A DNA stretch of 64,000 nucleotides from Eledone cirrhosa (Eukaryota): the NCBI GenBank assembly GCA_964016885.1, contig OZ024740.1:188542001-188606000 (forward strand), written 5' to 3'. The notes beneath the pieces are model-generated. The model saw nothing but the letters and a program-made list of their open reading frames with translations. It did not search any database and was not told where the DNA came from. The translations under genes were made by a program, and so were the position numbers. Each line of letters opens with the position of its first letter. Positions within the stretch are counted from its first letter, which is position 1. Positions 1 to 64,000 of this stretch are shown here, piece after piece.

Positions 1-515
1 CACATCAACCAGAAGCAATCCAACTCTGACCAGCCTTAATTCCCATTAATCTCACTAGAATCAATCTAGAAAGAGAACTACAAATTGAATTGACACAAAT
101 TATATCTATACAAGACAATGACATACAACTGGAACAACTTATGTTAAGAATGCCAACAATATGAATAATATATATATAAATGCGAGAAAGAGAGATAGAG
201 AGAGGATGGAATTAACAAAAATATCATTCCCAGAAATGGCAACAAATCTCTTTTGATGAAGAACAACGGTCTCAAGTTGCTTAAATGGACAAACCACTGA
301 CAGGAAAAACGTTGACTAAGAATATAATAAATATCAAAAATATTAAAGTATAACAAAATGTTCCACTAAAATAAGAACAATAAAAGGAAGAAATGATATA
401 GAAAATATAAAGAACACTAAAGTTTTCAATAGATTTACAAAAGGAACAGCATCAATGTATTATGAAATATGACCCTCGTTTTAAACAAATAATTCCATTA
501 ATGCAAAACCATCAA
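1..515 (+). mobile_element. Decayed Penelope-like element RT C-terminal/thumb fragment
   Basis: Broken frames give HQPEAIQL..LIPINLTRI (cf. PLE HP..K.IP.NLARRI), EMATNL and CIMKYDPRFKQIIPLMQNH (cf. PLE YDPR/YNP linker); many stops and frameshifts. Confidence 0.4.
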
Positions 516-544
516 AAGATGAATTACTGAATAAACAATTCTTT

Positions 545-850
545 CTTTTATTCATTTACTTGTTTCATTCAATAGATTGTGGCCATGCTGGGGTACCACC
601 TTTATTTAGTTGCTCATATTGACTCTCCCAGTACTTATTCTTGAAGTTTGGTAGTTATTCATTTCTTATTTGTTAAACTACTAAGTCATTGGACATAAAA
701 CTCCCACACATACACTATAGGTTTCACAGTTACTCTCTGCCAAATTCCACTCAAAAGACATTGGGTGATCTGAGGTTACAGTAGATGACATTTACCTTTG
801 TTGCCATGCAGTGAGAATGAACCCAGAATCTACTGGTTGTGAAGCAACAA
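545..850 (-). mobile_element. Old octopus-type tRNA-derived SINE
   Basis: tttacttgtttca...tggccatgctgg..gtacttattc...caaattccactca...gtagatgacatttacc..gttgccatgcagtgagaatgaaccc resembles the reverse complement of a common octopus tRNA-SINE (recalled); related fragment at ~32440-32560. Confidence 0.65.
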
Positions 851-3509
851 CAGAAAATGTCATTGATTTTGCCTGTGATGATGACCACCCCCAAAAGCCA
901 CATCCTCAGTATGGTCGCATTTGAATAGGTCTTCACTATTCTACTTCTACACATGCAAATTGATAAGCAGATAAATTCTTCAACCTGGCAACTTTGCACA
1001 AAGAAGTGGCATCTATCAATTATATGAATATAAAACAGGAAATATTTGGCAATCTTATTAGATTTCCTCAGCTAAACATATTTATTTCAGTTGGATTGAC
1101 TTAGTATGATCAAATTTAAATAGAGAGAGGAAGGGGTAGTAGCTACATTGAATATGTATATTAAATAACCCGTACAAAAAAATTCCCCAAGACAACATTA
1201 TATATATATATATATATTAAGGGAACATATATATATATATATAGATATATATACGCACATCATGCAGGATGGCCCTCGGGGCATTTTTCTTGTATGGATT
1301 ACATATATAAAGCAGTCAGTGGTATTTTCTATATAGTCCAGAGGACACACAGTCACCATTGTGACTCTCCAACCCATGACACAGCACTTCTAAGATACGA
1401 TAATTAGAGGGAAAATGAGTTCTACATGATCACTAGTTACTATTTATATATATTTATGTGTCCATCCAACCCTTACAAGTATGGAAAAATTTAGATGTAA
1501 TAGGTTGATGTACATGTAGAAAGATATAGGAAGAGACATATATTATATGTATATTTTCTTTCATTGATTGCTTATTTTGCTAACATCTAATTTAAACCTT
1601 TTTAATTTCCCAGTTTTCTTATTGTTCTTTTACCAGAAAACTACCAGTATAAGGTTCTGTCTGACTCCAAAAAGTAACCTAGTTATAATTTTAAGTAGCA
1701 TTTATTTTTGAAAATATCACATAATTCTTATACAGTGGAAGAATGAAAACAATTGAAGTTGAATAAAGTCTTTGGATTACTTTTCAACTTGACTTTGCAC
1801 ATTATTCCATCAAACAAACATTCCTAACATCAACTTACAATGGAATTGTTTTCAGAATTATTCTTCTCATATATTCCCATTGTATTAATGGATTCAGAAT
1901 TTCAGAACAATCAACATATAGCCAACCACTGTGCAAGGGACAAGAGGAAGATATTTTGGCCTTTACCTCATGAGAGAGCTACACACTTCTTTACAAATAT
2001 ATGAATAGCATAGTTTTGATATCAATTTGATTTTGAAAAGTGGTTCCTATTGCTATCTCTATTGACTTTTGCAGTTGTTTGGTTTTGTCCAGCTGTATAA
2101 TATCAAATACTCCCTAACAATTTGTCTCATATGTTTGCTCTGTCTGCAGAATATATTTCCTTTGTTGCAAATAGGCCTATTGTTTTTGATTCAGTTGGAA
2201 TCATCTATCAATTATTTATGCCTTTCTGAATGCATCAACGGTAGCCAGTATAGTATTCTGTAATACAAAATTATCAGTCAAGTATGATTAATGAATATAA
2301 TACACACACATACATACAATAAACATGTCATTATAAGTACGGTTAGTTAGAGATGTTACAAAGTGGTTCTAATGCATAATTCATATGCTTCTTTGTGGTA
2401 TAATCTAGGTAAAGTATTTCTGATTTTTATGGGGAGATGCATTAAAAATCTATTACATATCCCTCAGGCACTTTATATCATAATGGTCAGAACCTGTTTG
2501 ACATTTAATTTCAGGACACAGAAAGTTTGATCTTTAGCAGCTATCAATGGATGAACATACATATCTAGTTTATATTGTTATATTTGATTAATATTAATTT
2601 TTTCAATCTGAGATACAAGCGTTGATATAATGAACATGGATTAAAAGAGAAAGATCTAACTGGTTAAATAAAAAAGTTTAATCCTTAAAATTTTTGAATG
2701 TATTTAATTTAGTCACCATTTATATATATATATAACAATAAATAGATATCAGAGTACTTGAACCTTGAAATGTATTTATATCTAGATTTAAATCTTGTTC
2801 AAATTCCTGATATTACATAAATAATAATGTGAAACAGGTACAACTTTACTTTTTATTAGATTATGTTCCAAACACTAATAAATATAGAAGTTGATGTTAT
2901 TACTCTAAATTCATTAAAATTATTATTTTGAAATTTAATTAAAGAGTATTTTGTTTTAGAAATCTGATCGTGAATGGGTTCATTGTCTTCAAGAAGACTA
3001 TCTAACTATAAAATGTTTGTTCTCAAGTATATGCACAAATATTAAAATTAGCATAATTCATCCCATATACGAAAATAAATAAATAAAAAGTAAAATAAAA
3101 TAAATTAATAAAATTAAAATGGGAACATTTTCAGTGAGAAACAAAAGATAAGATTTTAACAAAATAATGGAAATAGATAATTTGAAAAGTAAAAATATCT
3201 ATTACTCAGTGATCTTAGGATAAAGGATATAACGGGCAGACTTAAGATTTTGGATGAGATCATATAGGCAAGATTTAAGTTATTTATTAAGAATAAAACT
3301 CTAAACCAAATGCACACTTCTCTTGGTAGAAAATTAGTTGCAATATAACCTAACAACTTGCATTGAAAAACCAAATAAATTCATTTAAAATGGCATACAA
3401 AGCAGACACAATGATAGTAATGGCTTTTAACATCTTCATATTGACATATTATAAATAAGAATTCATTTATTAACATTCAAGAGATCACAAACCCAGTTCT
3501 GCACATCTT

Positions 3510-3735
3510 CATTATCATCATCTTCACATCTATTGTTCCATGATCATATGGGTTGGATGGGTTGGTTTCAGCACGGCATATCTCTACTCATCACATTCCT
3601 TAGTCATCTCCTTTGTGAGACTTAGCAATTTGAAATCAGCTCTCACCACCTCCACCCAGTGGAATTTCCTGGCACTTCTCCCAGTGGTCATCATCCATTC
3701 ACATCATGTCCCAATCATCATCCTTGCACATCATA
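3510..3735 (-). mobile_element. Decayed RTE LINE 3' end
   Basis: (CAT)n tail, ccatgatcatatggg hairpin remnant, and cagctctcaccacctccaccca..ttcctggcacttctcccagtggtcatc homologous to 13940-14170. Confidence 0.7.
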
Positions 3736-4084
3736 TATTGTAATGAGTTTCTGATCAAATATTATGAAAGAAATATACAATATATTAGATCTCGCCATAT
3801 GAACCGCCTTGTAAAAATAAATGTAAAAATATTTAAATAAGGACACTAGTTGAGGACATGGTAATAAAAATCTAGTGATAATGAGTGATTGACACATAAG
3901 TGCAAATGTATGTAATTTGATTTAATGATCATGCCCCTATCTGGAAAATAACCATGCAAACTCGTTTACACTTCTATAAGCATTAACTGGTTTCACTTAA
4001 TCTTTCATTATAAATATGTATTACTTTCTGCCACTTTATATTGACTATGCTTTTGTTATTGACTAAATAAGGTGTCTATCTGAA

Positions 4085-4495
4085 TGGATGTGTTTGTTTG
4101 TATGTTGATTTGTGTGTCTGTATATGTAACATGGTTTTCTCTGTGTCTGTGATTGTATCTATGAAGATCTGTTTTATTTATATGTGTATTCATGTCTATC
4201 TCTCTGTATGTGTCTGCACGTAAGTAATAATGTAAATGTATTTGTATGCATATGTTTTCTGTTCATACATATGAATTTCTATTCTACATGTTTTATGTAG
4301 CTGTGTGTGTGTGCACATGTATTTGTTTGTGTGTTTGTGGGTGTTGCCAACACTGTGTTGGTATTTATATCCTTATTTGTGCTTATTTGTTTGTTTCATC
4401 GGTCTCTGATGGTCTGGAAGTATTATACATGTCTGTATGCATTTGTATTTCCATATATATTTGTATATCTGTATATATGTATGTGTGTATGTAAG
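4085..4495. repeat. Degenerate TG/TA-rich microsatellite
   Basis: Low-complexity (TG/TA)n; explains ORFs 4246-4644. Confidence 0.8.
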
Positions 4496-7400
4496 ATTAT
4501 TAGTGTATTTTTATGTGCTTCAAAAAGCTGTGAGCATGTGGTTGCATAAATAACTGTAGAATGGCTACAAATACCTAAAATACAATAAATTACACAAAAA
4601 TAAAATAACTTGCATTTTGCTTTGACAGCTTCATACAAGTTCACATCTGATTAACTTAAGTAGTTTAGTAGAGTGGCGATTTACTACAGTTGAATTTAGC
4701 AGTAATGCAATTTAGTACTGTCACAACTACTTTAAGATTTGAGTTCTACAGAATCATGCACATTTTGCTTCCTTCTCTACTGTCAAGTTTCTTGCAGAAT
4801 GAAGTTTCATATATAAAATAAACCCATTTGCCATCAATGTTTGCTTCAAACTCACACAACGTCTTGTATTCTTAAGGTTTCTTTGAATAGATTTTTTTTT
4901 CTTTATCTTAGCATGAACTGATAAAAAACAAAAACCTCCCATTATGAAAATTATTTTTTCTACAATTTCTACACTTTCATTAACATAATAGCACCTTTCT
5001 TCAGCTAAAACATGTCTTGCCAGGTTTCTCTCTATTATTATATTTTTCTTCCAGTTCTCTTATCTAGAAATTTATTCTATTTACTGTTTCTCTGCCACAA
5101 TAAATAACACTTGCTTGCTTTCATCTTATTTTCAAGAAAACTCTGTTTTAATGAAAATATTTTTTCAATGTCCAATTGCATCTCACAATTTATTTCTTTA
5201 TATTCAATTATTTTTTCTTTTTGTTCTTTTTATTCATTATATTATCTAAAATTATTTTATCTTTTCTATAAAGATTCCATACATGAGAATGAACAAATCT
5301 ATTAAATGTATCAATAATTCTTTAAAACTGAAATTTTTACAATAATGAATCTTTAAACTAGCATAGTGGCGAAGTACTGAGAATAAAATCAGTGGCAGAG
5401 GAATAAAATGTCTTTGAAATACATGGTAATAGAAACAGAGAATTGTATTCATTGGATGAGTTTAAGACTTGCAGGCAGACATATGTTCATAAAACAACGA
5501 AAAAAAAAATATCAGATTTCAGAATATAATAAGGAAGGAGAAAAAAGTTTTAAGCTTTACTGAAAACAGATAAAAAATAAAAAATTAATAAGCCTTTGGA
5601 GAAGAATTGTGTGTAATGATATAAGGTAGGTTTCTGTGACCCCTCAAAAAAATAGATGCATGTTACTGCTGTTACATTTGACGTATATAATATAAACATA
5701 ATATAAAAATCCTGTGTCATCTTAATTGAGGATCAAAGAATACAAAAGGGAGAAATTTGAAAATATATTTAAATGTCACTAAATGGATGTTAATTTATAG
5801 AAATATAATTACATGAAGCTAAAGAACATACAGTAGTAGTGGTAGTAATGGCAGTAGTAGTTAAAAAGTTAAGATGTTTCTGGGAAAATATATTTTATCC
5901 CACAAAAGAAAGTAAATGAATAAAACAGATTTCATTTTTGTATTTCAAGTTTGAATTCTATTGGCTTTCCTAAAGCAATCATAGCCACATATCTCACAAT
6001 TTCATGTATAAACTTTGCTAATTTAAGAGCATTTTTCATGAATGAAATGTATAAATAGTTTATGAAATATTAACATTCAAAGTAATCATGTTTAAGGTAT
6101 AATAATCATGAGCAAATGAAAGAACTTCAAAGTGCTTGCTAAACCTGCTAGAGATTCCAGCAAAATTACTATCAAATTACACACAATCTTTATAAAAAAA
6201 AGGCCACATTACACAATGTAGTCATAGTTAATAGTATGCCAGAAAGAATATATGTATAGTAAGGCTGTAATATCTTTGATCATAAGTTTACTCAATCAGG
6301 GATTACCTTGGGATAAATAACATCAAAAACATATCTTAACAAAAGTAAATTTCTTTGTTCTGCACTTTCATTCATTGGTATTAGTGCTTTTATTGATTAA
6401 TGCATTTCTTTTGTGCCTCAATATTTGGAAAAAAACATAGGTACAGAACATGTCTTGAGCTGCTCAGGAGGAATGATTATGATGAAATATAATTGACTTT
6501 CGAAGCAGCACATACTTAGGGGATTTACAATGCCAGAACAGAACCAATGTGAAATTACTTATTCCTATCTCATTTCATTTCTATTCTTCTTAAAACACAA
6601 GGTAGAAAAAAAATAGATGTTATTCACGTGAAAAGATGAGATCATACATAGTTATATTACATTGACATGGTGCAATTATTCAAATAAACTATGGCATTGA
6701 TGACTGGAGAATGGTAGAAATAAACAGAATATAGTAAATCTTTGAACTGCATAGCAAGCAGAATTTGAAATTGACTATAGAAAATGAACAATATTAAAAG
6801 TATAAGTAATTCTTTTAGTAAAAGTGATTATAATTTTCTTTATACTCTCAGCCACTATCTTTGATACTGTTAAATATTTACTAAATTTGAATAAATGTTT
6901 GGACATTAATTTTCATTGTGAGTCAAGATCTGCTTAAATATATAATTTCAGTTCATTTATTTCAATGTTACTTAAACCAAAAGTCATTATTACAATATTA
7001 CATAACCTGAAGGAAGTGAAAAGGAGAGGATATTAATCTAGAAAAGTTAAAAAAAGAAAGTTCTTAAAATGTAGAGTTTTCTGTCGATAGCTTTATTAAT
7101 TAGCACTGTGATAGCTTTGAAAGTAAATCATTTTCAAGGGTATTTTAGCTTAATTCAAAAATGGTTTTACAGGACTTATTAGTTTTTGTGTACTTTTCTC
7201 ATTATTAATGCAATTGTATCTAATGGTAGAGAAAATATTTTACTGAATATATTTTAAAATATAGGAATGCGATCAGAATAAATGCATAAAACTTAAAATC
7301 TACTAAAACTATTATGAAAAATAGATTTATTTTTCAAGGTAATATAGAGAATTAGTAATACATATAAATAAAGATGTTTATATATGGAAATACATAGATT

Positions 7401-7599
7401 AGTACTTATATATAGAATAAATATGAAAAACAGATGGATATGTTCACCCTACATGACCACTTTATAGTTCGGGCTGAGGGTGGAGGATGTCCATATGATT
7501 GGGAAGTAGATCTAGGGTGGAGCACTTATGTGATAAGGGGTGGGATGTTAGGACATGGGAAATTAATGGGCGGGAAAGAGGGGAGATAAGGGAAAGTAG

Positions 7600-7745
7600 T
7601 GCATACACGATGTATGCTTCAACGAGTGCATATAGGAAGGCAGGTCGTCTTTATTACTACCAGAGATCGTGATCCAGTGTCATCACCTTTGAGAGTTGTA
7701 ATTGTACACTCGCATCCCATTGGTCAGTTGTGAGAACATTCCTCA
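7600..7745 (-). mobile_element. Decayed RTE LINE C-terminal fragment
   Basis: Minus strand reads LQLSKVMTLDHDLW, cf. [14 protein letters not shown] in the younger copies. Confidence 0.6.
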
Positions 7746-8289
7746 GTCAAAAGTCTATAGAAATTTTTCTGAGGCAAGACAATCTGTTGTAGTTGTTTTT
7801 GTTTAAGTACAGCTGACCTCCTCCATTGTGTTGGTAGTGGTAGTGGTGTTAAAGGGTCAGCTGGCAGGTCAGCTTTAGTGTGCTGCTGCTATGTTCTGAA
7901 GAAGTTGTGTGTGGAGGTTGGCATCTATCCTGTCACCATTTCACGTGGTGGGGAGGGGGGAGAGGGGACAAATAAAACAAATAAAAAATGCATGTGTGTT
8001 ACAACCAATATCAGAATTTGAAAGATTTGAAAAATATTAACTGAAGTAGAAAACCTGTGTGTCAGAATTGAGTAGTGTAAAGAATTACAATTCTTACACT
8101 ATCATCGAGTGGTGCGTTTTAAGAGCAAATGACATAAAAGTGGAGTGTAAAACATCAAAAACCTCAGTGTCAAAATACGGAAATGCAAAGGACTACAGTT
8201 CCTATTTCCACATAAGGTACATATGCGTGTATGTCAACGCACATCATTGCAAGCACACAAGCACAAGTGCATTCCATATATATATATAT

Positions 8290-8632
8290 CATTACATCAT
8301 CATTTCATTTTACGTCCGCTTTTTCCTCGCTTGCAAGAGTGGGACGGGAACTGATTCTGGCTTGATTTCTACAGCTGGATGCCCTTCCTAACACCAACCT
8401 CATTTACAGTGAGTGCTGGGTGCTTTTCTTGCCGTGGCACCTCCACGACCACTTTGCAGTGGAATGATATAGACCCCAGTCTTTATCATCTCATTTCTAC
8501 AGTTGAGTAAAGTGGACCAATGTGAAATAAAGTGTCTTGCTCAAGGAAAAAACACATCACCCGATCTGAGAATTGAACTCACAACCTTTCGATTGCAAGG
8601 CCAATGCTCTAATCACTAAGCCATGTGCCTCC
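8290..8632 (-). mobile_element. Chimeric tRNA-derived SINE with RTE-type 3' end (copy 1)
   Basis: Pol III A box tggcttagtga and B box gagttcaattc, body ccttgagcaagacacttt, RTE UTR module ggttggtgttaggaagggcatccagctgtagaaa, tail gcggacgtaaaatga(GAT)n; near-identical to 15720-16050 and 28896-29257. Confidence 0.9.
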
Positions 8633-8883
8633 ATATATACATGTACACACACACATACGCACATTATATACCCACATATATATATATACACATATATATA
8701 TATATACATATATATATAGTAATAATAATAATAATATACACATATATATATATATATATATATACAAATATACACATACATGTAAGTATCTATATATGTA
8801 TAATTTTAAGCAAGAGTATCTATATATATACATATGTATAAGTATGTATTGTGTATATATATATATATATGTATGTGTATATA

Positions 8884-9265
8884 TCATCATCATCATCATC
8901 ATCATCATCAACGTTTAACGTCCGTGTTCCACGCTTGCATGGGTTTGGACGGGGGTTTTCCCACTGGATGTTGTGGCACCAACATAACTTTACATTGAAA
9001 GGGGCGGTGTAGATGGGATGGGGGTGGTGGGATAGGGGTGTATTTTGTTAGAGATGCCTACTGACTGTAGTAGGTTTTACTTTGTATTTAGGTAAGGCGT
9101 GTCTTCTCTATTACTGAGTACCGCCAAAGGTCTCGGTCCAGTGACATTGTCTTGGAGAGGTGTAAGTGTGTGAGGTCGGAATTTATCAGCTCGTCCCAGG
9201 TTTTTCTGGGTCTGCCTACTCCGTGGCTACCGTCTATCTTTATTGCCCTGCACTTTGTTATACAG

Positions 9266-9266
<1 letters not shown>
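8884..9266 (-). mobile_element. RTE LINE family A, 5'-truncated 3' end
   Basis: [24 protein letters not shown]...IEKTRLT* (stop at 9088), shortened 3' UTR, (GAT)n tail; flanked by (TA)n. Confidence 0.92.
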
Positions 9267-9343
<77 letters not shown>

Positions 9344-9590
9344 GTATATATATATATATGTATGTATGTGTATATATATATATATGTATGTATGTGTATA
9401 TATATATATATGTATGTATGTGTATATATATATATATGTATGTATGTGTATATATATATATATATATGTATGTGTATATATATATATATATATGTATGTG
9501 TATATATATATATATATATATAAGTATGTGTATATATATGTATATATGTGTATATATGTATGTATATATATATATATATATGTATGTGTG
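9267..9590. repeat. Compound (TA)n/(TATG)n microsatellite with higher-order unit
   Basis: Pure (TA)n followed by repeated tatgtatgtatgtg(ta)n units. Confidence 0.95.
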
Positions 9591-9954
9591 TTACACACAA
9601 ACAGCGGACAGTAGAGGCCACGTACCGTTCCTCTTCGACAGATAACTTTCCTCCCGGAAAACCACCAGTTGATGGATGCGAATCCGAAATATAGGGACAA
9701 TTAAATCTCTCCCAAGGTAACTCTATCTCGTGTTATTATTTTTATTTTTTACGCTATTTCCTATGTTCCTCTACACACTATACATCTCATTCCACATTCC
9801 CTTACATCTCTTTCTTCACCACCGGATTCTGTTACCCGGAGATTTACCGATCTACATTGTTGAGGCTTCCAAAACGACCAAAACTAAATCTTATTATTCC
9901 ACAATGCTTGAAGCAAACTTCAATACTCTCTTATATATATATATATATATAATG

Positions 9955-10049
<95 letters not shown>

Positions 10050-10204
10050 GTGTGTGTGTATATATATATGTATGTGTGTGTATATATATGTATGTGTGTG
10101 TGTATATATATGTGTGTGTGTATATATATGTGTGTGTATATATATGTATGTGTGTGTGTATATATATGTGTGTGCGTTTGTATATATATATATATTTATA
10201 TATA

Positions 10205-10865
10205 TAAAAGAAATAGGATTTCACTTTGAGCTTAGCTTTATACAATATTTATAAATATTTCGTATCTCCAAAGAAATACGGTTTTAGGAAGCTGCAGCTA
10301 TGCAAACACCGGGAGGAGGGGTCTAACGCCCTCTGGTGATGTCCAGCAGAAGCAAGGGGTCAACTGTCTATGCATTTGAGGCTTAACTGGCCATAGCCAG
10401 GACGGTACCTCCCACCGCTTGCGACTGCTGGACTAGAAGACAGGCGAGAATATATAGTTTTCTTGTCTGTCTAAATGAGGTGATTAATCTCTATTAGCCT
10501 CCCGGTGATTGCATAGCTACGGCTTCCTAAAACCAGATTTCTTTGTAGATACGAAATATTTACACATATTGTATAAAGCTATGCTTGAAGCGAAATCCTA
10601 TTTCCTATAATTTGAGCCAACTTATTCAGCTTCATATGCAAATGAGGTTAATCACCTCATTTACACAGACGAGAAAACTATATATTCTCGCCTGTCTTCA
10701 AGTGGTGGGAGGGACCGTCCTGACGATGGCCAGTTAAGCCTGAAATGCATACACTGTTGTCCCCTTTGCTTCTGCTGGACATCACCAGAGGGCGTTAGCC
10801 CCCACCCACAGTGTTTGCATAGCTACAGCTTCCTAAAACCGTATTTCTTTGGAGATACAAAATAT
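10205..10865 (+). mobile_element. Non-coding Penelope-like pLTR remnant with inverted and tandem partial repeats
   Basis: 10210-10316 is the inverted copy of 10498-10604; ~10257-10490 is the inverted copy of ~10645-10863; contains a hammerhead motif; bounded by (TA/TG)n. Confidence 0.75.
10715..10756 (+). ncRNA. Minimal hammerhead ribozyme motif (PLE type)
   Basis: ccgtc-CTGACGA-tggc cagttaa gcct-GAAA-tgca-TA-cactg; the inverted copy (~10364-10405) retains the stem I partner gacag but has a decayed core. Confidence 0.7.
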
Positions 10866-10889
10866 ATATATAATGTGTGTGTGTATATA

Positions 10890-10920
<31 letters not shown>

Positions 10921-11123
10921 GTATATATGTGTGTGTGTGTATATGTGTGTATATATGTGTGTGTGTATATGTGTGTATATATGTGTGTGTGTATATGTGT
11001 GTGTGCATATATATGTGTCTGCGTGTATATGTGTGTGTGTATATATATGCGTGTGTGTGTTGTATATATATGTGTGTGTATATACATATATGTATGTGTG
11101 TATATATCTATATAAATATATAC

Positions 11124-11171
<48 letters not shown>

Positions 11172-11205
11172 AGATTTGAATGGATACAGTTTAGTTGAAA
11201 GGAAT

Positions 11206-11325
11206 TTATTGACACGTGTTTCTATAACAGTTACATAACCTAAAACAGCTGCTATCTACAAACTTTTAGTTATGCAGACATTCAATATTTCAATGTTATT
11301 ATTTACTGTCATTTCATCAGAATAA
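11206..11325 (-). ncRNA. Hammerhead ribozyme with expanded stem II
   Basis: ttatt-CTGATGA-a atgacagt[...]actgttat a-GAAA-cacgtg-TC-aataa; GUC cleavage triplet, palindromic stem III. Confidence 0.8.
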
Positions 11326-11881
11326 TATTACTGAGGACCTATTTAGTTTTTATAGAGAATATTAGGAGGGAGGGGTGAAGTTGTTAGAAGAATAGTTGAA
11401 GGAGTGGTTTTTCGATGGCAGTGAGAATTCTTGGTGGCAGTGAGTAATTAGATTCCCATCTGTTGTTTTGACATTTTTTATAGAATATATTATTGGTTAT
11501 TTTTCTAAATCTATAGAAGGATTAGAGATAGTAAAGATATGCGTGGTTGGTTTTGTGTTTGCACTTAATTAACATTCAGACTTAAATTTTTCTTTCAAGT
11601 GTACGTATCCTTTCACCCACGCATTCACACACAAATATATTTGCACACCTCTACAAAATACATATACTCACAATTCACATATTCATACTTACATATATAT
11701 ACACATGCATACACATATATATACACACATGTATTCATGTACATACATACGCGCTCATGTGTATACATTTTCATACTCAACTTATCTTTATATACACACG
11801 TATAGACACACACATATATACATACATACTCTAGTCCATGTGTACACACATACACATACATGCACATCTATATACACATAT

Positions 11882-11947
<66 letters not shown>

Positions 11948-12519
11948 CACTTTAATACAGGAATACACTTACATCTAACTATACACATCAAACATATATA
12001 TATATTTACTTATTTATATACATTTTCACATATATATACATACTTATGGACGTTTTTAGACACATTCATTATCGCATATTTGCACCTATTCTCATCAGCA
12101 TATCTTTCCATTATTAGTGTGGTAATTTAAGGTTATTAATATATGTTGAGAAGAGATTGTTTTTATATTTTTCTAACTAGATTAAGGTTTATATAGTTGG
12201 GGGATGTCCCTCTTTTATTTAATATTCGGCTTGTAGTGGGAAAAAAAGGGTTTTAGTTCTGTGACGGCAGAATAATGTTCGTTCAATTCTGTTATTCAGC
12301 AGTTTCTTCTTGTGTGTGATTATGTAATAGATCTCAAGATTACACAATTTGCAGAAATTTTGGCTCCTGGAAAAGCTTTGGATTTTAGCTAATTTCTCCC
12401 ATTTTAGGGTAAACTTTTGATCGCTGCTATCGAAAAACCACTCCTTCAACTATTCTTCTAACAACTTCACCCCTCCCTCCTAATATTCTCTATAAAAACT
12501 AAATAGGTCCTCAGTAATA

Positions 12520-12637
12520 TTATTCTGATGAAATGACAGTAAATAATAACATTGAAATATTGAATGTGTGCATAACTAAAAGTTTGTAGATAGCAGCTGT
12601 TTTAGGTTATGTAACTTATAGAAACACGTGTCAATAA
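12520..12637 (+). ncRNA. Hammerhead ribozyme with expanded stem II (inverted pLTR copy)
   Basis: ttatt CTGATGA(12525-31), 89-nt insert, GAAA(12621-24) cacgtg TC aataa. Confidence 0.78.
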
Positions 12638-12809
12638 ATTCCTTTCAACTAAACTGTATCCATTCAAATCTTTCTATTTTTCTCCGGATTACTTTTGGAA
12701 CTACAACTGGAACCGTCGAGCAAACTCTACGTGAGCTGATAATCTACTGTGTGTAATATTTATATTACAACACAACGGAAAATACTGTATATATATATAT
12801 ATATATATA

Positions 12810-13767
12810 TTCCATTACCTGGGTGACAAAATCAGCAGTGGGGGAGGGTGCTCTGAAAGTACAGTAGCTAGAGTCAGAACTGGATGGAAAAAGTTCAGAG
12901 AGCTTATACCACTATTAGCCGCTAAAGGGTTCTCCCCAAAAATGAAAGGCAGGCTCTATGATGCCTGCATACGAACAGCAATGTTGCATGGCAGTGAGAC
13001 TTGGGCATTGTGTGCAGATGATATACGCAGACTGGAGAGGAACAAAGTTTGCATGCTCCGCTGGATGTGTAATAGTAATATACGCGAACGGCAAAGCATA
13101 AACGAACTAAGGGAAAAATTAGAAATAAGAGGGATCAGATGTTGTTTACTCGAGAGAAGTCTACGTTGGTATGGTCACGTGATGCGCATGAAAGAGGACA
13201 GCTGTATAAAAAAGTGCAGGGCAATAAAGATAGACGGTAGCCACGGAGTAGGCAGACTCAGAAAAACCTGGGACGACCTGATAAACTCCGACCTCACACA
13301 CTTACACCTCTCCAAGACAATGTCACTGGACCGAGATCTTTGGCGGCGCTCAGTAATAGAGAAGACCCGCCTTACCTAAATACAAAGTAAAACATACTAC
13401 AGTCAGTAGGCATCTCTAACAAAATACACCCCCGTCCCACCACCCCAACCCCATCCACACCGCCCCTTTCAGTGTAAAGTTATGTTGGTGCCACAACATC
13501 CAGGCCGAAACAAATGAGATGGTGTAGGTGTCACGACAAAAAAACACACAGTCCATGCTGTAATGTGGCCATGTAGGCAACACGGTAAAAACCTCCCAGT
13601 CCCACACTGTAAATGTGGTTGGTGTTAGGAAGGGCATCCAGCTGTAGAGAACCCGCCAGACAGTCCTATGTGAGCAAGACAACCACTCTTGCCTCAAGCG
13701 GGAAAACTCCCGTCAAAACCCATGCAAGCGTTGGACATGGACGTTAAATGATTATGATGATGATGAT
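12810..13767 (+). mobile_element. RTE LINE family A, 5'-truncated
   Basis: [54 protein letters not shown](13379); 3' UTR; ggacgttaaatg(GAT)n. Confidence 0.95.
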
Positions 13768-13798
13768 ATGTATGTGTGTATATATATATATGTATGTG

Positions 13799-13829
<31 letters not shown>

Positions 13830-13914
13830 ATATATATATATATATTTATGTGTGTATATATATATGTGTATGTATATATATATATATATATATGTATATG
13901 TATATATATATATA

Positions 13915-14280
13915 TCATCATCATCATCATCATCATTTTACGTCCGCTTTTCCCTGCTTGCAAGGGTGGGACGGATCTTATTCAGCACAGCATCTCTCCA
14001 CTCGTCACGGTCCCTCGTCATCTCCACTGTGAGCTTCAATGATCTGAGGTCTGTTCTCGCCACCTCCACCCATGTTTTTCGTGGTCTACCTCTACCACGT
14101 CTTCCTTCAACTGGCATTTCCTGGCACTTCTTCACCCATCGGTCATCCTCCATGCGCATCACATGTCCATACCACCTCAGTCTCCTCTCCCGTACACTAC
14201 ATTCTATCCCTCTCAGACACAGTTTCTCTCTCAACACATTTATGCTGGGTCGTTCACGCACATTTACACTTCACATCCAA

Positions 14281-14283
<3 letters not shown>
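13915..14283 (-). mobile_element. RTE LINE family B, 3' fragment
   Basis: ORF 13938-14261 nearly identical to the C-terminus of 24642-25805; (GAT)n tail. Confidence 0.95.
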
Positions 14284-14309
<26 letters not shown>

Positions 14310-14316
<7 letters not shown>

Positions 14317-14973
14317 ATATGGGTGAGAAGAATACTGCTGGTTGCACATGGATAACATGTTATAAAATGAGTCCCTCATCAGTGATTTACCAAACAATCA
14401 TGGGTATTTCATCGCATTAAAAATCATATACCTCACGTTGGAGCGATAATAACTAAAATAAGTTATTAGGACAATAGAAATGCGTAAAGCGAGTGAGATA
14501 AGTAAACAACACAGGGGGAAGCTAACCGAAGATGGAAATAAACACAAGCAACATAGTTATTCTTTCAGCATAAGCTGTGTGAATATATGAGCGAGTCAGA
14601 AAACAGACCTTTCGCTAGTGAATCCGGTGTTAGAAAGAATGAAAACCGTTTTCCCAGCGAACGGGAGGAAGAAAGAAGGGGAGAAACAGGGACTGAGTGA
14701 GTGGGAGTGCGAAGAAGAGGTCAGTAGAGAGAAAGAGTTAACTGACATGGCAGAGGGGACGAAAGAAAGTAAGAGAAACAGAGAGAATGAGGGATCAGTA
14801 AGAGAGAAAGAGAGAAACACAGAATTGCAGTTTGGGTAAATATATGAAAATATGGGTGAGAAGAATACTGCTGGTTGCACATGGATAACATGTTATAAAA
14901 TGAGTCCCTCATCAGTGATTTACCAAACGATCATGGGTATTTCATCGCATTAAAAATCATATACCTCACGTTG
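14310..14973. mobile_element. Unclassified element bounded by ~130-bp direct repeats
   Basis: 14310-14440 repeated at 14843-14973 (atgaaaatatgggtgagaag...cctcacgttg); purine-rich interior; (TA)n on both sides. Confidence 0.7.
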
Positions 14974-15657
14974 TATATATATATTTAGTTTCATAAAAGC
15001 CTGCATGTTTAAGGCTTTATAATGTTAATTCAAAGTAGAATTCAAAACAGGACAAAAACAATGGAGTAAACTGTCCTTTCTCCTCAGTCCACCTCTGATT
15101 GTTCTTAATCCATGATTATTGACCCTGATGGTGGACAGTGCTGCTGATGAATTTGTTAATATCAAGACTTATGAAATGAAGAAGAGTGTAAAATCAAAAC
15201 AGCAAAATAAAATCGTTTTTACTCTAGTTATAACTTCAGTTTATTTCTAAACTCAGTACAAATTATGATATCTATATCAGTTTATAAAACTAAATAGCAT
15301 TCCTTATTCTAGCTCATGGAAGCTTATGTGAATATTGACTTATTGCCATAAGAATAAGATGCAATTATAAACCTGACTACCAAAGATATGAACTAAGATT
15401 GATTACCAATATCAACATATACCAAACTATATATTATCTGTTATAATTATTGTTCCCTTTAGATATTGGAATTTATGAACAATTGAAAGTGTATGAAAGT
15501 GTGAATGTAGGACGAAAGGATTGAGTGTGATGAGTGTTTTTTATTAGTACATTTTTTAGCATTTACAATTTTCTGTGATAGTATGTTGGCTAAACATACA
15601 TATATGTATATACATACATATACACACATATATATATATATACATACATATACATGC

Positions 15658-15712
<55 letters not shown>

Positions 15713-15719
15713 CATATAT

Positions 15720-16050
15720 TCATCATTCATTTTACGTCCGCTTTTCCCTGCTTGCAAGGGTTGGATGGGAACTGATTCTGGCTTGATTACTACAGCTGAA
15801 TGCACTTCCTAACACCAACTTCATTTACAGTGAGTGCTGGGTGCTTTTTTGCCGTGGCACCTCCACGACCACTTTGCATTGGAATGATATGGAACCCAGT
15901 CCCTATCATCTCATTTTTACAGCTGAGTAAACTGGAGCAATGTGAAATAAAGTGTCTTGCTCAAGGAAACAACACATCACCTGGTCTGAGAATTGAACTC
16001 ACAACCTTTCGATTGCAAGGCCAATGCTCTAACCACTAAGCCATGTGCCT
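15720..16050 (-). mobile_element. Chimeric tRNA-SINE (copy 2)
   Basis: Same head, body and tail as 8290-8632. Confidence 0.9.
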
Positions 16051-16114
16051 TTTCAAAAGTAGAGTTGAAATGGAGGCTCTGTGAAAAAACCACAGACCCG
16101 CCATCTCAACTCTA

Positions 16115-16150
16115 CTTTTGAAAAGCAGAAGAACTGTGAAACCGGTAAAG
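16115..16150 (+). ncRNA. Minimal hammerhead motif with U3-A8 core variant
   Basis: ctt-TTGAAAA-gcag aagaa ctgt-GAAA-ccgg-TA-aag, AATAAA at 16157; preceded by an inverted copy of its upstream ~34 bp (16050-16083). Confidence 0.65.
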
Positions 16151-16317
16151 GAACCAAATAAATATATATATATTTTTTAAAAATAAAACTCCAGTTGCAT
16201 TTTTGATTTCATCTTTTTTTCTCTTTATATATATATACATATATGTATATGTACATATATATGTATGTATACATATTTATATATATATATATATGTATAC
16301 ATATATATGTATGTATA

Positions 16318-16575
16318 CATCATCATCATGATCATTATCTTCGTTTAACGTCCATCTTCCAGGCTAGCATGGGTTAGATGGGAGTTGTCCCACTTGAGGC
16401 AAGGTTGGTCGGGTGACCGTGTCTCGCTCATATAGGACTATCTGGCAGGTTTTCTATGGCTGGATTCCCTTCCTAACACCAACCATATTTACGGTGTGGA
16501 ACTGGGAACTTTTTACCGTGTTACCTACACAGCCACATTACTGCGTGGACTGTGTGTGTTTTTGTTGTGACACCT
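16318..16575 (-). mobile_element. RTE family A-like 3' UTR fragment
   Basis: Homologous to 13530-13767 and 19564-19810. Confidence 0.85.
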
Positions 16576-16841
16576 ATATATATGTATATATATATATTTA
16601 TATTTATATGCATATATATATGTATGTATACATATATGTATGTATACATTTATATGTATACGCATATATATATGTATGTATATATATATATATATACATA
16701 TATAAATATGTATATACACATATATATATGCATCTGTTTTGAGAATCTATGTGTAACTACACCTTCAAAGATGACATGTACGCACACAGCAGCAGCAACT
16801 CATACTATATATGTATCTAATATGAGAAATATATATATAAA

Positions 16842-16925
16842 TACAAGGTTCAGCTGAAAACTTTATAGACTGACCCAAATACCCTCATGGAATGATTAAA
16901 TAAGGTTTATTTTTCAATGAAGTCC
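16842..16925 (+). mobile_element. Possible mariner-type terminal inverted repeat remnant
   Basis: ta|caaggttcagctgaaaactttatagactgacc resembles mariner TIRs (recalled TA|CGAGGG..CTGAAAAGTT); no partner end found. Confidence 0.35.
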
Positions 16926-19563
16926 AGGATAGAAACAATACAGTTATTAATAAGAGTTGAAATTAATGCATGCAAGATTTCAGTTCAAGTTTCACTTATT
17001 CATAGTCAGTCAGTTTCACTTATTCATAGTCAGCCTTTTCAGTTTACCTCGAACTATTTTAAATATATTTATTGTGTATCTGTTTGTCTATAAATATATT
17101 TACATATATTTTAATGTAAGCTTGCGTGTTGATTGTGAAAATCAACTAGCATTTCCTTTTCTAATTTTCTAATTTTAAGCTGGTGATTTTGTTGTTGAAT
17201 TAGATATATCATCATATCAAACTAAAATGGGTGCTGATCAGTGTATCAGATGATTAAAATATAGTTCGTAATCTTTTATGTTTTCCTAAATTGCACATAT
17301 GTTAGATACTCAGCTGACACTTGGATATAGTCAAATATGAGTGAATGACTTCAGTGACTATTTTTTTTATGCTTGATCACTCAAACCGTAATGACATTTG
17401 AGGAAATGTCTAAAGTAGCATATCTCTTTAGGTTATATGGACCATAACACATCTTTAATTTTCTTCAACTCTTTTCTCTCATTTTTGGTTCTATATCAAT
17501 TTCAAAATAATTTCTGAGTAAGATATTGTATGTAAAACATGAAATATCTTGGATACACAACATACTGTTTGATGTATTATGTTGACAAGAATAAAGAAGA
17601 CTGAATATTTTCATAAAACCTCATAATTAAACTTGTCATCCAGATATGGTTGACTTATTCACACACATACATATAAAGACACAGATGCAGACACACACAT
17701 GTGTGTGTATAAATAACTATTAATGTTTTCTATATTTAAAACTATATATTTTTTAAATATATGTGCGAGAGTGTGTGTGTGTTTTATGTGTCTGTATACA
17801 TGCATGCTTAGAAAAAACATTTTTTATATCCTGTAATAATTATATAACGTTGTGAGTATGGTTGTATACATACTTTGAAGTAATAGCTTATATGTATTTC
17901 TGTTAATATTGGTATTTATATAGGTCAACAGATATGGTTCTCTCTCTAACAAGAATACCAATAATTGCATTTGATCTCATTTCCATTTATTGATCATAGA
18001 GGTTTTATGAAAATTATTGCAATTGATTGAACCAGGTATTCAATATTCTTTTAAAGAAAAATGCAAGAAAAATTAAAAAGAAAAGAAAAAGGGAATATGT
18101 ATAGAATACTTGATTTAGCTATTAGCTATAATTTAATCTTCTATAGCAATGTGTTATAATACACACCTATATTTTTTGCTTCCATTCTTTCTCAGAAGAA
18201 TTTGATAAAATTCCAGGTGTTTTGTTAGCAGGATACTAAATCACTTGATACAGGAAAACAATGTAAAGGAAATTAATTCAATAAACACTTGAAATTTAAA
18301 GGATAAGAAGAGAGATTTGAATAAATTTTCTTTCGTTGTTGCATGTGTTTGAGTAATCACCACAAGAAATCAGCTGCCAGTAACTGTTGCTAAGAGCTCC
18401 ACTGTGATAACTGAAGTTAAGCTGAAACTAAAAAAGATTTACAGTTAGAAGAGTGTCAATTAGGAAAAAAAGGAAAGCATAAAGTAAAATATGAATGAAA
18501 AATCAGGAAATAGATATTTCGTGTCATAGCAACAAAACTTGCCCCTTGGCAATTTAGAATAATGAAGCTCTTATGAAGTCTGCACAAGTTTCACAGTAAC
18601 CTCTGATTTTAGTCTTTTATGAATATAGTGAAAATATGACAGTGATGATGATAATAGTAAAAATAATCAAGCAAATTTCTATGGATTCCAAATAAAAACT
18701 AAAAGATGTATGATGAGATTAGTTTGCATTTTTAAAAGAAAATGAAATATTAGCAAAATAATCAATATAATGTCATAATTCTCATCTTATGAGAATCTTT
18801 AACTTTGACATTTGTCATGTCAAAATTTAACATCAATGTCAGATCTGAATTCACCCTCTTAAAATATCATGCGTATAGTTTGAGTTTTAGATGGATTTTT
18901 CCATACAAATTTCTTTGATAGATTTTTTTTCCTTTTAAATTATCTGAAATGATAATTGTTTTTATATTGTGGAAGTATGAATTATTTGTTGTTTCAGGGA
19001 GGTAAAGAACATTTCAAGATGTAAACAGTGCTATGCATATGCATGTGTGCACAAGTGTGTGTGTGTGAATTTGAATGAGAAAGAGATAGTAAAAACAGAG
19101 AAATGGGACAGAAGCAAGCAGTTCCTGTTGTTTGTACATAATCTAGTGATGTTAATTTCATTACAGTATATGTAAAACAGAACAAATGTATTTCTTGAAA
19201 ACTATCATTAAGTCAGTATGTATGCATATATATATATATGTATATATATATGTATGCATATATATATGTATATATATATATATATATATATTTATAAATG
19301 GATGTTTAGTAAAATCAAAGCTTCGGCTGTAATGCATATATATATATATCAAATTAAAATACAGATTTTCATTATAATTTTAAATAATCAAATAAAATTA
19401 AATAGAAAGTGTAACACTCTCTAAATGAGTTCATTCAAAAGTTAAAGAACCATTGGAAGTTAGTGTAGTTTCAATTGCAGCATCATATTTGCACAAATCT
19501 AATATCCTCAATAAATATAAATTTTAATTTATATGCTGTTACAAGTATGTGAATTTGTTAGCA

Positions 19564-22240
19564 CATCATCATCATCATCATCATCATTTAACGTCTATCT
19601 TCCATGCTATCATGAGTTTAGACGGGAAGTGTCCCACTTGAGGCAACATTGGTCGTCTCGCTCATATGGGACTGTCTGGCAGGTTTTCTATTGCTGGATG
19701 CCCTTCCTAACACCAACCACGTTTACAGTGTGGACTGGGAGGTTTTTACTGTGTTACCTACATGGCCATATTACAGCGTGGACTGCAAGTTTTTTTTGTC
19801 ATGACACCTACATGACCTCATTTATTTTGGACTCAATGTTGTGGTACCAACATAACTTTACAGAGAATGGGTGGTGTTGGTGGGAGTAGGGGTAGTGGGA
19901 TGGGGTATATATTTGGTAAAGAGGTGCCTACTGACTGTAGGTTTTGCTTTGTACATAGGCAAAGTGGGTCTTCTGTATTACTGCATAGCGCCAGAGATAT
20001 TGTTCCAGCGACATTGTCTTAGAGAGGTGTAAGTGTGTAAGGTCAGAATTTATCAAATCGTCCCAGATTTTTCTGGGTCTACCAACTCCGTAACTTCCAT
20101 CAATTTCGATCGCCCTGCACTTTTATATACAACTGTCGTCTTTCATGCGCATCACGTGACCATACCAACATAGTCTTCTCTCGAGTAAACAGCATCTGAT
20201 CCCTCTTATTCCTAATTTCTCATTTAGTTCATTAATGCTTTGCCGTTTGCGTATATTACTATTACACACCCAATAAAGCATGGATGCTTTGTTCCTCTCC
20301 AGCCTGCGCAGATCCTCTGCACATAAATCCCTTGTCTCACTGTCATGTAACATTGCTGTTCGATTACAGGCATCATACAATCTGTCTTTCATTTTTAGAA
20401 AGAAACCTTTAGTGGCCAATAGTGGTATTAGCTCTCTGAACTTTTTCCATCCCTTTCTGACTCTGGCTACTGTACTTTCAAAGCACCCTTCACCACTGCT
20501 GATTTTGTCACCCAAGTAACGGAAGGTGTCCAGTATTTCTATAGAACCATCTGGGCAATAGAAGGAGCTAGTATCCTGTGGGCACTTGCTACTTATTGCA
20601 CCTGAGCATCAGCCACATATAAAATCTACATTCTTAGATAGCTTACCTGTGATCCCACTATATCTTTTATGTATCCATAGTTTGCATTTGGGACATAAAA
20701 TATAATTTCTGCCTACTCCTTTCCTATACACTGAGCATGGCCATTTCCCAGAGGGTACCTGTACCCTATTTTCTTTTCTACACACTAGAACTTTAGTCTT
20801 AGACAAGTTAACTTTAAGGCCTTTTGATTCTAGGCCATGCTTCCATGTTTGGAATTTCTTCTCTAGTTCAGCCATCAATTCAGATATGAAAGTTAGATCA
20901 TCTGCGTATAGAAGTTCCCATGGGCAGCCGGTCCTCTGTTATAGCCTGAAAGGGAATAATAAATAGGAGGGGGCTAAGGACAGAGCCTTGATGAACACCA
21001 ACTTTTACGCTAAATTCTTCACAATATTCATTGTTAATTCTGACCTTGCTGACTGTTTCTCTATACATGGCTTGTATAGCTCTCACAAGCCATTCATCAA
21101 CACCTAGTTTTCTAAGAGCCCACCAGATAATGGAGCAAGGTACTCTGTCAAAGTCTTTCTCCAAGTCAACAAAAGCTAAGTATAGGGGTTACCTTTTAGC
21201 TAGGTACTTCTCCTGTAGTTGTCGTACAAAGAAAAGAGCATCTGTGGTACTTTTACCTGACACAAACCCAAACTGCATTTCATCTAGATCAATTCGCTCT
21301 CTGATTAGTTGTGATATAACTCTTTCTGTGACCTTAATGACCTGGTCAACTAATTTAATGCCTCTATAGTTTCCTCTATCTAGGGCATCTCCTTTACTCT
21401 TGTAACAGTTAATAAGTATGCTGCTACGCCAGTCATTTGGTATGACCCTATTCTGTATGACTTGGTTTACTATCCGGGTGACCATAGTGTGTCCCACCAT
21501 TCCAGATGCTTTCAGCATTTCAGCAACTATCTCCGAAGGCCCAGCTGCCTTGCCTGTGTTCATATCTTTGATTGCCCTACTTATTATACTCCCTTTAACT
21601 TACACTGCTGGTCCCTCTATTGGATCGATTTGGGGCAGACTATCTTTTTCCCATTTATTCTCCTCATTTAGCAGTCTCTCGTAGTGACACTTCCAAGCTG
21701 CCTTCTTATTAGCGTCAGTGATGGCAAGTACACCATCATCATTATGGACACACTTCTCCCCGACAATATCACAGTTTTGCTTGACACATTGTCTTGTAAT
21801 CTTGAACACCTCATGATTTTGGTCCTCGCGTTCTAGAACATGCTTGAACTTTCTTTCCTCTGCTTCCCTTCTTGCAAAGTACACTTGTCTCCTAGCTTCT
21901 CTCCTAGCCACTTGATAGTGTTCTCTACTTCTCCCATCCCGCCATACTTTTCAAGCCTGCTTTTTGGCCTTGATTGACCCCTCCACCTTACTGTTCCACC
22001 CCCAATTTACTCTCCTCCTGCCTATAGGTCTGCTCCAGCCACAGATTTCATATGTTGGCTTAAGCAGGTTAACTTTCAGGAATTCCCACTGTTCCTCTAT
22101 ATCGTACATCTCTAATTGCTCTTGCTTACTGTCAAAAGCATCAAGTAATATGCTTTTAAATTTGTTACTGATTGTGGGGTCCTTTAACTTCCATATTCTT
22201 CTCCTCAGGGTAGACCTCCTCTGTTGTACATCTATTCCTG
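19564..22240 (-). mobile_element. RTE LINE family A, long degenerate copy (RT pseudogene)
   Basis: Fragments GKAAGPSEIVAEMLK, NYRGIKL, QFGF..GKSTTDA, DLEKDFDRVP, GVHQGSVLSPLLF, YADD, PHD-like Cys/His cluster, [11 protein letters not shown]; multiple stops and frameshifts; UTR and (GAT)n tail. Confidence 0.95.
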
Positions 22241-22317
22241 ACTATGAGGTCTCTCTCTCTTTCTCTCTCTCTATATATACATATATATTCACACATATAT
22301 ATATATATATATACATA

Positions 22318-22987
22318 GAAGGATTTTAATGGATACAGTTTAGTTAAAAGGAATTTATTGACATGTGTTTCTATAACAGTTACATAACCTGAAAACAGCT
22401 GCTATCTACAAAGTATTAGTTATGCAGACATTCAATATTTTAATGTTATTATCAACTGTCATTTCACCGGAATAATTTTACTGAGAACCTGTTTGGTTTT
22501 TATAGAGAATATTAGGAGGGAGGGGTGAAGTTGTTAGAAGAATAGTTGAGGGAGTGGTTTTTTGATAGCAGTGAGAATTTTTGGAGGCAGTGAGTAATTA
22601 GATTCCCATCTGTTGTTTTGACATTTTTATAGAATATATTATTGGTTATTTTTCTAAATCTATAGAAGGATTAGAGATAGTATAGATATGCGTGGTTGGT
22701 TTTGTGTTTGCACTTAATTAACATTCAGACTTAAATTTTTCTTTCAAGTGTACGTATCCTTTCGCCCACGCATTCACACACAAACATATATGCACACCTC
22801 TACAAAATACATATACTCACATACACATACTTACATGCTCATACTTACATACATATACACATGCATACATATATATATACACATATATACATGTACATAC
22901 ATACGCGTTCATGTGTATACATTTTCATACTCAACTTATCTTTATATACACACGTATAGACACACACATATATACACACATACTCCA

Positions 22988-23020
<33 letters not shown>

Positions 23021-23550
23021 AAACACTTTAATACATGAATGCACTTACATCTAACTATACACATCAAACATATATATATATTTACTTATTTATATACATT
23101 TTTCCCATATATATACATACTTATGGTCGCTTTTAGACACATTCATTATAGCATATTTGCACCTATTCTCATCAGCATATCTTTCCATTATTAGTGTGGT
23201 AATTTAAGGTTATTAATATACATATATATGTTGAGAAGAGATTATTTTTATATTTTTCTAACTAGATTGAGGTTTATATAGTTGGGGGGATGTCCCTCTT
23301 TTATGTAATATTCAGCTTGTAGTGGGAAAAAAGGGTTTTAGTTCGGTGACGGCAGAATAATGTTCGTTCAATTCTGTTATTCAGCAATTTCCTCTTGTGT
23401 GTGATTATGTAATAGATCTCAAGATTACACAATTTGCAGAAATTTTGGCTCCTGGAAAAGCTTTGGGTTTTAGCTAATTTCTCCCATTTTAGGGTAAACT
23501 TTTGATCGCTATCCCTGAGCGTCCAAGCTTTTTCTGCTAAAGTTGTTACA
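22318..23550 (-). mobile_element. Penelope-like element, second copy of the 11169 family
   Basis: Colinear with 11169-12425; longer coding remnant [34 protein letters not shown]; hammerhead decayed (CCGGTGA, cacatg) at ~22355-22475. Confidence 0.9.
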
Positions 23551-23620
23551 AATATATATACATATATATATATTTATATATATATATACATATATATATT
23601 TATATATTTGTATATATATT

Positions 23621-23673
<53 letters not shown>

Positions 23674-23732
23674 GTATATATATATGTATATATTTGTGTA
23701 TATATATATATTTATATATATATGTATATATT

Positions 23733-23765
<33 letters not shown>

Positions 23766-23782
23766 TTGTGTATATATGTATA

Positions 23783-23826
23783 TCATCATCATCATCATTT
23801 TATATCCGCTCTTCCCTGCTTGCAAA
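23783..23826 (-). mobile_element. Isolated RTE-B/SINE 3' terminus (~44 bp)
   Basis: (CAT)n tttatatccgctcttccctgcttgcaa inside a TA array. Confidence 0.75.
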
Positions 23827-23976
23827 TATATATATATATATTTGCGTGTGTATATATATATATATATATATTTGTCTGTATATATATATATATTTGTGTA
23901 TATATATATATTTGTGTATATATATATATTTGTATATATATATATATGTTTGTATATATATATATATATATTTATA

Positions 23977-25824
23977 TGTGTCCGGGATGATGCCGGTGTA
24001 CTTAGTGTCACGAATGACCAGAAAAAGGAGGCTTGGAAATGTCATTATGAGAGACTGATGAATGTGGAGAACGAATGGGAGAGAGAGAAATTACCCTTGG
24101 TAGATCCGACAGAGGGACCAGCTATTGAGATTGATGAATATAGGGTCCAAGAGGCGATTAGGGAAATGAAAAATGGTAAGGCGGCCAGACCATCGGGAAT
24201 AGTTGCTGAGATGCTGAAGGCATCAGGGGACGTAGGCACTAAACTGGTTGCACGCATCATCAATCAGGCTATATATGGTGGTGTCATACCCAAAGACTGG
24301 TGCAGCAGTATTCTCATAAATTACTACAAAGGTAAAGGGGATGCTTTGGAGAGGAGCAATTATAGGGGTATAAAACTGATAGATCAGATTATGAAAGTGG
24401 CAGAAAGGATTTTAGCACAACTAATTAGAGAAAGGGTCAAACTAGATGAGATGCAGTTTGGTTTTGTGCCTGGGAAGAGTACAACAGATGCCCTCTTCTT
24501 GGTGAGACAAATGCAATAGAGATTTTTAGAGAAGAATAAGCCACTATACTTAGCCTTTGTGACCTTGAGAAGGCCTTTGATAGGGTACCCCGATCTGTCA
24601 TCTGGTGGTCCCTAAGGTAGCTAGGTGTTGAGGAATGGCTTGTGAGGACAGTGCAAACTTTGTACAGAGGTACTCTCAGTAAAGTCAGGGTAGGAATGGA
24701 GTTTAGTGAGGAATTCCAGATACAAGTAGGTGTACATCAGGGTTTGGTCCTCAGCCCGCTCTTGTTCATTATAGTCCTCCAAGCCATAACAGAGGAGTTT
24801 AAGACTGGCTGTCCATGGGAAATTCTCTATGCTGACGATCTGGCTCTTATAGCAGAATCAGTAGAGGAGCTAGAGAATAAATTCCGGCTATGGAAACAGC
24901 AGTTGGAAGCAAGAGGACTGAGAGTAAATCTAGCTAAGACAAAAGTGTTGATGAGTAGAAAAGAGGACAAAACCCTGATTCCGTCAGGGAAATGGCCATG
25001 TTCGATATGCAGAAAAGGAACTGGCATAAATTCTATAAAATGCACACAATGCAGGTCCTGGGTACACAAGAGATGTAGAGGCATAGCAGGCAAACTAACA
25101 GGTAGGGAGAAATATGTATGCAGTAGATGTACAGGGAAATTAGACAGTAGAAGTCGCATTGATAGACACATTTTTCAAATGCGAGAGGGCGCTATAGACG
25201 TGGTGGATAGCTTCTGGTACCTAGGAGATCAGATTAGCATGGGAGGAGGGTGTTCCGAGGCCATAGTATCTAGAATAAGGACGGGTTGGAAGAAGTTTAG
25301 GGAGCTGCTTCCTCTGTTGACGAAGAAGGGTTTCTCCCTGTATACGAAAGGCCGGTTGTATGATGCCTGTGTGAGGAGCGCGATGCTGCATGGTAGTGAG
25401 ACATGGGCAGCAACCGCAGAGGATATGCGACGGCTGGAGAAAAATGAGGCAAGCATGCTCCGTTGGATGTGCAGTGTAAATGTGCGTGAACGACCCAGCA
25501 TAAATGTGTTGAGAGAGAAACTGTGTCTGAGAAGGATAGAATGTAGTGTACGGGAGAGGAGACTGAGGTGGTATGGACATGTGATGCGCATGGAGGATGA
25601 CCGATGGGTGAAGAAGTGCCAGGAAATGCCAGTTGAAGGAAGACGTGGTAGAGGTAGACCACGAAAAACATGGGCGGAGGTGGTGAGAACAGACCTCAGT
25701 TCATTGAAGCTCACGGCGGAGATGACGAGGGACCGTGACGAGTGGAGAGATGCTGTGCTGAATAAGACCCGTCCCTCCCTTGCAAGCAGGGAAAAGCGGA
25801 CGTAAAATGATGATGATGATGATG
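23977..25824 (+). mobile_element. RTE LINE family B, 5'-truncated RT region
   Basis: [44 protein letters not shown] (24828-39), PHD-like finger, FWYLG, LRWYGHV; stops at 24517 and 24618 and a frameshift ~24565; ORF stop abuts the (GAT)n tail. Confidence 0.97.
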
Positions 25825-25849
25825 TGTATATATATAGACATATAAATAT

Positions 25850-26360
25850 ATAATAATAATGTTACTATTTATAGTTATGTATATACTATAAACAGCTATA
25901 AACAGGAAAGTTCAGTAATTTATTACTACCTTATTACCAGTAAGAGAATTATTGTACAATTCTTGTATAATATATGTTGAATCCATTCCACCCTGTAAAT
26001 ACAAAACTGTTGTTTACAACATCAATATATATGTATCTATATGATTGTTCAGTTGAATAAGAGGTTACTTATATGTACGGACATTGCTAATGCTCCGATG
26101 ACCCCAAACAAAAGTTTGGAAGAAAGGATTGTCAGCAATAAAATGATTTGAACATAAATTTGATAATTGTGTAATTTATATAAATATATATATGAAGATA
26201 TAAAAGATACGGAAGCGAAAACCAGCCAAACAGTGAGTGTGTTCTGTTATTATTTCTGGCAATATTACAACAATATGACCATCCCCAAGTATAACAATAT
26301 TTGTTTCAACACGTGATTTCATGTGAAAAACCTTGCAAAACAAATTCATCGCTGTCACAC
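25850..26360 (+). mobile_element. PLE-type pLTR remnant related to 54612-56060
   Basis: Shared blocks tattactaccttattaccagtaag, hammerhead + tgatttgaaca, and aaccagccaaacagtgagtgtgttctgtta (reverse complement at ~55920-55950). Confidence 0.65.
26091..26137 (+). ncRNA. Hammerhead-like motif, CCGATGA core, stem III decayed
   Basis: tgct-CCGATGA-cc ccaaac aaaa gtttgg aa-GAAA-ggattg-TC-agca, then AATAAA. Confidence 0.55.
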
Positions 26361-26380
26361 ACACACATATATATATATGT

Positions 26381-26567
26381 ATAACGAAGGAAGTGGGGTA
26401 CGGAAGCAGGTGGACCATAACGAACCAGAGTACTCGATACTTTGGGTAGTAGAGTGGGTAATAGGAAAATGTCAGGACCCCGACGGCAGAGCTCGAGCCA
26501 TTTGTGGGTGCAGAAATAGCCGTTGAAATGACTTGAGCTTTGCCGTCGGGGTCCTGCCTTTTTTCTA
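26381..26567. repeat. Short dispersed repeat ending in a fold-back hairpin
   Basis: Homologous to 41133-41325 and 32141-32200; caggaccccgacggcagagctc ... gagctttgccgtcggggtcctg. Confidence 0.8.
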
Positions 26568-26581
26568 TATATTTACATAAA

Positions 26582-26632
<51 letters not shown>

Positions 26633-26645
26633 GTATATATATATG

Positions 26646-26678
<33 letters not shown>

Positions 26679-26741
26679 GTATATATATATATGTATATAT
26701 ATATGTATATATATATGTATATATATATGTATATATATATG

Positions 26742-26827
<86 letters not shown>

Positions 26828-26830
<3 letters not shown>

Positions 26831-27757
26831 CACCAATCTCTGGGAGGGCCCTGTAGAAACAGTAGACAGCTTCTGCTACCTAGGTGAAAGAATTAGCAAC
26901 GGAGGTGGGTGCTCAGAAAGTACAATAACTAGGGTAAGAACGCGATGGAAGAAGTTTAGGGAACTACTACCACTGCTAGCTGCAAAAGGCTTCTCCCTCA
27001 GAATGAAAGGCAGACTGTATGATGCGTGTATCCGAACAGCGATGTTGCATGGTAGTGAGACCTGGGCGCTGAAGGTGGAAGACTTACGTAGATTAGAGAG
27101 AAACGAAGCCTGCATGCTCCGATGGATGTGTAACAGTAATATACGTGAACGACAAAGCATAAATGAATTGAGAGAGAGACTGAGCATAAGAGGAATCAAA
27201 TGCTGCGTGCAGGAGAGGCGGTTACGCTGGTATGGACATGTGATGCGTATGAAGGATGACAGCTGCATAAAAAGGTGCAGAGCACTAGAAGTTGATGGAA
27301 ACCGCGGAGTGGGGAGACCCAAGATGACTTGGGATGAGGTGATAAAAGCCGACCTTACCCAACTACACCTCTCAAAGTCAATGACACACGACCGTGACTT
27401 CTGGCGTCACGCAGTAATACAGGGTACCCGACCTCCCATGGGTACATGCTGAAGCATATAAACAATATGCCCCCCCCCACCCCCCCACCGCAAGGTGGTC
27501 GTGGAGGTGCCACGGCAAAAAAGCACCCAGCCCACACTGTAAAGTGGACGTGTAGGCGCCACAAAAAAGCACCCAGCACTCACTGTAAATGAGGTTGGTG
27601 TTAGGAAGGGCATCCAGCTGTAGAAATCAAGCCAGATCAGTTCCTGTATGAGCAAGGCATGGTCAGCCGACCAGACACTGCCCACAACAGGACAACCCGT
27701 CTAACCCATGCTAGCGTGGAAGAACGGACGTAAAACGGTGATGATGATGATGATGAT
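26828..27757 (+). mobile_element. RTE LINE family C, 5'-truncated
   Basis: Open frame [19 protein letters not shown]...[11 protein letters not shown]...GTRPPMGTC*(27452), 3' UTR, ggacgtaaaacg(GAT)n. Confidence 0.95.
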
Positions 27758-27784
27758 GTATATATATATGTATATATATATATG

Positions 27785-27833
<49 letters not shown>

Positions 27834-27858
27834 GTATATATATATGTATATATATATG

Positions 27859-27925
<67 letters not shown>

Positions 27926-28208
27926 GTATATATATGTATATGTATATATATATGTATATAAATGTAAGTATGCATGTATACGTACATACATATATGTATA
28001 CAGACGTACAGTAGCATGCACATATATATATATATATACATATATACATACATATGCATACAGGTACACATACATATATGCACGTATCAGTTTAGCGGCG
28101 CTTATTATAACGTCGCTTTGTTCGTTTGTAAACAAACTGAACAGCCTGAATTTATGCCATACGGTGTTAAGGCAACCACGTCACCTTTTTGTTCAACACT
28201 GACACAGG

Positions 28209-28253
28209 AACGATGTACTAGTTTCAAGCTTGTTAGCTATCATCAGCACCGTT
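28209..28253 (-). ncRNA. Intact minimal hammerhead ribozyme motif
   Basis: aacggtg-CTGATGA-t agc taacaa gct t-GAAA-ctag-TA-catcgtt; 7-bp stem I, GUA triplet; lies in a ~280-bp CpG-rich module (28080-28360) between TA arrays. Confidence 0.85.
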
Positions 28254-28409
28254 TACCCATCTGCCAGATAGTTGAACGTTCGAAAGTATATACTTTCCTT
28301 ATGAAAATTAACGGCTGTACTAAGAGTGAGAAATGAAATTTCGTTTTCATTTTGTTTCAATATATGTATATATATATGTATATATATATATGTATATATA
28401 TGTATATAA

Positions 28410-28605
28410 ATTAATAAAAAACATGAATAAAAACAAAGAAACAGTTCCTTATATTAAAAAATTCATCACTTTACGATCGTTTCTAGGATATATATGTGTG
28501 TCATATAGATCTATGTAAAACTTTTACAAACTATCAGAGGGAATATACATATATTGAGTTCTTCATACGGATTGGACACTACCGTATATTTTGGTAGATT
28601 TATCT
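28410..28605 (-). mobile_element. Truncated PLE pLTR end related to 53226-53420
   Basis: cctaGAAAcgatcgTAaag (hammerhead 3' half) and acatagatc shared with the 53.3-kb element; 5' core not found. Confidence 0.5.
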
Positions 28606-28664
28606 ACATATATGTATATATGTATGTATATATGTATATATATATGTATATATATATCTATATA

Positions 28665-28713
<49 letters not shown>

Positions 28714-28895
28714 GTATATATATATGTATATATATGTATATGTATATATATATGTATATATATGAATATGTATATATATATGAATATGTATATATATATG
28801 TATATATATGAATATGTATATATATATGAATATGTATATATATATGTATATATATGTATATGTATATATATATGTATATATATATATATATATTG

Positions 28896-29257
28896 GAGGC
28901 ACATGGCTTAGTGCTTCGAGAATTGGCCTTGCAATCGAAAGATTGTGAGTTCAATTCTCAGACCAGGTGATGTGTTGTTTCCTTGAGCAAGACACTTTAT
29001 TTCACATTGCTCCAGTATCTCAGCTATAGAAATGAGATGATAGGACTGCAAAGTGGTCGTGGAGGTGCCATGGCAAAAAACATGCAGCCCACACTGTAAA
29101 GTGGATGTGTAGGCGCCACGGAAAAAAAAACACCCAGCACTCACTGTATATGAAGTTGGTGTTAGGAAGGGCATTTAGCTGCAGAAATCAAGCCAGAATC
29201 AGTTCCCGTCCCACCCTTGCAAGCAGGGAAAAGCGGACATAATATGACGATGATGAT
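28896..29257 (+). mobile_element. Chimeric tRNA-SINE (copy 3)
   Basis: ggaggcacatggcttagtg...gagttcaattctc head; two-unit RTE-C UTR module; family-B tail. Confidence 0.9.
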
Positions 29258-29306
29258 AATTATATATGTATATATATATATGTATATATATATATGTATA
29301 TCTATA

Positions 29307-29353
<47 letters not shown>

Positions 29354-29458
29354 GTATATATATGTATATATATGTATATATATATATGTATATATATATA
29401 TGTATATATATATGTAAATATATATATATATAAATACATATATATATATTTATAAATG

Positions 29459-29518
<60 letters not shown>

Positions 29519-29535
29519 CATATATATATATACAT

Positions 29536-31790
29536 ATCATCATCATCATCATCACCGTTTTACGTCCATTCTTCCATGCTACCATGGGTTAGACGGGTTG
29601 TTCTGTTGTGGGCAGTGTCTGGTCGGCTGACCATGCCTTGCTCATACAGGAACTGATTTTGACTTGGTTTCTACAGCTGGATGCCCTGCCTAACACCAAC
29701 CTCATTTACAGTGAGTGCTGGGTGCTTTTTTCCATTGCGCCTACACGTCCACTTTACAGTGTGGGCCGGGTGCTTTTTTGCCGTGGCACCTCCACGACCA
29801 CTTTGCAGTGGGAGGGTGTGGAGGCATATTGTCTATATGCTTCAGCTTGTACCCATGGGAGGTCGGGTACTCTTTGTTACTGCGTAATGCCAGAGGTCAC
29901 GGTCGTGTGTCATCGCCTTTGAGAGGTGCAACTGGGTAAGGTCGGCCCCTATCACCTCATCCCAGGTCTTCTTGGGTCTCCCCACTCCGCGGCTACCATA
30001 GACTCTTAGTGCTCTGCACCTTTTTATGTAGCTGTCATCCTTCATACGCATCACATGTCTATATCAACGCATCCGTCTCTCCTGCACACAGATTTGATTC
30101 CTCTGATGCTCAGTCTCTCTGCAAAATCATTTATGCTTTGCCGTTCGCGTATATTACTATTACACATCCATCGGAGCATGCAGGCTTCGTTTCTTTCTAA
30201 TCTACGTAAGTCTACAACCTTCAGCGCCCAGGTCTCACTACCATGTAACATTGCGGTTCGGATACATGCATCATACAGTCTGCCTTTCATTTTGAGGGAG
30301 AAGCCTTTTGCAGCTAGCAGTGGCAGTAGTTCCCTGAACTTCTTCCATCCCGTTCTTACTCTAGTTATTGTACTTTCTGAACACCGACCTCCGCTGCTAA
30401 TTCGGTCATCCAGTTATCAGAAGTTGTCTACTGTTTCTACAGAGCCCTCCCAGAGATTGGTGGTACTTGTTTCCTGTGGCTGTTTGCTGCTTGCTGTCCC
30501 AGCGCAGCTGCTACATGTGAGGACTACATTCTTAATTAAGCTTCCTGAGATCCTGCTACATCTCTTGTGTACCCATTGTTTGCATTTGGGGCAGAGAATG
30601 GAGTTCCTACCTACACCTTTCCTACATACTGGGCAAGGCCATTTCCCTGAGGGGATCTGGGTTCTGTTTTCTTGCCTACTTACAAGGACCTTAGTCTTTG
30701 TCATGTTGACTTTGAGACCCTTTCTTTCTAGTCCCTGCTTCCAAGTTTGGAATTTCTTCTCTAGTTCTACCATAGATTCAGCTATAAGTGCGAGGTCATC
30801 TGCATACAGGAGTTCCCATGGGCATCCGGTCTTAAACTCCTCCGTTATTGCCTGCAGGACTATGATGAACAGGAGAGGGCTAAGAACAGAGACCTGGTGG
30901 ACACCAACCTGTATGCTAAATTCCTCGCTATACTCATTGCTAATCCTAACTTTGCTGACTGCTCCCCTATACATGGCTTGTACAGCTTTCACAAGCCATT
31001 CATCTACTCCTAGTTTTCTAAGAGCCCACCAGATTATAGCACATGGAACTCTGTCAAAGGCTTTCTCGAGATCGATGAATTCCAGGTAGAGTGGCTTACT
31101 TTTAGCTAGGTACTTTTCTTGTAAATGCCTCACAAGGAAGAGGGCAATCAGTGCTACCTCTTCCTGGTACAAACCCAAATTGCATCTCATCTAGTTTCAC
31201 CCAGTCCCTAATCAACTGTGCTATAATTCTTTCTGTTACTTTCATGACCTGGTCCATCAGCTTTATACCTCTATAGTTTCCTCTATCTAGTGCATCACCT
31301 TTACCTTTGTAGCAGTTGACAATGATGCTACAGCACCAATCTTTTGGTATGACACCTTCTAGTATTACCTGGTTAACAATACGTGTGGTTATAATGTGAC
31401 CTACAGACCCATATGCCTTCAGCATCTCGGCAGCTATACCCGGTGGACCGGTTGCCTTCCCCATCATCATATCTTTGATTGCTTTACTTACTACGCTGCT
31501 GCTGACTTGTACTGCTGGCCGCTCTATAGGGTCTACTTGGGGTAGGGTCTCTTCTTCCCATGCATTCTTCTCATTTAGTAATCTATCATAATGGCTCTTC
31601 CATGCATCTTTCTTCTCAGCGCTTGTGAAGGCAAGCTCACCTTTATCATTCCAGATACACTTCTCTCCAATGATATCACAATTCTCTCTGACACACTGCC
31701 TCGCCATCTTGAACACCTCCTGTTTCTGGTCCTCACGTTGCAAAACATGCTTGAATTTCTGGTCCTCGCATTGCAAAATATGCTTGAATT
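29536..31790 (-). mobile_element. RTE LINE family C, long degenerate copy (RT pseudogene)
   Basis: ORFs 31102-31776, 30417-31190 (DLEKAFDRVP, YADD, PHD-like finger), 30051-30290, 29842-30054; frameshifts; UTR and tail. Confidence 0.97.
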
Positions 31791-31797
31791 ATATACA

Positions 31798-32009
<212 letters not shown>

Positions 32010-32041
32010 ACATATATATATATATATACATATATATATAC

Positions 32042-32072
<31 letters not shown>

Positions 32073-35000
32073 CATATATATATACATATATATATAGATA
32101 CATATACCTATATATATATATGTATGTATATAAATATATAGAAAACAGGCAGGACCCCGACGGCAGAAATCAAGCCATTTCGACGGCTATTTCTGGACCC
32201 ATGTCTCTAGCTCAGAAACTTTGTGGGTTACTAGAAGTGATACTAATATTAGCACTCAAGGCTAAGGCAAATGGTATAAATCAAATATCATGATATGAAG
32301 TCTTACATGAATGGTTTTGTTGAATATCGACCAGTTACACATGCTTCAAGGGTGATTGTCTCAAGGCCCATTGACCTGAGTGCTGCATCAATCTGCTCAT
32401 CAAACATGTTAATCTAGTTAAAAACAAAATTTCGTCAGAGCTTCTATTGATTCTGTCTACTCATAAGGCATTGTTATGCCTGGTGTTATAGTAAAAAAAA
32501 AACACTTATCCCAGATGCCATGCAGTGGTATCGAATTCACAACTATGTTCGCAAAACAAACTCTTTATTTGTTAATGTTACCAAAATTACTCTTTGAAAA
32601 ATAGGAGAGACTCTGGATATGTTTATATTCTATGTCACAAAAGGAAGTTCAAAACAGAAATTAGGTATTCACTAGTTTGGTACTCATATCGTTCTCATGA
32701 TATTTAATTTAAAATTCGATTGTTTTTTAGCCATGTAAATGCACTCAATGAATTCTTTATAAGAGAAATTTTAAAACATGAAATATTCTGTTAGTATGTT
32801 AAAGATAAAAATAACTAGTGAAATGAACTGTTGCATAGCATTTTTTAGTAGCCACCCTATGTTTAAACCTTATAACGAAAACTCATGCATAAAATTATTA
32901 TTAATGAAATCATTTTAAAATTTAAAAATAGTCATATTACATTGTTATTAAATATGATTTGTAGTCATCACAGTCTTCAATTGTATGTACACATTTGCAC
33001 ATTAAGATCAAATAGACTGTCAGTCATGTTCCCATTTGTTATTTGTCTCTTTTGAAAACAATGCAGTGAGTCAACTCCCCTATGTTTGCCTGTTGTTAGT
33101 AACACAATGCCTATCAATCAAATAGATTATAGAGTTCTACACGAAACAAATAAACAAAGAATAAAATAAAATAAGTTAAAACTGTTTTTGTAAGTGAAGA
33201 GAATTACTAAAAGTTTATCTCAGCAAATATTGTACCAAGTAGTGTTTTGTACAACACATTGTTTTCTATATTTTATTGTTGGTCTCAAGTAATGAATATG
33301 AAAAATATTTAAATTATATTTTCATTTTTCGCTTTCTGACATTATCAATGCATCATTTCTGATTTTATTTAATTTTTTACCTTGTAATTTCCCTATGAGA
33401 CAACAACTACGTTCACAAATTAATGTTAATATTCATCAATTTTATTGCACTACTACTAGCATATCTTCATTCTCTAATGATCCTATTAATGATAGACAAT
33501 CTAATTTTGTTGTTCAAGCAAAAACATATCACCTTTTATTTATTTTTTGTTTTATTTATTGATTTTTAGAAAGGCAAAACTATGTTTCATTTTAAAAACT
33601 TGTCTCGAATTTTGTTACTTATCTATTTTCTCGTGGTTCATTTCACAGATCAATAACCAACACACTTTGTTTGGAAAATAAAAAAATTGTCTGTTAACAT
33701 GGGACTATTCTATTGTCAATCTCTAGAATTCAGTCACCCATTAAAAAGATTGATTTTTTGGCAGGGTTATTTAAAAAAAAAAAAAGACTTTTTCAGTAGT
33801 TTTTCTATTCATTGATTATTTAATTATGTAGGCAAAAATAACTAAAAAGAAAAAAGTAGCAAAGTATGTTTTGTTATTTTTTTAAATTGCCAGACATTAC
33901 CAGAAAAGGATGGTACAGATTTATGCTTTTAATCAAATATTGAGAGAAGCTGAAATTAGGTCTAACTTATATGGTTAAATATCATCACCTTTATTGGAAT
34001 AAAATTGCTTAAAGAAATAGAATACTTTTCAAAACTGATACTATAGAGTTATAAAAAGATATTCATTTACTGTCACTAATTAGGTTTATGAAAGCTATTA
34101 TAGAAAATTGATTTTTGCCATGTGTTGTTTTTATTATTAGACACATTAAATTACTGTTTTCCCACCACAATATTTTGAAAGACAATCTCTGTAATAATGT
34201 TAGATAATTTCAATTAATATATTGGATGATGATATTGATAACTTCATAACTAGTATTCTAATAAGAAACAGTTGTCATCAGTAATTATGTTTTCTGATTT
34301 CCTTACATTAGAAATATCTTACATATAACTAAATAATTATCTAATACACTAGTGTGAAGTTACAAACCTTGGGTGTTCCATGAGCTGGTTTTAGGCACTA
34401 ACGTCTGTAGTATTTATTGAATTTAAGACACATTTCCCTTGGTTGAGATATTATCATATTGTCTGAATATTCAAGAAAATCTGATAGTTGTCTTTCTACC
34501 AGGTTCAGTAAAGTGTTACAATTAAATGTCTTATCTAGAGACAGAGGGAAACATTCATGTCAAGGGAAGACCAATATCTGATATGTTTAAAACATTTACT
34601 TAACCTGCAGAACAGTTACTAAAATTTACTGGCATTATTCTTTAACATGAAAATAGGCTCAAATGGAATATAATAAACATATAGGATATATTGTGTGGAA
34701 TTCTAATATGGATGTCTACTGAATGGAGAAATGACTGTTTTGAATTGATTAATTTCATCAAGAAAATTTAATATGAATTAATCCTAACACAAACTCAAAT
34801 GGATTATAACGCTGGTACTTAACACTTGTGTTTGTGATGTGAAGCAGATCAGAAACATTGGTTGACTGATGGTGACCTTCAACAGGAGACGTGGCATCTA
34901 CTTTTCAGTTTTGTGAGCTGAATACACCATTAACTCTCCTATCCAAAGTCACAATGACAAATCTGGCCCAAATGCAAATTAATTGATATCTTAATTAGTT

Positions 35001-37026
35001 AATTGAGACTTTGATAACTCAACTATGTTTCCTTTACAATTTAAGATAGAATTTGATATGTTAAAATTTCTATTATGCTATTTGGATATTTGTAATTTTC
35101 CAAGGGTTGTCAATTGCTAATCTTTTTAAATGTGAAATATGTATAAGTTATATGAGTATACTTTTTCAAATTAACCTTATCTTTAGAGAGGAAACAGCAT
35201 TTTAATATTTACATCTAAACTAAACGTTGAATTGTTTAAATCCAGTTATAAAATATCTTATTACTCAATATGTACATGCTATAGGACATGATAACAACCT
35301 TATTACTATTAGTTTAGAAATAAAAGTAACTTGTTTGAATACAGTATGGTACTATGTACGTATCGAAGACTAAGACAGTCAAAGATCAAACTGATCAAAA
35401 CATTGTGTAGATGTGAATATTGAAATAGGTTTCATCTATAAGGATGGGGTTGATAGTCTGAAACATTATACTGCTATTATTAGTAACCCAGCTCATATAT
35501 TTAGAGACATATATAATTTGTAAAATCTGCTTGCTTTAAATAAAATCTTATGAATAATGTATATTCTACCATATCACAAGTTGAACCATTTAATTGAAAT
35601 TAGTTTTCTGCTTCCACATATTAAGATATTTCGGTTGCTTTTAATATTGCTCATAAAATATATTAATGAAATGGTCAATAGTTTTCGTTTGACTATTTTG
35701 TGCAATTGCTAAAATCTTTTAGAAATGTATCACGTACATTACAGTAATATCTACAGAATTCATTATCAACTTAATGTAAAGAAATATTTTCAAGTCAAGT
35801 AGTTTGATGCCCCTAAATTTATCGTACACAAATCTAAATAGAAAAAGGATTAAATGTACATAGGAAAGAGAAAGAAAGGGAGGGAGTGGGAGAGAGATAC
35901 AATATCATGTATACTAGATATTTCTAGTCACGTGTTCAGTAAGACATAAACCTGATTTCCAAAGTAGAATGCTTTTATCTTATTTCATAGCCTCCTTTGA
36001 ATGATCTTTATATACTTGAATATGTTCTTATCAGCAAAAACATGATCAGAACCTTGAGGTAATCCAAGAGATAAGAAAAATAAATTTCAGTTGAAAATAA
36101 AAAGTATATGAAAGAAATACGACATCATCTCAGGTGTTTGTTTTTCTTTTCATTTTTAATGGAGTAATTTAATTAAAAATAATATATTTATTTATTTTTT
36201 GTTTGTTGTCTTCCATGAATCATGAATAGTGAAACCTTCTTACTCTTAGTTATTTTGCTTTGATATATAATCTACTGAAAATGTAAACGAAAGGTGAAAC
36301 TAAAATGCTTTACCTGAAGGAAAATAGAATCAAGTTTCTTATACAATATTGGAAAGACAAAACCAAAACACTTATACATGGAATTTTCAGATTACTTAGA
36401 TTCTAAGGTTGTTTTTTTTATATTTCATCAATTATACAGAATTATATACAAAAAATAAATAATAAAGTAGTACACAAATCTAATTTTCTATACACACTTC
36501 TTTTTGTCTGAATTTCGAGATCCATTTAATTATTTGGTTGAAATTTAATCCATCATTACTTAACCCATTTTGCTACAAATCACAAAACTTCTTACTCTAT
36601 CTTTCCCTTTGACTTCTCCCTCAAATGTTCAGTGGGTGTGATTGATATTGAAATAATTTCGACAGATAAGTTTATTGCAAGATAGCTTTCTTGATAGGAA
36701 ATGAAAGTCAAGTCATATCTTATTAGAAAACATTTCCAACTGGTTGGAATCATTGGTCTTTTGCAGTCTTTAGTTCTCTGAACTTAGAAAACAAAAAGTT
36801 AATATTGTTACGGAAATCATTGATAAATGATGTAGATTGGCTATTTCTTTAATATTGTGGTTACTAGCAACAATGCTGGTTGAAGCACTCCATACTATTA
36901 TGGGGTCCATCTCTTTTTGGGTTATGCTCCAGGTTTAAGGTGGCTATCGTTTTCAGAGTACATATAAAGTGACAATAAGAATTGCAGCTTTTTGTAAACT
37001 TTATTTAATATTACAATTGTTTATCT

Positions 37027-37111
37027 CGTATCTGAAGAAGTGTCAATTAGAATCGGGATCCGATCACATGATCAAACCCGAGCTGATCAATATAGAAACA
37101 ATTGTAATATG
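37027..37111 (+). ncRNA. Hammerhead ribozyme motif with 56-nt stem II insert
   Basis: cgtat-CTGAAGA-[56 nt, cggg/cccg and gatc/gatc helices]-GAAA-caattg-TA-atatg, AATAAA at 37113; enclosed by 36-bp inverted repeat 36987-37022 / 37096-37131. Confidence 0.75.
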
Positions 37112-37615
37112 AAATAAAGTTTACAAAAAGCACCACTCTCTCTCTCTATATATATATATATCTATCTATATATATATATGAAACTAATAAGACTTTGCAC
37201 TATTGTGTATATGTGTTTGTCTTTTTCCTCTTGATCTATATCTACACACACACACACATATTTGATATATGACACTAAATCGCCATTTCTTTAATATTTA
37301 TGTAATATATGCTTTAATGAATAATTAATATATGCAGAGATTTATAGATACATTGTACCATATATTTCAGGCGTATGTGTCACAATGTAGGCAAATACAA
37401 CTAAAGTTGACATGATGGTATGAAATTAGAAATATTTGTTGTAGGAGGATTGATAGTTTGTGAGTTGAATTATTCCAATGAAGAATATAATTACTTGTAA
37501 TTTAAGTAGAATTAATTGATACATTTTGGAAATATTAATAAACAAACATTTACTTGTTCCACCAATATTATCAAATAAATCAAGAGTCTATATTTGTTTT
37601 AATATATTCAATTTT

Positions 37616-37790
37616 GGGAAGGCATGTGGCTTAGTGGTTAGAGAAGTAGACACACAATCATGAGATTGCGAGTTCAATTCCCCGACCAGGTGATGTGTTA
37701 TGTCCGTGAACAAGACACTTTATTTCACATTGTTCTTCATGCCTGGAGTTGTGACTGGTAGATGGTATCAGCAATGGAAACATTGTTTCT
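37616..37790 (+). mobile_element. tRNA-derived SINE head and body
   Basis: tggcttagtggttaga (A box), gagttcaattccc (B box), caagacactttatttcacattg; related copy 51835-52000. Confidence 0.8.
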
Positions 37791-39864
37791 TTTGTCCGAT
37801 TTCATGACTTCTGCCCCTCTCAGCAAGGTATGTCGATTAATTCCCCGAAGTCTCAAATACTAAATGTGTATCATTGTGTCTTTGGGAGAAATTTAGAGAA
37901 TTACATCTTCACACTAACTAATGTCATAAGTTTTGTTGCACTTTCTAATAAATTTCCACTATTGCATTTGAACTTTGGAAAATAACTCCAACTTTTGAAA
38001 ATTGGCTTGAAAATTTTCTAGCATTTTATAAAACACTCAGTTCAGTATATAGTTGAATCTATGATAATGCAAGTATCATAGTATTGTTTACTATATATAT
38101 ATATATTCATTATGATTGGTTGAAGTAGGGCAGTGAATTAGTGCAGGAGAAAAACTGCATTCTACTTTAGTTCTTCAGATCTCTATATTCAAATATAATT
38201 CATATTTTGAAAATCTGCACTATATATATTAAAGCTATTGTGGGATTAGGTCAATGGAATTTATTACTTTTTTTTTTGGGGGGGGGGGGGGATTTTTGCA
38301 ACTCTAAAAATCAATATATAAATATGAACATACTCAAAGTAAAAAATATTTTGTATATTTTTAGAAAATCAAACAAAAATAAATATTTAAACTCTTGTAA
38401 ATCTGTATATGATATATTCATGGATTGAATGGAGTCATATTTTTTCCTGGGGTGGGGGCGTTTTACAATAATATTTGATTTCTGTTTGAAGAAAATGTAT
38501 TCTTTTTTGCTGATCTCAAGCAGGTCACCAAGTACATTGCATCTTTCTCATGTGCCATCTTAGTTATATTGAACTCAGTTTCTGTGTCTGAACTTAGATT
38601 GTGATTTTTTTATCAATTCATGCTTCTATTGTAATATAGGACAGCTATTTATTCCAAAGTGATATGGACATCAGATGTATATGAATTATGTTAGCACATT
38701 CTTTGAAGTATTACCTTATCAAAGTTTCAAATTTATAGGTTATAACATTTAGTAGCAATTTTTTAAACGTTGTAACTTGAATTATTTTGTTTAACCTAAT
38801 TGTAGGGGGATTCACTGCATGAATTGGTTTAATAATCTCACTTCATTGAACATGTTTTTAATTTCTTTAGCTTATTCTTTTTACTCATTCCTTTATCATA
38901 TTTCTAATGAAAGACATTGCTTATAATTTTCAAACTATTTCAAACCATTTTGAAAATAATTGAGACAGATTATTATGGAAAAATAACTTATCAAAGGTTC
39001 TTACAGGTCTGATGAAACGTTTTAGTTGTTTAGAACCAAGTGCAGGTTAGGCAATTTGGTATCAAAAAGGTTAAGAGACAAATATCTAGAAGATGTTAGT
39101 GTTATACTGCTCATAAAATATGTTAGCAATATTATGTTTTAATTTACTTAAAGTTTCACATATAATCCTATATCCTAAAGTAGATACTAGTTCAAAGGAT
39201 TATATGGAAATTTGAAATATCCATATTGATACATGAATCCTTATTTTCCAGTGTAATCATTATAACTCATGGTGAGCATTGGTGTACAGAATGGGTTTTT
39301 GATGGAAGAAAGAAGTTTATAAAAGCAACTCATTATTGGTTTTTTAACACATGAACAAACGTTAATTTTGTAAAAAAAATATAGTAAACTATATAAACTC
39401 CAGTACAAGTCAGATTCCAATTTTTCCAATCCTAGAAAAATGGAAGGGATTGATAGATCAAATAAGAACCAGCATGATTCAAATTTAGAATGTAGAAGGA
39501 TGTAGCTAAAGACCAAAATATATTTTGTCTGCTGCCCAACCAATCCTGCGAGTTCTCTGTTGTTTCCTATTTCATCATTTAATCTTCAGACAACTTTTCT
39601 ACAACTACACACTTTATAATTGTTTGATTTTTTGTCATATTTTTTCAATATATTCATCATACTCCAGGATATTTGATATCTAATATTCTAGAAAATGTAT
39701 TTGTAATGTTGTTTTGTGGTGAAATTCTAAATTACCCATCCTTTCGTGTTATTTGTATTACTGAAATAAAATCAGAATTCTGTTTACTGTGTGTTGGCAA
39801 TGACTAGTTAATAATGGTATATAGAAGATATAAAGATAGTATATTGTAGAACTATATTCCAACC

Positions 39865-40560
39865 TTGCATGGTAAAATGGACTTAACCAGTGATGATGAT
39901 GAAATCATTCAACGTCCATTTTCCCTGTTATTAAGGATTGGATGGGTCATCACAAAACAGGTTAGTGCTTAGTTGAAGAATTTAACCTCTCAGATAGACT
40001 GAGGGCCATATCTCACACTCTTCAGAGTGTACTGAGTGTATTTCTTCATGTCACCACTATGAAGGAGGTTATCATATTTTTGATATAACCGAAGAGTCTT
40101 TAAACTTTTGCTTGGTAATTGTTAACAGCTAGATGCCTGTCAACCACTTCACAGAGAACACTGGTTGCATTTTAATGCAATACCAACACTTGAGGGTTTG
40201 TCCCTCCTTATACACAACTGAAGCATTCTCTCAACCATTATTTGGCATGGTTTCTACACCAGGATTCTCCTCCTCTCAACAACCTCTCCATAGTGTGTAC
40301 AGGATGCAGTTTTCATGGCACTAGCCCCAGGAAGGCTGTTGTGCTTTGACACCTATTTTTGTCATGGTGCGTATGGCTGGACGCCACTGTTGACACTCTT
40401 TACAGAGAGCATAGAGCGCTTTTTTCATGGCATCAGGTCTAAGGAGATTTTCATCATTGATTCAAATGAAGAACACTATCTACATTGTGAGGGTATGTGT
40501 GGGATGATTTATCACAAGAGAGTTATGTCTACATGGGTATAGAATGGGAGGAGTTAAGAA
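39865..40560. mobile_element. Old RTE 3'-UTR-derived fragments
   Basis: ccttgcatggtaaaatggac..(GAT)n facing tcaacgtccattttcc; repeated gct(g/a)gatgcc..caaccact and ttttcatggca motifs. Confidence 0.5.
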
Positions 40561-41132
40561 TTAAAACATGATGGCTTGGGTTTAAGAGGTGATGAATGGA
40601 AGAAAAGAGATGAGAAAGTATATCATGGGTATATGAAATATTTTTGGTAAACTACACAGGGTAATGTGAAAGCTGAGTAGGAGAGGATAGGGGGAATAAT
40701 GCCTATACAATATAGGCATGTGTGTATATAGTAGAGGTGACAATGTATAGTTGAACAAAGAGAGATTACTATATAATAGATTAAAAGAAATATTTCAATT
40801 ATGAAGACATTGCCTAAAAAACATTTCTTTTAGTTTCATATCTTCATCATGTGTTATTATGTATCAATACCAATAACGATATTATGAGATAGCCTTAATG
40901 AATAATTCATCTTTATAGATTTTAACTAACAAGAAAAATGTTTATGGTTGTATATATATATATATAAATATATATATATATTTATTTATTCATAAATAAA
41001 TATTTGTGCGCGTGTATGTATATATACATATCTGTATATATACATGTGTATATATATATGTATATATGTATGTGTATATATCTACATATGTGTATATGTA
41101 GATTTTTATGTATATATATATATATATATATA

Positions 41133-41323
41133 TAACGAAGGAGTTGTGGTAAGGAACCAGATGGACCATAACGCACAAGAGTACTCAATACTTAGGGTAG
41201 TAGAGTGGGTAATTGGAAAAAGTATGACTCCGACGGCAGAGCCCAAGCCGTTTCAACGGCTATTTCTGGACTGAAATAGCCATCGAAACGGCTTGAGCTC
41301 TGCCGTCAGGGTCATACTTGTTC

Positions 41324-41325
<2 letters not shown>
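41133..41325. repeat. Dispersed hairpin repeat (copy of 26381)
   Basis: ~48-bp arms aagtatgactccgacggcagagcccaagccgtttcaacggctatttc / gaaatagccatcgaaacggcttgagctctgccgtcagggtcatactt. Confidence 0.8.
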
Positions 41326-41364
<39 letters not shown>

Positions 41365-41367
<3 letters not shown>

Positions 41368-41684
41368 TCATCATCATCATTTAACGTCTATCTTCCACAC
41401 TTGAAAATCTGCAAGGTGAAACATGTGTCCTCGAATATGGTTTGCTAAGTGTGTATATGCTTCACCTTCGGCTTATACCCGTGAAGAGGCGGGTCTTCTG
41501 TATTACTGCATGATGTCAGATGTCACGGTCTTGTGTCATCGTCTTTGAGAGGTGCAATTAGGCAAGGTCAGCTGTTATCATCTCATCTCAAGTCTTCTTG
41601 GGTCCCCCTACTCGAAGGCTTCCATCGACTGTTAGTGCTCTGCACCTTTTTATGCAGCTGTCATCTTTCATATGCATCACATGT

Positions 41685-41687
<3 letters not shown>
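41365..41687 (-). mobile_element. RTE LINE 3' fragment (C-related, different short UTR)
   Basis: [18 protein letters not shown]...MTQDRDI; agacgttaaa(TGA)n tail. Confidence 0.85.
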
Positions 41688-41724
<37 letters not shown>

Positions 41725-41854
41725 TATATATATATATAGGAATAAGATACTAAATTTATTGTAGGGGAAAGAGAATGAGTGACTCTTATTAATTATAAGG
41801 TGTTTGAATTCAACCAAGAATAATAACCAATTCCTGGTCTCGAGGGTCGGACGC

Positions 41855-42009
41855 CATACTTTGACGCACAGAGTTATGGCCCTTGTCATTCTGAGTTCAA
41901 ATCCTGCCGAGGTTAACTTTGCCTTTCATCTTTACGGGGTCGATAAAATAAAGTACCAGTAATGCACTGGGTAATTGCTGGCCTTGTGCCAAAAGTAGAA
42001 ACAATTATT
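41855..42009 (+). mobile_element. Second tRNA-SINE family
   Basis: ctgagttcaaatcctgccgaggttaactttgcctttcatc..ggggtcgataaaataaagtaccag; near-identical to 58460-58580; older copies 52130-52320(+) and ~48550-48690(-). Confidence 0.85.
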
Positions 42010-42739
42010 TCAGAAACTTACATCTCCAAAGTTAGTTTCAACTTAGTGTCATTATCTACAGAAAATACAAAGTTAAGAATCTGATAGTAGTTTTATTACT
42101 GGTGAATAATCAGTTTTCATTGTCATAGACAGCTCACTAGAAAACTCAATATATTTGGTAAAATAGTTATTTTCTTGGCTTGAGACATTATGTCATTTAA
42201 TTAATAGATACTAAGTATCAAGCTAATGATAAAGAAAAGATAAGTGATATCTCCAATCATAGAAGCTAATAATTTAATCCATTAATTGTATAATCAACGA
42301 CTTGTTAATGGCCATCATAATTAATCAATACCTCCAAGGATGACATATCTCCCTAAAAATGAATTGCACTGAGATGGTTTTATTTAATATTTAGTTTTCT
42401 CAACAAAGATAGATGGAAGGATTTACATTTGTCTCACCCACAATAATTTGTTATCACTCCTGCTGACACTATATGATGCTAGGTTAGCATATGTCTAACA
42501 ATTGATTGATTAAAATTACTCTTTTCCAACAATGAATCACTTTCAAAAGCCATTACAATTTACAGGAGGTTGAAATTTTTAGCTTACAATGTTATCTGGT
42601 CACTTTTATTTAGAATCAGTCAAACCAAGGATAACTGACAGCTAATGGATTGGTGTCAGGAGTCAGAAAGATTATATGATGTCTTTGTGTTAACTGCCTT
42701 TAGAAATTGATATTAAGTGTATCTTCTCTTTTTTATTCA

Positions 42740-42930
42740 ACCTTCAACACTATCACAATCTTTGGCACCAACACCACCACCACCATCATCATCACTATCA
42801 TATCATTGCAATACAATTCACATCACACTTTCCCTGCCACAATTGTTGTCAACTCTACCACTACCACCACTGCCATTACCATCATCAATGCCAGCATGAC
42901 TCACACAGCTACTGTTTGCATCACCATAAT
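42740..42930. repeat. Degenerate (ACC/ATC)n trinucleotide tract
   Basis: Low complexity; source of Thr/Ile- and Pro/Ser-rich spurious ORFs. Confidence 0.75.
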
Positions 42931-44762
42931 TTCTATTTTTTGAAGGTTTATTCTTCTAGGATTTAGACAAAGTATGTCTAAGAAAAATTTGGTACTGTGC
43001 CAAAATGCGTCAAAGTATTCAAGTATGATTGGGCAGTTCAGAAACTGTAAGGGGTGCAGTAAGACTGTGTCTACTAGAGCATGTACAAATGGAACAGTAG
43101 TTTCACAGCTGAATGCTTTACAGAGTAGGTGAGGAAAATCAATGGGATGATATGGGAGAACGTTGAAATGCTAAAAGCTATTGATCTATCTACTGATATT
43201 ATTTATACAATAAATGTTTATGAACTCTTACACTAAGAAGTTATGTATATCTGTGTAAGTCTAAGCATGTATGTGCATGCATAATTATGTGTGTGTATAT
43301 CGATGAAACATAACATATACAACAAACAAATTTATATGTATACTATGAATTTATGCATGTGTGTGTATATATATAATAATATATATATATACACATATAT
43401 GTATATATATATATGTGTATATATATATATAATGTGTATATATATATATATAATGTGTATATATATATATATAATGTGTATATAAATATATATATAATGT
43501 GTATATATATATATAATATATATATATATATATAATATATATATATACACACACAGAAAAGGGGAGTTAAGAGACATGTTAATAGAGTAGCTAGGGTGTT
43601 GAACTGACAAACGAAAAGTCATGACTTTAAACATTAGAACAAGCATCACATTTTAACCTTAGGCAACTGCATTAATCCACTTTCTTCAGTTAACCTAATT
43701 GAAAATAAGTACCATACTTTCTGGTTAGCTATGAAGTGTGTATGTGTAAGTGGGAATACCTCCACCCATCCACATATATATGTATATATATATATATATT
43801 TGAGAGAGAGAGAGAGAGAGAGATAAGAGAAAAGAATGTACCAGAACAAATAAATGTAAAATATTGTTATTTCACCAAAGTAGTTTCAAAACTAACATCA
43901 GAGTAACATATTTTGTGAGTTATGTAAATATTTTCTTCCCTTGAAATATTTTAGATTCATTGAATAGTAATCATTGAAAAATATTATTTGTTCTTTCAAG
44001 TATACTATTTATTAGTATATTTATTTATTTATTCACTTATTTATCAAATCTGAGACGCTAAAATAAAGGAAACCACATGAAAAACTTTTTAAAAAATAAA
44101 AACAATAGTTATCAAAAGATTAAAGATATTGAGAACATAGAAAAAATAACAAAGAATAACTTTCGACATGAATTGTCGATCCATTGCAGTGAATTGTAAA
44201 TATATTGTAGCACTTCAAAATAGCTTCTTTGTATTTTCAATTTTTATTTCCTTTTCCCTTTTCTCACATAAAAAAACAAAACTTTCCTATATATTTTTTT
44301 ACTCTCTTTGTCCCTCCCTTTCATGCTCCATCTCAATTTTCTATCATTATTATAATTTATTTTTGCTTTCTCTTTTTATTAGTTTTTCCTTCCCTCTCTT
44401 GTTTTCACTATATTAGGTTTTTCCTCTGACTGATTTTCCAACACTTTCTCACTTCTCGTATTTCTCTCTATTTCTTTATATATATACATATCCATTAACT
44501 TTTCTGATTAAAACATTGTCTCTAATCAGAAGAATGAATTTCAATTTGCGTCAGATTATATTGATTTTCTCTACAGCAAGCTATAATTTAATCTGAACAT
44601 ATTAAAGATTCTCCCATTAAATTTCTGTTATAAGTATGCATTTAGATTGTGCTTGACTATTGGAACATACACTTATTACATATATTGAGAATTGGTCAAA
44701 CTTCCTGAATCTGAATTTCTGATTTTGAAAGATTTGCTCTAAGCATAATAGTATGTTATTTG

Positions 44763-44794
<32 letters not shown>

Positions 44795-45334
44795 GCATAT
44801 ACACACAGGCATACACCCTCATACATATATATACACACACATGCATACATAAGCATACTTTAGAAGTGGAAACTAAATCATACTTCATCTAAATATAACT
44901 GGTGAAGTTTTCTATCTCACTCTTGTTTCTAAGTGCTATTATTTGATATTATATTTATATTGTAGCATCATTAAGTGTATCAACACTTTCTCTCGAAATT
45001 ATATCTTCAATTAAACTAATTTATAAACACATATGTGTGGTTTAATTGTAAAACTGGGGATTAGGATTTAGATGTTGAATCATTGACATAGTATTACAAC
45101 AGTTGTCAAACATCCATCATCATTCATAACGAAACAAATAATTTGAACACAAAAACAAACAAAATATGAAATCCCTGTTTTTTAAAACATAGTCTATTGA
45201 AATATTGATGAGATATTTTACATAATTTCATTTCTGAACAAAAAACTTTCTAAGAGTTTCTTGGCTTTCTACTGTCAGTATTACTACTTTCATTCTTACT
45301 TATATACATCATATACATTTTATATGATAACGGA

Positions 45335-45700
45335 AAATGGCTTAGTAGTATTGGGCTTGCAATCATGAGGTTGTGAATTTGATTCTCAGACCGCCTGATG
45401 TGTTGTGTCTTTCAACAATACACTTTGTTTCACATTGTTCCAGTTTACTCAGCTGTAGAAATGAGTTGCAACATCACTGGTTGTGTCAGCATTTGCCTTT
45501 TCCTTGGACATCTGTGACATGGAGAAGGGAGACCAGAATGCATGGGCAACTGCTGGTCTTCCACACACAACCTTGCTCAGGACTTATGGTTGGAGAGGAA
45601 CTTTCTAATTGCAAATCCCATAAGTATTCATGACTGAAGGGGGTATCTACATCTATTTGCCATAGCATCTCAAAATAATGTCAGTATGTGAAAGAAACCT
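45335..45700 (+). mobile_element. tRNA-derived SINE
   Basis: tggcttagtagta..gtgaatttgattctcagacc head; cactttgtttcacattgttccagtttactcagctgtagaaatgag body shared with 8290-8632; different 3' part. Confidence 0.75.
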
Positions 45701-47149
45701 AGCTAAGATAGTCTAACAAATATTTGGTTTTTAAAAAGAAAAACATTTTCTCCAATATAATAAATGGCAATTTCTAGAGTTTTCCGTAATTTCTAGTTTG
45801 AGTTACAGTTTCTGTTAGAGAAAAAATTCAGAAAGGAAATACTGATATTGCCATTTTGGTTTATTTATTGAAGTTTATGTCAATGTCATAGGAATTTTGT
45901 GCTTTTCCCCTCTCTGTCTTCTTGTAGGGAAATTAAAATATTGGCAATACCTATCAATATTTAAGCCATAACTTATTACAATGCTGCAAGAACTCTTGAA
46001 ATTTGACCATTCATCATTTGTTCTTCTGAATTACAAACTGTTTATATTTTCTTTTGGTACTATTCAGTGCATCTGTCACTCCCTGAAAGATATTTGATAG
46101 TTATTAAATTGGTGATTTTATGAAGAGAAATGTTTCATACGTTGTGCTAAATCTTAATGAAAAATCATGACAGGTGCAAGAATTTGATGAAAATTATAAT
46201 TCATGGAAAATAATGGAGGTTTTTAAACATAAGTTTCAGTCTCAAGTGTGAACATTTCTGTATATTGTGTTAAATGTAATTTTTTTAACATTGGTTTATA
46301 GATATTATCAGTTTAATCATATGTATAATGATTATTCTTTACATTAACAGGACTAACTTAATCCTGATTCTCCAGAATTATGTTTGTTCAAGTAAATGTG
46401 AAATAATGTAATATTTTTGAGAGCTACAATTATTATAAGATTACTGTACTTTATAGGATACTGTTCAATTTCTTTAAATTCCAACTGATTTTCTAATTGG
46501 CACAAAGGAAACATAAGGACATATAGGGCATTGGTTTTAGTAAAGTGAAAATAAAATGATTACATTACTACATATGATCCCTTGAAATAGCACCTAATGC
46601 TTTCTTTAATTCTATCGAATGTTCTCAAGACTTTGCTAAATTGAAAATTGCCACCTAAAAATATGTATCTTAACTATAATAAAGGAAGGTCTGTGGGATT
46701 GCATCCAGAATATATTTTTTTACCCCGTTTGTAAAATAAGTTGGATTACTTTGAATAAATAATGAATGAATATTACATAATTTATGTGCTAAATTTCGTG
46801 GCTATTGATTAAATATATTTTATAGCTTAATCTTTAAAATTATCAAATGTCAACACTTCCGGTTAGCGGCCATTATATTATAACACTTATAATCGCATAT
46901 ATTTCCATCGCTAATTTTCTCCTAATGCAGTTTATATATAATGTCGTCTTTTTTTAAATATATCATGGATTACTGATGACAGAAGACAGTGTAACATAGG
47001 CTTTGTTCAATTTCTGTGTATATTGTCAATTACGATTTTATTTGATGTATCATATTTACATGCATATATATTTGTGTATAATATCAATATACACACTACA
47101 CATGCTAGCAGAAAACCACCTGTAGGGTGGTTTTTCTGCTAGTAATTGA

Positions 47150-48231
<1,082 letters not shown>

Positions 48232-50651
48232 CGTTTCATATGTCCCTTTCTATGCTGGTATAGTTTTGGTGGCTCTCACAGTGTCTCAGCAGTGTCTGTT
48301 TGTATTTAATGTGCCAGCAGTACCAGAAAGTTTGCTTAAGTCAGGAATAAATTGTTCCTTTTACCCTGTATTGTTTAGTACATGTATGTATAATACACTA
48401 TTAATCACTCACATGCATGTCCATTACAGCTGTTATGTGAAATTGCATATGAATCCGACATATGTACCAAGGTTTTGCTAAGGGTTTTAGGTGGCTATGG
48501 AATTATGAGCAAATATTGACACCCTCTTGAGAGCATCCAAGCTCTGATAGCTTGAGGGAGAAACAGTTGGGCTGGTACTTTCTTTATCAACTCCAAAGGA
48601 GTAAAAATCAAAGTGAATATTGTCTGAATTTGAATTCAGAATGCTGCAAGCAAAAAATTATCCAATGCTATAACGAATCTGTAAAATCAGTTTAATGCAT
48701 GTACTCACAGTATAAAACTGACTTCTTTCTAAAATGTTTTCATAACTAATTTATGTTCAGCTTCAAATTTTTAGTATTACAATGTAAATTATTGTAGTGA
48801 TGTGAATTCAACTCCAAAATAGCTTGTTAGATTATATCTCTAACTTACTGTCCTCTATGACACCTTTATAGGATTAAAGAATTGGTTTTGCTCTTACATT
48901 GAATTTGTAGGGAAAAAAGAACCAAATTAAAAATGAAGAAAAATGTTTCAGTTGCACATTCTCTAAATAGAATTTTCTGTTGATAGCATTTGAATTTTTA
49001 TATGTGATAAAGTTTAAGTAAATGTTTACCTCCATTTCATATATACTGTTGTATAGGCTATGATATAAAATATTCAGAACACATTTCTAACATTTTTATT
49101 TTCTCTTCCAATAACGTCTCTCACATGTGACCATCTCAGTAGATGAGAAAAGAAAGAAGGAAAAAAAGGAAAATATGATTTTCTTTGGCTATATAAATTG
49201 CACTGTCTGAATTAATCAATTTGTTAATATTCCAGGGAGTTTTAGCTGCTACGTTTACTTGGGAAATAGAATTTTAGTATTTAATATTTCAGGCTTACTT
49301 ACAAATTAAATTCGCAGGTGGTTATGTGTCCATGAATAGAATCTGATGCTTCCATAATGTTACTGAAATAGGGAAATTGTTGATGTTGAAGGAAAAGAAT
49401 GCAAATATCACAAGATGGTACTTATTGCATTGGTATTTGATACATGGATGTGCACTACCAACCACCATTACCACAACCACACCAACCCACACATAAATGT
49501 ATACTTGGTTTGGGTAGGATTGAATTTGCATATCACATTAAAGTATATTTATGTAAGACAACATAAAAAATTCCATAGTTAAAATGATGTATCAAACTAG
49601 ATTGTTTTGGAATTTTGAATGAGTAATATTTCAGATAATGTGATCAAAATTTAGTTGTTGAAAATAGTACATGTTTCTTTTATTAAGAAATATATTACTA
49701 TCTATGTTGCAAAAATAATGTAGAATGATTAGATAATTAGACATTTGTCTCTACTCATAAACTGAATTAAAATAAAGAAATATTAGACTTGGTTTTCATT
49801 TATAATAGAATTCAACAAACTTGAACTAATGACTAATTATACTAGAAATGCAAAAATATGTTTCACATGAACTAAACGATATATTTGGATATTTTAATTC
49901 TATTTGATTATCTTAATTATTATAATAATTGTTGAAAAGGAAATACGAATTAAATCTAAATAAAATATATACAACTAAAACTGATTAAAATGATAATCAT
50001 GGTTTGGAATCAGAAATAATTGCAGGCTGGAAGTAATTTTGTTGAAGTGTTATAATGTTTGTGTAGTTATTAGTTTCATAATATATATAGGACTACAAAC
50101 ATTTTAAGTTCCTTTTCACTGTTTGCATGTTAATTGAACATATCCTTTTTATTAAAATACATGATTTGTGTAACTGAATACTCTTAGTTCAAACCATTAT
50201 ATCATGAATTAGAAATAGTGCTTATTTTCCTTCTGAAAAAGAAGTTTGTTTTTATTTAACATTAATTTCATATGGAAATTATGTATAATTAAGCTTATAA
50301 CTAACACCCCTTTATATCTAGACTCTATTACATTTGTAAAAATGTAAATAAAAGTAATTTATTATGAGGAATTTATATGAGGAATTTTGTTTAAAATGCA
50401 GAAACCTATATTCAGAATGAATTAAATTTATATAATTGGAAAGAGTTAAAGTGTATTTAACAAGTTGCATTTAATTAGAATAACTGAATGTTTCTCAGGT
50501 TTGCTCAATTAGGGCATGTTTGGACAAAATAACAACAATTGAATTTTTGCTTTCAGTCTTTCATGAGAATACTGCATCATTGCTAAGAATGTATTTAATC
50601 TTCCTTAAAGTCAGGAAACAACATTAGCATAAGAGATAACCTATTAATTTG

Positions 50652-50935
50652 AGGGAAGATGCATGGCCTAATGGTTAGGATACTTGATATAGTACCATAA
50701 TGTTGTTGGTTTGATTCCTGGAGAGGCTGCTACATTGTGTTCCTGAGCAAAACATTTTATTTCATGTTTTTCCAGTAAACTCAGCTGAGATGAATAGCAA
50801 CAGTACCTGGGGAGTTAAACATGTGATAGATTGGCATCCTATCCAGGGAGAGTCTTGTATTCTCAGTCGCTTAAGCCAAGGGAGCCTTGGATAAGCTCCT
50901 TCCTGATAAGACTTTGGCTTAGAACAGACTTTAAC
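50652..50935 (+). mobile_element. tRNA-SINE with alternative 3' domain
   Basis: tggcctaatggttagg / gtttgattcct head; tggcatcctatccagggagagtcttgtattctcagtcgctt..ggataagctcc..agacttt tail; second copy 59735-60000. Confidence 0.75.
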
Positions 50936-52776
50936 TAAATATTAATTCGAAAACATTATAGTGTTTACTATGAAATATGTTTATTGATAATGCTGTGCTA
51001 AACTGTGCTTAAGAAATGGTTATACTTGGAAATCTCTCAATAAATCATTCTGCACACGTGTCATCCAAACACATCCTAGACAACATGATAATCATACTGA
51101 GAAACATTTTTTTCACATACTAACAGAACCATTATGTACTATAAAACACACTGAAATTTGCTAGATTTTCTAACATTACGGTTTCTGCAATCTGATGGGG
51201 GGGGGGGGGGGGGGCTTACCCTACAATACCAAACTTATATAAACAACCAAGCTACAGTTTTAAAGACAACAAATACATGGATCTCGATCGAATCAGTTGC
51301 TGACCCACAATAAATTACTAATTGCATATATGTGATGTTGTTGTTACACACACACAAATTTTAAACCACAACCCCCAAAGAACAAAGTACTTGAAAAACA
51401 CCCACCTGCACTACAACAACTATCCCATGGAGACACTGTTTCTTCTCTCTCTGTTTCTCCCATTTTCTCAAAGTTTCAAACTGAAGATAAAGATAAAGAA
51501 CATCTATCTCATCAGTCTAGGAATGCCGATAGAAATTATGGGGGCTGCATTTCCAACTAATTAATAAAATAAAAATGGAATGATGGTGGATTAATCTACT
51601 GTCCAATCACAAGTGTCAAAATAATTCTTTCTAACATAATTACCAATTAAATGAAAATCTTATGTTCACCCTATGGAAGTTATAATATTCCTGTCATTAG
51701 ATAGTCATAATGTCCTTCATTAATTACAATGATTCATTGGCTCAAGGCTATAGTAGCATTATATAAATGTTATTTCTTCATTCACTATTTGTATACTGAT
51801 AGCAGAAAATATTTGCTCATGAGTGTTTGGTGTTGGCACCTGGCTTAGTGGTTAGAGAATTGGATTCACCATACTCAGGTTGTGAATTTGATTGCCAGAT
51901 TGGGCAATGTTTATTTCCTCCAGTAAATTATTTTATTTCACGTTGCTCATTCTGCCAGGAGTTGTGACAGGTAGATAGTTTCAGAAATGGAAAAACCAAT
52001 GAAAACATTACTTCCTTGGTGCAATTTTAGGAGTTCAATCACACTCTGTAAGTGAATAAGGTCTGGAATCTTGTCAATCGATTGTTATTAAGAATATTAC
52101 TTTAGAAGAAGTATGTTGCAATCTTAAGGGACAACATGGTTCACAGCAAAGAGCAGCAGCTTTTTACATTCTGAGTTCAAATCCCACTGAATTAAGCTTT
52201 GCCTTTCATCCTTATGAGGTCGATAATAGAAAATACCAGTAACACACACTGGAGTTGATTTAATCAACTTTCCCCTTTCCCCCAAATTTGTTGGCCATGT
52301 GCCTAAATCAGAAACCATTATTTTTTCATTCACTCTTTGTATTCTGATAGCTGAAAATATCTGCTAATAAATGTTTGGTGTTATTTATTTCCTTAGAAAA
52401 AGAATACAGCAATTTAACAAGGACATATCGTTAGCCTACATGAATATCTTAAGGGATGAATTTAGTCTACTTTGGTAATCATGATCACATTCTGTTACAT
52501 TAATTCCAGAAATTCATTAACTTGAGTTATTCATAGTAGATTGGCAATGGGAATAGGAACATCTGTTGCAAATTATTATTTCTTAGCAAATAATTGCTAC
52601 CAAATATTTTCAGCATGCAGAATTGGATAACTATTAAGTGCTCACATTTCAAGATTAGTGTAACTAATATAGAGTTGCTTTTATCATAATGGTGTTATTC
52701 ATATTTTCTATACTTTAATATTATTTTAAAGACAACCTGAAGATGTTCTACTATTCTAAGTAATATAATATATAAT

Positions 52777-52809
<33 letters not shown>

Positions 52810-53093
52810 TATGTATATATACTTATATTTTCATCTTAATTTATTTTTATTTTATCTTTTGATGCTTTATATTCATTAGTACTATCCTCATTAAAAAGGA
52901 AAACAGACTCTGTGATTTTGTTGTTTCAATAAATAACTGAAACTTTCAATCTTTACTCAGAGTTAAAACACTCTCTCCTCTCCCCTCTCTCTCTCTCTCT
53001 CTCTCTCGCTCTCTATATATGGTCGGTCGTCCTCTTGTTTATGATTTTCAGACCCATGGATTCTATCTGTTATATTCCTTTCTTATATTTCGA

Positions 53094-53151
53094 ATACCTG
53101 ATGATATCACCGGATTCATACGGAACCCGGTCATTGAAATGATCATAGTAT
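53094..53151 (+). ncRNA. Intact minimal hammerhead ribozyme motif
   Basis: atac-CTGATGA-t atcaccgg[attcatacggaac]ccggtcat t-GAAA-tgatca-TA-gtat, immediately followed by AATAAA (53152). Confidence 0.85.
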
Positions 53152-53267
53152 AATAAAACTTTCAAGGATTTACACAAGTCCAGCCTCCTGTTATTTTATT
53201 ATAATATATATATATATATATATATGTTAAAACAATGAAATAAAAATTCAAGTCATTAGAAATATAC

Positions 53268-53413
53268 TTCACTGCTTTACGATCGTTTCTAGGTGATAAT
53301 AGTACATCGTACGCATATTTCGTTATCGATCTATGTAGGGTTAGTAACAAAATATCAAATAAGGAATATATTTACCTACGTGTATATTATCGGCCGTTGT
53401 CAAAAGCAATGAA
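53268..53413 (-). ncRNA. Hammerhead motif, U3-A8 core, 107-nt stem II
   Basis: ttcattgctt-TTGACAA-[107 nt; gataata/tattatc, gtagg/cctac]-GAAA-cgatcg-TA-aagcagtgaa; 10-bp stem I. Confidence 0.72.
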
Positions 53414-53608
53414 AATTTTATTCAAAATCAAAAGTAAATTGAGTTCTATGACCTTATTTGGAGGTAGCTGAAGAACAAACCAATCAAATGGTTTTTTGCC
53501 ATATGATGTTAAGATGAAATATAACTCACTTTAGTTGAGGTCATGACCTTTTGTAAGGAATGGTTGAATGGTGTTAAAAATAGAATTACTATAAAGAACC
53601 TATGGAGA

Positions 53609-53648
53609 AAGGGGATTGTTATATTGATATCAATATAACAATCCCCTT
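53609..53648. repeat. Perfect 40-bp palindrome
   Basis: aaggggattgttatattgat|atcaatataacaatcccctt. Confidence 0.95.
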
Positions 53649-54573
53649 GGAATGTAGATGGTGGAGTGAAGTTTAAAAAGGAATGTAAAAATTAAATGTT
53701 GAGTTGGGTTGTATATAAATAAGTAAATATAAAATATACAGACATAACTAGGATAAATATAGATAGGTAAAGTAATGGTCATAACTAGGAAGGATAGTAT
53801 ATTAAAAGATGAAAATTATAATAAGATAATAAAATATAATAATACAATAATATAATTTAATGTAATATAGTACATTATGGTACATTATATATAGTATAAT
53901 ATAGCGTATGATGCATCATAAAATATAAAATAGTAAATATTTTTAAGTGGGTCTATTTATAAGTAATCAAACTCAGATAAATGCATGTTGACGCATCATT
54001 TTCTTAGATCACAAAAGTACATATATTCACATATATAGATAGAGGTATAATTACATTGATACTCCATTAGAAACATACATACGCATATATAGATATGAAG
54101 ATATACATATACATACATACACACACACAAACATATATATATATACACACTTATACATACATATATACATGTACATACACACATACATGTACATACACAC
54201 ATACAAACACACATACAAACACACATACACATATACACACATATATATATATATATATATATATTCTCTTATCATACATACATAGATACATGTATACCCA
54301 TGCAATTACAGGTGGTTATGTACCTTGATGCCCTTAGTCAGTAACGCATGAATCTATGGAAGCTAAAAAATTAAAAGGTTAAAAAATAAAAAAAATAAAA
54401 AATAAACAGGAAGGCGTATAATTAGGGGAAGGTGATACTAACAAATGGTACGTCACATAGAACTATAGTGAGTTGGTATTTAGAATGTTTAATTAGGTTT
54501 ATAGTCTTTCGTATACGGTGATTACAAGCTATAATCAGTTCCTGTCTTTTATTCAATATATCGTCCTTATTTC

Positions 54574-54611
<38 letters not shown>

Positions 54612-54614
<3 letters not shown>

Positions 54615-56060
54615 TTAAGGATACTATTTATGGTTATGCATATACAAAAACCTTTTGTAGTTATATATATTTTTACAAACCCTAAATAGTGATATATTAC
54701 TACCTTATTACCAGTAAGATAAATAGCTCAATGTAATAACATCAGTTGTTTTACAGAGCAGTTATATATAAGTTATAATAATCAAAGTTCTGTTCAAATC
54801 ATTTATATGCTTACAATTGTTTCCTCCAAACCGAGGTTTGGTTTCCTCGGAGCAATTTATTAATGAATGATCACATATATTACCTCCTTTTCAACCCAAG
54901 AGTCATACAGATACATATGCATATATTGTTGCTTGGTGGGTCGACATCCATTATAACATTTAGTGTGGCAGTATACATTTAAAGATTACATTCTTATCAA
55001 AAGAGGATAAAATTAAAATTAATGTTAAAATACAACATGAAATTAATGCGATAGGATAGTCAGAAGCAGTAAGTTTGTGCAATAGTTATACGTGTGGCAA
55101 GCACGTGTGTCTTATTTATAAATAGTATAGTGCGGCAGGGTGTTACAAGTAAAACAAGCACTATAAGCGGGTAAATAAGATTATTAAGGAGGTTGTCCTG
55201 GTAATGTATCTTTTATATGAATGTTATAGAAGCTTGTGTGTAGAGAAATGTTATAAATATTAAAAATATTAGAAATGTGTAGCAAAGCGATGATATGGTT
55301 TTCGTGTACAGCACCATTTTCACAGTCCGGAGAGCGTAATATCTAGATTACACGCCCCTCACATAATCCACGACGATTCAATATTGGACGTTTGATGAAT
55401 CTGTTAGAGTATCCTAGTTTGTTGGTATTTAATCCAATATTGCAGGTTGTTTGAGTTGCGAGAATCAACATCATAATATTTTCCGGAAGTGTGTGTGTGA
55501 CAAAGGGGAGTTAATGCGTGAGGGGAGGTAACTCACTGATTTCTGTAACTAAATATTATCCTAATGTACATTAAATGGTGTCTCAAAAGAGTCCCTATCT
55601 TATATGGTTATAAACAGTTTCTAAAAATTTAAAGTGTCCTCTCTATAATTACAGTGTAGTCTATCAAGAAGTATTAAAGGTGTTCATATTAGGGTGAATA
55701 TCCTCCATTAAAGAGTGCCACAATTGAATATTTCACACGAAGAGCCAGATCTCCAAATCAATGATCATTGTAATTGTAGTCTACTCATAGAACCTGGCAG
55801 GGTTATTATAGAATCACTTCTATATATAATAATTCCTGGTAAGTTCTGGGTCAGTGTATGTCAGATTGGATGTCAAAGTTAACTATCACTAGGGTAGACC
55901 TGAGGTCAATCCTCACTTAATAACAGAACACACTCACTGTTTGGTTAGTTTTCGCTCCTCGCTTCTGTGTCTTTTATATCGGTAATCTAACTTACTCGGT
56001 CCTCAATGTTGCCATTGACTGACCGGCGGTCAAAAATAATACAGATACAATAGAGACACA
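54612..56060 (-). mobile_element. Probable non-autonomous PLE-type element
   Basis: Three blocks shared with 25850-26360; hammerhead at 54808; no recognisable ORF. Confidence 0.55.
54808..54854 (-). ncRNA. Hammerhead-like motif, CCGAGGA core
   Basis: tgct-CCGAGGA-aa ccaaac ctcg gtttgg ag-GAAA-caattg-TA-agca. Confidence 0.65.
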
Positions 56061-56078
56061 AACACATATATATAGTTT

Positions 56079-56120
56079 ATCATAAATCTTTCGCTGCACA
56101 TCTGCAACATCGTCAGTGGT
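56079..56120 (-). ncRNA. Slightly decayed minimal hammerhead motif
   Basis: acca-CTGACGA-t gttgca gatg tgcagc-GAAA-gatt-TA-tgat. Confidence 0.55.
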
Positions 56121-57810
56121 GTTATCGTTTCCTCCTGTTGTATTATATGTCTACGCCATTTTTATTCAGTCTGTCTATATATTTATTTATTTATTTGCTT
56201 GTTTGTTTATTTTATTTTGTCTTCTTTGCGCATGCGTGTGTGTATAGTGTTTTGTTTGCTGTGTGATGGGTGACTAGTGTGTGTTTACGCCGCTATATAT
56301 ATATATATATATATATATCAAACAACTCTTACTTTATTCACTTTAGCATCATTAAAAAGGAGATACTGGATGCATTTTCTTTATGACGATGATGATACTA
56401 TGAAGAGAATCTATTTTAAATATACCCAGTTTAAGAATATAGAGTATACAACAGCATTTAATTCTCATTTAAAACAAATAAAGACTGACTATACTTCTAA
56501 TATGTTTATATTGCAATGTATAAGTTCTAATTGTAGGAAAACCTTTCTTATGAGAATCTTTTAACAAGTATTTAATAAAAGGTATTTTGATTTATTAAAT
56601 TATTTTAATTAAATAAGAACTGAAAACAGAATACCAGTGTTAGTTTATTTGTCTATATAAGGTATCCTGGTATATTGGCATATCTTAGAAGCACAATTGG
56701 AAATGCAACTATTTTCCTCAACATTCACTGTCTGATTTATTGAAATTTTGGTTCTGCTAATGTTTGAAAACCATTTAGGACAACTTCATTATCATTTATG
56801 GAATGACAAAATAATATTATAAGTGAGCTTGAACTTAGCCTTGTAACAATAATACAATTAACTAGTTATTTTTCTAATTAGTCAGTATATAATAAAAGTT
56901 TTGTTTCAAAAGTAAATTAAACAACTAGTTTCCAGATACCTCTTCATATTTGTCAATATGCAGTCTTAAATGTTTAAAGAACACTGATGCCATGAATTGT
57001 AAAACACCATTAAGTTTCAAAAATGAATGTCTCTAGAGAAGTCTCAAGTGACAGCAGCCAGCCAACTACCATCTTAAAACATATAAAACGGTAACAACAG
57101 TCTCAATTGAAGCTAGAAATTGATTAATTTTGATTACTATGAATTATGAAACACAAAGAAAAATAACACAACCAAATGGTATATAGTCATCAAAACTCTC
57201 AAAAATCGTTTTTCACATTAAATCATACTTTAAATAATTTGACATAATCAGTGTATTCAGAAGCAACTCATGCCAAAGAAATATCAAGATAGCTACAAAT
57301 GTTGGACAGTAAAGTATTACAAATTAGATATATTACATTTATCCAATATTTCTTTGGAGTTTTATGTTCATGTTGCCTTTGCAAATCCCAATGCATCATA
57401 GGCCATTGTAAATTGTGAAGAATTTGAACAGTAATTATAAAGTTATGTGTTAGTTCGATTCCTACACAGGGGGATCACATTATTTGTACTATAAGCTTTC
57501 ATAATACAATTCATCTCATTTTCAGTTTTCATAACTATTTTCTCTTTTCACATAAGTTATTATTCAGTATACAAAAGATGAAACAAATTATCAAACAGCA
57601 CATTTTACAGTCTGCCTCACATGATTATTAGTAGAGAAGTCAATTTACAATTGTTGCAATCTATAATTAGTGTAAGAAATATAGAGTAGCCTTGCTAACT
57701 TTATCATATAAAATATCTAGCAGTTATCTAATTGCTTCACTTTATTAGCAGAATAAGTGCTATAAAGTTGCTTCGGCATATTCAAGTGTAAAAACTGTTG
57801 AATATTATTC

Positions 57811-57870
<60 letters not shown>

Positions 57871-57971
57871 ATAATAATAAATTTGAAGACTAAAATCCAA
57901 AGAGGATTTCAGAAGATCCCGTTAAGGGTAAAAGCAGTGATTCTTTGCTTAAACTTTAATCTGTTATTTTA

Positions 57972-58059
<88 letters not shown>

Positions 58060-58384
58060 ATACATACACACATGCATATACATACACATGCTTGCATAAA
58101 TGCATACCGTATATGCCAGCATACAAGTCAATCCAGTGCATAGGTCATCCCCTCAAATTCTGAGGGGTGATTCTGGTTTAGGCCTATATTTGCTGGATAA
58201 GACGACCCCAAAAATAAGGCAGTACCATCTCCCCAGCCCTAGATATACTTGCTATTCTTAAATATTACATTAAACAGACTTAACAAATATGAGATTTAGT
58301 AGGAAATAATTGTGGTGGACTGCTAGAGTTACGGTAAGTGGTGTACAACAAGTGTTAGTCAGACAGTTTCATTATTTACCCCAC

Positions 58385-58580
58385 CGAGGGCGGTGGATTG
58401 GCAGTATCGGTAGAGGGCCTGACGCTATGCTTTGCAGCAAAGAGTTACGCCCCTTTATGGTTTGAGTTCAAATCCCGCCGAGGTTAACTTTGCCTGTCAT
58501 CCTTACGGGGTCGATAAAATAAAGTACCAGTAATGCACTGGGTAATTGCTGGCCTTGTGCCTAAAGTAGAAACAATTATT
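58385..58580 (+). mobile_element. tRNA-SINE family 2, full head
   Basis: ggcggtggattggcagtatcggtaga ... gagttcaaatcccgccgagg; matches 41855-42009. Confidence 0.85.
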
Positions 58581-58707
58581 TACCCCGCAGTGGTAAAGGT
58601 TCTCATTTTATATTCGGCAGGTAAGTCGACCCCTTGTTTTGGAGAGATATTTTTAGGCTCCAAATGTAAACTTGTATGCCGGCATATAGAGTACACACAC
58701 ACACACA

Positions 58708-58881
58708 TACCTGATTCACAAAAGAGATAGGGATGCAGGCAAAACACCTAGATGTGACAGCAGATGCAAACTCAACATCGAAGATGTCATCCATATCATA
58801 AGCAGCTGCTCAAAGGTATCATCACAGTACTATCTACATATGAGCCATGATGTATTCTTTAATGTAATAAGAACATCCTGA
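58708..58881 (+). mobile_element. R4/Dong/NeSL-type (RLE) non-LTR zinc-knuckle fragment
   Basis: YLIHKRDRDAGKTPRCDSRCKLNIEDVIHIISSCSKVSSQYYLHMSHDV, matching C..C..E...H...C....Y..RHD.V of RLE elements. Confidence 0.7.
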
Positions 58882-58999
58882 TTATGTCTTATTATCCAAA
58901 TTATAATTAGTGTGACCTCATATTTTGTTAGACTTGCATTCGTGGAAGAGAAACATTTGGCATACAAAAAAGAAAGGAAAAAATAGGCTCTGCATGGGT

Positions 59000-59395
59000 T
59001 ATATCTTCTCTAAACATGGTGATGTTACAATTAACATGGTCTCCTTATAATTCTATATTATACCACATTTCAAATGATATATGCTATTGCAATCCAAGAG
59101 CTTCAAAATATCTAATATACAAAATAAACTGTGAAACCCTCAAACCTCCAAGGTGTGACCAAGAATGTCAATTATGTTACATTTCTGAGGATGATATTTC
59201 ATATGTGATTGGCAACTGCCTAATAATGGCATTATCATGTGGTATGGTGTTGCTGCTAAAACAATATAAAATGCTATAAATATGACTGTTCTGTGATAAA
59301 TATAGATAATACCCATGCTATTGAATACATACCTCCATATTAATACAAGGAATATTAATTGAACATTCCCATCAAAGCTTCTGTGAAGTTCAAAC
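59000..59395 (+). mobile_element. Second, more diverged RLE non-LTR fragment
   Basis: YAIAIQE..SKYLIYK..KPPRCDQECQLCYISEDDISYVIGNC..VAAKTI*NAI..KEY*LNIPIKASVK. Confidence 0.65.
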
Positions 59396-60589
59396 TCAAC
59401 TGTCTTGTTATAGTTGCTTGGGACTGAAAAAAAGAAGACATTAGGTACAATCATAGATGTCAGACATTTTTGAAATTCAACATATAACATTCATTGATTT
59501 TTCAATCCAAATTCCAGAACTCCAGCAATAAGATTTTGATACTTTATCAGAATCTAGCCTTGTACGATGAATTAAACTAATTACATGTATGTATACATTG
59601 AAATAATTATATATAAGAACTAATTACATATATGTACACATTAACAGTTTATGACTTTCTTCAACTCTGCAAATAGGAACTTCAGCATTTCTCAATGAAA
59701 ATCATTCATAGGTACATACTTATCCAAATTTAGTAGAGGTGCATCGCTTAGTGGTAAGTGTGTTTTACTTATGATCATAACGTTGTGGGTCTGGACTGGA
59801 TTATGTGTTGTGTTCATGAGCAAGAGATTTCGTTTCATATTGATCCAATATACTCAGCTGAGAATGAGTACCAGCAGAGCTAGAAATTTGATGGCATCCT
59901 GTCCTGGTGGAAGTCTTGTACTCTCAATCTTTTAATGCCATTCAAACTGGGATAAGCACCAGCCTGATGAGCCTTTGTGTTTGAGACAGACTTTCTTTTG
60001 TTTAATCTAAATTTCAATGATGACACATTACTCCTTAGTTAGTATCTAATATTTTCATTATAAGAAAAATCTAGAGAATTGTACAGTGACATGAGATAAG
60101 TGCCAGCATAAACAATCAATTAATAAATTTACTTCACAACTATGTATTTTGGTGTTTGATCTCACTGTGAAACCTTATAGCTTTTGGTTGATCATTGCCT
60201 AGTAAATGAAAGTTTGTAAATGGAAAATGTACAAATATAGATGTGTTTGTGTATGGTTCAGTTGAGTTCTGTTATGTCAATAATTTACCTAAGCCACTTG
60301 ATAAATGAGGAGTAAATTGAAATAAGTACCGGTAGTCATTATGATACACTAATACATTTGAAGACTATACTTCATCATGGTAACTATCCAGTGATGAAAA
60401 GCAGCAAAATAAATAAAAGTAAAATACATAAATGGGTGCTTGTGTGTATGTATACACACATCAGATTCTGACATAATATAAATTATGTTATAAAACTTAA
60501 TCGCTTTTAACATTTACTATTCTGTGCGAAGATGAGTTGGGTAGGATAGGTAAAACTCATCCCTTTACTTGTTTCAGTCCTTATTCATC

Positions 60590-60930
60590 TCCTTTGGTAA
60601 GTTCATGTCTTCTCTGGATTCCTTTTACATGCTCCTTCTACAACATTTAACAGCTTTTAATGCAACTATTGTCCACTACAGTCTTCTCTTATAAACTACT
60701 ATGGATACTTCTGATGTTTATTTTACTTCAACTCACTTGTGCTCCATTTTTCATGCAAGCTGATATACAGCAAATGGAGCATATTCAACAAATTGTTTCC
60801 ACCCTTTTCATAAACACCATATTTAATTCCTGTGTCCCACACAATACTGAATTTCATTCACAAGCATCAAAGATTCTACCTTCAATTGTAGAGCAAAGCC
60901 AACAGAGGCAATAGCTTTCTCACATTTTAA
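60590..60930 (-). mobile_element. Ancient RTE C-terminal fragment
   Basis: RKLLPLL..GRIFDAC..NIRSI..RRL*W..NSCIKSC. Confidence 0.6.
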
Positions 60931-61306
60931 ATAAGACAAAGTAGAAGGTACATTTGATTAAAATAATCTTAATTCTAATATAGTTGTATGTGGAAGAAGT
61001 ATTTTAGATAATGACTTCCTTCAAATATTTTTGTTGTTCTTTAAATTTTTCGGTGTGTTTTGTAAATTTATTGAAAACAATTCAGAGTTTAGACTAAACT
61101 AAAATAAGTAAAATTACAGTCATGTGTGTGCAAATTATTCCACTTTATTCACAACTACATTTTTCGAAAATTTGATACAATATGATTAATACCCAAAACC
61201 ATTCTGGTAGTGAATTAATGAATTAATATTCCTATCCTCGTTAATATCACATATACTCAAAACCGTAATATTTCTGATGTTTAAATCATTTGTTGTTTTC
61301 AGCTTG

Positions 61307-61362
<56 letters not shown>

Positions 61363-61797
61363 TATATTTGGGGTGTATTTTAACCATAAACCTATGCTGC
61401 CATCAAAAGTGTTTTACAAAGTATGTCACTAATTGGAAAAATATTTTTGTCAATCATTCTATTTCTTTTAAACTGTTATTAATTCCCTTAGCTTATAAAA
61501 TACCTTTTGAAGTAGAAATGTTAGTGAAAATATTCCAAACATAATGACATTTCTAAAAGATACAGAGCCCCTATTGTATAAAAGCAATACTTATAATGTG
61601 TGTAATTATGTAAAAAGAGGTACTCCTTGATATGAATATGTGTGACTTATGATAAATTATTCATCTTCACAGAAAAAGTAAATGAATTTCTTAGGAATTG
61701 TAAAATATTTATTAATCATCTCTAACAGCTGAAGTTGCTTTATCTAGCAATATACCCTGCCCACAAAAATATATATATAAGTGAATACATGTATATA

Positions 61798-62045
61798 TCA
61801 TCATCATCATCATCATTTTACGTCTGCTTTTCCCTGCTTGCAAGGGTGGGATGGGTCCTATTCAGTACAGCATCTCTCCACTTATAATGGTCCTTCGTCA
61901 TTTCCTCCGTGAGCTTCAGCGATCTGAGGTCTGCTCTCACCACCTCTGCCCATGTTTTTTATGATCTTCCTCTACTGCATCTTCCTTCTACTGGTATTTC
62001 TTGGCACTTCTTTACCCAGTGGTCATCCTCCATGTGCATCACTTT
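61798..62045 (-). mobile_element. RTE family B 3' fragment (older)
   Basis: Colinear with 13915-14165; (GAT)n tail. Confidence 0.9.
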
Positions 62046-64000
62046 AGCGATTTGTCACCTCAATCTTCTTTATACTGTTGATTATGTGTCATAAAAACAA
62101 CTATTCATAAATTTGTTGTTTTTGGTTTTCATTTTATCTTCTAGAGTCTCCGATATTGATTGTCCCTTTTTCCAAGAGCTATATATTTTGACACAATCTA
62201 CATTATTTTCTATGTAAATATAAGATAGCTTTATACATAAGTGACCTATTGAAAGTTAGATAAGTTATTCTCTGTAAAATATAATAGTAATAGATCTGTA
62301 GGAAAATTGAATTGAATTTTCAAGTAGTAAATGATAATTAGAATTATATAAAAATCAAGAGCACTTATATTGATAAAAGATGCCTGTTAGATATATTGAT
62401 CTCTTACATTTCTTAAAGATTTTCTCACTACAATATTTGATATCAAGAATGTAATTTATTTTCTTAATTTTTAAATAGGAAATTAAAACTGATTATCTTT
62501 TAATAACAGTATTTGTAAAGTTTGCATGTACATATTTTATGTAAGCAAGCATTTCTAAAAGCAACTGATAGTGTATTGACTATGGCCTTGACAAACTAAT
62601 CATACAGCTAAAATAAACTACTTTGAGTTGTAATCTAAAAAAGAAAAAAAACAAAACAATGTTCAAACAAATTAAGAACAGAATATTTCTGTATATATTC
62701 ATCTGCTTATTGTTATCATTATATTGATAGAACATAATTTACTGAGTTCTGTATTTTGTTGCTTTTACATTTGCTATTTGAATGCAACCACATACTATTA
62801 GCCACTAGAGTAAAAGGCCATAATGTAATGAAAATCTACAATATTTGTTCTGATCAAGTTTTTGATTTAATTTCTGTGCCAAGGGATAATATCCATGGTG
62901 TCCTTAATCAATGAATCAATATTCTTTTTAAGTATTTCAATCTATAATTAATGATAAATGACAACATGAATTATTAAAAAGAATCATTAAAATTTTCAGC
63001 AAAAATAAATTAACTACCCAAAAATGAAAAGCAAAGAGAATTTTAATGAATTTAGTGAACTGAATGGCTAAGTAAATATTGATAAAAATATTTTCCAGCA
63101 TGCTAAATTTATTTTAACTCATGTAAGAAACTTGAAATAGTTTTCAAATCCTGCCAGTCTTTAATTAAAATAGTCACATCAATTAGGTCTTTATATTAGC
63201 TGCATAAATTCTTTAGTTCATAGAATTCAAAGGCATTTCAGATGACCATTCATTTGTGAGAAACATCATTTATGATCTTTTTGATTGAAATAACATCTGA
63301 AGTTCCATACACAAGCAGGATCATATATGTAGGTATAAAGTGTGATAATCATAGAGCCATATATAAAAGCCTATACAATAGTTTGTGTGATAATACTACT
63401 CTTTCAGGATTTTTGTCTATCTTCACTGATGTTTACACACTTGGTACTGAGACTAGGACACAGTATCTCTGAGACATATTTTGCATGAGAAACATCTGCT
63501 AGAATTACTCATTTGCATATAGTACAGGCTTGGCAGGCTGGTATTGTCAGTAGCACTAACATACCATGATTCATAATAGAGATGTATTTGAAAATGTGTG
63601 TTTGAGTGTGGGTAAAAACTCCTTTGGTCCATGGGTTTTGCACCTAGAAAGTTCCCCTCTGAGGCAAAGTTTCTTTTTTTCAAACACTAACAGTCGTTCA
63701 TGCCTGCTAGCCTCCCCTCTTTCCACCACCAATGTTATCCAAGGGAAAAGCAATGGTCAATACAATTTGGTGCCATTGACATTACAACTCATATTTCCAG
63801 ATGAGAACAATATGAAATAAAGTGTCTTGCTCAAGGACGCATCACATTGTCATAGCTTTCTCTGTAGCTGTATGAGAAGGCCAGACACTAGAGTTTAAGG
63901 AATTTAATCCATGTTCCATGACATATACTCCCTTGGTACTGAGGCTAAAATAAGCTATCACGCATACAAATTTTGTATTGAAACGTTTACTGGGAATGCT

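What the first reader, a model, noticed from the sequence alone, without database searches (positions are those of the whole stretch)
16050..16165. Tiny hammerhead with compensatory U3-A8 core
The core reads TTGAAAA instead of CTGANGA. Both C3 and G8, which form the Watson-Crick pair required for the active fold, are changed together to U-A. The same double change occurs in a different-looking element at 53397-53403 (TTGACAA). A paired change argues for selection rather than decay. Upstream lies a fold-back of ~34-bp arms whose right arm overlaps the core and could sequester it.
Basis: partly seen in the sequence, partly recalled or inferred. Interest (0 to 1): 0.7.

Follow-up and report, generated by a model that had tools for sequence, protein, structure and literature searches.

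The report
Penelope retroelement end with U3-A8 hammerhead
This is a short, folded-back end piece of a very abundant Penelope-type jumping gene whose small, likely self-cutting RNA motif carries a U-A core pair instead of the usual C-G throughout the family; that swap is already in print, and this particular copy is predicted to be folded shut.

Summary
At 16118-16150 lies a minimal type I hammerhead motif: TTGAAAA, 4-bp helix II, GAAA, palindrome ACCGGT, predicted cut after A16147. It is the 5'-truncated terminal repeat of a Neptune-type Penelope-like element with intact RT plus GIY-YIG copies. U3-A8 is fixed: 11,138 of 11,900 anchored copies, 44 C3-A8, 16 U3-G8, none C3-G8. The second element (53397-53403, minus strand) is a Hydra-type family, also U3-A8, so the swap likely arose twice; eight other motif types seen have C3-G8. 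The fold-back is the usual inverted terminal repeat, an insertion by-product, not a regulator. U3-A8 is published for these elements (PMC4209133) and other hammerheads (PMC3088659), and this scan found it before in other genomes. Fixation alone does not show selection; helix I covariation between subfamilies supports it, while an older subfamily and the second family spread with mispaired helix II bases, and copies do not pile up sharply at the cut site. Cleavage is untested. New member of a known kind; interest low.

The parts
16049..16083 (-). Inverted (fold-back) arm: 35-nt antisense copy of the terminal repeat, cut short at the head of the neighbouring SINE
   Evidence: 32 of 35 complementary to 16091-16125; other family copies carry the same arm extended to the (TA)n target
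16080..16229 (+). 5'-truncated terminal repeat (pLTR) of a Neptune-type Penelope-like element, ending at the shorter of the family's two 3' ends, in (TA)n
   Evidence: blastn 92.6% over 175 nt to the 3' repeat of ORF-bearing L178, 90% over 151 nt to L170; ends mapped
16115..16117 (+). Helix I, 5' strand (3 bp only in this subfamily; A-G mismatch at the fourth position)
16118..16124 (+). Hammerhead 5' core U3 U4 G5 A6 A7 A8 A9
   Evidence: family counts
16125..16137 (+). Helix II, 4 bp with 5-nt loop; first pair G-U here, G-C in most copies
16138..16147 (+). G12 A13 A14, self-complementary helix III (ACCGGT, dimer-type) and A17; predicted cut between 16147 and 16148
   Evidence: dimer fold evaluated
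16148..16150 (+). Helix I, 3' strand
15986..16048 (-). tRNA-like head of an adjacent SINE-type repeat, abutting the inverted arm (context, not part of the element)
   Evidence: Rfam tRNA match 15986-16043, 28.1 bits, under the 29-bit threshold; repeat families
53268..53413 (-). Second U3-A8 hammerhead motif (core 53403-53397, 10-bp helix I, 107-nt helix II region with a C-A mismatch at its base, palindrome ACGATCGT), 3' repeat of a Hydra-type Penelope-like element
   Evidence: 88% over 1143 nt to ORF-bearing L138

Best explanation
The motif is the minimal hammerhead of a Penelope-like retroelement's terminal repeat, with U3-A8 fixed across the family; in full-length source elements two motifs would likely pair through their palindromes and cut the RNA after A17, while this truncated copy is predicted to be folded shut. 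Shown: anatomy, family counts, link to intact RT plus GIY-YIG elements with one motif at each end of a 4.68-kb unit, two 3' ends 63 nt apart, (TA)n targets. Inferred: reverse transcription started just downstream of the motif, stopped after about 150 nt, and the inverted arm was added during insertion; the arm was later or concurrently cut short at the SINE. Inferred: U3-A8 replaced C3-G8 once in the ancestor of this lineage and once, separately, in the Hydra-type family, and is kept because the 3-8 pair is needed for at least weak, probably protein-assisted cleavage. Untested: any cleavage.
For: Counts 11,900 / 11,138 / 44 / 16 / 0. Pattern for a C3-G8 core with this helix III: 4 hits, control 1, none a family. 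Full-length copies: motif, ORF1 409 aa, ORF2 775 aa, motif (L170, L173); Pfam GIY-YIG above cut-off, RVT_1 at E 4.9e-06 but under its cut-off; GxKF, DKG and CX4CxxC motifs. Eight motif types with C3-G8 and two with U3-A8, none with a mismatched family state (Fisher p 0.022; tallied by eye, families not independent). Helix I covaries: A-U (older subfamily), A-G (window type, 4,461 copies), C-G (6,206 copies, including most intact ORFs). In the C-G subfamily the double-hammerhead fold lies 1.4 kcal/mol from the dimer minimum (-21.1 vs -22.5). Literature: U3-A8 in about 1,300 Schistosoma Penelope motifs; natural covariation, active in vitro; inverted truncated repeats and tails are standard.
Against: No activity data. 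An older subfamily (157 exact matches) has U-U and U-C mismatches in helix II in 19 of 30 loci, and the second family has C-A at the base of helix II, yet both spread. Copies lacking sequence upstream of the cut: 231 of 15,864 against 179 of 15,635 at a control site; true junctions 19 of 30 against 5 of 15 loci, p 0.11, and the TA before the cut matches the target. In one mutational scan only the G-C swap rescued the 3-8 pair (PMC9901934). Ribozyme mutants did not affect insertion in vitro in an Anolis element (PMC11167929). Both changes are G/C to A/T transitions in an AT-rich genome.
Confidence: 0.8

Rival explanations
1. Same element, but the hammerhead is a relic: U3 and A8 were fixed by AT-biased drift in source elements, and the motif persists only as part of the repeat that the element's protein copies.
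For: Mispaired helix II in the older subfamily and in the second family; 4,461 copies with only a 3-bp helix I; no sharp cut-site pile-up; cleavage not needed in vitro; U-A swap weak in one scan.
Against: All other core positions are kept; no family with a mismatched 3-8 state among ten types; helix I restored by a second change and helix II better paired in the less diverged subfamilies.
Confidence: 0.15
2. The fold-back is a selected switch that keeps the ribozyme off in this transcript.
For: The arm is predicted to pair the whole 5' core (-48.2 kcal/mol).
Against: Inversion points vary from 55 to 1,425 nt among copies; direct-repeat full-length units have no such arm before the 3' motif; the structure is the standard insertion by-product; no conservation of this locus was shown.
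Confidence: 0.03
3. Chance resemblance to a hammerhead in AT-rich repeat DNA.
For: Helix I is 3 bp; a looser descriptor gave 9 hits in the window; no Rfam hammerhead match listed.
Against: 0 of 200 shuffles with the strict descriptor; the motif sits where Penelope hammerheads sit, at both ends of intact elements.
Confidence: 0.02

Closest known systems
Minimal type I hammerheads of metazoan Penelope-like elements, U3-A8 variant of Schistosoma mansoni Cercyon (Cervera and de la Pena 2014, PMC4209133; parts 1-2 of 4 read)
   Same: In the terminal repeats, sense to the ORF; palindromic helix III; short helix I; U3-A8 core; mostly solo copies; pairs on opposite strands 100-700 bp apart.
   Different: Helix II is 4 bp, not 7-8; no extra nucleotide between A9 and G10.1; about ten times more copies; different host and subfamily series.
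Natural U3-A8 hammerheads (Perreault et al. 2011, PMC3088659; passages)
   Same: Same covariation of the 3-8 pair.
   Different: The passage names no Penelope link; the present motif cannot form helix III alone.
Neptune-clade endonuclease-bearing Penelope-like elements (Craig et al. 2021, PMC8557442; passages)
   Same: C-terminal GIY-YIG, CX2-5CxxC linker, DKG and GxKF motifs, (TA)n targets, inverted truncated 5' repeat, optional tail.
   Different: Tail is 63 nt against 30-40; separate overlapping ORF1; no tree was built, so Neptune versus Nematis rests on motifs.
Hydra-clade Penelope-like elements (PMC8557442; passages), for the second element
   Same: RW-type N-terminal motif (RWR here, RWK in the paper), DKT, CxCX5C linker, C-terminal endonuclease.
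   Different: U3-A8 core, 107-nt helix II region and an embedded CTGAYGA.
PAc Poseidon element of Anolis (Frangieh et al. 2024, PMC11167929; parts 1-2 of 4 read)
   Same: Two 3' ends (tail), AT-rich targets, hammerhead in the repeat.
   Different: C3-G8 core; ORF starts inside the ribozyme, whereas here ORF1 starts about 160 nt downstream.

Membership tests
Penelope minimal hammerhead | Core N3 UGA N N8 A ... GAAA ... UH with a 3-8 Watson-Crick pair | tested here: met
   U3-A8, all other core positions canonical; fixed in 11,138 of 11,900
Penelope minimal hammerhead | Palindromic positions 15-16 (dimer helix III) | tested here: met
   ACCGGT
Penelope minimal hammerhead | Helix II closed by G10.1-C11.1 | tested here: inconclusive
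   G-C in most copies; G-U in the window copy; U-U in the older subfamily
Penelope minimal hammerhead | Helix I of 4-5 bp | tested here: inconclusive
   4 bp in 6,206 copies, 3 bp in the window type (4,461), 7 bp in the older subfamily
Penelope minimal hammerhead | Extra nucleotide between A9 and 10.1 (described as usual, not obligatory) | tested here: not met
   absent
Penelope minimal hammerhead | Location in both terminal repeats of an RT plus GIY-YIG element | tested here: met
   L170 2068/6747, L173 688/5377
Penelope minimal hammerhead | Self-cleavage as dimer | not testable with these tools
   only folding energies and an inconclusive junction count
Endonuclease-bearing Penelope-like element (Neptune type) | RT followed by C-terminal GIY-YIG | tested here: met
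Endonuclease-bearing Penelope-like element (Neptune type) | CX2-5CxxC linker, DKG, GxKF | tested here: met
Endonuclease-bearing Penelope-like element (Neptune type) | Direct and inverted terminal repeats, optional 3' tail, (TA)n targets | tested here: met
Endonuclease-bearing Penelope-like element (Neptune type) | RT tree places it in the Neptune clade | not tested
   no reference set fetched
Non-LTR retrozyme | Non-coding tandem monomers of a few hundred bases | tested here: not met
   copies are truncated or inverted ends of a coding 4.68-kb unit

The most novel reading that the evidence does not exclude
U3-A8 is a working, selected core that is locked in by the neighbouring helix: natural C3 copies of the young subfamily are predicted to flip into a perfect competing hairpin, so the family cannot return to C3-G8 one step at a time; and the Hydra-type family reached U3-A8 by another route, taking up a new core ten bases upstream while its old CTGAYGA became part of helix II. 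The subfamily series would then be a ready natural test set for whether Penelope elements must cut their own RNA.
Probability: 0.15. Interest if true: 0.5.

Novelty: new member of a known kind. Interest (0 to 1): 0.24.

Why it matters
The variant itself is known. The value is as material: a young family with intact coding copies, more than 11,000 motif copies, natural single-mismatch copies and three subfamilies that differ in helix I and II strength. These allow a direct test of an open question stated in the papers read, whether Penelope hammerheads must cleave for the element to spread. Descriptors that demand CTGANGA would miss both families here.

Tried and rejected
Rfam scan: only simple-repeat and hairpin matches among those listed. 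A C3-G8 sister family with the same helix III: none found (pattern limited to helix II spans of 11-16 nt). Alternative partner strands for the inner CTGAYGA of the second family, as in a permuted hammerhead: none in two repeats of L138 with four patterns. My first guess that the second family was a Naiad was dropped: its endonuclease is C-terminal. Expression: no RNA holder listed; four runs laid were contigs and cannot show ends. Lunse et al. 2017 (dimer cleavage of Penelope hammerheads) is not held; known only as cited in PMC6765202, and it or unread supplements (none were opened) may already list these families. Searches found no paper describing this family; (frameshift) listed only virus and recoding papers. 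Age order of subfamilies rests on a small difference (mean mismatch 0.060, 0.076, 0.096 in 24, 6 and 15 copies) and is tentative. Sequence look-up in earlier findings gave nothing.

Full report
Observation. The window is a 64-kb piece of a 3.0-Gb, AT-rich animal genome, likely a cephalopod (my recall of its repeats, and the wording of earlier notes). The sequence at 16115-16150 has the parts of a minimal type I hammerhead: CTT, TTGAAAA, a 4-bp helix II, GAAA, the palindrome ACCGGT, A17 and AAG. A strict descriptor finds it once in the window and in 0 of 200 shuffles; a looser one gave 9 window hits. The fold-back arms are 35 nt, 32 complementary. The second site is on the minus strand.

Family. 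A 27-base anchor that leaves out the 5' core occurs exactly 11,900 times in the genome. Of these 11,138 are preceded by TTGANAA, 44 by C3-A8 (all 44 listed), 16 by U3-G8 (all 16 listed) and none by C3-G8; the other 702 differ elsewhere or are truncated and were not sorted. A wider pattern for a C3-G8 core with this helix III gave 4 hits against 1 in the control, none forming a family. U3-A8 is thus the state of the source elements, not decay of this copy. The single mismatches, at 0.4% and 0.1%, look like mutation after insertion.

Parent element. Sequence upstream of the motif is collinear, over about 1 kb, with the end of a GIY-YIG reading frame. A protein search returned 134 scored matches, many with a 775-residue open frame. 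Of ten fetched regions, L170 and L173 show motif, ORF1 (409 aa), overlapping ORF2 (775 aa), 3' region and motif, 4,679 and 4,689 nt from motif to motif. ORF2 has GIY-YIG above the Pfam cut-off and a reverse transcriptase match under it, with GxKF, DKG and a CX4CxxC linker, the Neptune/Nematis marks in PMC8557442 (passages). Copies end at two places 63 nt apart and sit in (TA)n, the tail described in PMC11167929. The window copy matches the 3' repeat of L178 at 92.6% over 175 nt and ends at the shorter end.

Fold-back. 20 of 30 loci have an outward-facing partner within 1.5 kb (both arms of a pair count as loci), at spacings of 55 to 1,425 nt. Inverted, truncated 5' repeats with palindromic junctions are standard for these elements (PMC8557442, PMC3846280; passages). 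Here the arm is cut short at a SINE head. If transcribed, it is predicted to pair the 5' core completely. Even without it the window copy prefers a competing hairpin, and its double-hammerhead fold is 7 kcal/mol above the dimer minimum. This copy is likely inactive; the arm is a by-product.

Second element. It is the 3' repeat of another family whose ORF pieces in L138 carry RMRWRA, DKT and CxCX5C, Hydra-clade marks. U3-A8 stands in 97 of the first 100 listed of 156 matches, none C3-G8. Helix I is 10 bp, but helix II starts with a C-A mismatch, and a canonical CTGAYGA sits three bases after the core in 29 of 37 copies (lost in the window copy). It pairs inside helix II and no partner strands were found for it.

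Selection or drift. For: a scan of 734,304 bases (178 overlapping, query-enriched loci plus the window) gave eight motif types with C3-G8 and two with U3-A8; mismatched cores were single copies of these types or the copies I had fetched for being mismatched (p 0.022; by-eye tally, not tree-corrected). The two U3-A8 families belong to different clades by motif, so two origins are likely. Helix I position 4 runs A-U, A-G, C-G across three subfamilies, and in the C-G subfamily the predicted minimum already contains helices I and II. Natural C3 copies switch the minimum to a competing hairpin (-8.8 against -7.5 kcal/mol). Against: the older subfamily has two mismatches in helix II in 19 of 30 loci; 4,461 copies have a 3-bp helix I; the junction count at the cut site is inconclusive (231 of 15,864 against 179 of 15,635; 19 of 30 against 5 of 15 true junctions, p 0.11); PMC9901934 (passages) found only the G-C swap rescuing; PMC11167929 found cleavage protein-assisted and not needed for insertion in vitro.

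Mechanism. Most likely the element's RNA holds the motif at both ends of a unit; two motifs would pair through ACCGGU and cut after A17, weakly and perhaps with help from the element's protein, to trim transcripts (model from PMC4209133 and PMC6765202, passages). Reverse transcription from one of two sites downstream, insertion at (TA)n, early stop and inversion would give copies like this one. Only the anatomy and counts are shown here.

Novelty. U3-A8 in Penelope hammerheads was reported in 2014 with about 1,300 hits in Schistosoma, and as a natural variant in 2011. Earlier notes of this scan report the same in other genomes; these are unchecked AI notes and are not counted as support. Verdict: new member of a known kind, interest 0.24.

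Noticed in passing
L170:3371-3458 (also L172, L173, L175): ORF1 overlaps ORF2 in the -1 frame, with U UUU UUA in the ORF1 frame; 24 of 29 matches in the loci keep it. Candidate programmed -1 frameshift; earlier notes already report it in this genome.
   Followed up: partly
window 53387-53393 (minus) and L031-L060: Second family carries a canonical CTGAYGA three bases after its U3-A8 core, varying T/C at the position that is free in a core; possible relic of an older core.
   Followed up: partly
window 28246-28205 (minus): A third minimal hammerhead motif, with canonical C3-G8 core and palindrome ACTAGT, of a family also seen in other loci.
   Followed up: no
window 28487-28465 (minus): Truncated piece with the second family's helix III palindrome but a different 3' flank.
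   Followed up: no
L118/L119, L130: Both arms of an inverted pair share the same rare core change, while about ten other pairs have it in one arm only: arms are copied from one template or converted.
   Followed up: no
L228-L257: Older subfamily with 7-bp helix I and mispaired helix II; helix strength seems traded between I and II across subfamilies.
   Followed up: partly
window 12735-13376, 24621-25802, 30054-31788: Several fragments of non-LTR (RTE-like by recall) reverse transcriptase frames.
   Followed up: no

What the first reader, a model, noticed from the sequence alone, without database searches (positions are those of the whole stretch)
53020..53420. Two convergent hammerheads, one with U3-A8 core and a 107-nt stem II
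A canonical-core motif on + (53094-53151, AATAAA abutting) faces, across a short TA array, a minus-strand motif. The latter has a 10-bp stem I (ttcattgctt/aagcagtgaa), a TTGACAA core, a cgatcg palindrome and a branched 107-nt insert. It is ~1 kb downstream of a PLE endonuclease C-terminus (54470-54580), anchoring it to a PLE. Its 3' half recurs at 28466-28485. It is a second, sequence-unrelated example of stem II expansion.
Basis: partly seen in the sequence, partly recalled or inferred. Interest (0 to 1): 0.75.

Follow-up and report, generated by a model that had tools for sequence, protein, structure and literature searches.

The report
Long-armed hammerhead with swapped core pair
Two unrelated jumping genes landed tail-to-tail in one TA repeat, and one carries a predicted self-cutting RNA whose core pair is swapped to a known U-A variant and whose middle arm is stretched to about 107 bases with a conserved tip that likely docks the element's own copying protein.

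Summary
Both motifs are real. The minus-strand one lies in the terminal repeat of a Hydra-clade Penelope-like retrotransposon. The U3-A8 reading holds: 68 of 114 complete family motifs have U3-A8, 43 have C3-G8, and 3 are unpaired. The U3-A8 elements form one endonuclease clade, sister to a C3-G8 clade. A canonical-looking CTGATGA 3 nt further in occurs in one subfamily only.

Stem II is an unbranched rod of about 100-116 nt, not branched. It is kept in three clades about 30-40% apart. Its lower helices covary and its tip is nearly invariant (19 of 22 columns).

The convergence is incidental: the plus-strand hammerhead belongs to a separate (TA)n-targeting family. U3-A8 and the mismatch at the base of stem II are published. 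I did not find the long arm in print (published Hydra stem II: 12-26 nt), but one key paper was unavailable.

Copy ends cluster just before the core (likely the RNA start). Only 9 of 1743 copies were caught starting at the cut, so cleavage is not shown. This scan has already noted long stem II arms and U3-A8 cores on other DNA of this genome.

The parts
53020..53206 (+). 5'-truncated copy of a separate repeat family, ending at its short 3' end in (TA)n; parent ORF not identified
53094..53151 (+). Type I hammerhead, canonical C3-G8 core, U.U mismatch at the stem II base, 31-nt stem II, ATGATCAT palindrome, 4-bp stem I; predicted cut after AUA (53147)
   Evidence: 34 of 34 grouped copies CTGATGA
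53206..53225 (.). (TA)n target shared by the two insertions
53220..54569 (-). 3' part of a Hydra-clade Penelope-like element (U3-A8 clade, subfamily A1a): EN C-terminus, 3' UTR/pLTR, hammerhead, short 3' end 57 nt after the cut
53268..53277 (-). Stem I 3' strand AAGCAGTGAA; predicted cleavage between 53278 and 53277 (after GUA)
53278..53289 (-). Core 3' half GAAA, stem III palindrome ACGATCGT, A17; 12 of 12 columns identical across three clades
53290..53396 (-). 107-nt stem II rod; C.A mismatch at the base, covarying lower helix; this copy differs from the family majority at 4 positions (53392, 53388, 53346, 53302)
53328..53357 (-). Near-invariant tip of stem II: GAU/AUC helix, 4x3 internal loop, UGUA/UACA helix, variable loop
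   Evidence: 19 of 22 columns identical in three clades vs 18 of 64 elsewhere in the insert
53387..53393 (-). Decoy core: CCGATAA here, CTGATGA in most A1a copies, CTGGTGA in A1b; part of the stem II helix, not the catalytic core
53397..53403 (-). Core 5' half U3-U4-G5-A6-C7-A8-A9
53404..53413 (-). Stem I 5' strand; 5' ends of family copies cluster in 53414-53397 (mode 53410), likely the RNA start
54488..54569 (-). C-terminal fragment of the GIY-YIG-type endonuclease (LNKRQELIIACNH), with a deletion
54570..54582 (+). Inverted last ~13 nt of the element's long 3' tail, followed by (TA)n: the other end of the same insertion
28440..28540 (-). 5'-truncated sister-clade (C3-G8, clade B) copy that starts inside stem II and lacks the 5' core

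Best explanation
The minus-strand motif is a type I hammerhead with a U3-A8 core and a 107-nt rod-shaped stem II in the terminal repeat of a Hydra-clade Penelope-like retrotransposon; it is predicted to cut slowly and only as a dimer, and the conserved tip of its long arm likely binds the element's own RT-endonuclease. Shown: the fold, the 3-8 swap, covariation of stem I and lower stem II, the link to the EN gene, and two same-sense copies 4.5 kb apart in a near-complete element (L081). Inferred: transcription starts about 7 nt before the core, so the ribozyme is the 5' leader and recurs in the 3' UTR. Inferred: the two copies pair through the ACGAUCGU palindrome to build helix III and cut after GUA, probably with protein help. 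Inferred: most genomic copies come from uncut RNA. Inferred: the lower rod is a spacer that tolerates any paired sequence, while the tip is read by sequence. The facing plus-strand hammerhead is an independent insertion into the same TA repeat.
For: Register and core: sister clades carry CTGA[A/T]GA between the same stem I and the same stem II base C-R-G-C. Positions 3/8 are U-A in 68, C-G in 43 and other in 3 of 114 distinct complete motifs (taken from 192 anchors by a filter that needed an intact 5' half within 3 mismatches). N7 varies C/A between U3-A8 subfamilies that are 18% apart. The decoy core is absent from 0 of 17 A1b, 0 of 5 intermediate and 0 of 42 B/C grouped copies carrying it. 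Structure: in-register pairing is 836 of 912 cells for stem I and 878 of 912 for stem II pairs 5-12, against 319-613 and 87-529 when slid. Covariation score 0.208, 0 of 500 shuffles, slid controls <=0.12. Insert z-scores -2.1 to -7.4 in six subfamily groups. EN tree: U3-A8 elements form one clade (100/99), sister to the C3-G8 clade (93/93). 5' ends: 23 of 99 arms fall in -137..-120, against 38 in -119..0. Literature: U3-A8 is natural and was reported active in vitro (PMC3088659 section 8). PLE hammerheads cut weakly and as dimers (PMC4209133). The Anolis PLE hammerhead is protein-assisted and uncut RNA is the main template (PMC11167929).
Against: No direct sign of cleavage. Only 9 of 1743 copies were caught starting at the cut (the filter misses TA-flanked starts). 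The rate is 8-9 at the cut against 3.8 per position over +1..+10, but 0..+2 together give 12 against about 11 expected. The tip is invariant, so it shows no two-sided covariation (helices 4 and 5), and RNA structure there is not proven. No protein-binding data. Covariation events are few and follow the tree: only 7 pairs change on both sides, 29 of 500 shuffles reach that number. The monomer MFE mispairs the core with the stem III palindrome and lies about 3 kcal/mol below the core-open fold. A C.A mismatch replaces the G10.1-C11.1 pair.
Confidence: 0.55

Rival explanations
1. The ribozyme is real, but the conserved tip is a DNA-level internal promoter element about 55-85 nt downstream of the start site. 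The rod mainly keeps the leader compact or slows cleavage.
For: The tip is conserved by sequence without two-sided covariation. Copy 5' ends cluster just upstream, as expected for an internal promoter. PLE terminal repeats hold promoters (PMC6765202 passage).
Against: The invariant blocks are mutually complementary and sit at the end of a covarying rod in every clade. Their spacing varies with loop length, including a 116-nt form.
Confidence: 0.22
2. The motif no longer cleaves. The hammerhead fold is kept only as a structural or protein-binding leader.
For: No clear excess of copy ends at the cut. Mismatch at the stem II base. Published PLE hammerheads are very slow.
Against: All catalytic positions are invariant across three clades. 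The 3-8 tertiary pair was replaced by another Watson-Crick pair and then kept through several subfamilies. The canonical sister clade shows the same weak end profile, so the readout may simply be insensitive.
Confidence: 0.15
3. The real core is the CTGATGA 3 nt inside the insert, and TTGACAA is a look-alike.
For: Most A1a copies carry CTGATGA or CTGACGA there (33 of 40), with variation at N7.
Against: It is CTGGTGA in A1b and the intermediates and absent in clades B and C. It is base-paired in stem II. It leaves a 10-nt gap to stem I.
Confidence: 0.03
4. The two facing hammerheads form one functional cassette, for example processing sense and antisense transcripts.
For: Two further loci hold both families in convergent orientation, 0.7 and 1.4 kb apart (L002, L204).
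Against: Of 188 loci with the minus motif and 33 with the plus motif (404 loci, overlaps counted separately), only the window itself (2 loci) and those two have both, with no fixed spacing. Each family ends in its own (TA)n. They lie on opposite strands and have different palindromes (heteroduplex -5.6 vs homoduplex -10.0 kcal/mol).
Confidence: 0.03

Closest known systems
Hammerheads of Hydra-clade Penelope-like elements (Craig et al. 2021, PMC8557442, section 11 and File S2)
   Same: Type I topology in the 3' repeat, short palindromic stem III, unpaired or mismatched bases flanking stem II, (TA)n targeting, protein motifs RW[K/R], DKT, CxCX5C, CxxC and CxH
   Different: Listed Hydra stem II regions are about 12-26 nt (my count; longest in the whole table about 54 nt, non-Hydra) against 101-116 nt here. 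None listed has U3-A8. Stem I is 9-11 bp here.
U3-A8 min-HHR of Schistosoma mansoni Cercyon PLEs (Cervera and de la Pena 2014, PMC4209133)
   Same: Same 3-8 swap in a PLE terminal-repeat hammerhead, about 1,300 hits, predicted dimer requirement
   Different: Helix II of 7-8 bp with conserved G10.1-C11.1 there; a different PLE group, so the swap here arose independently
Natural core variants of hammerheads (Perreault et al. 2011, PMC3088659)
   Same: U3-A8 and a U10.1-U11.1 mismatch described as natural and compatible with activity
   Different: Their stems II are short, often 1-2 bp; no long rod in the passages and section read
Anolis Poseidon PAc hammerhead (PMC11167929)
   Same: PLE ribozyme near the RNA 5' end; protein-assisted cleavage; uncut RNA is the main template; internal RT start sites at AT-rich targets
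   Different: Canonical core, short stem II, start codon inside the ribozyme

Membership tests
Type I hammerhead ribozyme | Three helices around a core, open at stem I | tested here: met
   stems I and II pair in register and covary; stem III is an invariant palindrome
Type I hammerhead ribozyme | Core U4 G5 A6 A9 G12 A13 A14, A15.1-U16.1, H17 | tested here: met
   invariant across three clades; H17 is A or U
Type I hammerhead ribozyme | Watson-Crick pair between positions 3 and 8 | tested here: met
   U-A 68, C-G 43, other 3 of 114
Type I hammerhead ribozyme | Base pair 10.1-11.1 closing stem II next to the core | tested here: not met
   C.A mismatch in all six subfamily groups. Mismatched flanks are usual in published Hydra hammerheads, so this marks the PLE variant rather than exclusion.
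Type I hammerhead ribozyme | Loop I-loop II tertiary contact | not testable with these tools
   The stem II tip is about 40 bp from the junction; no canonical contact recognised
Type I hammerhead ribozyme | Site-specific self-cleavage | tested here: inconclusive
   Indirect test by copy ends only
Hydra-clade Penelope-like element | Single RT ORF with C-terminal GIY-YIG EN | tested here: met
   the Pfam GIY-YIG match is weak, E=0.005, below the curated cut-off; ORFs of the copies are interrupted
Hydra-clade Penelope-like element | RWK and DKT motifs | tested here: met
   RMRWRA in L090, SDKT in L081, L090, L015
Hydra-clade Penelope-like element | CxCX5C linker; CxxC and CxH around the conserved E and N; no CCHH | tested here: met
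   CNCRNRSVC, CRLC, CNH in the EN printed, against the definition; absence of CCHH judged by eye
Hydra-clade Penelope-like element | pLTRs with hammerhead, inverted 5'-truncated copy, (TA)n insertion | tested here: met
   L081 layout; TA flanks
Hydra-clade Penelope-like element | Placement in the Hydra clade of an RT tree with reference sequences | not tested
   The tree holds only endonucleases of this genome
Neptune-clade PLE | CX2-5CxxC linker and CCHH motif | tested here: not met
   my first assignment, withdrawn
Non-LTR retrozyme | Non-coding tandem repeat with a hammerhead in each unit | tested here: not met
   Copies are dispersed and linked to a coding EN/RT

The most novel reading that the evidence does not exclude
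In this PLE lineage the hammerhead has become a two-part device: an active, dimer-gated ribozyme whose stem II was extended to a ~100-nt rod that presents a sequence-specific docking tip for the element's RT-endonuclease. Protein binding would switch on cleavage and select the RNA for copying. It was kept through about 40% divergence and a complete swap of the 3-8 core pair.
Probability: 0.3. Interest if true: 0.7.

Novelty: new variant of a known kind. Interest (0 to 1): 0.42.

Why it matters
The role of PLE hammerheads is unresolved. This lineage gives a natural matched pair (U3-A8 against C3-G8 in the same long-arm frame), which shows that selection keeps the catalytic geometry. It also gives a defined candidate site for the protein assistance reported for the Anolis element. 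Published descriptors use short stem II limits (for example a 7-17 nt spacer), so thousands of such motifs per genome are missed: at least 1,778 exact 3'-half matches for this clade and 6,448 exact 5'-half matches for the canonical relatives. The convergent arrangement itself does not matter.

Tried and rejected
Rfam scan of the window: no hammerhead among the 150 of 213 rows shown, which were mostly microsatellite matches. Inner CTGATGA as the true core: favoured, rejected. Three pattern hits with other cores in the same flanks looked like canonical siblings but were unrelated sequence. Neptune assignment: withdrawn. Branched stem II: not supported. Cleavage footprint: inconclusive. Upstream set: 15 true ends at 0..-2 against 20 at -3..-12 among 44 of 45 rows, 9 indel rows dropped. 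Downstream set: 91 of 92 rows, 26 indel rows dropped. The canonical clade gave 7 against 11 on 30 of 54 loci and about 16 against 19 by eye on all 54 rows. Sequencing runs: no RNA holder listed; no reads laid. Parent ORF of the plus family: copies share at least 1.5 kb upstream, but no linked RT or EN was established in 4 extended loci. No EN was found for clade C. Literature: searches found no report of a ~100-nt PLE stem II. Lunse et al. (PMC5785218) and Nelson and Uhlenbeck (PMC2271363) are not held, and Lunse may describe such variants. The supplements of PMC4209133 were not read.

Full report
Observation. Both motifs are present at the stated places. The plus motif spans 53094-53151 with a canonical core, a 31-nt stem II and AATAAA directly after. 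The minus motif spans 53413-53268 with a 10-11 bp stem I, TTGACAA, a 107-nt insert, GAAA, CGATCG and a predicted cut between 53278 and 53277. A descriptor needing 9 bp of stem I finds it once in the window and never in 60 shuffled windows. The insert folds at z=-3.3 as an unbranched rod. Rfam lists no hammerhead here among the rows shown.

Two families, not one cassette. DNA searches of the own genome gave 1,043 first-look candidates for the minus motif and 1,530 for the plus motif. Copies of each end in their own (TA)n and do not share flanks. Among 404 loci (overlaps counted separately), 188 hold the minus motif and 33 the plus motif. Besides the window (2 loci), only L002 and L204 hold both, 1.4 and 0.7 kb apart. 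That is more than a uniform spread would give, but is what shared (TA)n targeting predicts (inference). The plus family shares at least 1.5 kb upstream; I did not establish its ORF.

The host element. Copies continue past 54569 into an endonuclease reading frame. L081 holds an inverted truncated copy, a 5' repeat with the hammerhead, an interrupted RT-EN ORF and a 3' repeat with a second same-sense hammerhead 4.5 kb away. I first called it Neptune. An earlier scan note pointed to Hydra, and the definition in PMC8557442 section 11 fits: RMRWRA, SDKT, CNCRNRSVC, CRLC and CNH. The window insertion has the two-ended form: a short end 57 nt past the cut at about 53220, and the inverted last bases of the long tail at 54570.

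Which core is real. Most close copies carry CTGATGA 3 nt after TTGACAA; the window copy has it as CCGATAA. This raised a serious rival, which more distant relatives settled. The 28466 stretch belongs to a sister clade B with CTGA[A/T]GA directly after stem I, followed by the same C-R-G-C base and the same 3' half. A third clade C has the same frame. Within the U3-A8 clade, subfamily A1b (18% from A1a) has TTGAAAA and CTGGTGA in place of the decoy. Of 114 distinct complete motifs, taken from 192 anchors by a filter that needed an intact 5' half within 3 mismatches, positions 3 and 8 are U-A in 68, C-G in 43 and other in 3. In an endonuclease tree of 41 rows, the rows linked to U3-A8 motifs fall in one clade (100/99), sister to the clade holding the C3-G8-linked rows (93/93). 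All Hydra hammerheads in File S2 have C3-G8, so the swap is derived (parsimony). Three pattern hits with other cores in A1a flanks were unrelated sequence.

Structure. Stem I pairs in 836 of 912 cells, with two compensatory changes between clades. Stem II pairs 5-12 pair in 878 of 912 cells although their sequences differ widely; slid registers give 319-613 and 87-529. On a 13-row alignment the covariation score was 0.208 with 0 of 500 shuffles as high, but only 7 pairs change on both sides (29 of 500 shuffles), the events follow the tree, and clade B's lower helix is misaligned there. All six subfamily groups fold as rods, mostly 101-116 nt, z from -2.1 to -7.4. The tip is 19 of 22 columns identical across three clades against 18 of 64 elsewhere in the insert, but it shows no two-sided changes. 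The base of stem II is a C.A mismatch in every group. Other hammerhead-like motifs in the fetched DNA have stem II of 11 to 107 nt, so elongation is a spectrum in this genome.

Copy ends. Of 99 arms, 23 start 120-137 nt before the cut (mode -133, 7 nt before U3), 38 start in the following 120 nt, 27 run on beyond 220 nt, and 11 end between. I read the cluster as the RNA start (inference). Starts at the cut are rare: 9 of 14 filtered hits among 1,743 copies. Against neighbours: 8-9 at the cut and 3.8 per position at +1..+10, but the A run blurs positions and 0..+2 holds 12 against about 11 expected. Upstream, there are 15 at 0..-2 against 20 at -3..-12. Three insertions have both arms starting at the cut (L206, L208, L267) against one at +7; L206 looks like a duplication. 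The canonical clade shows the same weak profile. So U3-A8 is not visibly worse than C3-G8, but cleavage is not shown for either.

Mechanism. Most likely the ribozyme forms the RNA leader and recurs in the 3' UTR. The two copies pair through the palindrome (homoduplex -10.0 kcal/mol) and cut slowly, probably with protein help, while most insertions are copied from uncut RNA. This follows PMC4209133 (parts 1-2 of 4 read) and PMC11167929 (passages). The rod is likely a spacer carrying a sequence-read tip for the RT-EN protein; a DNA promoter role for the tip is the main rival. These steps are inferred and untested.

Comparison. U3-A8 is published as natural and active in vitro (PMC3088659, passages and section 8) and in S. 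mansoni PLEs. Mismatched flanks of stem II are usual in Hydra hammerheads, whose stem II regions are about 12-26 nt; the longest entry in File S2 is about 54 nt (PMC8557442: passages, section 11, supplement searches and part 2 of 59). The two motifs searched in that supplement gave no Hydra match. Searches found no ~100-nt PLE stem II. Passages of PMC6765202, PMC13725137 and PMC7936874 and part 1 of 5 of bioRxiv 10.64898/2026.07.22.740005 add none. Lunse et al. (PMC5785218) was seen only as a citation and could weaken the novelty claim. Earlier notes of this scan describe long stem II and U3-A8 cores elsewhere in this genome; none matched this sequence.

Verdict. A real, selected hammerhead variant of a known element class. 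The convergence is incidental, the core swap is known, and the long rod with a conserved tip is the new part. Interest 0.42.

Noticed in passing
window 12520-12637 (+) and 11325-11206 (-): Two copies of another hammerhead family with canonical core, 89/91-nt stem II, CACGTG palindrome and A.A mismatch at the stem II base
   Followed up: partly
window 37026-37112 (+) and 28253-28209 (-): Further type I hammerheads with 56-nt and 14-nt stem II
   Followed up: no
L016:1335-1523 (-); L033 and L074 tails: Each family has two 3' ends (57 and 187 nt after the cut in clade A). A tail motif GATTACATTGAGTTCTTCAT is shared by clades A and B, with a similar stretch in the plus family; possibly an RT start signal
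   Followed up: no
L254, L273, L274, L276, L319: Perfect head-to-head insertions folded exactly on the stem III palindrome, as if two cDNA ends annealed through it
   Followed up: partly
L255, L312: Junctions that join the inverted 5' strand of stem I to its 3' strand through their complementarity, skipping the ribozyme
   Followed up: no
L105:1364-1522 (-): Clade B subfamily with 116-nt stem II made by repeating a short unit in the tip loop, and GUU instead of GUA at the cut
   Followed up: partly
L063, L065, L071, L095, L128: A different short repeat is inserted repeatedly at the same spot just before the core in clade B copies
   Followed up: no
L081, L086, L092, L415, L418: Many other Hydra-like elements are nested next to these copies, consistent with shared (TA)n targeting
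   Followed up: no
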